From the human T2T-CHM13v2.0 reference genome, Homo sapiens: a stretch of DNA of 64,000 bases. Below are positions 1 through 64,000 of this stretch, piece after piece (position 1 is the first letter of the stretch; each line of letters begins with the position of its first letter). Under the pieces are notes generated by a model. That model searched no databases and was not told where the DNA came from. It worked only from the letters and a program-made list of their open reading frames with translations. The stretch lies in NCBI RefSeq assembly GCF_009914755.1, contig NC_060942.1; one strand, written 5' to 3'. Both the position numbers and the translations under genes were made by a program.

Positions 1-460
1 AAGACTAACCACGCTGTTCCCTCCCTTCCCTCCCTTACTTCTCCACTGGCTTCCCTGTGACTGAGACACCTGGTTTTCCTCCCCCTCAGACCACTTCTTA
101 GTTTCTCTCACTGACTCCTTTCCTGGGCATGGACCATAGCCATGGAACTGTTCTTTTCTCTCAATGCTAGTTTAGTCACCCTAACACATGCTTTTTAGGA
201 TCACCCCCATAGTCGCTGAGTATTTCCTAACTGGCTTTCCCCCGATCCAACATCAGAGTTTCTCTCTCCACTGAAAAGCCATTTCAGGGTTTTCAATTCA
301 GTGGTTTTCTGTTGTTTAAGGATGAGCCAAATGATATGTTTAGTTTTTCACAACGCAAAATCATTTTGCTTTTACCAAAATATATTTCCTATAATATATT
401 AATACATGATATAAGCATTACTAAAATAATATTTTAGTAGAGTAATTTGATAAATGCATT

Positions 461-716
461 GTTTTAACTTTTCTTTTCAGTTAGGGTACGTGTGCAGGTT
501 GGTTACATAGGTAAACTTGTTTCCTGGGGGTTTGTTGTACAGATTATTTCATCACCCAGGTATTAAGCCTAGTATCCATTAGTTATTCTTCCTGATCCCC
601 TCCCTCCTCCCATCCTTCGATAGGTCCCAGTGTATGTTGTTCCCCTTTATGTGTCCATGTGTGGTTATCATTTTGTTCCCACTTGTAAGTGAAAACGTGC
701 AGTCTTTGGTTTTCTC
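461..716 (-). mobile_element. L1 3' end fragment (older L1PA/L1PB type)
   Basis: Reverse-complement L1 3'UTR motifs: gtgtgcaggttggttacataggtaaac, atcacccaggtattaagcctagta, cccacttgtaagtgaaaac. Confidence 0.85.
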
Positions 717-1370
717 AATCCAGTGTTGTATAAATGGAATTTATCCTTTCCACCCTGCCTCCAGCCCACCAAACCTACCTCTCCTGCTCACTCCCCCACT
801 TCACCAGCAGCAGCATTCTTTCTTAATTATAATAATTAACTGAAAGAATGAACACTTATCTAATGGCGATTTTCAGACCCTCCTTCGGCTCTCTGGAGAA
901 CAGAAAACTTAACCCACTTGAAGGAGTGATGGGCGGAGGAGGGATTGAAGCTTCTGCTTCCTTGGTCAGACTGGGTGCTGGTGCTTCCTACGCAGCCTCC
1001 TGGAAGTGGCTTTCAGGTTGGCCTTTTCTTCATAGGAAGAACTCGAGGGCTTTCCATCAGCAAATCTTCCTTCACAGTCAGCCTGATCTCCCTCACTGTT
1101 GCTTTTATCACCTCCTGCCTCTGCTCAGCAGTTGTCTGCTCACATACGGACTCGGTCCTACGAGTATTTGTTGAGCATGCACTTACCCACGTGCCAAGTC
1201 CCATGCCAAGCAAAGGAGGCTTATTACCACCAAAAAGGAGTAAGAAGTGTCGTTTAAGATATAAACCACACAGGTACTGTAATGAAGTTATACAGATGTT
1301 ACAGAGCACCTAAGATTCTTATGAGAACTTTAAAATATGCAAGCTTACTTCTCTTTAAAGTGAAAGTTAA

Positions 1371-1576
1371 ATGAGTTTCCGTCTCTACAAAAAAAAAAAA
1401 ATTAGAAAATTAGCCAGGCATGGTGGTGCACAGCTACCCTCCCAGTCAATAGGCTGAGGCGGGATCCTTTGAGCCCAGGAGGTTAAGGCTGCAGTGAGCC
1501 ATGATGGTACCACTGCACTTCAGCCTGGGTGACAGAGTGAGACCCTATCTCTAAAAAATAAAAATAAAATGTTTAA
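1371..1576 (+). mobile_element. 5'-truncated AluJ (linker plus right monomer)
   Basis: Alu right-arm sequence with A tail; 14-bp TSD aaagtgaaagttaa at 1357-1370 and 1577-1590. Confidence 0.92.
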
Positions 1577-2419
1577 AAAGTGAAAGTTAACACAGTTCCT
1601 TCACTTTCATTACCTCTGTCTTCACCAGATCACCTTCCCACCAATACCCTTTCTTTGGAAACTGAGTGAGAGCACACTGCAGAGGTTAACCAAGCTGAAC
1701 ATTTCTTGTGACCCCAATATTGTACAGCAAAGTGCTAAGTGATTCTGCAGTCAAGGGTTACATGCAATACATCCTCAATGTTGCCTCACATCTAAGAGCA
1801 TAATTAATAGCAGTTTTATGTTCATCTTCCTTCCTACTCAACCATTACACACCAAGTCAGTGTAGTCGAATCCAATCCCCTTGGATACTCCAAGAAAAAA
1901 ACCTCTCCTCTTTCAACCGTTTCTCCTAATTCTGTAGTAATATAAGGAATGCATTCCAAGTTTTTAATATTACCAAGGACCAAAAACAACTCTACTGTAC
2001 CCACCACCTGTTTGTCACCTTAACCTTTTTAGGTGGAAGAGATTAGAAAACCGAAGAGCCACACTGCACTTATTTCAGCCAAGGACTGAAACTGGAGCCT
2101 GCCACAAGCATCTTCTAGAACAGCTCCAACAGAAGGATCCAGGAGATGGGCCACCAGCAAGTCATAGTGGAGTCCAAACAAGTGTGAAGTGAGAGCGAGT
2201 CTTCAGCATGGGAATGGCCGAGTGGGTCGTGGTGACCAGCTGCCTTCCTCTGACTGTTAAGTACAGCAGTCTCAACAGTAACAATGACCAGGCCTTCCCT
2301 TTATTTAGTTCCACCTCGGGGCATTGGCGCATTAAGAATGTCCCTCTAAAGGCATATGTAAGATAAAGCACACTTCGCACTTTAACCAGTGACTAAGGGA
2401 GATCAAAAGCAGGGGACAA

Positions 2420-3760
2420 TACCCACCCGGAATTTGCGACCTCGCGAAAACGCTCTCACCAATCCCGCAGGTAAGTGCGGCGCTGGCCCAGGTGTGCCCA
2501 GCTCGACTCGCGTCCACCTGGGACCAAGCGGGCCCAAGAAGGCCCGGAGAGCAGGCGAGGGCGACTGTGGCCGGCGCGCCCCCCGCAGTTCCAGGCGGTG
2601 GCAGGAGCCTGAGAGCCGCCGTCCCAGGCTGGCCAGGCGCCCGCCCGCCCTGCGCGCACTCCCTGGGCTCCCGCTCCCGAGGCTGGGCAGAACTCGCAGA
2701 GGAAGACAAGGGCAGAAAGCGGGTGGAGGGAGGCAGCGCTCGCCCGTCCGGGCACACGACACTTGTCGGCTGAGGGGGACACGCGGGCAGACGGGGGCGT
2801 TAGCCCCAGAGGAAACAAAAGCCAAATGCCCACCGCCGGGCGCTCGATGGCCGGAGGACTGCCTGGGGGCCCTCAGGAGTCCCGTCCCGTCCCGCTCCCC
2901 CGGTCCCAGGCTGCGCTGGCTCCAGGGCGCCCAGGTAGCCGCGCCTGGCACCCCGACCCTGCCCTCGCGGCTGACCGAGGCGCCGGGCTCTGCGGCGGCC
3001 GCGCCCGTCCAAAGTAGGCGACAAGTGAGGCAGCGCCTCTCGCGGGGAGCCCGGCGCGCGCCCCGGCGGCGAAAGAGAAAGAGAAAGAGCCTGGGCCGGG
3101 ACCGGGGCTATCCCCAACCGCCACCGCCCCCACCGGCCCGGCCCTCGCCGCGGGAGTCGTGCAGGCCCCTCTACCTGCCCGGGGATGGGGCCACCCCGCG
3201 CGGCGGCGGCCGTGGGCACCCACGCGGGCTCGCGACCATCCCACGCGGGCGGCGGCGTCCTTCTTACCCCCAGCGGAGCGGCGCCTGCCCGCAACGCCGA
3301 CCGAGCTACAGGCGGGGGGCGAGTCGGAGCGCGAGGTTCCGCCAGCCCAGGCTGCGGCGCCGCTGCCCCGCGGTGCCCGGCGGGAGGGGCGCGAGGGTGC
3401 ACGCGCGGGGTGGGGGCGCGGGAGCCGCCCCCTGCCCGCCCCGCGCGCATGCTCCCGCCGCACCTGCCTCGCTCAGTGTTCCACACCCCGGGGAGCCGGG
3501 TGGCGCTGGGCCCGCCGAGGTCGGGGCTTTCCCATGGGAGGGAGGTGGCTGCGGCGGAATTTTCAGATGCGTCCTTCTCTGTATTCGTTCCCTGGGAAGG
3601 ATTCCCCCAAATCTTGGCTACTTCCTGCCTGCCAGCTTGCTCCCTGGCAGCGAAGTCCCAGTAGCTCACCCATGCTTCATCCCAGCTCTTGGGGTTCACC
3701 GTCTGAAGGCTCTCTCCTCCGGATCCCTCTCGGTCCTGCTGCTCGCTCCGATTTTGCAAC
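2420..3760 (-). promoter_or_regulatory. L3MBTL4: CpG island promoter with probable non-coding first exon(s) of a minus-strand gene (likely L3MBTL4)
   Basis: Very GC/CpG-rich 1.3 kb with GC boxes. Minus-strand donors: GGG|GTAAGA (3262-3270), TGG|GTGAGC (3664-3672), CAG|GTAGAG (3169-3177), TTG|GTGAGA (2454-2462). The island itself is clear; the gene name rests on recalled linkage to RPL6P27, not on coding sequence. Confidence 0.6.
3523..3532 (+). promoter_or_regulatory. NF-kB consensus site
   Basis: GGGGCTTTCC matches GGGRNYYYCC, within the island; motif match only. Confidence 0.4.
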
Positions 3761-4418
3761 CTCCCCCACTCCCCTTTCCTGCTCTTGACTTTGCTACTCA
3801 CGAGTACCTGGATACCATTTCCAAATAAAAGAATACTCTTTCCAAGTGGCAAGCAGTGTTTACTGACCCTGTTCTAACTGCTTGGAATTGAGCAGGAAAC
3901 AGGAGCTGGGTAGATCCTGCCCTCATGGAACTTATGGCCTTACTGGCTAGCTTTGGCCTTTCTCAAAGCATTGTCTCCCAGTTTGGGAGGACTGTATTAA
4001 ATCATTTATTTTGGCTTACAAATAAAGGTAGCTGATAATTGAAGACTATATGTTGTGACTTTTGAATGAAATGTTCTTTCATAGGACGCCTTGTGTATAA
4101 ACCCTAGTATGCAAATAATAAATAGTAGGTACTAAATAAGTATTAGTTTGTTGCTTTCAGCAGGAAATTGAATCATTTAGCAGGATTAACAATGATACCA
4201 TCCAAAATGATCTTTTTGGTTTGTCGTGGGCTACCATAAACAGAGAATGAAAACTTGCTTTTTAGGTGAGACTGGGCATTGTTGAAACATAATTTCGTGT
4301 CCTTACTGAAAAGAGAAATATAAACCCCTTTGCTAATGAAGTTTTTAAACTAGGAACAATGATCATAGAAATTTGTAAGTGCAAACACACGATTTGTGTT
4401 CTGTGCTCTAGTCAGTTA

Positions 4419-4840
<422 letters not shown>

Positions 4841-5912
4841 TTAACATTGTGCTAAGGACTTACAGTGTTGCATTACTGTGACAATGGGCATGCCTGCAGG
4901 TACCACCTTTGGTTGGATACTTGTTCACCAGATTGGATGAAATTAGAACGGGACTCAGCAGGTGAGAGTTCCACCTCCCTGCTACTCACAGGAACACGGA
5001 TACCATTTTTGGTGAAGGATAAAGTGCTTCAATTATTGCAGTGTATCCCCAGTCCATCCCAGAGGTATTTATTTATCATTGGAGATTCTAGGTATTAGTA
5101 ATAGAGATATCAAAATGTCCCCAGCACAGAAAGAGTTAAGTGCACTTCTGGTTCCAGGAGCCCTTCAGAAAAGTGAATATTGATGTTATAATATATGAAA
5201 TCAAAGAAGAAAGCTGGATTGAAATCCAAATAAAGTGAATTTACATCAGCTTATCTTCACTTCTTGGGGGGAAACAATTGTTTTTATAACATGTTTATTG
5301 ACTATATTTGGTTTAAGTTTATGAAAGCAGACACACTGTTTTCAGGGGCTGGGTTTACATAAGGAAAAGGATACACCAATGAAACAAGTTGAAACAGGCA
5401 GGAAACCTCATCTACAGCTACTTAAATGTAAGTGCATAGGTGCATAGTGCTGACAACATATGATTCTGTTCAGAGAAGCTGACATCTGTCTTAAACTACA
5501 CTGTTATTCAAATTTTATGGAAATATAAGCAGGAACGCATTAGTACACTTCTTACAAAATTTTTGAAAGCTGTTGTAGTAAATCCCTTTTATCTGAACGG
5601 CTGCAGATTAAAATGAAATAGCCATATTGTTGATTTTTATAACTTTGCTAATGATCCATCATGAGCAAAGGGGTTTATAGCATTGGTAGTTGCTAGGCAT
5701 TTTACTTTTATAATTCAGTTGAATCCAACCAACTCTCAATGCAAAGTTGACCAGATAGACAAGGATGGTTTATTGTTAAGATAGAAATTTCTGATGGCAT
5801 GATACAGAGAACCCCTTTCTGGAGGTCATCAAAACATAACAGGCACAGCAGTCCTATAATGTGTCCATCTATTGTCAATGAAAATGAAACTTTCCACCTG
5901 CTAAGATAGTGA

Positions 5913-6298
<386 letters not shown>

Positions 6299-6381
6299 TA
6301 TATTTCTTTTCTAAGTAGGATTAAATTACATTGCTTTATTATTTGATCAATAGCAGGATTGGCTCTTGGTAGCAGTGTGGG

Positions 6382-6575
6382 TTTTTTCTGTGTTTTTTTG
6401 AGACAAGGTCTCGCTTTATCACCCAGGCTGGAGTGCACTGGTGCCACCACAGCTCACTGCAGCCTTGACCTCTGGGCTCAGGTGATCCTCCTGCCTCAGC
6501 CTCCTGGGTAGCTGGGACCACAGGTGTACAGCACTATGCCTGGCTAATTTTTAAACTATTTGTAGAGATGGGGTT
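6382..6575 (-). mobile_element. Alu right monomer (FRAM/partial AluJ)
   Basis: gagacaaggtctcgctttatcacccaggctggagtgc...tttgtagagatgggg. Confidence 0.88.
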
Positions 6576-6974
6576 TAATATGTTTTTAAGACTTGAGATT
6601 GTTTCTTAGCATATATTTTGAATATGACCATTTGGGAGAATTTAACACAGAGTGAATTTCTTTATATGCTTTGGTATAACTGAGGAGAAGTTATCTTAAC
6701 AGAATTCTATACTTGCTTGGACAAGCAAATTTTCCACAGCAACCAAAAATATTTCATTAGTCACTATCTTCAACAACTATTATCATCAAGTTTATTTTCA
6801 TGTTAATGCCACTGTTAATAATTTTCTATGTTACAGTTGTGTTTTCCTACATGGATGGTCCAATATTAAGCTTCCTTTAGTGGGTCGAGGTATAAATAAT
6901 TGCATAGCATACTATTTAAATGTAAATACTGGTTCAGAAAGAAGTGTAAATTATATTGAATAATTAAAAATAAT

Positions 6975-7114
6975 TTTATTTATTTATTTACTTTGGTAGA
7001 GATAGAGTCTTACTGTTTTGCCCAGGCTGGTCTTGAAATCCTGGCCTCAAGCCACCCTCCGGCCTTGGCCTCCCAAAGTATTGAGATTACAGACATGAGC
7101 CACCATGCCCAGTC
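6975..7114 (-). mobile_element. FLAM (Alu left monomer)
   Basis: Single left monomer with T-rich tail. Confidence 0.88.
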
Positions 7115-7766
7115 TAAAACCAATTTTAAATAAATGATATCATAAAGCTTTATAAATAAGATAATATGCACATTATGTGATTTTGAACAAATGACTTAAA
7201 ATCTATATAGAAATCTACTTACTTGTACATTTGTGCTTTCTTTTAGTTGAACAAAGTTATCAAAAAGTAGCTTAAAAATACTCCCTTCAGGTCTACTTCC
7301 TTGAATTTTTAAAAATCCAACATAGACATAATTTTTCTGATGATGCTTAGAGTCTGTATAAACTGAACAAGATAAGAATCCTCTTGTCAATAAAAAAAAA
7401 AAAAGCTTCACTTCCCACTACAACCAATACCGAATAAGCTAATGGCATTTAAAGAAAGGCATGAAAACTCCAGAAGGAAAAATAGCAGTCTCTTTAATCC
7501 TATTTTCATAGTTATTGATGGTACAACCATGCTATCTCAAAGTCAAAGATCTGGAAGAAGAAAACCTGAAAATTTGATGATGGGAATTCTTGAATAGCAA
7601 TATGCCCCCATTAACTGTAGCTAGACACAAATTCTCTTAAAAATAGCAGGTAGTATAATACAGACATACCTCGGAAATATTACCAGTCTGGTTCCAGACC
7701 ACCACAATAAAATGAATATAGCATGAAGGAAATCACACAAATTTTTTGGTTTCCCAATACATATAA

Positions 7767-8869
<1,103 letters not shown>

Positions 8870-9392
8870 AAAAGTGGAGTTTATACTATAGTCTATTAAG
8901 TATGCAATAGCATTGTGTCTAAAAATGTACATATCTTTATTTTAAAATACTTTATTGCTAAATAATGCTAATGATCATCTGAGCCTTCAGCAAGTCATAA
9001 TCTCTTTGCCCATGGAAAGTCTTGTCTTGATGTTGATGGCTGCTGACTGATCGAGTTGGTGCTTGCGGAAGACTGGGGTGGCTGTGGCAATTTCTGAAAA
9101 TAAGACAACAATGAAGTTTACTGCACCAATTGACTCTGCCTTTCACAAAAGATTTGTCTGTTGTATGTGATGCTGTTTGATAGCAATTTACCCAAAGTAA
9201 AACTTCTTTCAAAATTGGAGTTAATCCTCTCAATGCCTGCCAATGATTTATGAGCTACATTTATATAATATTCTAAATCATTTGTTTTCATTTCAGTGTT
9301 CACAGCAGCTTCACCAGGAGTAGATTCCATCTCAAGGAACCATTTTCTTTATTTATTCTTAAGAAGGTGCTCTCCATCCACTCAAGTTTTGT

Positions 9393-9697
9393 TTTTGTTT
9401 ATTTTTTGAGACAGGGTCTTGCTCTGTTGCCCAGGCTGGAATGCAGTGCCACAAACACAGCACACTGCAGCCTCGACCTCCTGGACTCAAGCAATCCCTC
9501 CCACATCAGCCTCCTGAGCCTGCTGAGTAGCTGGAACTACAGGCAAATGCCACCATGCCCATCTTTTTTTTAATTGTTTTTATTTTTTTATTTTTTTTTA
9601 AGTAGAGATGAGTTCTCAAACTCTTGGGCTCAAGCGATCCTTCTGCCTCTGCCTCCCAAAGTGCTAAGATTACAAGCGTAAGCCACAATGCCTGACC
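9393..9697 (-). mobile_element. AluJ inserted in Tigger1
   Basis: Alu with internal deletion; TSD tcaagttttgt at 9382-9392 and 9701-9711. Confidence 0.92.
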
Positions 9698-12600
9698 AAT
9701 TCAAGTTTTGTCATGAGATAGCAACAATTCAGTCACATCTTCTGGCTCCACTTCTAATTCTAGTTTTCTTGCTGTTTCCACCATATGGGTAGTGACTTCT
9801 TCCACTGAAGCCTTGAATACCTCAAGTCATCCATGAGGATTGGAATTAAGTTCTTCCAAACTCCTGTTAATGTTGATATTTTGACCTCCTCTCAAATTCA
9901 TCCACAAGAGTTAGAATAAACTTCTTTCAAACTCCTGTTAGTGTTAATATTTTGACCTCCTCCCATGAATCACAAATGTTCTTAATGGTACCAAAAATGG
10001 CAAATCCTTTCCAGAAGGTTTTCAATTTACTTTTTCCAGATTCATCAGAAGAATCACTATCTATGGCAGCTATAGCCTTAGGAAATATATTTCTTAAATA
10101 AATAAAAAGACTCAAAAGTCAAAATTACTCTTTGACCCATGGACTGCAGAATGAATGTTGTGTTTGCAGGCATGAAAACAACATTCATCTATTTGTACAT
10201 CTCCATACAGCTATTTGGTGACAAGGCGCATTGTTAATAAGCAGTAATATTTTGAAAGGAATTTTTTTTCTGAGCAATCGGTCTCAACAATGAACTTAAA
10301 ATATTCAGTAAACCATGCTGTAAACAGAAGTGCCATCATGCAAGCTTGGTGTCCCATTTATAGAGAACAGGCAGAGTAGATTTAGCATAATCCTTAGAGG
10401 CCCCAGGATTTTTCCAAATTTACCATTTGGAACATTGGCTTCAACTTAAAGTCACCAGCTGCATTAGCCCTTAACAAGAAAGTCAGCCTGTCCTTTGAAG
10501 CTTTGAAGCCAGGCCTTGACTTCTCCTCTCCAGCTATGACAGTTCTAGATGGTATGTTTTTCTAATAGAAGGCTGTTTCTTCTACATGGAAAATCTGTGG
10601 TTTGCTGTAGCCACTTTCATTAATGATCTCAGCTAGATCATCTGAATAACCTGCTGCAGCTTCTGCATCAGCACTTGCTGTTTCACCTTGCACTTTTATG
10701 TTATGGAGACAGCTTCTTTCCTTAAACCTCATGACCCAACCTCTGCCAGCTCCAAACTTTTCTTCTGCAGCTTCCCCACCTCTCTCAGCCTTCATAGAAT
10801 TGAAAAGAGCTAGGGCCTTACTCTGGATCAGGTTTTGGCTAAAGGGAATGTTGTGGCTGGTTTGATCTTCTATCCAGACCACTCAAACTTTCTCCATATC
10901 AGCAATAAGACTGTTTTGCTTTCTTGACAGTCACGTGTTTACTGGAGTGGCATTTTAGTATCCTTCAAAAACTTTTTCTTTGTGTTCACAACTTGGGTAA
11001 TTGGCAAGAGACACCTAGCTTTCCTTCTATTTGAGCTCTCAACATGCCTTCCTCAATTAGCTTAATCCTTTCTAGTTTTTGATTTAAACTGACAGACACA
11101 GGACTTTTCTTTTGGCTTGAACACTTAGAGATCATTGCAGGATTACCAATTGGCCTAATTTCTATATTGTTGTGTCTCAGAGAGTAGGGAGGTCCAAGGA
11201 GAAGGAGAGAGATGGGGGAAATGGCTGGTCAGGGGAGCAGTCAGAACACACACAACATTTATTGATTAAGTTTGTCATTTTGTATGGGCTTGGTTCCTGG
11301 CACCCCAAAACAATTACAATTGTAACATCAAAGATCACTGGTTACAGATCATCCTAAAAGATATAATAATAATAATAATAAAGTTTGAAATGTTACCAAA
11401 ATGTGGCACAGAGATAGGAAGTGAGCACCTGCTTTTGGAAAAATGGTGCTCATAGATTTGCTTGATCCAGGATTGCCACAAACCTTCATTTGTAAAAAAT
11501 GCAGTATCTGCAAAGCACAGTACAGTGAAATGCAATAAAATGGGGTGCACCTGTATATAGAGTGCATGCCAGGAGTCAGGAAAGGTAGCTGCTATTTCTG
11601 TCTCTGTCCTTGAGCCATCATGGAAAGAAAACAGCTGGCTCCAAAGATGTGTCTCAGGGCATACCACTTACTTAAGGGATCACCAAGTTCAGGGTGTAGG
11701 TTTAATTCTCAGCATTGTAGGTCCAGAAATGTAACTTTGTTAATGCTCCAAAAAGGGATCAGTCTAAGGAAACGAGCTGAAAACAAGAAGCCTAATTATA
11801 CTGACAGACGTAAATGCCCAGAAGATAAGTATTTTCTGGTCAGCACATTCCCACCAGTATAATGTACAAAAGAAGGCAAATTATGTTAAAAGATTTCCAA
11901 GTGACCATGAAATCAGAACAAGGAGAGCTGGCTGCTCTTAATGGGTAGTGTCAACAAGGAACAACTTGTCTGGTACAACGGTTATAGAGGGATGTCTCCA
12001 GCCAAGAGACTCAAGGGCTGTGTCAGCTGAATATTACGCTATTCATGGAGCTCCAGTGTTCTTTTGCATTCTAAGCTTTCGATATTCCCTAGTCACCAAC
12101 TTGATTGGATTGAGGTGTTTTTTTTAAACTCCATCAGCAATATCAAACCATCTCTTGGAGAGAGCTACTTCTGCAGAATGATAAGCTCTCTTATGTTTTA
12201 TTTTTGGCTCTCTCAGAGGATGGCTTTTTCTTTACTTTTTCTTGAACCAACCTCAAAAATCCAAAAGCATCTGACTGTCATTGCTTGTGTACTAATAGCC
12301 TAAATCCAAACTTGTTCAAATTATTTTCATTTAAAGTGTTCCCCTTTATATTAAGCCTTTAATCAAAGTAAAAAAGACTAGTATTTTTGCTTAGTATGTT
12401 ACCTTAATACCTCATATTTCATCAAAAAATACTGTCCAATTTTTTCAGACTGAATATGCATTTGTTCTTTTTCATTTTGATGCCCAAAATGCAAATTCTT
12501 ATAAAACTGATTTCTAATTTTAGAAATGTGAGTTGATCTAAAACTGCTAACATGACATTTCCATGAGAAAGTAAAAAGACTTTATCCATCTTCATAAAGA

Positions 12601-12794
12601 TATAAGTTGCATGTTTCTCTAGATATTCAGATTACCCATACACAGTGAGAGTACTGTATTACACACTTGTATTGAAATTAAATACTTCAGATTTCCCTAT
12701 GTCTGGATTGAATACAACTAACTTACTTTATATTGTTGAGCTATTAATATTACCCTGAAAATAGGGTATATTATATTACATACATAAATATATA

Positions 12795-14333
12795 CAGTCA
12801 TGCACTGCATAATGATGTTTAGGTCGATGACAAACTGCATAGGACAGTGGTCCCAGAAGATTATAATGGAGCTGAGAATTGCTTATTTCTAGTGACTCTG
12901 TAGCCGTAATGTAGCATACAATGAATTACTCAAGTGTTTGTAGTGCTGGTGTAAACAAATGTACTGCACTGTCAGTTGTATATAACACATATAAATCATG
13001 TACAGTACATAATACTTGACAATAATAATACACAAATATGCCACTGGTTTATGTATTTAGTATACTATACTTTTTATTGTTTTAGAGCACACTTTTACTT
13101 ATTTAAGAAAACGAGTTAACTGTAAAATAGCCTTAGGCAGCTCGTTCAGGAGGGATTCCAGAAGGAGGCAATGTCATCCTAGGAGATGACAGCTCTATGC
13201 GTGTAATTGCCCCTGAAGACCTTCAAGTGGGACAAGATGTGGAAGTGTAAGACAGTGATGTTGGTGACCTTGATCCTGTGTCACACTGGTGACCCTAATG
13301 TGTGTGTTTTTGTCTTTGTTTTCACAAAAACATTTAAAAAGTTAAAAAAAAAATAAAAAAGAAGAAGACCAGGAGTCACACCTCTAATCCCAGCACTTTG
13401 GGAAATGAGGCCAAGGAGGGAAGATCACTTGCGAGAGGATCCCTTGAGGCCAGGAGTTCGAGACCATCCTGGCCAACGTACGATCCTGTATCTACCAAAA
13501 ATAAAAATAAAAATTACTTGGGTGTGGTGACCCATGCTTATAGTCCCAGCTACTCAGGAGGCTGAGGCAGGAGGATCACTGGAGCCCAGGAGTTTGAGGC
13601 TGCAGTGAGCCAGGATTGCACCACTGTACTCCAGCCTAGGCAACAGAGCAAGACCCTGTCTCCCAAAAAATAAAAAATTAAATTAAATTAAATTTTAAAA
13701 AGAGTTTAAATAAAGGAAAGATTACAGAATAAGGATATAAAGAAATAAAATGTTTTTGTACAGCTGTACAATGTGTGTTTCAAGCTAAGTGTTATAACAA
13801 AAGAGTCAAAAAGTTATAAAAACTCTTTAAAAGTAAAAAAGTTATAGTAAGCTAAAGTTAATTTATTATTAAAGAAAGAAAAATATTTTTTATAAACTAG
13901 CGTAGCCTAAATGTACAGTGTTTATAAATTAGTGTAGCCTAAACATACAGTGTTTATAAAGTCTACGGTGGCAAACAGGAAGGTCCATTCACTCACTGCC
14001 CACTCACTGGCTCACTCAGAGCAACTTCCAGTCCTATAGATCCATATACCGCAAGTGCCCTATACAGGGGTACCGTTTTTAATCTTTCATACTGTATTTT
14101 TACTGTAGTTTTTCTATGTTTAGATACACAAATATTTGCCATTGTTTTCCAATTGCCTACAGTTATCAGTACAATCCCTTTCTGTACACGTTTGTAGACT
14201 AGGAGCAATAGGCCACACCATATAGCCTAGGTGTACAGAAGGCTCTACCATCTGGGATTGTGTATGTATAATCTGTGATGTTTGCACCTGGACCAAATTG
14301 CCTGAGGACCTGTCATTAATGGATGCATGACTG
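12795..14333. mobile_element. Tigger3b/MER7-type non-autonomous DNA transposon
   Basis: TIRs cagtcatgca...tgcatgactg preceded by TA; about 1.2 kb after removing the nested Alu. Confidence 0.88.
13367..13690 (+). mobile_element. AluJ nested in Tigger3b
   Basis: Dimeric Alu inserted in an A-rich tract. Confidence 0.9.
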
Positions 14334-14336
14334 TCT

Positions 14337-14848
14337 TGTGTTATAATAAGAAATATATTTGTCTTTGGTTTCTGTCACACAGCACCTAAAGCTCTCAGAA
14401 TCTCTGGAGTGATAGGAGTGTCATTTTGTATTCATAAGGAGACAACCCCTCCCCCCACCTCCCTGAAACTCCTGCACTCAGGATTCTCCTGGACCTCACC
14501 CTCTGTACCTCTCCATCTAGCGGTTCATTTGTACCCTTTATAATTAATGGGTAGATGTAATTAAAGTGGCTTTGTGAGTGCTGTTAGCCATTCTAGCCAA
14601 TTACGGGAGCCTGAGGAAGGGGTCATGGGAACCCCTGATTTATACTCACTAGGTCAGAAGTATGGAGGCCTGGGACTTGTGACTAGCTTCTGAGTGGAGG
14701 GCAGTCTTATGGGACTGAACTCGTAAGCTGTGGGGTTTGCACCAACTCCATGGAGTTAGTGCCAGAATCGAATTGTTGAACATCCAGTTGATATGAGAGG
14801 AATCAGAGAATTGGTTGTTGGTGTTGGAAAACACCCCAGCTGTAATAT
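14337..14848 (+). mobile_element. MER21-like LTR (internally deleted)
   Basis: tataataagaaatatattt...gagtgataggagtgtc...gggtcatgggaacccctgattta resembles recalled MER21C. Confidence 0.7.
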
Positions 14849-15014
14849 CCCAGAATGGAACAAAACTCACCAATTTAATCTACTTGAACCAACAACATAA
14901 AATATAAGAGTAAGAAAGTTGTTCTTAGCTTTTCAACCTGTATTTCAGCACTAAACTGCTGAGTTCCTTAAGATCTCCTTAAGAAACCACTGTTGATATT
15001 TCTGAGATTCCCTT

Positions 15015-15593
15015 TGTCACTCAAAAGACCACCAGGATGGCTAGATAGTAGAAAGGAGTACTTTAATGTTGAGATTGGCTTGCAAGCTGGGAAGAGAAAG
15101 TTTCCATCTTGGAAGGTGGTCTCTCTCTCAAGAGGAGGAGCACAAGTTGGATTTTATGCCTCACAGGGCTGGTGTCATACAGATTTAGCAGGTTTAGGGG
15201 GAAGCTATGCATATTTGTGAGAGGAGCCATACACATGTGCAATGGGTAAACATATATGTAACATACACCCCATGTTCACTTTGGGGCAGAGTTTTAGTAT
15301 TAAAATGAGGTGGAAAAAGGTAAACTAGAGGACACAAAGACCATTTGTGTGCAGCCTCTATACACTGGCTGAAACTGGTGTGAGGTCTGCAATCGTTTCT
15401 CAGATAAGTATGTGGTAAGGCCAGTCCTCTGTCCCATCAGAGTTGTAAATCAGCCTGATGGCTCATATTGTTAGGGAGTTTATAAGAGTGTGATTTTTCT
15501 TATAGTTGTAAGAATTTAGAAATTGGCCAGGCCAGCTGGGCCTTTATTTAACCTTAGGGCCCATCTTAGTTGATAAGGGCCTCTCAGATAACA
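15015..15593 (-). mobile_element. ERV1 solo LTR (MER4 group, MER66-like; subfamily uncertain)
   Basis: TG...CA termini, 4-bp TSD cctt (15011-14, 15594-97); homologous to 32791-33447. Confidence 0.8.
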
Positions 15594-15643
15594 CCTTACT
15601 CTGTCTAAACAGAAAAAAAAAAACCCACATGTCTTTGTAAGTA

Positions 15644-16110
15644 TGGTGGATCAATGTAATTAATGGTCTCAATTAGTGATCTCCCTTTTCCATACCCCTT
15701 TGCATTTCTTCCCGTCATGAGGCAGGAATCAGGGAGGCCCTTATATCTTACTTAGGCCAGTAGAAAGGGCAAAGTGATGGTGTGCCAGTTCCCAGCTTAG
15801 GCTCCCAAGGCCTTATTTATTCCTATTTATGCCATGATTCTATGTGATCGCCAGAAGAATAAGCTTGCCTGCTGGGGAATGGGACACAGCCAGTTGTTCC
15901 ATTTAAGGCCCTAGTATGAGAGATCACACAGTGCTCAGCCAGCCCACCAGCTGACCATCTGTGGTCAGCATAAATGAAGGAGCCCAGAAAGATTAGCTGA
16001 GCTGGCTCAGATCCACAGAACCATCCAGCCAATCTAAATACTCCTGGGAAATAATAGATTATAGTGTTAAACCTCCAAGTGTTTTAAGTGTTTTTTAATG
16101 CAGTAATATT
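15644..16110 (+). mobile_element. MLT1 (MaLR) LTR
   Basis: Degenerate MLT1 features: ggccagtagaaagggcaaagtgatggtgtgccagttccca and a 3' aaataa...gttaaacctccaagt. Confidence 0.65.
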
Positions 16111-16240
16111 TAGGTGAGACAATAGGTTTATTGATTATTACATTAAAATAACGTTATTTTAATGGGATGTCTTTTTATACAGCCATATTTAGGAGAGACA
16201 ATACATTTATTTATTATTACATTAAAATAATGTTGTTTCT

Positions 16241-16379
16241 GGCCAGGCGCAGCAGCTCACACCTGGAATCCCAGCACTTTGGGAAACCAATGGTGGGAGG
16301 ATCCTTGAGCCCAGGAGTTTGAGACCAGACTGGTCAACACAGCACAACCTGATCTCTACAAAAATAAAATAAACTTTAA
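16241..16379 (+). mobile_element. FLAM
   Basis: Left monomer; TSD aaaataatgttgtttct / aaaataacattatttct. Confidence 0.88.
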
Positions 16380-16849
16380 AAATAACATTATTTCTTTTCT
16401 CCTGAAGTAAAATGATTACCGAACTAGGTGCTTTGCTCCCCTAAAACTCGAATGTTGTGTAAGTTCAGCATTTGTGATTTCAGGGACAAAGTCACAAGAA
16501 GCAAATGCAGCTATGTTTTATACGAATGTGAGACAGTATACAGCGTTGGCCCATTAATGTTTCTCTTATGTTCTCCCTAACTAGCCATACTCTCCTTCCT
16601 ATTAATTCTTCCCACTCAGTTTACACAGATATGCAAGTGTTTTCCACCCTGACTGACAGCAACAGAAGAGGTCCTTTGACTTTGTTTCTGTCTTCCCTAT
16701 TCCTCCTTTAATTACCAGAACCCTATAGAAATCTATCTATCTTGGACACTTAACGCTTTAACTCCCTGCAGTCTGACATCTGCTCCCTGCACTCTACTGA
16801 AACAGCTCTCTGAAAGGTCATAAATGGCCCTTGAATTGTCCAAATTTAT

Positions 16850-17262
<413 letters not shown>

Positions 17263-18293
17263 TAGGAAAAAAGACAACTTTCTCAGGCAGAGTCAGAAGT
17301 CTTTCCCACACTACAAAGTCAGGAAGCTCAGCCTGGCATCCCTGCACAGCAATGGGGCCAAGGTCACCCTCCCTCACTCCAGGTGCTCCCTTTTCTTGGT
17401 CCTTTTCATGCTGTCCTCTCTGTTTCTCTGTATGCTGTCTTTCTCTGCCTCAGCAGGTACCATGGCCATGCCCAGCCATCCCAGGCCCGGTTTAATCACC
17501 TCACAGACTGATTTGCTTCACTGAATTCCAGTTTCTCATTCTTGGGAAGGATTAGAGGACCCAGCTTGACTCAGATGTCTACTATTAATCCATAAATGGG
17601 CAGAGACACACATTCAGAATGTCACAGATGCCCACGCCTGGTATAAATAGAATACAGAATGGTAGGCATCCCCAAATGTGCCTCCAGCATCTTGCCTAGT
17701 TCCCACTAGTGGAGCAGTCCCAGCTGTACTCCCCACCTTCGTCTCTGACCACATCTCAGTCTGCCTCACCAACCTCCTCCTCTTCCATTTATCCTCAACA
17801 ACTGGCTGAGAACATTCTATTCCTTCTAAATCTGGGCTCTTTTCCTGAGCTTTCAGTTCCATTGATAATGACATTAACTGTTTGGTTTATTGTTGTCGTT
17901 GTTTTACTCCAAAATCTATATATCTTACCCTGACATTCTCTGCAGTTGCACACTCAAATTTCCATCCTGCTGCCTGCTAATTCTGCATGAATTTTTCACC
18001 ACATTCGACATATCCAAATCCTCCTTCATTTTTTTCTCTCTGATCCTTTTATTTCTTTCCTCCTCCTCCTCCCCCTGCCCTTATTTAAGACCACCATCAT
18101 CCCAGCCATTACCTTTTCCCTGATCCCTGCAGGTTCACTGTATTGCTAACTGTTATTGACACTTTTCTACATTATCATTTTCTCCCCACTCCACTTTATT
18201 TAAAAAAAATTCTGCCCTCCTCTCCCATTACCTACATCAAGACCTGATCATATCTCTCCAGAGCTATATTAGCACTCCTGACATACAGTTGGG

Positions 18294-18610
18294 CTTTTTT
18301 GTTTTGTTTGTTTGTTGTTTGTTTGTTTGGTTGGTGTTGAGATGGAGTCTCACTGTCACCCAGGCTGGAGCCAGCTCAGCTTACTGCACCTTTGCCTCCC
18401 GGGTTCAAGCGATTCTCATGCCTCAGCCTCCCAAGTAGCTGGGATTACAGGCCCGCGCCAACATGCCCGGCTAATTTTTTTTGTATTTTTAGTAGAGACA
18501 GGGTTTCACCATGTTGGCCAGGCTGGTCTCGAACTCCTTACCTCAGGTGATTCACTTTCCCCAGCCTCCCAAAGTGCTGGAATTACAGTTGTGAGCCACC
18601 GCGCCCGGCC
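18294..18610 (-). mobile_element. AluS
   Basis: TSD tgacata(c/a)agtt at 18279-18290 and 18611-18622. Confidence 0.93.
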
Positions 18611-19123
18611 TGACATAAAGTTTTGTGTGAACATTTTTACCTTGGACACCCACATAACTAATTTTGTTTCAGAATGGATTAGAGAAGAATTCAACTGGTA
18701 GAAGTAATTAAAAACAAATTTCATTCTTTTATCTGTGGAAGAACAGTTGAAGAGATTCAAATAGTTCATCTACACCAGCCCTTCGAACCAGCTGAAACAC
18801 TCCTCTCTCCCTCCCTCTTTTCTCTTCTATCCTCTCTTTCCCACGTCAGCACTTGCCATGGATATCAACTAACCCCTCAAGAAATCTCAGCCTGTGCTTT
18901 TTACCTCCAGCCTGTCCCTTTCAGTATCCCTCCCTCCACCCTCTTGATCTTGTACTACAAACACCCAAAGAACAGCAACGTCAGGGGCAAAACTTCCCTT
19001 CCTGGGTAGGTGGGGTTGGGCAGGAAATAGAAAGAATGGAGCTGATCTGGCAGGAGCAAGGGTGCAGGCTGTGAGCTTTACACATGAAATATTTCAGCCA
19101 CCACATTTGTCTTGGTGCTTACA

Positions 19124-19753
<630 letters not shown>

Positions 19754-19774
19754 AAATCTCTAATATTTTAAAAC

Positions 19775-20060
19775 CTTAGTGTATTAGAACCTCTGGCGCC
19801 CATTGAATAGTAGGGAATTGTAGGCGGCCTTATTTTGCTCCTGACTTTAATGGGAATGTGTTAAAGTTACCATGTTTACTACAGGCTCTGGTAAAGACCC
19901 TTTTTCAGGTTAAGGAAGTTCCATTACCTCTTGTTACTGTTTTGAGGTTTTTATGGTTTTTGTTTTTACATAAACACGTTTGGATATTATCAGATGCTCT
20001 TTCAACTTCTGTTGAGACAAGTCACTTTCTTTTTCCTTTCATAATGACTTGTTTCATAGA
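19775..20060 (-). mobile_element. old L1M ORF2 fragment
   Basis: ttgaatagtaggg...ttgctcctgactttaatggga...tggatattatcagatgctctttc. Confidence 0.6.
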
Positions 20061-20654
20061 GTTTATTTCTTTATTTCTGGGATAATCCTAAACATACTTG
20101 TTTAAAAGTCATTTTGATATTCTTCTCTTATTTTTGCTTTATTGCTCTGTATTTGTCTTCCCATTTTGATTTGCTGACTGTTGTTTGTTTTTCCTCAGTG
20201 TTTATAGTCCTGGGGCCTTGGAGTGAGCTGTTTTCTCTCTCCCGCTCCCCTCCTCTCCCTCTTCCGCCTTCTCCTGGCCCTTGCCTTCTGGTCCAGCTTC
20301 AGGCCTTGTATTGGCAGCTCTGGCCTTCCATTCTACCATGAGACTGAGAGTTCTGCAGATACAGTCGCCAAGACAGTGAGGAACTTGGCCCAGGCCCTGT
20401 ACCTTTCTCTTTCTGGGTGCAAAGCAAGAATACCACTTTATATCAGCGGTACTCCCTGGCAGCAAAAGTTGCTACTTTCAGGCTCTTTTCAGAGATTAGA
20501 GAGCAACACCCAAAGTCCAGTTTTAGATATTGAGCCTGGCTCCAGTCCTTCATCATCGTGAAATACTCTTTGGCAGGAATGGAACTGCCACTCACCTCGG
20601 ATATTTCAAAACCTAGAAACTGCTGGGAGCATAGTTTTAGCCCCTGCATTCCAC

Positions 20655-20753
20655 TGTGTGTGTGTGTGTGCGCGCGCGCGCGTGTGTGTGTGTGCGCGCG
20701 TGTGTGTGTGCGCGTGTGTGTGTGTGTGTGTGTGCGTGTGTCTGTGTGTGTGT
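20655..20753. repeat. compound (TG)n/(CG)n microsatellite
   Basis: Direct reading. Confidence 0.97.
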
Positions 20754-21569
20754 TTCTAGGACATGGAGAAGACCACCTTACCATTTTAATTTGTTTCAGC
20801 GTGAGATGTTTAGATCAGGGTGGGTGCTTCAAAGACGAGCTCAGTGAGTTTTCTTTTGGTTTTATCCCTCTTTCAGCACTTTGCATAGTTCTTTGAATGT
20901 AAGTCTCCAACAAAGTTTCTGGAATTGAACCCATTTCATAATCAACTGGAAACTGAGTACAGTCTCATCACAAGTATACTGTGGAGGAAGTTCATTCATC
21001 AATACCACTTTGATCTAGATGAATTAATCCTTTCTGTGTGAAGGATTTCAAGATTCAGTCCCTGTTCACATGCATAGAGTGGCTCTAAAGAAAGGTAGGC
21101 ACGTTCAGACAGTTACTAGGACAGACGTTACCACACACTCAATAAACAATCGGAAATAACAAGGATGATATAAGAAGAGCGGCTTCCTCTACAATTCAAC
21201 TCTAAGGAATCAATTTAATATTTCTTACATATGCTTTCGTTATTATATCTTTATACTTTCTCTGCCTGCCTTCACTTATCATTGCTATGGTGAAAGGTAT
21301 GCAAGTAACTAGCCTATTTATCTGAACTCATAGTCTCCTTTTTAATCAAAATTTCCTTTACCAAGCTTCCTTCCAGAGGTCATAACTCCCACATCTCAGT
21401 CTAGTAAATTACCTTCACCTCCCTTCTACCTTTTATTTCTTTTGCTTTTAGATTTTGTCTCTGTTAAGTGCCAACTCTTTTGTCTCTGGCTGTAGAGTGT
21501 CCCAGAAGCTATTATGTAGAGCTCTAGACATGTAACTTGATAATCTCCACCTTTTAAAACAAAGTCTGA

Positions 21570-21876
<307 letters not shown>

Positions 21877-22619
21877 TGATTGCCCTTTTCGAATCTTAAA
21901 TTATCTTACCTTGGGTTCCAACTCAATGCATACATCTCCATACTCACATCGGTTTTTTATTACAGCCCTCCAATCTGGAGGATATTCTTCTGCTTTCATC
22001 TTTCTTCAATCTGATTTAAACCTGAAAATGAACCACCACCAAAGTAAACAGCAAACAGAAATCCAAATGTGGGACTCTTATTTTATCACTAACAGTCTTA
22101 ATAATCAACATAAATTTTTCATGTAAACAAGTACTAATAAGCCAGAATACCTTGCACTGATTCGTGTTCATTGAATTGCTCCATTGTCTACTTAGCATGT
22201 AGATAAGGTCTTACACTATAGTTATATTTTGCTATACTCAGACTATGTTCTAATCAGATTTTTAAGATTTTTGTGCAATAATCTTCTTCACAGAGGCTCT
22301 GTCAACATTTATTCAGATGCTTCTTCTTTATCATCTTTAAATTAAACTCTGAGGGAAATTTTTAAGTAGCAAACTATTCAAATTGAAATTGTCTAATGTT
22401 GGCCCTTGATCGTATTGTCAATGCCCCTTTAGCACTTTCTTCTAAATGCTTCACTCAACCTTCACATCAGCTCTCATCATGCTATTAGCATCATTTTTCT
22501 TATTTTTAAAATGGAAAAAAAATTATTATTTATATTTTCTACAATATTATTAATTAGGTTTCACTGATTTTCTACACTATTATTAATTAGGTTTCACTGA
22601 TTTCTGACAATCCAACCTT

Positions 22620-22874
22620 TTTTTTTTTTTAATTTTAGAGACGATTCTTCTCTGTTGCCCAGGCTGGAGTGTGGCACAATCATAGCTCAACTCCTGGGCT
22701 CAAACAACCCTCCTGCCTCAGCCTCCTAAGTAGGTGGGACCACAGGTGCTTGTCACCATGGTTGGCTAATTTTAAATTTTTTACAGAGACCGGGGTCTCA
22801 CTATGTTGGCCAGGCCAATCTCAAACTTGTGGCTTCAAGTAATCCTTCTGCCTTGACCTCCCACTGTGCCTGGT
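22620..22874 (-). mobile_element. AluJ with internal deletions
   Basis: Perfect TSD caatccaacctt at 22608-22619 and 22875-22886. Confidence 0.92.
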
Positions 22875-24707
22875 CAATCCAACCTTGAGAATGTCCTGTT
22901 TTCAATAACCAGCTATTTGTTGGCAAAATACTTAGTGGCATCTTTTTAAAATTTTTGTAGGTCAACAGTGTAATATTATGAGGCAAACGTTAATACTATG
23001 TATTATTTTTCCCTAAGTGTAAGTTCAACTCAACATTTGGAAAACAATTTACAAAACTGTGTCCAAACTATTTTCTAATAATAAGTATAAACATTCTTTC
23101 CCTTGGAAAAGATTTACTGGTTTCATTTTCTTCTCGGGAAAGGAAAAAAGGCTTAAGTGCAAAAACAATCTTATGAGCAAAGTCCTTTCATGACTAATGT
23201 TCTCATTCAAATCCTCCCACTCTTGTGCCATGCTTCTCAAATCGGAGGGTTGTTCCCCCCAGGAACGGGCTTCCATGTGCCGAAAGTATATAAACTCTTG
23301 AGCATCTTCATGAAATACTGTTATTCTCTAGCTTTGTCAGGAGGGAGACTAAAATTATTTAGCCGATGATCTAAAGCATTATTTTTATATTAAAATAAAC
23401 ATGGATATATTACGGAGTGGAGGCAAAATATGCCTGGATTTTTAAGATAAAACTGGAAGCTTCAAAAATAATTTTGTTCTTCTGGAAAAATTATGTTTTA
23501 CATCTTGTCTATCTCTAGAAAGCTAATTTTATTATTCTAATATTGTCCTTCTGTTAGAATTTTGCCTCCTCTATAATTTCATTCATGCAGTCATTTATAA
23601 CAGACGAGTTGTAGCTGGTGGATGAAGCCAGATTGTCCGTGGGCTATTTGCTCCTTTGACTCATGTATTTTGATTGAGGTGGAAGATTAACATCTGCTAT
23701 GATACAGAATGACCCATGGTGCTGTTCATGAAATACAGATTTGTGGCTCCAGGTGACATGATTTTTATAAAGTGTTCAAGTTGGTCTTATATGAATGGAT
23801 TTAATATTTTATTGTATAGTGCCATATTCTTTCCAAAATAAGAAAGATGATAGAAAACTGTTAGTGTTGTAAAAATTTTAACATGTGGAAAAAATATGTT
23901 TCCCCAGTTTGTCATCTGGTCACCTGTTTGGAGAATGAGAAATGTCAGAATACAGAAGGGAAGTGCTTACTAACCACACCAGGTGGGCTCAGATCTGTCT
24001 GTTTATTCATAAAATCGTTACGCTGCTGCGAAAAGCTCTGTCGTCTTGTTTTATTGAAGAATATATGTCAACTTTGGCAAAATTAAAGAAATGAATAAGA
24101 ATCTAATGAATCCTATTCAGTTTATGTATTTCCCACCAAATTTTCTTCTTATCTTTGCCAAATATTGTTGTTTTCACATAGTGAAAGGAAATCAAGAAAT
24201 GCTGTGTGCTGCTTTTCCAAATTAATTTTAATTTATATTTCCATATATCAACATGGTTTTCAAAGTTGACATTTTTATAACTCAGCTTGACAAAATTAAT
24301 TTTATTTCATATTTTTATGCATCAGCATGAACCTCACAGTTGACATTTTTATAGCTCTGCAGTAAACTTCTGTTGTAATATGACTTTTTGCTTGCCATCT
24401 CCTATTCTTAGTCATTTGGGTTTTTCCCTGCTGCGTTTTTGTTTTTGCAATCATAAATAGCATTACTATAAATATTTTTAAGTAAATAACTTCTAAATAT
24501 GTTTATTTCCTTGGAGAATGTTCCAGAGAGTAAGATTATTGTGCCAAATCATACCCAGTAATTTCATAGCTCATCACATTTTTTTCCCAGAACAACTAAA
24601 ATAATTGGCAATGTGATCAAAAACATTTAAAATTTGTCATTCTCAGGTACAACAGCACTGATATTTTATAATTCCTATTTATTTAGTAGATAAGTATAAA
24701 ATAGTGT

Positions 24708-24851
24708 TTTTTATTTTTTACTTTTTATTTTGTAGAGACAGGGCCTTGCTTTGTTGTCAAGCTGGTTTTGAGAACTTCTGGCTTCAAGCAATCCTCCCAC
24801 CCAGACCTCCCAAAGTGCTGGGATTACAGGTGTAAAGCACAGAGCACGGCC
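24708..24851 (-). mobile_element. FLAM
   Basis: Left monomer; TSD taaaatagt on both sides. Confidence 0.88.
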
Positions 24852-25147
24852 TAAAATAGTATCTTAATATTATTAGAAACACTTATTAAATAAATATGCA
24901 TTATTCTGTGTGATTTCTTATCTGTAGTTCCATGTTATCGAATGATCCATTAATTTCTTTTACCCAATTATCAAATGGAATGTGATACATTTGTATCAAT
25001 TAGTTGCATATTTTAGAAAGCAAGCTTTTTAAAGAGCATCAGATACATCGAGCACACTGAAATGTATACAAAATAATATAATATATATCCTGAAAACATT
25101 ATATAGATAAATAAATTTAGCATTTTTTCATATTTATTTGTTTCTGC

Positions 25148-25275
25148 TTTTTTTTAATAGAGAAGGGGTCTTGCTATGTTGCCCAGGCTGGTCTTCAACT
25201 CTTGGCCTCAAGCAGTCCTCCTGCCTCAGCCTCCCAAAGTGCTGGGATTACAGGTGTGAGCCACCACGTGTGGGC
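25148..25275 (-). mobile_element. FLAM
   Basis: Left monomer. Confidence 0.88.
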
Positions 25276-25299
25276 TTGTTTTGGTTTTTGATAAGCAGA

Positions 25300-27500
<2,201 letters not shown>

Positions 27501-28028
27501 TTTTGTCTTCTCATATATGTCTTCAGAATATTGGAGATAGCCCCTATCTAGTCCTAAAGTCAGTGGCTGGCATAGTTCTGTTCCTGGGTTCCAGGCTGCG
27601 TCTGTTTCCCTGCGTATCTAAGACCATAGCTTGCTAAAATCAACAGGTTAAAGTGATGGACAAGGAACTTTTTCTTCCACCTCCTTTCAGAAGCATGGGA
27701 GCCCTTCCCTAGCCTGCTCTGGTCCCTCTGCATTGAGTGAGCTTCTTAGACTCCCTCCACCTCTGGAAAATGGAACTTCTTGGCCATCACTTCCTGATTC
27801 CAGACCTGGAATATAGCTACTGATTGCCTTCATCCCTGTTCACTGCTCTGAGTTAGTCTTTGGGTTTTTATCCATTGAAGGGTTTTACTTGCTTAGGAAC
27901 CCAGATTTTCCTTCTGGTTTTACATTTTTATTCTTTATTGATTTGTTACTAACTAACCGTTTGAAGCTAAGGGAGTTTTCAAAGAATGAATGTAGTACAT
28001 CATCCTGATGGGAAGTGAAAGAATATTT

Positions 28029-28319
28029 GGCCTGGTGTGGTGGCTCACGCCTGTAATCCCAGCACTTTGGGAGTCTGAGGCGGGTGGATCACAAGGTCAG
28101 GAGTTCAAGACAAGCCTGGCCAAGAGAGTGAAACCCCATCTCTACTAAAAATACAAAAAGTAGCTGGGTGTGGTGGCACACGCCTGTTGTCCCAGCTACT
28201 CAGGAGGCTGAGGCAGGAGAATCACTTGAACCCAGGGGGAGTGGGTTGCAGTGAGCCGAGACTGTACCATTGCACTCCAGCCTGGGCGACACAGTGAGAC
28301 TCCGTCTTAAAAAAATAAT
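28029..28319 (+). mobile_element. AluS (Sg-like)
   Basis: Perfect TSD aaagaatattt at 28018-28028 and 28320-28330. Confidence 0.95.
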
Positions 28320-28574
28320 AAAGAATATTTAAGTTTAAATTGTGACATGAAAATATCGTTTTCCTTCCTATTTGTCACATTTTACTCTATAATTGAATTT
28401 ATCCAATAGGTATATTCACCTTCAATGTTAAGCTCTATTTTTTAATATTCATGGATTTATATACATTTCAGAGACAGAATAAACACATAACTGAATTTTT
28501 ATTTAGGTTATTGGGGATTTGGCTATATTTTTGAGCATACGTGTGTGCATTTCAATAAAGAGAAACTTCTAGTG

Positions 28575-28760
28575 TGTGTATGAGCTTGGGAAAATTACTT
28601 TGTTTCTCTGTACTTCAGTTTCCTTTTCTGTAAAACACATGTGGTAATAATGTCTACTTTTTAGGACTCTTGAGTTTATGTATGTAGATGAGTTAATATA
28701 TTTCGACCACTGAAAACACTGCTAGACACCTTGTAAGTTCTCTACATGTTTATTGTTGTT
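28575..28760 (+). mobile_element. MIR
   Basis: Core motif ttgggaaaattact...ctctgtacttcagtttccttttctgtaaaa. Confidence 0.65.
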
Positions 28761-28921
28761 ATAACTAACTCTACTCGATCTCTTAATTTTGTGTTTTTAG
28801 TCAGGTTAGTCAGGAGTATGAAATCTGTCTCTCTTTGTTCTATTTTTTTATCTTTCTTTCTTTACAAAGATAATCAAATCTCTTTGTTCTTACCTTCCTT
28901 TATTTCCCCATGAGGATTTTA

Positions 28922-29056
28922 CTTTTTTCTTTTTTTAAATAAAGATGGGTTTTTGCCATGTTGCCCAGGCTGGTCTCAAACTCCTGAGCTCGAGTGATTC
29001 TCCTGCCTCAGCCTCCCAAGTGCTAGGATTACAGGTGTGAGCCACCATGCCAGCCC
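28922..29056 (-). mobile_element. FLAM
   Basis: Left monomer; TSD-like gatttYacttt. Confidence 0.88.
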
Positions 29057-30275
29057 AGATTTCACTTTAAAAAAATCTTGCCTTTGTCATGAATGAAATC
29101 ACTTTTATTTTCTAGCTTTCTGTTGCTTGTGTAGAGGAATGCAATATTTTTTTGTGTATTTGTATCCCTGCAACCTTGCTGAACATGTTTGTTCTAAAGA
29201 TTATTTTTACTGCATTTTTTTGAGTTTTGAACTCATATAGCCATGATTTATTAAACTCTTTGGATAGGCACTATACTAAGATTATACACTAAACTCTATT
29301 ATTCAGAAAATAAAACCTCTTTGTCAGTTAGCATTGGGCTCAACTTTAATTGCCAAAATTCCAAAAGGATAGTGGCTGAAACAAGACAGAAGTTTATTTC
29401 TTTCCCATGTAACTGTGGACCAGAGTTGGGCTGTCCAGGTTGTATAATAGCTCCAGGGTTATCAGGGACCAGTCTTCTTCTATCATTTTACTCTGCCATA
29501 CTCAACACATCACTTCTACTTCATGGTCCAAGGCGGGGCTGCTTGGGTGCCAGCTATCACTTCCAGACCAAACCTGTCTCATTGTGCAATGGTTTTATAA
29601 TGAATATTTTTATAACTTATGGCCTAAATAGTTAATAGTAGTCCTTGCCTAAGCACCAAGTTCATGACTAGACATCAATAGATTGCATTCAAATTTGGTT
29701 GTGTGTGTACTTAAAATAAGCATACATTCTTGGAATTCCTACTATAAACCAGGAACTTTCACGGCATTTCCTCATCTCATCTTCACAACAGCTCTTTAGG
29801 GTAAAGATTATTATTGCCACTCTACCAGTGAAGAAGCAGTGCAGAGCTCTTGCCATTTCCGCACCCTCTATGTCAACAGCCACTCACATGTCAAAAGATT
29901 GTTGTGCTGCAGAGCTCATGTGTCCTGACACTGCATCATTTCCACCAGCTCTCCTCCTTGCTCTCTTCAAAGCTTCTTCCTGGTTCCTTCTTTGGCAAAA
30001 AGGTTTTTTCTTCATCTATTGAGCAAAGAGAAAAGGGATTTACTAATTTAGAAAAGATGCATTTTGCTTTCAAACTGATGTTCCTTTGGCTGGAAACATC
30101 CTTTATGGTATTTGAAATCCTTGAACTCTCCCCTCTTGCTGCAAATAGGTTACTGTTATACATTCAAAATCAGTAATCCTCTAGAACTCTGATAACCATT
30201 TCAGAAACCTTGATATCCATCACCATCCCAGGCTCCTTACAGCTTCTCCCCTTTCATTCATACATTTAAGTAGAA

Positions 30276-30364
30276 TCTTTCTTTCTTTCTTTCTTTCTTT
30301 TCCTTCTTTTTTTCTTTCCTTCCTTCCTTCCTTCCTTCCTTCCTTCTTCTTTCTTTCCTTTTTT
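30276..30364. repeat. (TTTC)n/(TTCC)n polypyrimidine microsatellite
   Basis: Direct reading. Confidence 0.95.
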
Positions 30365-30849
30365 GCAAGTCAATTTATGTTCCCTGGGTTACATTATCTG
30401 ATGTGCTAACAATTCTTCCAAAAATAATGATACCGTAATACACAGTCCACTCCTCAATCTTCAGATCTGCATCACTGATTATTTTTGAAAGTGGATGAAA
30501 ACATCAAGTAGCTCAATCTGGTTTACTTTTATGTATGAGAAAAATGGCTCCATTTTGTTTACCATCGACTGTGTTAAAAAAAAAAGTAACATTAAATGCT
30601 GATCATATCCTTTATGGCTTATACAGCCCTGGAATATGTCTTTGAATGGCTGTGAATGACATTGCTGAATTTTATGTCAGTAGAACAATATGACAAAGGA
30701 CACTAGTAAATTGGATTCAGTCCCTGTGTTAGAATTTTTTCCCACTACTCCTTTAGCAGATATATTCACACATACCTTAAACAACACTTCCTCATAAATA
30801 AAATTAGGAATCTGATACAAGAGGCAACAAAGTATAATAACAAGAGGAT

Positions 30850-30975
30850 TCGCCTAGGGAGACAGAAGATCCTGATTTCTGAATGACCTTAGGCAAGTCA
30901 CTTAAATTCTCTGTCCCTCAATTTCTCCTATAAATTAGAAAAAATAAACCATAAGATTTAAAGGCCCTTCTGTAG
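30850..30975 (+). mobile_element. MIR
   Basis: tgaccttaggcaagtcacttaaattctctgtccctcaatttctcc. Confidence 0.7.
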
Positions 30976-31081
30976 ATAAAACTAACTTCTTGAAAAAATA
31001 ACTAACAAATTACATGCATTTTTGAAGAATGAAATAAATATTAGTACAGAAAGTAAACATTACTTCATCATTTTTACTGAT

Positions 31082-31926
31082 TGTGAAACCATCTTAATTG
31101 TCCCATAGAGCTGATATTTATGTTTTTTAAAAAATAAATATAGAAATTGAACCTCCCGGTCTTAAAACCTGAAGCTTGTATTTGTCCTATCTGAGTTTCT
31201 TCCTCAGGAAACCAACTCTCTGTCAAGGGCCTGAAACTCACCAGATCACCACATCCAGATGATGAGATGCCAGACCCTTCATTTCTCTTCCTTACCCCAC
31301 TCTAGTTCCTGTTTTACATTCCTTCCTGCTATAGAAACCCTCAATTTTAGTTCATGGAGGAGATGGATTCGAGACTTATCTCCTATTCTCCCAGTTGATG
31401 TCACCCAAATAAAAATCCTTCTTCCCTAGTGATATGGTTTGGATATTTGTCCCTACCCAAATCTCGTGTTGAACGTAATTCCCAATGTTGGAGGTAGGGC
31501 CTAGTGGGAGGTGTTTGGATCATGGTGGTGGATCTCTTATGAATGGCTTGGACCATCCTCTGAGGATAAGTGATATCTCGCTCTGAGTTCACAGGAGATC
31601 TCATTTTTCAGAAGTGTGTGGCACCTTTCACCTCACTCTCTCTTGCTTTTGCCATGTGACGTGGTTGCTCCCTCTTTGGCTTCCGCTGTGATTGGAAGCT
31701 TCCTGAGGCCTCCCCAGAAGCATATGTTGGTGTCATGATTCCTGTGCAGCCTGCAGAATCATGAGCCAATTAAACCTCTTTCTCTACAAATTACCCAGTC
31801 TCAGGTATTTCTTTATAGCAATGCAAGATTGGCCCAATACACCTAGCAACACTTGTTGTCTCGTGATTGGCTTTCCCTGCGGTGAGCTATGGGACCTGAA
31901 GCAAATCCCGCATGATTTGGTAATCA
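31082..31926 (+). mobile_element. LTR47-like solo LTR interrupted by an MST LTR
   Basis: tgtgaaacc...attgtcccatag...gaaactcaccagatcaccacatccaga; sequence resumes after the MST (caacacttgttgtctcgtgattggc). Confidence 0.7.
31430..31841 (+). mobile_element. MSTA-type MaLR solo LTR
   Basis: tgatatggtttgg...ccaataca; perfect 5-bp TSD cctag (31425-29, 31842-46). Confidence 0.92.
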
Positions 31927-32790
31927 TTGCTCCACTACATTTTAACCCATATGCTGTAACAGAGTTGAAATGGTATTTTTCTGTTGTGAAAATATTCAAC
32001 TTCATATGCACATTTAATAACTAATCGTTAACCATATGCTTTCTTTCCCAAAGGCATCCTTCAATATACATAAATAAGAACATGGTAATGAGTAATTTTT
32101 CTACACATGCAAGTTAACCTACTTTCCCAAGCACCCAGATAGTAAATAGGATATGATATGGACACTGGTGAAGATAAAGGTTCTTATCAACAATATAAAT
32201 ATATAAAACAAGTTAGGCTCTTTGTGCTAGAAAACAGGACTAGGAATACACCATATCAAAATGAAAGCTCATGTGGCAGGATAATAATTGTCATATTAAG
32301 TCCCTTTGGTGTATCATTAAATTTCTTTTCTTGGTTTCCTTGCTCTTCTCCTTTCGGACTGCTAGATATAGGTCTTTTGTGCTCTAGAGAACAGAGAACT
32401 CAGAATAGTTTGTTTTTAGGAGATGGAAAGAAAGATGAAATGCTTGGTCCCAGTGTAAACTGGAAGCACATTTGAATAGCAAGCCTCTTCTCATAGCATA
32501 GAAAAGAGCCCCCTGGGCTGGGCCCTGGAGGTGTTGCTGAGGAGGAAGCCCTGGGCTTTGCTGCCCTCCACTGAGACCAATTGAGCTCCAAAAGCTGTGT
32601 TGTGCAGTGGGTGGATTCAGCAGTAGAGCTCTCAGAAAACTTGGAAAGCCCAGATTAGAGGTCACTTGTGAGGCTCAGGATAGTCACTAAAGCAAGCGGG
32701 ACTTGACATTCTCCTTCGATTCTGCAGCAACTGCGGCACGGTGCTGATGGCAGGGCTGTTGTAGGCCAAGACAGGCCTAAGACAATCCCT

Positions 32791-33447
32791 TGTCTTCCAG
32801 AAGACCACCAGGATGGCTGCGTAGTAGAAAGGAGAGCTTTATTGGTGATACCAGTTTTCAAATCAGGAAGAGACAGTGTCTGGTATGTGTCGATTTTCTC
32901 TCTTCAAAGAGGAAAGTTGTGGGCTGGGTTTTATGTCTCACAGGGCCTGTATCACACAACAGAGTTAAAGTCTTGGGGAAAAGCTACACATATTTATGAG
33001 GTGAGTCAAACACACGCACAGTGGGTAAACATACTTGTAACATACATCCCATGCTCACTTTTGAGCAGGGTTTTACCATTAAAATGAGGTGGGATATTTG
33101 GCTGTTTACATCAAAAGGTGAACTATAGGACACAAAGACATTTTGTGTGCAGCCTGTATGAGCTGCTGAAACTGGCTTAAGGTCCACAGTTGCTTATCAG
33201 GAAAGAGTGTTTGAAAGACCATGCCTCTGTCCAGTCAGAGTCATAGCAGCAAACCCAAGTTGGAATTTGCCTGATAGTTCCAATTATTAGGAAGTTTAGT
33301 AGGAGTGTGGTTTTTCTTATAGCCAAAGGAATTTAGAAATTTGCCATGCCAGCCAGGGCCTGAACCATCAACCCAGAGGTTTTGTTTCCTTAACCTTAGA
33401 GTTCATCTTAATTGATAAAGGGGCATCTTTTGGTCTTTCAGACTACA
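32791..33447 (-). mobile_element. ERV1 solo LTR (same family as 15015-15593)
   Basis: TG...CA termini, 4-bp TSD ccct (32787-90, 33448-51). Confidence 0.8.
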
Positions 33448-33544
33448 CCCTGGAGGCTCCTCACTCAGCCTCAGAAGGGCATGGGAGAGAGCCTAAAGCT
33501 CCCTGACCACTCCCCTCTCCCCAGGAACAGGGGGTCGATTCTGG

Positions 33545-33720
33545 AATCAAATTACTGGCATCCAAATTCCACCCCTGCCACTTAACAGTTGTGTGAACTT
33601 GAGCAAATTACCCAACATCCCTGTGTCTTAATTTTCTTCTCTGTAGTAGGAGGATAATAAAAATGCCTGCTCCATATAGTTTATTATGAGATTAAGTAAG
33701 ATTATCCTTTTGACACATTT
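33545..33720 (+). mobile_element. MIR
   Basis: ctgccacttaacagttgtgtgaacttgagcaaattac...ttattatgagattaagt. Confidence 0.7.
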
Positions 33721-34826
33721 AACCTGACTGATACTGGTAAAAAAAAAAAAAAAAGAAAAAAGAAAAAGAAAATAAACATTCAGTAAATACTATGATTCTT
33801 ATCATGATTGTCTCAGAAAAATCACTGTTCTGAAAATGTAAGTTATTCAAATACCACATAAGCTAATACTCTGTGGATGTATTTCTAACTGAAGCAATCC
33901 ATCAATGCAAAGGTAGGTAAATAACAGTAACTAAAGCTAAGAGGGAAGTGTTCAAAGGCTCAGAGAAGTAAGGGGACGGGCTCACCAGGGGCAGTCAGTG
34001 TGTGTGTCCCGCCACTACACCAGTTTTCGAGTAAGCATAAGCTCGGGGGAGGAAACTGATCACAGAAATGCACCTGTGCATGGGGCTGGTTGTGCTGCTG
34101 GGGCAGGTGTGCATGTGCGGGGTGAAAATTAACGTCTTAGGGTTAATTTAGCCTGAGACTGAGGCATAGCTCAGAATAAAGCCTTATAAGAAATGATTTC
34201 TTGCAGCATGATTTCCAAACTTTAGCCTCCAAACCCTTTGTTTATTTGAAATCTAGTCTATAAACAGGATAAAAAAGCAGACCTGTTCTGCCTGGTCTAT
34301 TTCTCCCTCTGTGGTCTCACTGTCCTCTAGTGGGTCCATGAAACGGGGGAGATCATGGATCCCTCTGTTCTTGGGATCCCACATGCTTTTAGTAGTCTAG
34401 TCACCTCTAACAGGGCTCTCTCCAGGAACCATGGTTCACCCCCTCCTTCCCCCAAGCCTAAGGAAATCGCTTCCTATTTGCAGGACTATCTGCTCTAACT
34501 ACTTCCTCTATCCTAGGGCATCATCCTTCCTTGAGGATTTATGGTTCTATTTTACAAAAGCAAGCAGGCTTGGAACCATCTCTGGTTTTCTGCCCTGCAG
34601 AGCCTTTCCTGAGATAATGAGCAGGGGTGAGCTATGTTTGGCCTAGTAAAAGGAAAGTAGGGGACATCTGGGGTGGGTGGGGGTGTTATCAAAATATCTA
34701 GCCAGGCAGTTTTCTATGCATTAGGAAATAATTTTTTTCTCTGTATGCCACATTAAGACTATAAAATCTGTGAAGGCTGGACCCACAATGGGCAGCATGC
34801 ACAGAAACTGGCAAATGGTAAGAACT

Positions 34827-34892
34827 TAGAGAGAGAGAGAGAGAGACAGAGAGAGAGGGGGGAGGGGTAGAGAGAGAAAGAGGGAGAGAGAG
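34827..34892. repeat. (GA)n-rich polypurine tract
   Basis: Direct reading. Confidence 0.9.
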
Positions 34893-35354
34893 AATAAATT
34901 AACTGCTAAGGCTGCACAGAAAACACTGTGAACTACTCATTTGTCCAAATCTTTGACAGAATGACACATTAACCATCTGGAATATATGCCCTCTTCTCTA
35001 AATCTCATGAATTCCCCATGTCCCTTTGCAGGTTTTCCAGTGGTTCTCCCATAACTGTCAGTAAGCACTACCTTATATCTTAGCTACTGCTTCTATTTAA
35101 AGATGTCTCAGCCTTCTACTATGCCTTCTGTAGCAATGGCTAGTCACTTGTCAGAACCCTGTAAGAGAGTTCTTTGTGTACTTGAACACTTGGATCATCC
35201 CTGTGCCTGCTTTTCCATGAATCAAACAATCCAAACTCTTAATAATATTATTTTTCACAAACCCTGTTTTTCATTAGTTTGTAATTTGGGACTGTTATTG
35301 TTTTCTGTAGTTTCAGCCAAATTTTGTATGTTACTTTCTAAATGTAGAGACCAG

Positions 35355-35520
35355 GGTAGGAGTTGGGACTATGAGGAGAAATTACTTAATGGGTAAAATG
35401 TATGTTAGTCTTGTGATAGATGCCTAAAAAGCCCTGGTTTGACCACTACACAATCAATGCATATTAACAATATTGCCCTTGGACCCCATAGATTTATGGA
35501 AATTAAACTTTTTTAAAAAA
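35355..35520 (+). mobile_element. short L1MA/MB 3' end
   Basis: gagaaattacttaatgggta...aaaagccctggtttgaccactacacaatc; TSD gtagagac(c/t)ag. Confidence 0.75.
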
Positions 35521-35649
35521 AAGTAGAGACTAGAGTGAAAACAGAACTTTGTCTCACTAAATTAACCCTTGCTTTGCATTCCTTCCTGAAACATCCTCAC
35601 AGGTACCCACAGCACATTGCTGGGAGCTAGGCTCAGGAACTATTTGCTA

Positions 35650-35840
35650 GAAAAACTGAGGTCAAGTTGGAATCCTGGTCTGATACTTCCCATCCCTGTG
35701 AACTTAATATTGTGTAATAATCGTAGCAGTGTCCCCTGTGGGTGGCTGGGAGGGTCTGTGAGTTCATCCATGTGGAGCATTTAGAACAATGGCCAGGACA
35801 AAGTATAGGTTCAATAAATGTTTGTTATTGGTTCTGTTGT
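35650..35840 (+). mobile_element. MIR
   Basis: agcatttagaacaatggccaggacaaagtataggttcaataaatg. Confidence 0.6.
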
Positions 35841-37455
35841 TATTGCTGCTACTGTTGTTATCATTATTACTACTATTACATATCAGGCTCAGTGTACTCA
35901 GAAGAAACTTAAAGTACGGTGAGTCACAGGCAGCCTGCAGTAGGGAAGAAAGAGAAGGTAAGTAGGGGAAGGGCACAAGATGAGTGGAGACCTTAAATTC
36001 CCACCTGCCTTATTAACTACGTCCAGACTTTGTTCTCCAAGTCTGGTATGGTGCCTGGTTCCTGTTCCATAAATATTCATTAGATGGATTAATCCAATTT
36101 ACCTTCTCACCATCTTTCTGTGAGCAAGCAACTTTTTAAAGACTATTAAATGACCATAGAACAAACTAAGTGTCTCCCTGGAGAGACTTCCTTGGAGAAA
36201 GCTTTCCTCCTGCTCTCCTCAGGGCACATTTTCTAAGCAATTCTATGAAACTCTACAATTGTTGTTAGAAAAAAAGTAACTCAAAGCCCAGCGTCTGTCT
36301 GCAGGGCCTACAGGGGATGACATCTTGTATAGGTGACATATATTTCCATGTGCTCAGAGCACAGCCCTCCAAAGTTAAACATTCCCAAGCTGATTATTGT
36401 TTGTCTATGCCAGACAATAATTAATTATGCCAGTGAGCGCCAGAGGCAGCAGAAACTGAAAAGTGAAGAATGATCTTTTATCAAAAACCCCGAACTGATT
36501 GTGGAGTAGCTCCAGTACTCTGGCTCTGCCAGCAAGAGAGCGGGATTTGCTCCGTTCTGCTCTGCCATACTTCTATGTTCTGCTTCAGCAGAGTGTGGAA
36601 GGGTCATATGCCTGCAATCTGACAGCCCCGTGCGGCCCCTGGGGAAGAGCCCATGGCTTGCCCTTCTCCCGCCCCTCTCAGGGGGCCACCCTGAATCAGA
36701 TGGTTCTTGCTTCAACACAATGGATATGTCCTTTACTTGTGCTGTTTCTGTCTTATATTGACTAGTTTGTGGTCCTATAAAAAAAAATCCTACTTATTTA
36801 ATATGCTGTTCAAATTCCTGCTTCCCAAAGAAAACTATAGCATTACTATAGATGTGAAGAACATCCTTCATGATAGCAGTGAATGCAGCCCAACACTGTA
36901 ACTATCATCTGTTCCCTTCATGACCAAACATTGTATCAAGGACAGTTGTTCAGCTTTAGGAGATGCCTACATCTTGGTACATCATATCAATAAATGAAAC
37001 TTTAAAAATAATCATCTATATAGATAATGAAAAAAATTGTATGGCAAACCACTGGAAATGATCTCATGAAAATCCAGAATAAAATAAAGGAGCCCAATAC
37101 CATGATAGTTATTTAATATTTTAGGTAGTTTTTGACAATTACAAGAAAGCATGAAACACACATTAGGTGCATATGTAAAGAAAATAATAAAATTATTGTT
37201 TCTTGTAGATGGCATAATTTTAAGCCCAGAAGTAGTAAAACAATCAACTGAAAAATTATGAGAATTCTAAAAATTCAAGGAAATAATTACATACAAGGTA
37301 AATATACTAAAATGAATAGTGTTCATGTATATTGGCATAGCCAATTTTTAAAAAATTGTCATTAAAACAAGTTATTATTATTAATAATAAATAGTAGACA
37401 GATATAATAATAGACAGTATTCCTGGATACACAATCTTAAACATTGTTGTGGCTT

Positions 37456-37620
37456 AGCTGGGCACAGTGGCATGTACCTAGGGTCCCAGCTGCTAGGTAG
37501 GCTGAGGCAGGAGGATCACTCGAGCCTAGGAGTTCAAGGCTGTGGTGAGCTCTGATTGTGCCAGTGCACTACAGCCTAGACAACAGAGCAAGACCCTGTC
37601 TCGAAAAAAAAAAAAAAAAA
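37456..37620 (+). mobile_element. FRAM / Alu right monomer
   Basis: Single right monomer with A tail. Confidence 0.88.
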
Positions 37621-37894
37621 CCATGAAAATCCTTGAGGCCTAAGTGAAAAACTGGGAAAACATGGAGTAGTAGAAAGATTAGAAGAATGAAGCAATGTAA
37701 GTGAACACTACACCTGTGGGTCACTGAGGCAGCCTGGCTGCAGAGGCAGGTTACCATCCAGCCCACTCCATCACTACGGGACAGGGCCCATGTGTTACTG
37801 GAGTCTCTGAGACTTGCCAGGGAAGCTCCCCAGCAGGGCCTTGGCCATCTCAGATTCTCCTGTTTGGATCTTTCCGCAGGTGTTGTCACAGCGA

Positions 37895-38150
37895 ATGACC
37901 ACCCACTTCCTGCCTCTGCTCAAAAGTCACTTCTCAGTTTCTATTTTACCCTAGCACCATTCTATTAAAATTACAAAGCACCTCACCGACCCATCTCCCT
38001 GTGCCTGTTTTATTTTCTCCCTTGCACTTATCAGCTCAAACATAGTACATAATTGATTCATTTGTTCACGGTCTTTCTCTACCAATGCAAGCGCCATGAG
38101 GGCAGGGATATTTTCAGTCTTGTTCACCACCACATTGAAAGAATGAGTGT
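37895..38150 (+). mobile_element. L2 3' fragment
   Basis: ccatgagggcagggatattttcagtcttgttcacc...ttgaaagaatgagtg. Confidence 0.65.
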
Positions 38151-38861
38151 AACAAAACATGCACAATTTAAAAAGAAAACCACCAAAAATAAAACATTAA
38201 CTGTGCTATGGGAATGATATTATGGGTAATTATTTTTCTAATATTTTCCAGACCTTTTATAGCTTGAATTGTTGCCTTTATTAAAATAAATTTATATTTT
38301 AGGAGAGTTATTGTTCTCTTGCCTACCTAGCTCATTCCTCAAACTGTTTTCTAGGGAAAAAAGCACAGAGCAAGGAACAGACAGGCTCATCAGGCAGGCT
38401 GATGGCAAAAAAAACCCCACACACAATCTATTTTCATTAGGCCTCTTTTAGTTTCATTGTTTTAAATCAAGTTAAATGTTCTTAACTGTAACTGTCATCT
38501 GTTTCTTGTGACCACACTTTTATCTTCACTTTTTAATTACCATTTTTAAAAATAGATCATACAATCCTTTCTGATTCCAAATTGAATACCTCCAGCTATT
38601 CCCAAATTTAAATGAGTAAGATTAATTAACATTTAATCTAAATGGTCCTAAAAGTATGCTTCTTTAGTTACTAATGCTCAGTGAATTTTCTGTTTTAGTT
38701 TTATCACAGCTGCTGAATCTATTCTTTTTAAAAAACTCACTCTTAGCATTCACACACATTTTTTGGACTACTATATAGGTGTGTGTGTGTGTATACATTT
38801 TATATATATCTCTCTATATCTCTCTATATATCTATATATATCTCTAGAGAGAGAGAGAGAG

Positions 38862-39004
38862 TTTTTTTTTTTTTTTGTTTTTTTTTGGAGAGGCAAGGTC
38901 TTACTACATTGCTCAGGCGGTCTAGAACACTTGGCCTCAAGCAATTCTCCTGCCTTGGCTCCCCATAGCACCAGGATTATAGGCATGAGCCACTGTGCCC
39001 AGCC
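38862..39004 (-). mobile_element. FLAM with tail abutting a TG/TA/TC/GA microsatellite (38779-38861)
   Basis: Left monomer. Confidence 0.85.
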
Positions 39005-39047
39005 TGGCCTATTATATTTTAAACTGAGTTATTAAAAATTAAAATTA

Positions 39048-39345
39048 GACCAGGCATGGTGGCTTACACCTGTAATCCCAGTACGTTGGAAGGCCAAGGC
39101 AGGAGGATCGCTTGAGCCCAGGAGTTTGAGACAAACCTAGGAAAGATGGGGAGACACTGTCTCTACAAAGAAAAAAAAAATTCACTGGGTGTGCTGGCAC
39201 TGGCCTGTAGTCCTTACTATAGGAGGCTGAGGTGGGAGGATCCCTTAAGCCCAGGAGTTTGAGGCTGCAGTAAGCTATGATTGCATCACTGCACTCCAGC
39301 CTGGGTGACAGAGGGAGACCCTGCCTCTAACAAAAAATAAATTAA
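39048..39345 (+). mobile_element. AluJ
   Basis: Dimeric Alu. Confidence 0.92.
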
Positions 39346-40458
39346 TTAAAATTATTTACTAGGTGGTTGCTTTAAGAAACTTTTGTGTTTAGCTCAGGCA
39401 ACATAGTTGAAGATGGTTACTAGTAACTCCTGAAGAAAAAGACCCTCAGTCTTTGTGCAAGTGAGGGTGGAGTTGGAGCCCGGTCACCAAGTTCCTTGGA
39501 GGATTTCTTGGTATGTATGGTACACTCTGGAGGCCTTTAGTTAAATGAGGACTCTTACTTAGCTTTATGGTTAGTTCCATAATAAAAGCTTTGGGGCCTA
39601 TTTCCAGCCAGCCTCCTTTTTCATTCCTGAGAAGGAAAATATCGGTCACACCTGGTTCCCAAGAAAGACCCTGGAAAGCCTAATTAAACTTTAATTATAA
39701 CTTAGTGATTATGGACTCAGAATAAAAGTTTATATGATAGCTATGTTTAATTTTATTAAAAGGTCCATGGCTTGTCATTCCTACATTTTCGGGAACTGTT
39801 CAAGATTTACTGCTCAGCAAAGACCAAGCACTTTTGGAATGAGGTGACCTCAGAGCCCTCATGAAAGGACTTTGTAACCTTTCCAATGCCCCAAATGTTC
39901 CCACTCAACCAAAAATTAAACTGGCAGCTGCCCACCTGCTCTCAGCACACTCCAAGTGGCAGGAAGCCCCTGAAGCAGTCGGTTCCTGGACAACCGTTTG
40001 TACATTTCCATTCAGTGACCCAAACAATCTCCATCGAGCCCACTTTGTGGGGTCTCCATTCCTTTCTCTGTTCTCTTGGCCCCCAAGAGCTCATGATGTA
40101 ATTCTCCGGCAAAGCAGGCTTGCCAAAAGATGTTTGCTTCACTGCGTCCTCAAGAGCAAAACTATCACACATTTATTCTGAAGCAATATCTAAATGTCCA
40201 AGATCAAAATGTCAGTGAAGATGTTAGGATATTCTGCATGATTAGACCATGCCTTTATATCAGAGATACAGTACTAAATTCTGTGTCCAGACTATACCTG
40301 TTGGGCCTGGCTAGACCTGCCACAGGCTGTATGTGAAGGCCATATCCGGATGCATGAAATCCCCAGAGCTGGGCTCAAACAGCCACTTAACATGGAAACG
40401 TTCGGTCATGGAGACACCACTCTCAAGGGATATTTGCTAATAAACCAGGAAACAGAAT

Positions 40459-40912
40459 CTGTAGCTGAGACTGCCAGTGTTTCCCTTTGTCCATTCTCTC
40501 TTTCTTCCTGTACCCCCAATTTAAGACGAGCCCATGGCTACCCAGTCAAAAACTCCATTTCCTAGTTCCCTTGCCACTCTATGTGGCCTTGCAACTAAAT
40601 TCTAGCCAACAAAACATGTGTCCCTGTGACGTGTGCAACTTCTGAGTTGTGTGTCTAAAGGGGAGAGGTGTTCCCCCTCCCACAGGCAGGAAAGTAGACA
40701 GAAGCAGGAGCTAGCAGAACACAAGATGGAAGTCATTAGTTGAGAACAGGATAACAGCAAGGAATCTAGGTCCTCAATGCCACAGAGGCACAGTATCAGC
40801 TCTGGGCTGTTCACACTCACACTGTTATATAAAGTAGAAATACAGCCCTATCTTGTTGAAGCCACTGGTGTTTTGGCTTTTGTTATAGCAGACTTGTATT
40901 CCAACTAAAACA
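40459..40912 (+). mobile_element. MLT1 (MaLR) LTR
   Basis: catttcctagttcccttgc...aaattctagccaa...cttgttgaagccactg...ttgttatagcag. Confidence 0.7.
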
Positions 40913-40999
40913 AACCAAAGGTCAAGATCTGGAAATGCAGAAAATTAGCCTATCAAGCTGTTTTGGTTATGCAGAAAAGAGAATAGAAGATAAACTAAG

Positions 41000-41215
41000 G
41001 TCAAAAATAGGAATTAAACACTGTAGGATTACTATAGTTAACAATAATGTAAAATAGCTAGAAGGAGGATAACTGAATGTATCCTAAGGAAGATAAATGT
41101 TTGAGACTATGGATATGCTAATTACTTTTTCTGACCACTATACATTTCATGTATTGCAACATCACTATGTCTCCCATTAGTATGTGCAATTATTATAGCA
41201 ATTAAAAATTTTTAA
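41000..41215 (+). mobile_element. L1MA 3' end fragment
   Basis: actatagttaacaataatgt...aaatagctagaaggaggat...ggatatgctaattac...acatcactatgt. Confidence 0.75.
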
Positions 41216-42087
41216 TATAATGGGAATTTCAAAAAATAAAAAAAGTAGAGGATGATCAAGTTAAAATGAAATGTTTCAGAGCCCATTTTGTGAACCCTGA
41301 AGATCCGTCAGCGTGCTCCGCATATGCCCATCCAGGGACAACCACTTAATGGGACTAAGACAAGCTCAGTGCCATGACTGGTGTACCTTAGCTCTTAATT
41401 CATTGGGTAGGGCTTTGGGCTTGTAATTTTGTAATAGATTTAGATTCTTTTCTCTGTCATATGAGAAAAATAATTGAATGAAGTGGAGTTATTCAGCCTA
41501 CCTCTAAATAAAACCTGCAGAATTTTAACATGAATATTTAATATTAAATGTGAATGATCACAAATCACTAGACTGTTGACCCACAGTTGTATTTGTCCTA
41601 AAACAATATCCTCTTTGAATACTGTACTAACATTCAATTTTTGCATTTATTTTTGGTTTCTGAAATCAGATTAGAAAAACTAACCAATGACTAGGAAACT
41701 CTAAACTTTAGTCACAATGGAAAGCAAGAGTTATTTTCAGTTGTCTTTCATGTGGGGTTAATAATGATTTGTTAATTAACTTTCTAATTAGTTTTGTGAT
41801 TAAATCTTGTATAGGATCTTCAGTGTATAATCAGAACTAATCTCCATACTCTTGTTGAATCACAGGGAATTTTCTTATGAGCCATGTAAAGACTAAAAAG
41901 AAAATTTATTTTGATTCCAAGCAAAATTTTAATGACACAACTAATTAGAAGAAAGATATTCAGATTCTTACTAGAATTTGGTCATTATCTTACCTTTGTT
42001 AAACTTAGAAACATAAGATATTTTCGCTTCCATACAATGAAGAAGACTGAATTCCAGAAATATACTAAATTATGGAATGTATTCCAG

Positions 42088-42210
42088 AGCTGGCGTGGTG
42101 ACTCACACCTGTGATCCCAACATTTTGGGAGGTCAGGGTGGGAGGGTAGCTTCAACCCAGGAGTTCCAGCCTGGGCAACATAGTGAGACCCTGCCTCTAT
42201 TTTTAAAAAA
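42088..42210 (+). mobile_element. FLAM
   Basis: Left monomer. Confidence 0.85.
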
Positions 42211-42346
42211 ATTGAGAAGAAAAATGGGGAAAAATGTATGCATTCCAATTTTAGTTTTTTCTCTGTGTGAAGATGTATACCTTCTTCAGTTAAAAAAAAA
42301 AAACAACTTTCTGTGCTACCTCTATTGCCATGTCGATAACATGCAC

Positions 42347-42657
42347 TTTTATTAATTTTAATTGTAATTTTTTTGAGACAGTGTCTCACTCTGTTGCACA
42401 GGCAGGAGTACAGTGGTGCAATCACGGCTCACTGAAGTCTCAACCTGCTGGACTCAAGCGATCCTCCCATCTCAGCCTCCTGGGTAGCTGAGACCACAGG
42501 CACATGCCACTATGTCCGGCTAATTTTTGTATTTTTTGTAGAAATGGGGTTTCACCATTTTGACCAGGCTGGTCTTCAGCTCCTGGGCTCAAGTGATCCA
42601 CCCACCCCAGGCTCCCAAAGTTCTGGGATTACAGGCATGAGTCATTGCACCCACCCA
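42347..42657 (-). mobile_element. AluJ
   Basis: TSD gtcgataacat at 42332-42342 and 42658-42668. Confidence 0.93.
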
Positions 42658-43443
42658 GTCGATAACATATACAATGGAGAAAAAAGTTACTTCATAGAGA
42701 TAGTAATTGTGGTTTTCAGTGGACATCATCGCAGTAAGTAGTTTGGAATCATTCATTGCTGATTAAATTCCAATGCCTCTCAATGTCTAAGAAGGCAGTA
42801 ACTAAGCACCTTTTGGCTCCTGAGGAGAGATCATGCTCAGAATCATCCCTAGAAAATGATGAAGAGTGGTCTGCCCCAGGACAAGCTCTTCTGCGAGTCT
42901 GCAGGTAAAACCCCCATGTAAAGGCACAAACCCAGTAAATTCTCATGAAACTCTAAATAGAGAGTTTTCTAACTTAATTTTCATAGTCAAGGGGCATGTG
43001 TTAGAGAGATACAGGAAACAGACATGGTGAAAGAACATCTGAGACACTGAAGGCAGGGGGAATCTTCAAGATGGCACTGAACCTGGTGGGTGACACCCTG
43101 GTAACCTCAGAAAGGATGAGAACTGGACCCCGCCCTCACCCCACAGACACACACACAACTTCCCAATCTGGCTGAGGAAACATTCTGTGGAAATAATTCA
43201 GTGACAGCAGTATTTTGCAAAAGGCATCTGCAGAGGGCATTCATATTCAGATAAAGTCCCATCTCTAGAGTTGTACATATAAGGTGATGTGTAAAATGCT
43301 ACAAGAACTGAAAAACAATAGTAACGGAAGTTCCATGATAAACTCTATATAGCTGGGACTAAAGGCATCTGAACTTTGAAGACTTAAATTTAAATAACTC
43401 AAATAAGACACAGAACACAGTTTGTACTAAGAGATGGTAACCA

Positions 43444-43548
43444 GTGCTGGCTTTGGCCATACATATACTAAAATTGGACCTATTCAGAGAAGATTAGTAT
43501 GGTCCCTATGCAAGGATGACGCGCACATTTGTGAGTGTTCCTATTTTT
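43444..43548 (+). pseudogene. U6 snRNA pseudogene, full length (5' part of a chimera)
   Basis: gtgctggctttggccatacatatactaaaattggacctattcagagaagattagtatggtccctatgcaaggatgacgcgcacatttgtgagtgttcctattttt aligns end to end with U6; the ACAGAGA box is mutated (tcagaga). Confidence 0.95.
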
Positions 43549-43700
43549 ATGTGTGGCCAGTATCTCCATCAGTGTGCAAAGGATGTGGGTTTCATTAAGC
43601 TGGACTAAGTGATCTTCTCTGAATGGATTATCCAAGGAATCCACCCAATGAAAGCAACCATGCTAACTCTTTGTACACCAAATAAAAATTTAAAAGAAGA
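43549..43700 (+). pseudogene. 5'-truncated RPS29 processed pseudogene fragment (3' part of the U6 chimera)
   Basis: 43549-43608 translates MCGQYLHQCAKDVGFIKLD* vs RPS29 C-terminus MCRQCFRQYAKDIGFIKLD* (13/19 identical); RPS29-like 3'UTR (ggattatcc...caatgaaa...accatg...ctttgta), AATAAA at 43681-86, A-rich tail. Confidence 0.9.
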
Positions 43701-44681
43701 AAGATAGTAACTGTCCAGTTGTGGACTAGCATGAGGTAGATGTCAACCAGTGTGAGATCAACAAGTAGACCTATAACCTGTGGAACCAGGAACGGGAAAC
43801 AAAGGTCCTTTTCAGCTGTTTCCCCACCCGCATTGGACTGAGAGTTTAGCAGTACTCAAGGCAGCAGGAACAAGTAACATCAGAACAACAGGGCTATACT
43901 CACACATTTTATGTACTTCATGGTACTTATCTCTTTGGGTTTGTTATACAGTGCAGGTTAAGTTTGGTTAATCTTTTTGCTTGCCTAAGGTTGTCTCACT
44001 TTGTAATCCCCTTTCAGATATTGTGAAGGGTAAATATTGGAACAGGCACCACCCCCTCTCACTTACTCAAGGATGTCTTCCCAGCGATTCTTTCCTCCTG
44101 CCCCTTTGTCATCGGCTTTCTTGTACATAATTCTCATGAGCAAAGAGTCATTTTAAATATTTTTTCTCCCATCTGAAAATAAAGCAAAACTTACTATTTA
44201 CTCCACTTCTACCAGCTACAGCTTCATTTCTCCACTCCCATCTACAGCAAAACTCCTTTAAAAACTGTCTGAATTCACTGCCTCCAGTCTCTCTTGTCCT
44301 ATTCTCTCACTGTTCTTTATTTTTATACAAGTAAAATTCCATGTAACATAAAATTAATCATTTTAAAGTGGGTCATTCAGTAGCATTTAGTAAATTTTCA
44401 ATATTGTGCTACCGCCACATCTATCTAGTTCCAAAAACACTTTCATCACCAAAAAATAAAACTCCATGCTCATTGAAGAAGTCCTTCCCATTTTCCCAAC
44501 CTCCCAGCCTCTAATAACCACTAATCAGCTTTCTGTCTCAGTGAACTTACCTATCCTGAATATTTCATATAAATGAAATTATGCAATATGTGGCCTAGTG
44601 TGAATGCTTCTTTCATCTAGCATGTTTTCAAAATTCATCTACATTGTAGCATGTTATTAGTATTTGTTTTCCTTTTTATAG

Positions 44682-45026
<345 letters not shown>

Positions 45027-47856
45027 ATCACATGTTCTTTATATGTTCATCCATTGAAGGACACTGGGTTATTTCCACATTTTGGTTATTGTGAATGATG
45101 CTGCTATGAACATTCATGTATAGGAATTCATTTAAACTTCTGTTTCCAGTATGAGTATGTATCTGGGAACATAATTACTAAGTCATATGGTAATTCTGTT
45201 TAACTTTTTGAGGAACTGCCAAACTGTTTTCCACAGTGGCTGAACCATTTTATATTTCCAACAATAGTATGAGTAGGTTGCAATTTCTCCACATTTTGGC
45301 CAACACTTGTTATTTTCCCTTAAAAATTTTTTTTCATTATAGCCTTCCTACAGGGTGTGACACGATACCTCATTATGGTTTGGGTTTGCATTTACCTAAA
45401 GACCAGTGGTGTTGAGGTTCTTTTCATGTGCTTGTTGAGCATTTGTACATCTTATTTGGAGAACTTTCTATTCAATTCCTTAGCTGATTTTTTTAATTGA
45501 GTTGGGTTTTTTGTTGTTGATGTTGAGGTATAAGAATTATTTATATATTCTAGATATTAAACCCTTATCTGGAATGTAATTTACAAATACTTTATCTCAT
45601 TCTGTAGGTCATTTTTCATTTTCATTTTCTTGATAATGTCCTTTAATGTACAAAGATTTTTAACATTTTGATGATGTCCAATTTATTTATTTTTATTGCC
45701 CATGTTTTTGGTTTCATATCCAGAACTCATTTCCAAATTCAATGTCACTATATTTTTTCTAAGAGTTTTATAGTTTTAGGTCATTGACCAATTTTTAGTT
45801 AATTTTTGTATATGGTGTCAGATAAGGGTCAAACTTCATTCTTTTGTACGTGCACGTCCGGTCTGTTAAAGAGATTACTCTTTCCCCATTGGATGTTCTT
45901 GGCATGCTTGTTGAAAATCAATTGACCATATATGTGAGGGTTTATGTTTGGACACTCTACTCTAGCCCATTGGCTTATATGTCTCTTTTTATGCCAATAC
46001 GACACTGTTTTGATTACTGTAGATTTGTAGTTTTGAAATCAGGAAGTGTAAGTCCCCTAAATTTGTTCTCCTTTTTTCTAGATTATTTTGGCAATATAGA
46101 ACCCCTTCAATTTTATATGAATTTGAAAATTGGCTTTTGCATTTCTGGAAAGAAAGTCATTGGAATTTAAATAGAGATTCCATTGAATCTATAGATTGCT
46201 TTGGATAGTATGGGCATCTTAATAATGTCTTACTATCCATCAAAAGAGATATCTTTTCATTTATTTAGGTGTTTAATTTCTTTCAGCAATGTTTTTAAGT
46301 TTTTGCTGTATAAATCTTTTGCCTCTTTAGTTAAATTTTCTCAATTTACTTTTTCAGATTGTTCATTGCTGGGAAAAAGAAATACAACTGATTTTTGCAT
46401 GTTGCTCTTGTGCCCTCTAACTTTGCTGAATTTGTTTAATAGCTTTAGTAGTTCTTTGCTGTGTGTGTTTTTGAGGTTTTCTATATATGGGATCATGTCA
46501 TCTGCAAATAGGGATAGTTTTACTTCTTTCTTCTACTTTGGAAGAATTTTACTTCTTTACTTTGCCTAATTGCCCTGGCTGGAACTTTGGTATAATGCTG
46601 AAAGTAGTGGTGGAAGCGAGAATATATTTCTTGTTCCTGATCTTAGGAGAAAAGTTTTCAACCTTTCACCTTCAAGTACCACCAGTAAGCTATGGGGATA
46701 CCATAAGTGCCTTTTAGCATTTTGAGGATGTTCCCTTCTATTCTTATTTTCCTGAGTGTTTTTAATCATGAAAGGATGGTGAACTTAAAAAATACTTCTT
46801 CTATATCCATTGAGATTATTATGTGTTTTCCCCTTTATTCTATTAATATGGTATGTTATATTACTGTTTTTCTTATGTTAAACCATGTTTGCCTATTGAG
46901 TATAAATCCATTCTGGGTATAACTCCACTTATTCATGGTATATAATCCCATTAATATTTTATTGAATTTAGATTGCTAGTATTTTGTTGAGGATTTTTGC
47001 ATACATAATAATAATGGATATTGGCTTAAATTTTTTTTCTTGAAGTGTTTTTGTCTGCTTGTGACATGAGGTTAATACTGGCCTCCTAAAATGAGTTACG
47101 AAGTATTCCCTCTTATTCTATATTCTGGAAGAGTTTGAGAAGGATTGATTTAAATTTTTCTTTAAATGTTAGGTAAAATTCGCTAGTGAAGCCATCTGGT
47201 CCTAAGCTCCTTTTGTTGGAAGGCTTTTGATTATTGATTCAATCTCCTTATTCATTATAGGTCTTTTCAGATTTTCTATTTCTTCTTGAGTCAGTTTGGT
47301 AGTTTTTATGTTCCTAGGGGTTTGTCTACTTCATGTAGGTTATTAAACTTGTTGGACTACAATTGTTCATAATATTCTCTTATAATTATTTGTGTTGCTG
47401 AAGGTTGGTAACAAAGTCTCCAATTCAATTCCATTTTTTGCTATTTAAGTACTCTCTCTCTTTTTTCTTAGTCTAGCTAAGAAGTTTGTCAATGTTTTTT
47501 ACATATTCAAAAAATGAACTTTTGTTTTTGTTGATTTTTTCTACTGATTTTCTCATCTCTATTTATATTAATTCTACTCTAATCTTTATTATTCTTTTCT
47601 TCTACTGGCTTTGAATTTACTTTTCTCTTCTTTTTTAGTTCTTCAAGGGTAAGTGAAGTTATTGATTTGAGATCTTTCTTCTTTATAATGTAGGCATTTA
47701 CAGCTATAAATTTCTCTCCCAGGACTATTTTCACTGTATCACATAAGCTTTAGTATATTGTGCTTTTATTTTCATTCATCTTAAGGTATTCGGTAATTTC
47801 CCTTGTGATTTAGTCTTTGACCCATTGGTTGAGAGTGTGTTTTTGAACTCCACATA

Positions 47857-50234
47857 CATGCATATGTTCTTGTTTTATTGCTTTTTGCTTTATCATGCTT
47901 CACAGATATTGCATTTTTTTTCTTTTTTACAAGTTGAAGGTTTGTGGCAACCCTCTATTGAGCAAGTCTACAGGCACCATTTTTCCAAGATCGTATGCTT
48001 ACTTCCTGTCTCTGTGTTTCACTTTGGTAATTCTTGCAATATTTCAAACTTTTTCATTATTATCATAATATATATAATCAGTGATCTCTGATGTTACTAT
48101 TGTAATTGTTTTGGGGTGCCATAAACCGTGCCCTTATAAAATGACAAACCTGATTAGTAAATGTGTGCACTCTGACTGCTCCACCAACCAGCCATTCCTC
48201 CATCTCTCTTCTTCTCCTTGGCTGCCCTATTTCTTGAGACACAATAATATTGCAATTAGGCCAATTAATACCACTGCAATGACCTCTATGTATTCAAGTG
48301 AAAGGAAGAGTCATATGTTTCTCAATTTAAATTAAAAGCTAGAAATAATAAAGCTTAATGAAGAAGGCATGTCAAAAGCTGAAACAGGTCAAAAGTTAGG
48401 CCTCTTGTGCCAGTTAGCCAAGTTGTGAATGTAAAGAAAAAGTTATTGAAGGACATTAAAAGCGCTACTCCGGTGAACACACAAATGGTAAGAAAGCAAA
48501 ACAGCCTTACTGCTGATATGAAGAAAGTTTTAGTGATCTAGATAGAAGATCAAATCAGCCACAATATTCCCTTAAGCCAAAGCTTAATCCAGAGCAAGGC
48601 CCTAATGTGTCAATTCTATGAAGGCTGAGAGAGGTAAGGATGCTGCAGAAGAAAAGTTTGGAGCTGGCAGAGGTTGACTCACGAGGGTTAAGGGAAGAAT
48701 CCACTTCCATAACCCAAAAGTACAAGGTGAAGCAGGAAGTGCTAATGGAGAAGCAGCAGCAAGTTATACAGAAGATCTAGCTAAAATCATTGATGAAAGT
48801 GGCCACACTAAATCACAGGTTTTCAGTGTAGAAAAAATAGCCTTCTATTGAAAGAAGATGACATCTAGGACTTTCACAGCTAGAGAGGAGAAATCAATGC
48901 CTGGCTTCAAAGCTTCAAAGGATAGGCTGAATATCTTGTTAGGGTCTAATGGTAGCTGATGACTTTAAGTCGATGTCATTGTTCATTTGCCATTTCCAAA
49001 ATCCTAAGACCCTTAAGAATTACACCAAATCTACTTTGTTTGTGTTCTATAAATGAAACAGCAAGCATGAATGATAGCACATCTGTTTATAGCATGGTTT
49101 ACTGAATATTTTACTCTCACTGTTGAGAACTACTTCTCAGAAAAATAAAATTATTTTAAAATATTGCTGCTCATTGACAATACACCTGATCACCCAAGAA
49201 CTCTGATGAGATGTACAAGGAGATTAACACTGTTTTCATGCCTGCTAATATACATCCAATCTGAAATCCATTGATCAAGGAGTACGTTCAACTTTCAAGT
49301 TTTATTATTTAAGAAGTATGTTTTGTAAGGCAGTAGCTGCCATGAGTAGTGATTCCTCTGATGGATCTGGGCAAAGTAAATTGAAAACCTTCTGGAAGGA
49401 TTTACCATCCTGGATGCCATTAAGAGCATTCATGGAAAGAGGTCAAAATATTAACACTAACAGGAGTTTGAAAGAAGTTTATTACAACCCTAATGAATAA
49501 CTTTGAGGGGTTCGAGACTTCAGTGGAAGACGTAGTTGCAGATGTGGTATAAATAACAAGGGAGCTAGAATTAGAAGTGGAGCCTGAAGATGTCACTGAA
49601 TTGCTGAAATATCATGGGAAAACTTAAATGGATGAGAATCTGCTTCTCATGGATGAGCAAAGAAGATGGTTTCTTAAGATGGAAACTACTCCTGATGAAG
49701 ATTCTGTGAACACTATTGAAACAGCAAGAAAGGATTTAGAATATTTCATAAACTTAGTTAATAAAGCACTGGTAGGGTTTGAGAGGACTTGTTCCAATTT
49801 TGAAAGAAGTCCTACTGTGGGTAAAATGCTATTAAACAGCATCACAGCTACAGAGAAATCTTTCATGAAGGGAAGAGCCAATTGATGCAGTAAACTTCAT
49901 TGTTTTTTATTTTAAGAAATTGCCATAGCCACCCTAGCCTTTAGCAACCACCAGCTTGATCAGTCAGCAGCCACCAACATCAAGGCAAGACCCTCCGCAC
50001 GCAAAGAGATTATGACTTGCTGAAGGCTCAGATGATCATTAACTTTTTTAGCAACAAAGTACTTTTAAATTAAAACAGGTACTTTTTAAAAGACATAATA
50101 CTACTGTACACGTAATAGTCTACAGTATAATACAAACATGACTTTTACATGCACTGGGAGACCAAAAAACTTATGTGACTCACTTTATTGTGGTGGTCTG
50201 GAACAGAGTCCCCGATATCTCTGAGACATGCCTG
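47857..50234 (+). mobile_element. Tigger1, full length (~2.38 kb)
   Basis: Termini catgcata...ttttattg and gatatctctgagacatgcctg; TA duplicated (47855-56, 50235-36); transposase remnants in ORFs 49318-49500 and 49628-49885. Confidence 0.95.
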
Positions 50235-50590
50235 TACTTGTGAATTTTCCAGTTTATTTCTAGCAGTGATCTGGCTCATTCCATTGTTTTTGGAGGGAAA
50301 TTGTGTATAATTCCAATTTTAAAAAATTTATTGTAACTGAGTTTTTGGCCTTATATATAGTCTATCCCGGGGAATGTTCCATGTGCATTTGAAAGGAATG
50401 TGTAGTTTGCTATTGCGTGGAGTGTTCTGTATATGAGGCTGAGATAGTTATAGTGTTGTTCCATGTTCTCTATTTTCTCATGTATCTTCTGTCTATATGT
50501 TCTATTTACCATTGAAAGTGAGATATTGAGGTCTCCAGGTATTACTGTGAAACTGTCTACTTCCCCCTCAATCCTGTCAGTGTCTTTTTT

Positions 50591-51538
<948 letters not shown>

Positions 51539-54387
51539 TTAGACTCTTTTCTGTGTGACATATATGTTTACAATTGTTATATCTTCTTGATGAAAGGACC
51601 CTTTACCAATATTAGTGTTCTTCTCTGTCACTTTCAGCAGCTATTTTACTCAAACCCTGTATTATGTATTAGCATAGCCATCCCAGCTGTCATTTAGTTA
51701 ACATTTGTATGAAATATCTTTTCTCTACCCTTTCACTTTTAACCTATTTGTTTATTTGCATCTAATGTGAATTTCTTGTAGATAACGTAATTAAACTACG
51801 GTTTTTAAAATCCATTCTGCTAATATTTGCCTTTTGATTGTAATGCTTAATTTATTTACTTTCATAGTAATTACAGATAAGAAAGCACTTACTTCTGCCA
51901 TTTTATGATTTGTTTTCTATGGCTTATACCTTTTTATTACTAATTTCCTTCATTATTGCTTTTTCTGTGTTTAATTTCTTTTTTGTAGTATACCATTCTT
52001 ACTTAATTTCGCATATAAATTTTAGATATTTTCTTAGTGGTTTCTCTAGTATTTTAATTTACATTAGTAAGTTATAACAATATAATTTGAATTTATACCA
52101 ACTTAGATTCAATGGCATATAAAAAGTCTACTCCTATAAAGCTCCATTCCCATTTATGTTGTTATTGTCACAAATTACATCCTTATATATTGTGTGCCAA
52201 TAAACACAGTTTGTAATTATTATTTCATGTGCTATTTTTAAATCACAGAGGAAATTTTAAAATGCAGACACAAAACAAAAATACAATAATACTGACTTTT
52301 ACATTTGCCTATGTAGTTCCTTTATGGAGGTTTTTCATTTTCTCATATGCCTTTGGGTTAATGTCTAGTTTCCTTTCATTTCAGCCTAAAGGGTTTCCTG
52401 TAGAATTTCTTGTAGTGAAAGTATATTAGCAATTAATTCCCTCAGATTTTATTTATCTGGAAAAGTCTGAATTTTTCCATATTTGAAGCAAAGGTTTTCT
52501 GGATATGGAATTCTTCACTGACATTTTGTTTTCCTTGACTTCAAAAATGTCACCCCATTTGTGTCTGGTCTCCATGGTTTCTGATGAGAAATTGGCTGTT
52601 TTCCTTGTTGAGGATCACTTGTACATGAGGAGTCACTTCTCTCCTGCTGCTTTCAAGATTGTCTCTTTATTTTTGGCTTCTAGTAATTTGGTTGTGATGT
52701 ATCTTGTCAAGGATCTCTGTGTTTTTTAATTGAATTTCATCAAGTTTCTTGAATGTGTAGTTTTATTTTTTTCATAAGATTTGGGAAATGTGTAGTTTTC
52801 TTTCTTTCATAAGATTTAGCCGCCAGTACATCTACAAATATTCTTTCTGCTCCTTTCTCTCCTTTAATTCTGGAATTGTGAGTATATTGGCATGCTTGAT
52901 TGTGTTCCACAGACCTCTTAGTCTTCATTCATTTTTCTTTATTCTTTCTCCTTCTGTACCTCAGGCTGCATAAGTTTCAATTAGCCTATCTTCAAGTTCT
53001 CTGATTCTTTATTTCTTCTGCTTATATTTTCCATTGAAACCCTTTAGTGAATTTTATTTCAGTTATTGTACTTTTCTGGCTGCGAATTTCTGTTTAGCTC
53101 TTGTTTGTAACTTCTTTCTCCTCATTAATTTTCACTATTTGCTCATGAATAACTCTTCTGTTCTCCTTTAGCTCCTTGAGCATATGTAAGACAGTTGATT
53201 TGTCTTTGTCTAGTGAATCCAACATCTGTACTTCTTCATGTAAAATTTCTGCAAATTTCTTCTGTGAAAGGGCCATATTTTCTTGTTCCTTTGCATGCTT
53301 CATAATTTTTACAGAAAATTGGCTATTCTGAATATTATAATGTAATAACTCTGGAAATCTTATGCTTCAGCTCTTCAGGGTTTGTTTTTCTGCCGGCTGT
53401 GGGATGTAGCTGTTCGTTTGTTTGGTAACTTTTTAATTGTGGTAAAATATACACAAAATAAAATTTATCATATTGATTATTTTATGTTTACAATTCAGTG
53501 ACATTAAGTACATTCCTAATGTTGTGTAATTATCACTATTATTTTCAAACTTTTTCATAATCTCAAAGAGAAAGTATGTATCCAGTTAACAATAACTCCC
53601 CAATCCTCTCTCCAAACAGCCCCTAGTAACCTCTATTCTACCTTCTGTCTCTATGAATTTACATATTCTAGACTCCTCATATAAGTGGAATCATACATGG
53701 CATTGTATTTTCAAAGTTCATCCATGTCATAGTATGCATCAGAACCTCATTCCTTTTCATGATTGAATAATATTCCATTATATGTATATACCAGATTTTG
53801 TATATTCATTCATTCACCAATAGGCTTTTATTGCTTCCACCTTTTAGGTATTGTAAATAATGCTGCTATGTGGTGTGCAATATCTGTTCAAGTACAGTTT
53901 TTAATTCTTTTATGTATTTACCTAGGAGTGGAATTACTGGATTATATGATAATTCCATGATTAACTTATATGTGTTGTGCAATATCTGTTCAAGTCCATG
54001 TTTTCAATTTTTAATGTATTTTCATAGAACTGGAATTGCAGATTATATAATAATTCCATCTTTAACTTTTTGAGGAACGAACAGATTGTTTTTCATAGCA
54101 CTGCACCATATTATATTTCCACCAATAATGCATGAGGCTTCCCATCTCTCTATATGCTGGCTAACATTTGTTATTTCCTATTTTAAAAAAAGTCATCATT
54201 ATGAGTATGATGTGGTATCTCATGTGGTTTGGATTTACATCATCTTGGTTGGATTTACATCATCTTGATCACTAATGATGTTGAGCATCATTTCATGTGC
54301 TTATTGATCATGGATTGGTCTTCTAATCCATGAATATAGGATTTCTTTCCATCCATTTAACTCTTCTTTAATTTCTACCAGCAGTGG

Positions 54388-55088
<701 letters not shown>

Positions 55089-55707
55089 CACACAAGAGTT
55101 TTTAATGTTTTTATCTGTCTCGTTGGTTAAATTTACCCCCGGGTATTTTATTCTTTTTGATGCTTATTGTAAGTGAAATGGTTTTCTTAATTTCCTTTTA
55201 AAATTGTTAATTGCTAGTGTTTAGAAATACAACAGATTTTTGAGTATTGATTCTGTACCCTGTAACTTTGCTGAGTTCATTTAACTCTAATAGTTTTTTG
55301 TTTTTTTTTTTTTAACTTCGTATCATCTGTAAAGATAGATATTTTATTTCTTCCTTTCTGACACGGATGCCCCCAACCCATTTTCATTCACTCACCATTG
55401 AATTGGCTCACCATTAGCTGTGAGATTTACACATGATATTGATGAAATTCCTTTCGATTCCTAGTTTACTGTTTTTATCATGAGAGGGTGTTACATTTTG
55501 TCCAATTTTTTTGTACCTATTTATATTATTATGTTTTTTTTCCTTAACATGCTATGTTGCATTGATTGATTTTATCTTGAACAATTCTTGCATTCTGAGA
55601 CTAAATACCCTTGGCCATTATATGCAATCCTTTTAATGTACTGCTGAATTCAGGTTGCTAGTACTTTATTGATAATGTCTATATTCATAAGAAGTGTTGA
55701 CCTGTAG

Positions 55708-55999
55708 TTTTTTAGAGACTAGTTCTCACTCTGTTACCCAGGCTGGAGTACATTGATATGATCATAGCTCACAGAAGCTTCAAACTTCTGGGCTCAAGTG
55801 ACCCTTCCACCTCAGCCTCCCAAGTAGCTGGAACTATAGGTGTGTGCCACCATTCCCAGGTAAGTTTTTATTTTTTGGGGGGGAGACACGGTCTTGCTCT
55901 GCTGCCCAGGCTGGTCTTGAACTCCCTGGGCTCAAGCAGTCCTTCAATTTCAGCCTTGCAAAGTGCTGGGATTACAGGCATGAGTTACCATGCCCAGCC
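55708..55999 (-). mobile_element. AluJ
   Basis: Dimeric Alu. Confidence 0.9.
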
Positions 56000-56242
56000 A
56001 TTTTTTGGTTTTTCGTAGTTGGTGGTGTCTTTGCCCTTGATGTGAAGGTAATGCTTGCCTCATAGAATGAATTAGGAAGAGGGTTTTTTTCTATTTTTTG
56101 GAAAAGTTTGAGAGACCATGCCCAGCCATTTTTTGGTTTTTCGTAGTTGGTGGTGTCTTTGCCCTTGATGTGAAGGTAATGCTTGCCTCATAGAATGAAT
56201 TAGGAAGAGGGTTTTTTTCTATTTTTTGGAAAAGTTTGAGAG
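55987..56242. repeat. perfect 2 x 128-bp tandem duplication
   Basis: 55987-56114 identical to 56115-56242. Confidence 0.97.
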
Positions 56243-56270
56243 GAATGTTTCTCTCTTCTTCTTCTGATTC

Positions 56271-56567
56271 TTTTTTTTTTTTTTTTGAGAGGAGTCTTGC
56301 TCTGTCACCCAGGCTGAAGTGCAGTGGTGCGATCTCAGCTCACTGAAGCCTCTGCCTCCTGGGTTCAAGTGATTCTCCACCTCAGCCTCCCGAGTAGATG
56401 GGATTTCAGGCGTGTACTGACACCTCCGGCTAATTTTTATATTTTTACTAGACAAGGGGTTTCACCATGTTGGCCAGGCTAATCTCAAACTCCTGAGCTC
56501 AGATAATCCACTAGCTTCGGCTTCCCAAAGTGCTGCAATTAACAGGCGTGAGCCACTGCTCCCGGCC
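56271..56567 (-). mobile_element. AluS
   Basis: Dimeric Alu. Confidence 0.92.
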
Positions 56568-59500
56568 ATCTCTTCTTTAAATGGTAGAATTTCTTGGTGA
56601 AACTATCTTTTGTGGGCATTTCTTTGTTTGGAGGTTTTTGACTACTTATTCAATCTCCTTAATAGTTATAGATCTGTTCAGATTTTCTATTTCTTCTTAA
56701 GTTAGTTTGCTAGTTTGTGTGTGTCTAGGAGTTTATCCATTTTATCTAGATTATCCAACTTGTTATCATGCAGTTGTTCGTAGTATTCTCTTTTAAGCCA
56801 TTTGTTTCTGTAAAATTGGTAGTAATGTCACCATATTTATGTCTAATTTGAGCAATAGGAATCTTCTCTCTGTTTTCTTAGTCAATCCAGCAGAAATTTT
56901 GTCTATTTTTATTGATATCTTCAAAGAAAAGCTTTGTTTTATTAATTTTCTCTATTGTTTTTATATTCGATATTTGATTTAGCTACACACTAATTTTTTT
57001 TATTTCTTTCCTTCCGCTAGAAATGAATTTAGTTTGCTCTTCTTTTTCTATTTCCTTTTGAAATAATTAGGTTGTTTGATATTTTTCTTCTTTTTTAATG
57101 TAGACATTTACAGCTGTGAATTTTTCTCTGAGCACTGCTTTCACTGCATCCCATAAAAAATGGCATTTGCTTTTATGTTTCTCAGGGTATTTCACAATTT
57201 CCTTTGTGAGTTTTCCTCTGACCTATTGGTTGTTTAAAATTGTGTTATTTAATTTCCATATATTTGTAAATCTTCCAGCCTTTCTTCTGTTACTGATTTT
57301 TAGCTCATGGCATTGTGTTCAGAGAAGATATTTAGTATTGTTTCAAAAATATTTTAATATGTCTTGAGACTTATTATGTGGGCTTACCTATGGTCCATTC
57401 TAGGAAATGTTCCATGTACATTAGTGAAGAATGTGTATTCTACTGGTTTTGGTGGAGTGTTCAGTATGTTTGTTAGTTCTAATTGTTTTACAGTCTTGTT
57501 CAAGTTCTCTAATTTTTTTGTAAATATTCTGTCTAGTTCTGATTATTAACCTTCAACTATTAAACCTCCAACAATTATTGTAGCTTGCTATATTTGGGGG
57601 TTCTGTTGTTAAATGTATATATGTTTATAATTATATTTTCTTGCTGGCTTGAGACTTTTATCAAAATGTAATGTCCTTCTTTGTCTCTTGTAAACATTTT
57701 TAACTTTAAGTTTATTTTGGCTGACTCACTTGTCTTTTGTTTACAATTTGCAGAGATTATCTTTTTCCATCTTTTCACTTTTAAACTCTTTGTGTTTTGT
57801 ATCTTAAGTGAGTCTCTTTTAGACAACATAAATTGATCATGTGTTATTTATCCAATCTTCCAATTTCTGCCATTTGATTAGACAATTTAATCCATTTACA
57901 TTTAAGTAATTATTGATAAGAAATGAATTACTTCTTCCATTTAGCTTCTTCTTTTCTGTATGTTTATGTTTTTGTCCCTCAATTCATGAATTACTGCCTT
58001 TTTAACACTTAGTTTAACATTTGTAGTATATCATTTTGATTCCCTTAAATATTTATGTTCTTAGTGGTAGCCTTAGTATTACAATTAACACCTTAAACTT
58101 ATAACAACCTAATTTAAATGACACCAACTTAATTTCAATAGTATACAAATACCCTATTTCCATACATCTTTGTTCCTACCCATTTATATTATTATTGCCA
58201 CAGAATACATCTTTTTATATTTTGTGCCCGTTAACTTCAATTTATAATTATCGCTTTATGCCTTTACCTTTTAAATCGTATAGAAAAAAAGGAGGGGTTT
58301 CAAACCAAAATTATGTTAATATTGGCTTTTCTACTTATATTTATGGTTACCTTTACTAGTGTTCTTCTTTGTTTCTTATGGCTTCCAGTTACTACCTAGT
58401 GTCTTTTTATTTCAGCCTGAAGTGCTCCCTTTAACATTTCTTGTATGGTAGGTCTTCTGGTAACAAACTCCCTCAGCATTTTTTTTTTTTTAATCTGGGA
58501 ATGTCTTAAGTTCTCCTTCATCCCTGAGTGATAGTTTTGCTTGATATAGAATTCTTGGTTGACAGTTTTGTCTTTTATTTTAAGACTTTGTTATCTCAGC
58601 GCCTTCTAGACTTCATGATTTCTGATGAAAAACCAGCTGTTAATTGTACTGAGGACATCTGGTATATAATGAGTCACTTCTTTCTGCTTTCGAAATTCTA
58701 TCTTTATTTTTGGATTTTGACAATTTGACTATTATGTTTCTGGGTTTGGATTTCTTTGAGTTTATCCTATTTGGATTCTTGGTTTGTGTATTTTCATCTT
58801 CAGTGGATTTGAGAAATTTTAAGCCATTGTTTCTTCAAAAAGTTTTTTTTGCTTCATTTTCTTTTCTTCCCCTTGGACTTCTATGGTCCATATGTTATTA
58901 TGCTTGATTGCTTTCCTCAAGTTCATTAGGATACATTCATTTTTCTTCATTTTTTCCATTCGTCAGGTTGGATAATTTTAATTTTTTTATCTTCAATTTT
59001 TTTTATTCTTTCTTCTGACTGTTCACGTTGCTATTGAATGTCTCTAGTAAAATTCTAATTTCAGTTATTGTACTTTTCACCCCTACAATTTCTATTTGGG
59101 TACTTTTTTACAATTTGTATCTCTTTCTTGACAGACCCTTTTTGTTCATACATTGCTTTCTGATTTCCTTTGTTCTTTGTCCATGGCTTTTTTTTTTCTT
59201 AGCTCTTTCAACATATTTAAGACAGTTGGCTTGATATATTTAACTAGTTATTCCAATGTCTAATATTCTTTAGAAATAACTTCTGTCAAATTGTTTTTTC
59301 CTGTGGATGGGCTATAATTTCCTGTTTCTTGGTATGTTTTCTGATTTTTTGTTGAGACTGCACTTCTGGAGTATTAAAATATGGTAACTCTGGAAATTTG
59401 ATTTTCCCACTCCTCACAGATTGCTGATTTTTGCTTGTTGAGGGCTGGAAACATTCATTTGTGACTTTTCCAAACTATTTTTGCAAAGCATGTATTTCTC

Positions 59501-60013
59501 ATTGTGTGTGAACACAGACATTTGTGTTCCTTTATCTCTTTGGTCAACTAACAAAGATTTCCCTGAATGTCTGGCTCCAAAAAAAATATTGTCTTGTCTC
59601 TTTAACTTTCCTGAAAGATGCTGCTGGAGGAAGTTGCTGCTGCAAGAGTGCCAAAATCAAGGCAAGCATTTGTACTGGTCTCTAAAGGCACTACCAAACC
59701 AATCCAAAAGCACAACCTCGTATCTTTGGAAGACAAGTTAACTGCTTCCCACTCTGGGTCCAGATAGCCACTCCAGAAACACATGCTCCTAACTCACATT
59801 CACAGCAGGGCTAAGGAATTTGCCACCATCTCTGGTTCATGCACACTGCTCACTTAAAAATAATCAGTTGCCTCTCCCTTTATCAAGCACTCCCCTAGTT
59901 GCTATGTGATCAATCACGTTCCAGAAATCCAAAGTAGCTGTCTCCAATTGCCCTTTCCAGCTCAATATCTGCTGCAGGTGAGGGATCTCTAATCAACTGA
60001 AGTACTCTAGAAC

Positions 60014-60116
60014 TAGGGTGACCAGTCTGTTTAGGACTTTCCCAGTTTTCAAACTTAAAGTCCTATGTCCCAGAAATCCCTCCATCACAAGCAAACCGGT
60101 ACCATTGATCACCCCA
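60014..60116. mobile_element. MER94-like hAT MITE
   Basis: TIRs tagggtgacca...tgatcacccca; internal ggactttcccagtttt...aaagtcc. Confidence 0.75.
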
Positions 60117-60624
60117 TCCAAGACTCATTACTGATCCTCTTCTCTATCTATAATAACTCTTTTGGAATTCCATTAACTCACCTGGCTTTAAGTACCACTT
60201 ATACCAATAACTCCTAATGTGTATCTTAAAGTTAGAACTCAAACCTGAACTCTTCCTGACATTTGAAAGGTCTGTTGACTTCTCAAATTTGTCTTGTTCT
60301 ACATGGAACTCCTGATCTCTCTCCAAACCTGTTGCTCCAGTGCCTTCCCTATCTTTGTTGATGATCCCATCTGTTGATGGCAACTCCACCCTTCCAGTCA
60401 CTCGGGCAAACTATCATAAGTCACAGTCTGTCATGAAGTCCAATTGTCTGTATCTACATCATAATATCTCCAGAATCCTAACACTTATCACCATATGAAT
60501 TCCCATCACCCTGGTCAAAGCCAATCATCTTTTTTGAAAACCCTTGAATAGATTTCTAAATGGTCTTTTTTCTTCTTTACCTCCTTCTTTGCATATTCCC
60601 AATATAATAACTAAAATGATTGAT

Positions 60625-61550
60625 TTTGTTTAAAAAAGTTTATTTTGGTAAGAACACAACATGAGATCTAATCTTTTAACAATTTATTATTATTTTTTAT
60701 TTTTATTTTTTTTTTTTTTGAGACAGAGTCTCGCTGTGTCACCTAGGCTGGAGTGCAGTGGTGCAATCTCGGTTCACTGCAAGCTCCGCCTCCCGCGTTC
60801 ACGCCATTCTCCTGCCTCAGCCTCCTGAGTAGCTGGGACTACAGGCACCTGCCACCACGCCTGGCTAATTTTTGTATTTTTGGTAGAGACAGGGTTTCAT
60901 CGTGTTAGCCAGGATGGTATTGATCTCCTGATCTTGTGATCCACCTGTCTAAGCCTCCCAGCAAATTTTTAAGTGTACATTAGAGAGTTGGTAATTATAG
61001 GGACAATGTTTTATAGCAGATCTGTGTTTTCAAGGATGTGGAGAAAAGGGAACCTTTGTACAATGTTGGTTAGAATGCAAAATAGTGTAACTGTTGTAGA
61101 AAACAGTATGGCAATTTCTCAAAAAATTAAACTACCATACTACCATAAGATCCAGTAATCCCACTTCTGGGTATTTATCCGAAAGAATTGAAATCAGGAT
61201 CTCAAAGAGATATTAGCACTCCCATACACATTGCAACACTATTCACAGTAGCCAATTTGTGGAAACAATTGAAATGTCCATCTTTGGATGAATGGATAAG
61301 AAAATATGGTGTATACATAAAATGGAATATTATTCAAACTAAAAAAAGAAGGAAATCCTACCATATGTGACAACATGGAAGAAACTTCAGGGCATTATGC
61401 CAAGTAAAAGAAGGCAGTGACAGTAGGACAAATACTACATAATACCACTTAGGTAAGGTACTGAAAATAGCCAAATTTATCGACTCACAGAATGGTGGTT
61501 GCCAGAGGCTGGTAGAGAGAGAGAAATGGAGAGTTGCTGTCCAATGGGCT
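60625..61550 (-). mobile_element. L1MA9-like element with 5' inversion (minus 3' end 60625-61024, inverted segment 61025-61550)
   Basis: See finding; L1 3' terminus antisense, upstream ORF2 end and 3'UTR sense. Confidence 0.75.
60684..60960 (-). mobile_element. AluY, slightly 5'-truncated, nested in L1MA
   Basis: gcaagctccgcctccc...ttcacgccattctc, cgtgttagccaggatgg. Confidence 0.92.
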
Positions 61551-63195
61551 TAGAATAATCCTTTAAAAATACAACAGTTCATGTCACTCACAGAGTAAGA
61601 GCCAAAGCTCTTACCAGGGCCTAAAATGTGTCATCTAGACTTCACAGTTCCTCTATGACCTTTGGGGTCCTCTCCATTACAAGGCCATCTTATTGCCTAC
61701 CATTCTATGCCCACTAGAGCATGGAGATCACATACCCCACCCGTCACCCCATCCCTAAAGCAAAGAAAGCGTGAGGTCCTGAAGAAGGGTGACCCCATGA
61801 TTAGGTGGCATGTTGATCCAACAGAGAGACTGGATGGACTTGCCTAGGTCACTGCCATTCCATGGCCAGCCCCAATGCATCTTCCCCACACACCCCAAAG
61901 AAGGACTTGACCTCATGCTTGTTTGCTCACTGCTGTCAAAGGTAGCCACATGCTTGCTGTAGGTGACAGCAGTGTACACAGGGACCCTTCCTAATTGGGT
62001 CTCACTTCTAAACCCTCCTTCAAGTAGCTATCACAATTAAACACTCCCATTCAGATTCTTTCAATCTGCAAGCTTACTCCTTACAGTCATCTGCTTTCTC
62101 GGCATTCTCATCCCTACGCTACTCTGCATATCCTTCCTGGTGAATGAACACTCCACTCCATTCCCCTTTCCCCATCATGACTTTCCTGTGCTTTCTGGGA
62201 CTCCCACTCAGGGATCAGCAAATTCCTCCAACCCTTTTCTGAACATTCCCTCTACCACTTTGCCTGAATTGAAACCTGTCTAACCCCTGCAGGCAGTGAC
62301 CCCCTTCAGTTGTCTCAGGCAGAAGCCACTTCTACCTTCAAACTCTGTTTATCAAGGTTGGGAGGGAGAATCTGTGCCTCTCTTTATTCTCCAATGCCAC
62401 TTCCTGACCACAGCTCTCTATTCTATTTTTTGAGGTTTATAAAATTTAACTTGTAAATGGAAAAGGGAAAAAAGTGGCCAAAAACTCAAATCGAGAATAC
62501 ATTTGGAAGTAAATATCTTTTTCACCCCACAATTCAACCCCTCAACCACCCTTCACGCTTTCACATGTTGACTCCTGAGTGGGAGTTCCAGAAGGCACAG
62601 GAAAGTCATGGGAGGAAGAGAGGGATGGAGTGGAGTGTTCCCTCAGCTGCCTGCACATATATGTGCATGTACGTGGCAGAGGCACATGAACATCTGGGCA
62701 CATGTGTACATACACACACACAGGCTGATATTTACATCTTTACACAAATACATACACATGAGGACAAATACAAACATACCTGTGACTATGTAATGATTCA
62801 CACACCTGTGCGTGCTCATATGCATGCTTGCTTTCATAAAATGAGGGCATGCGTTCATATTTTCAGTTTATCAACAAACTTTTTAAAAAGTATAATATAC
62901 GTATAAGAAAAGTACGCAAATCAGCTTGACAAATTATCTCAAAGTGAATACGCTCATTTAACACTGTCTCGCTACCTGTGATTTTCACTTAACGCTCCAT
63001 TGTGAATATCTTCTCGACTATCATGGGTCCATTCTAGGATTGAAGGCACAATTTACTTAAGTAGTCCAAGATCTTTAGGCCTTTTCCGTTGTTTTACTAT
63101 TAGAAAAAATGCTGCAATCGTTACCCTTGTTCATGTCTCTGTAACCACATTTATGAGAATAAATGAAAGTGGAAATTCTGGGTTTCCTTGCTGTC

Positions 63196-63640
<445 letters not shown>

Positions 63641-63937
63641 TAGCCTGTAGAGGAGCTGCCACTGAACTTCCTAGCGATGCTGTTGCCCCTCTCACCAAGG
63701 CCCATGGCCTTAATGGATGGGGTGTCCTTGAGGCCCTCTTGTGGAACGTCATCCTCTGGGGGGTCTTCTGGCTTTACGTGTTGTGTTCCAGCATGCCCGC
63801 TTGTGTCGGCCCCTTTGTGTTTTCTTACGCCTTCTGGCAGGACACCCCAGACATTTCCCCTTCACTTAGTGTTGGTCATCACTTTCTCTGGGCTTCAAAG
63901 AACCCCCTTAGAGGCAAGTTTGCCCATCTCTTAAGAT

Positions 63938-64000
63938 TAATGTTGCCAGATCTAGCAAATAAAATTACAAGATGCCCAGTTCAATTAAAATTTCAGATAA
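63938..64000. mobile_element. MER53-like hAT element (runs off the window)
   Basis: gttgccagatctagcaaataaaattacaagatgcccagttcaattaaaatttcagataa. Confidence 0.75.

What the first reader, a model, noticed from the sequence alone, without database searches (positions are those of the whole stretch)
43429..43713. U6 snRNA / RPS29 mRNA chimeric retrocopy in a single insertion
Seen: a complete U6 (43444-43548) ending in its T-tract is joined with no spacer to an ATG that starts the last 19 codons of RPS29 (MCGQYLHQCAKDVGFIKLD*, 13/19 identical), then RPS29-like 3'UTR, AATAAA (43681) and an A-rich tail. The whole unit is flanked by agatggtaacca (43432-43443) and agatagtaactg (43702-43713); cca/ctg are the two CpG-decay products of ccg, so these read as one TSD. 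Established: U6/L1 and rarer U6/mRNA chimeras exist, attributed to template switching during L1 TPRT or to RtcB ligation of the U6 2',3'-cyclic phosphate to a 5'-OH RNA fragment. Inference: this is a fossil of U6 joined to a cleaved cellular mRNA and then retrotransposed. Its high divergence suggests an old event. The RPS29 part is too short for the ORF track and is easily missed when the locus is labelled only as a U6 pseudogene.
Basis: partly seen in the sequence, partly recalled or inferred. Interest (0 to 1): 0.85.

Follow-up and report, generated by a model that had tools for sequence, protein, structure and literature searches.

The report
Old U6–RPS29 chimeric retrocopy fossil
A dead copy of the U6 spliceosomal RNA is fused directly to the tail end of a spliced RPS29 ribosomal-protein mRNA and was pasted into chromosome 18 as one piece long ago; this is a real but ordinary example of a known kind of LINE-1-made chimeric pseudogene.

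Summary
43444-43548 is a full-length, decayed U6 (Rfam 75.7 bits). Against canonical U6 it has 16 substitutions in 105 aligned bases and two 1-nt deletions. From 43548/43549 to about 43691 the sequence is RPS29 mRNA nt 140/141 to the poly(A) site. It crosses the exon 2/3 junction without the 2,278-nt intron and is followed by a 10-nt A-rich remnant. The join lies inside exon 2, so it is not a splice site. A degenerate 12-bp direct repeat (9/12, all mismatches transitions) brackets the whole unit. A match that good occurs at 3.1% of random positions. Neither half has flanking repeats of its own (best 6-7/12). The halves are equally decayed: non-CpG divergence is 0.110 and 0.119. The RPS29 half carries the states of the oldest RPS29 retrocopies. 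No second U6-RPS29 junction was found in the genome. Best reading: one ancient LINE-1-type retrotransposition of a U6/RPS29 chimeric template. This class is already described (Buzdin 2003, cited in Moldovan 2019). RNA ligation and template switching cannot be told apart here, and the empty orthologous site could not be tested. Interest is low to moderate.

The parts
43432..43443 (.). 5' copy of the target-site duplication (AGATGGTAACCA). It may extend 2 nt further 5' (43430).
   Evidence: It matches 43702-43713 at 9/12, and at 10/12 when both 12-mers are shifted 2 nt to the 5' side. It abuts U6 nt 1.
43444..43548 (+). Full-length U6 snRNA retrocopy (annotated RNU6-349P): 105 nt, five T at the 3' end.
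   Evidence: Rfam RF00026, 75.7 bits, E 1.2e-18. Against canonical U6 there are 16 substitutions in 105 aligned bases and two 1-nt deletions, K2P 0.173. The -30 region upstream shows no TATA box by eye, unlike the contig 15 and contig 19 copies that do have one.
43548..43549 (+). U6/RPS29 junction. T 43548 fits both U6 nt 107 and RPS29 mRNA nt 140, giving a 1-nt ambiguity. There is no spacer and no untemplated base.
   Evidence: Alignments. The genome search places the start of RPS29 homology at window 43548.
43549..43599 (+). RPS29 exon 2-derived part: mRNA nt 141-191, codons 38-54.
   Evidence: alignment. Exon 2 spans mRNA nt 92-191, so the join lies inside the exon.
43600..43691 (+). RPS29 exon 3-derived part: codons 55-56, stop at 43606-43608, the 3'UTR and AATAAA at 43681-43686.
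   Evidence: It is contiguous with the exon 2 part, whereas the parent gene has a 2,278-nt intron there. It shares old-type 3'UTR states with the most diverged RPS29 retrocopies.
43692..43701 (+). Decayed poly(A) tail remnant (AAAAGAAGAA).
   Evidence: It begins where the parent mRNA and the other retrocopies begin their A runs.
43702..43713 (.). 3' copy of the target-site duplication (AGATAGTAACTG).
   Evidence: It is the best match in 43690-43725 to the 12-mer that ends at 43443.

Best explanation
This is one ancient, non-functional chimeric retropseudogene. A full-length U6 snRNA became joined, head to tail, to the 3' 148 nt of a spliced, polyadenylated RPS29 mRNA. The mRNA had been cut or abandoned at nt 140/141, between codons 37 and 38, inside exon 2. 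A LINE-1-type reverse transcriptase, acting in trans, primed on the RPS29 poly(A) tail at a nicked target and copied through into U6 as far as its first base. The product was integrated with a target-site duplication of about 12-14 bp.

Shown here: the identity of both parts, their direct same-orientation join, intron loss, the poly(A) signal with an A-rich tail, one repeat pair around the composite, equal decay of both halves, and an old source-gene type.

Inferred: LINE-1 was the enzyme. For the joining step I judge ligation of U6 (2',3'-cyclic phosphate end) to a 5'-OH mRNA fragment by RtcB before reverse transcription slightly more likely (about 55:45) than a template switch from the mRNA to the U6 3' end during reverse transcription. 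If U6 supplied its usual five U, the mRNA fragment began at A141, which means it was cut at a UpA step. The locus has no sign of function. The 19-codon frame differs from RPS29 at 6 of 19 residues, and no TATA box is seen in the -30 region upstream of the U6.
For: - U6 is full length with a five-T end.
- The RPS29 identity holds at protein level (all 17 listed chains are uS14/eS29, best E 0.0018). It also holds at DNA level (mRNA nt 140-288, 78.1%, E 5.8e-30; 30 other genomic matches at 73-88%).
- The parent gene was rebuilt from contig 14 with canonical splice sites, and it translates to the 56-aa protein whose C-terminus equals the PDB chains.
- The window copy crosses the exon 2/3 boundary without the intron.
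- The direct repeat brackets the composite at 9/12, against 3.1% of random positions. The best candidate repeats for U6 alone or RPS29 alone are 6-7/12.
- There is no poly(A) or spacer between the two parts.
- Non-CpG divergence is 0.110 for U6 and 0.119 for RPS29 against the consensus of 12 old-type retrocopies. Fisher p is 0.71.
- The window shares the 2-nt 3'UTR insertion carried by 12 old retrocopies, and an ATGCTA state seen in only the four most diverged ones.
- In print, genomic U6 chimeras are described as full-length U6 ending in 5-7 T, joined to a 5'-truncated partner, flanked by 6-19-bp duplications. U6 chimeras with cDNAs of cellular mRNAs exist, and U6 with a cyclic-phosphate end was ligated to a non-L1 (GFP) 5'-OH RNA in HeLa extract (Moldovan 2019, PMC6789731, passages).
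Against: - The repeat is degenerate (9/12) and only moderately unlikely by chance (3.1%).
- The A-rich tail is short: 10 nt, two of them G.
- The inferred nick site (roughly ACT/AAGA on the + strand) resembles the LINE-1 endonuclease consensus, as I recall it, only loosely.
- No orthologous empty or half-filled site could be examined, so co-arrival rests on equal decay and the single repeat pair.
- Nothing in the sequence separates ligation from template switching. The 1-nt overlap at the join fits both.
Confidence: 0.85

Rival explanations
1. Two independent insertions. Either a 5'-truncated RPS29 processed pseudogene landed exactly at the 3' end of a pre-existing U6 pseudogene, or a U6 retrocopy landed exactly at the 5' end of a pre-existing truncated RPS29 pseudogene.
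For: A U6 T-tract followed by a poly(A) tail would resemble a LINE-1 endonuclease target (established knowledge, recalled). Nested insertions are common. The flanking repeat is imperfect.
Against: There is no poly(A), LINE-1 tail or extra repeat copy between the parts. A second insertion at a T/A boundary should leave its own duplication between U6 and RPS29. The best candidate repeats for either part alone are 6-7/12, against 9-10/12 for the composite. Both halves are equally diverged.
Confidence: 0.07
2. A DNA-level fusion. A U6 pseudogene and an RPS29 processed pseudogene lay near each other, and a later deletion removed the sequence between U6 nt 107 and RPS29 nt 140.
For: Deletions are frequent in old neutral DNA, and the join has a 1-nt overlap.
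Against: The deletion would have to end exactly at the last T of U6. The outer repeat pair would then be a coincidence (3.1%). Both parts have the same orientation and the same decay.
Confidence: 0.04
3. The chimera is not neutral. It is transcribed, and either the U6-like RNA or the 19-codon open frame has a function.
For: The frame from ATG to TAA is open. Moldovan 2019 reports that 16 genomic U6/L1 pseudogenes were putative transcription templates for U6/L1 RNA-seq junction reads (passages).
Against: The U6 part has 16 substitutions and two deletions relative to canonical U6, including changes in the 5' stem (Rfam marks non-canonical pairs). The -30 region upstream shows no TATA box by eye, unlike the contig 15 and 19 genes. 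Six of 19 residues differ from RPS29, including two of the cysteine-bearing positions in MCRQC. Decay in both halves is equal to that of dead RPS29 retrocopies.
Confidence: 0.02

Closest known systems
U6/mRNA ('U/pseudogene') bipartite chimeric retrogenes of Buzdin et al. 2003. That paper is not held; I know it through its citation in Moldovan 2019, Doucet 2015 and Gogvadze 2007.
   Same: A full-length U6 forms the 5' part and a 5'-truncated, polyadenylated cellular RNA copy forms the 3' part. They are joined directly in the same orientation, and short direct repeats flank the whole. All the listed class features that could be read from sequence are met here (PMC2104539 passages).
   Different: The partner is RPS29, joined inside exon 2 at nt 140/141. 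My two full-text searches found no mention of this locus or of a U6-RPS29 chimera, but the original catalogue could not be read. This copy is much more decayed (about 15%) than the conserved copies that the published surveys concentrate on.
U6/LINE-1 chimeric pseudogenes
   Same: The architecture and presumed mechanism are the same. In this genome, two of the six sequence-perfect U6 copies (contigs 23 and 2) run from the T-tract straight into sequence I recognise from memory as LINE-1 3' regions. A third (contig 3) has an A-rich end and matching flanks.
   Different: The 3' partner here is a cellular mRNA, so the reverse transcriptase must have acted in trans. Moldovan 2019 (passage) expects such events to be rarer than those formed in cis with LINE-1 RNA.
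Ordinary RPS29 processed pseudogenes
   Same: The 3' half is a spliced, polyadenylated RPS29 cDNA of the same old source-gene type as 12 other copies.
   Different: It is the most 5'-truncated of the copies recovered, starting at mRNA nt 140. The next most truncated start at nt 85 and nt 48. It is the only one with a U6 attached: 0 of 37 other locus records, representing 30 distinct places.

Membership tests
U6/mRNA chimeric retropseudogene (bipartite chimeric retrogene) | The 5' part is a full-length copy of a small cellular RNA (U6). | tested here: met
   U6 nt 1-107 aligned at 43444-43548. The Rfam model is matched over positions 1-105 of 105.
U6/mRNA chimeric retropseudogene (bipartite chimeric retrogene) | U6 ends in its T-tract (about 4-7 T) at the join. 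| tested here: met
   Five T at 43544-43548, the last one shared with RPS29 nt 140. The range is taken from Moldovan 2019 passages.
U6/mRNA chimeric retropseudogene (bipartite chimeric retrogene) | The 3' part is a 5'-truncated copy of another polyadenylated RNA, joined directly in the same orientation. | tested here: met
   RPS29 mRNA nt 140/141-288 on the + strand, with no spacer.
U6/mRNA chimeric retropseudogene (bipartite chimeric retrogene) | The truncation point is not a fixed or special site such as a splice junction. | tested here: met
   The join falls at mRNA nt 140/141, inside exon 2 (nt 92-191).
U6/mRNA chimeric retropseudogene (bipartite chimeric retrogene) | Short direct repeats (6-19 bp) flank the whole chimera. 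| tested here: met
   A 12-bp pair at 9/12. The random control gives 621/20,000. No comparable pair exists for either part alone. The pair is degenerate, so this is met with moderate strength.
U6/mRNA chimeric retropseudogene (bipartite chimeric retrogene) | Poly(A) signal and A tail at the 3' end. | tested here: met
   AATAAA at 43681-43686, then a 10-nt A-rich remnant at 43692-43701.
U6/mRNA chimeric retropseudogene (bipartite chimeric retrogene) | Insertion at a LINE-1 endonuclease consensus site. | tested here: inconclusive
   The + strand reads ACT then AAGAGA at the likely nick. This is only a loose match to the consensus as I recall it, and the 5' limit of the repeat is blurred by the A tail.
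U6/mRNA chimeric retropseudogene (bipartite chimeric retrogene) | Both parts arrived in one event (empty orthologous site). | not testable with these tools
   No other mammalian genome is held. The flanks are single-copy in this genome, so there is no paralogous empty site either. As a proxy, non-CpG divergence is equal in the two halves, 0.110 and 0.119.
Processed (retro)pseudogene of RPS29 | Derived from spliced mRNA: exon-exon junction without the intron. | tested here: met
   43599|43600 corresponds to mRNA nt 191|192. The parent gene has a 2,278-nt intron there.
Functional U6 gene | Near-canonical U6 sequence and an upstream type-3 Pol III promoter (TATA box near -30, proximal element). 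| tested here: not met
   83.2% identity with two deletions. No TATA-like box near -30, whereas the contig 15 and contig 19 copies show one (read by eye, element names recalled).

The most novel reading that the evidence does not exclude
The join is a fossil of an RNA-level event. RPS29 mRNA was cut by an endonuclease at the UpA step between codons 37 and 38, leaving a 5'-OH. That end was ligated by RtcB to the cyclic-phosphate end of a five-U U6, tens of millions of years ago. If this is right, old U6/mRNA junctions across mammalian genomes form a record of in vivo mRNA cleavage sites and of RtcB activity on mRNAs in the germ line, and many such short mRNA tails sit unnoticed behind loci labelled only as U6 pseudogenes.
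Probability: 0.4. Interest if true: 0.4.

Novelty: new member of a known kind. Interest (0 to 1): 0.27.

Why it matters
The locus adds one well-resolved and apparently undescribed example to the small class of U6/cellular-mRNA chimeric retrocopies. The given RefSeq table lists only RNU6-349P here. Two full-text searches found no mention of the locus or of a U6-RPS29 chimera. The key catalogue, Buzdin 2003, could not be read.

The copy shows that the process also acted on an old form of the RPS29 mRNA. It illustrates that a short mRNA tail (19 codons plus the UTR) behind a U6 pseudogene can go unannotated. It also gives a precise junction (a UpA step inside an exon) that bears on the debate between ligation and template switching. 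It does not change what is known about the mechanism and has no sign of function.

Tried and rejected
- Chance resemblance to RPS29 is rejected. The match holds at protein level, at DNA level, and across the exon junction.
- A splicing-related join (trans-splicing, or U6 attacking a splice site) is rejected because the join lies inside exon 2.
- A paralogous empty site cannot be used. Both flanks (344 and 349 nt) match only themselves in the genome.
- Other U6-RPS29 chimeras were sought. U6 blastn against 37 RPS29 locus records (30 distinct places) hit none; only the window segment matched. A 120-nt query across the junction gave 15 matches: 1 is the window itself, 13 cover the U6 half only, and 1 covers the RPS29 half only. 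The tool scores only its best candidates, so these counts are lower bounds.
- Other small-RNA heads on the five 5'-truncated RPS29 retrocopies (L025, L027, L032, L033, L036) were sought. There were 0 Rfam matches at gathering score.
- Blastn between the 300-nt upstream regions of the six canonical U6 copies and the window printed no hit at E 1e-3, not even between the true genes. That test was uninformative, so the promoter statement rests on reading the sequences.
- Literature: 'RNU6-349P' gave 0 papers. 'RPS29' plus 'U6 snRNA' plus 'chimer' plus 'retro' gave 0 papers.
- Doucet 2015: none of the supplement search terms occurred (file 1 was not searched). Part 1 of 5 of Supplementary Table 2 is a species-by-species matrix of numbers with no loci. 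The supplementary data PDF cannot be read here and might list loci.
- Buzdin 2003 (PMC169886), Garcia-Perez 2007 (PMC1855177) and Buzdin 2004 (PMC11138840) are not held. Whether this locus is already catalogued there is open.

Full report
**What is there**

Window 43444-43548 (+) is a full-length U6 snRNA copy. Rfam RF00026 matches 43446-43550 over model positions 1-105 at 75.7 bits (gathering score 44), E 1.2e-18. A family search of the window's own genome returned 48 scored U6 matches. Six tied for the best score and have identical 107-nt sequences. Aligned to that canonical sequence, the window copy spans U6 nt 1-107. It has 16 substitutions (10 transitions, 6 transversions) in 105 aligned bases and two 1-nt deletions, and it keeps five T at the 3' end. 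Blastn gives 83.2% over 107 columns.

ATG at 43549 follows the T-tract directly. The frame 43549-43608 reads MCGQYLHQCAKDVGFIKLD*. With two upstream codons added to reach the tool's 20-residue minimum, phmmer against PDB chains listed 17 distinct sequences. All are ribosomal uS14/eS29 chains. The best E is 0.0018, and the match covers their last 20 residues.

**The 3' half is a spliced RPS29 cDNA**

A 153-nt query (43549-43701) found 30 other places in the genome at 73-88% identity. Three of the + strand loci show complete RPS29 processed pseudogenes. Using one of them as a query gave 45 matches. They include two exons on contig 14 (query 1-90 at 95%, query 90-190 at 94%) and the window itself (query 139-287, starting at window 43548).

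I fetched contig 14:43,780,001-43,786,000 and found the third exon by blastn. The splice sites are canonical. The joined exons (91 + 100 + 97 nt) translate to a 56-residue protein whose C-terminus equals the PDB chains.

The window aligns to mRNA nt 140-288 at 78.1% over 151 columns, E 5.8e-30. It runs across the exon 2/3 boundary (mRNA 191|192, window 43599|43600) without the parent's 2,278-nt intron. It carries AATAAA at 43681-43686. It ends in a 10-nt A-rich remnant (43692-43701) where the other retrocopies begin their A tails. Upstream of nt 140 there is no RPS29 homology, only U6.

The join lies inside exon 2 (nt 92-191), so a splice-site-mediated join is excluded. T 43548 fits both U6 nt 107 and RPS29 nt 140.

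**One event or two**

The 12-mer ending at U6 nt -1 (43432-43443, AGATGGTAACCA) recurs right after the A-rich tail (43702-43713, AGATAGTAACTG). The match is 9/12 with all three mismatches transitions. Shifting both 12-mers 2 nt to the 5' side gives 10/12.

As a control I took 20,000 random positions in the window with the same 31-offset search range. Of these, 621 (3.1%) reached 9/12 or better. Only 24 (0.12%) did so with transitions as the only mismatches, but I chose that criterion after seeing the data. The repeat is therefore supportive, not overwhelming.

The models that give each part its own duplication do worse. The best match is 6-7/12 for RPS29 alone and 6/12 for U6 alone. No poly(A), LINE-1 tail or repeat copy lies between the two parts.

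**Age, and whether the halves are coeval**

Aligning 30 distinct RPS29 retrocopies, the modern mRNA and the window shows a graded series of source-gene states. The window shares a 2-nt 3'UTR insertion with the 12 most diverged copies. It also shares an ATGCTA state with only the four most diverged ones (L035-L038). It was therefore copied from an old version of the mRNA.

Against the majority consensus of those 12 copies, the window has 18 differences in 139 bases (12.9%, K2P 0.146). The 12 copies themselves range from 5.0% to 21.3%. Divergence at non-CpG positions is 0.119 for the RPS29 half and 0.110 for the U6 half. Fisher's test on the raw counts (16/105 against 18/139) gives p 0.71. Equal decay is what one event predicts, although it would not exclude two events close in time.

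Using neutral rates that I recall (about 1-2 x 10^-9 per site per year), the insertion is several tens of millions to roughly 100 million years old. This is an inference, not a measurement.

**Is it unique**

- U6 blastn against the 37 other RPS29 locus records (30 distinct places) found no U6; the only hit was in the window segment included in the same search.
- A 120-nt query across the junction gave 15 matches: the window itself, 13 covering the U6 half only, and 1 covering the RPS29 half only.
- The five other 5'-truncated RPS29 copies carry no Rfam family at gathering score.
- Both flanks are single-copy.
- These searches score only the best candidates, so absence is not proven.

**Mechanism**

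Two things are shown: a composite cDNA of U6 plus the 3' part of a mature RPS29 mRNA, and its integration with a staggered-cut duplication and an A tail. The enzyme is inferred to be a LINE-1-type reverse transcriptase acting in trans, by target-primed reverse transcription that started on the RPS29 poly(A) tail.

For the joining step the literature offers two routes. The first is a template switch from the first template to the U6 3' end (Doucet 2015, PMC4476161, passages). The second is ligation of U6, whose major form ends in five U with a 2',3'-cyclic phosphate, to a 5'-OH RNA by RtcB before retrotransposition (Moldovan 2019, PMC6789731, passages). That paper also reports ligation of U6 to a non-L1 (GFP) RNA in HeLa extract. 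It states that the reference genome holds full-length U6 joined to cDNAs of cellular mRNAs, citing Buzdin 2003.

The window junction has five T, no untemplated base, and a break at a UpA step if all five T come from U6. It fits ligation slightly better in my judgement, but it is equally producible by a switch. I put it at about 55:45.

**Comparison with what is known**

Gogvadze et al. 2007 (PMC2104539, passage) list the features of bipartite chimeric retrogenes:
- a full-length 5' part;
- a 5'-truncated 3' part;
- random truncation sites;
- a direct join in the same orientation;
- short flanking direct repeats.

Moldovan 2019 adds 5-7 T at the join, 6-19-bp duplications and an endonuclease consensus site. 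All are met here except the endonuclease site, which matches only loosely, and co-arrival, which I could not test directly.

Law and Burns 2025 (PMC11838501; abstract; term search) catalogue LINE-1-containing chimeras and do not mention RPS29. In this genome, two of the six sequence-perfect U6 copies run from the T-tract straight into sequence I recognise from memory as LINE-1 3' regions. A third has an A-rich end and matching flanks. The contig 15 and contig 19 copies have TATA-like boxes near -30, which the window copy lacks.

**Verdict**

This is a new, apparently unannotated member of a known class, old and without sign of function. The given RefSeq table lists only RNU6-349P here. I found no paper naming the locus or a U6-RPS29 chimera, but the original catalogue (Buzdin 2003) and two related papers are not held.

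Noticed in passing
L043 (G000:C23:139435415-139435521, -) and L044 (G000:C2:175046671-175046777, -); also L040 (G000:C3:184033442-184033548, +): Three of the six sequence-perfect U6 copies are not genes but young retrocopies. In two of them the T-tract runs straight into sequence I recognise from memory as LINE-1 3' regions, which makes them U6/L1 chimeras. The third is followed by a short stretch, an A run, and a repeat of its 5' flank.
   Followed up: partly
G000:C19:42393208-42502419 (L034, L036 and two further matches): Four old RPS29-like retrocopies (76-78% to the query) lie within about 110 kb on contig 19. This suggests one old pseudogene multiplied by later segmental duplication.
   Followed up: no
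G000:C1:150235553-150236477 (-) and G000:C22:39039106-39039715 (-): These RPS29 retrocopies matched in two or three pieces, with gaps of about 300 bp at positions that are not the exon boundaries. They are probably processed pseudogenes interrupted by later insertions.
   Followed up: no
Alignment (RPS29 3'UTR): The RPS29 retrocopies form a graded series. It records stepwise changes of the source gene's 3'UTR: a 2-nt indel, a change in the base that follows the stop codon, and other positions. The series could serve as a relative clock for dating retrocopies.
   Followed up: partly
window 42373-42655 (-) and 44736-45024 (-): Paired sub-threshold matches to the 7SL/SRP RNA model (37-53 bits, gathering score 70) coincide with the masked repeats 42342-42650 and 44727-45022. 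These are Alu elements flanking the chimera at about 0.8 and 1.0 kb. The miRNA-family matches on them are below threshold.
   Followed up: no
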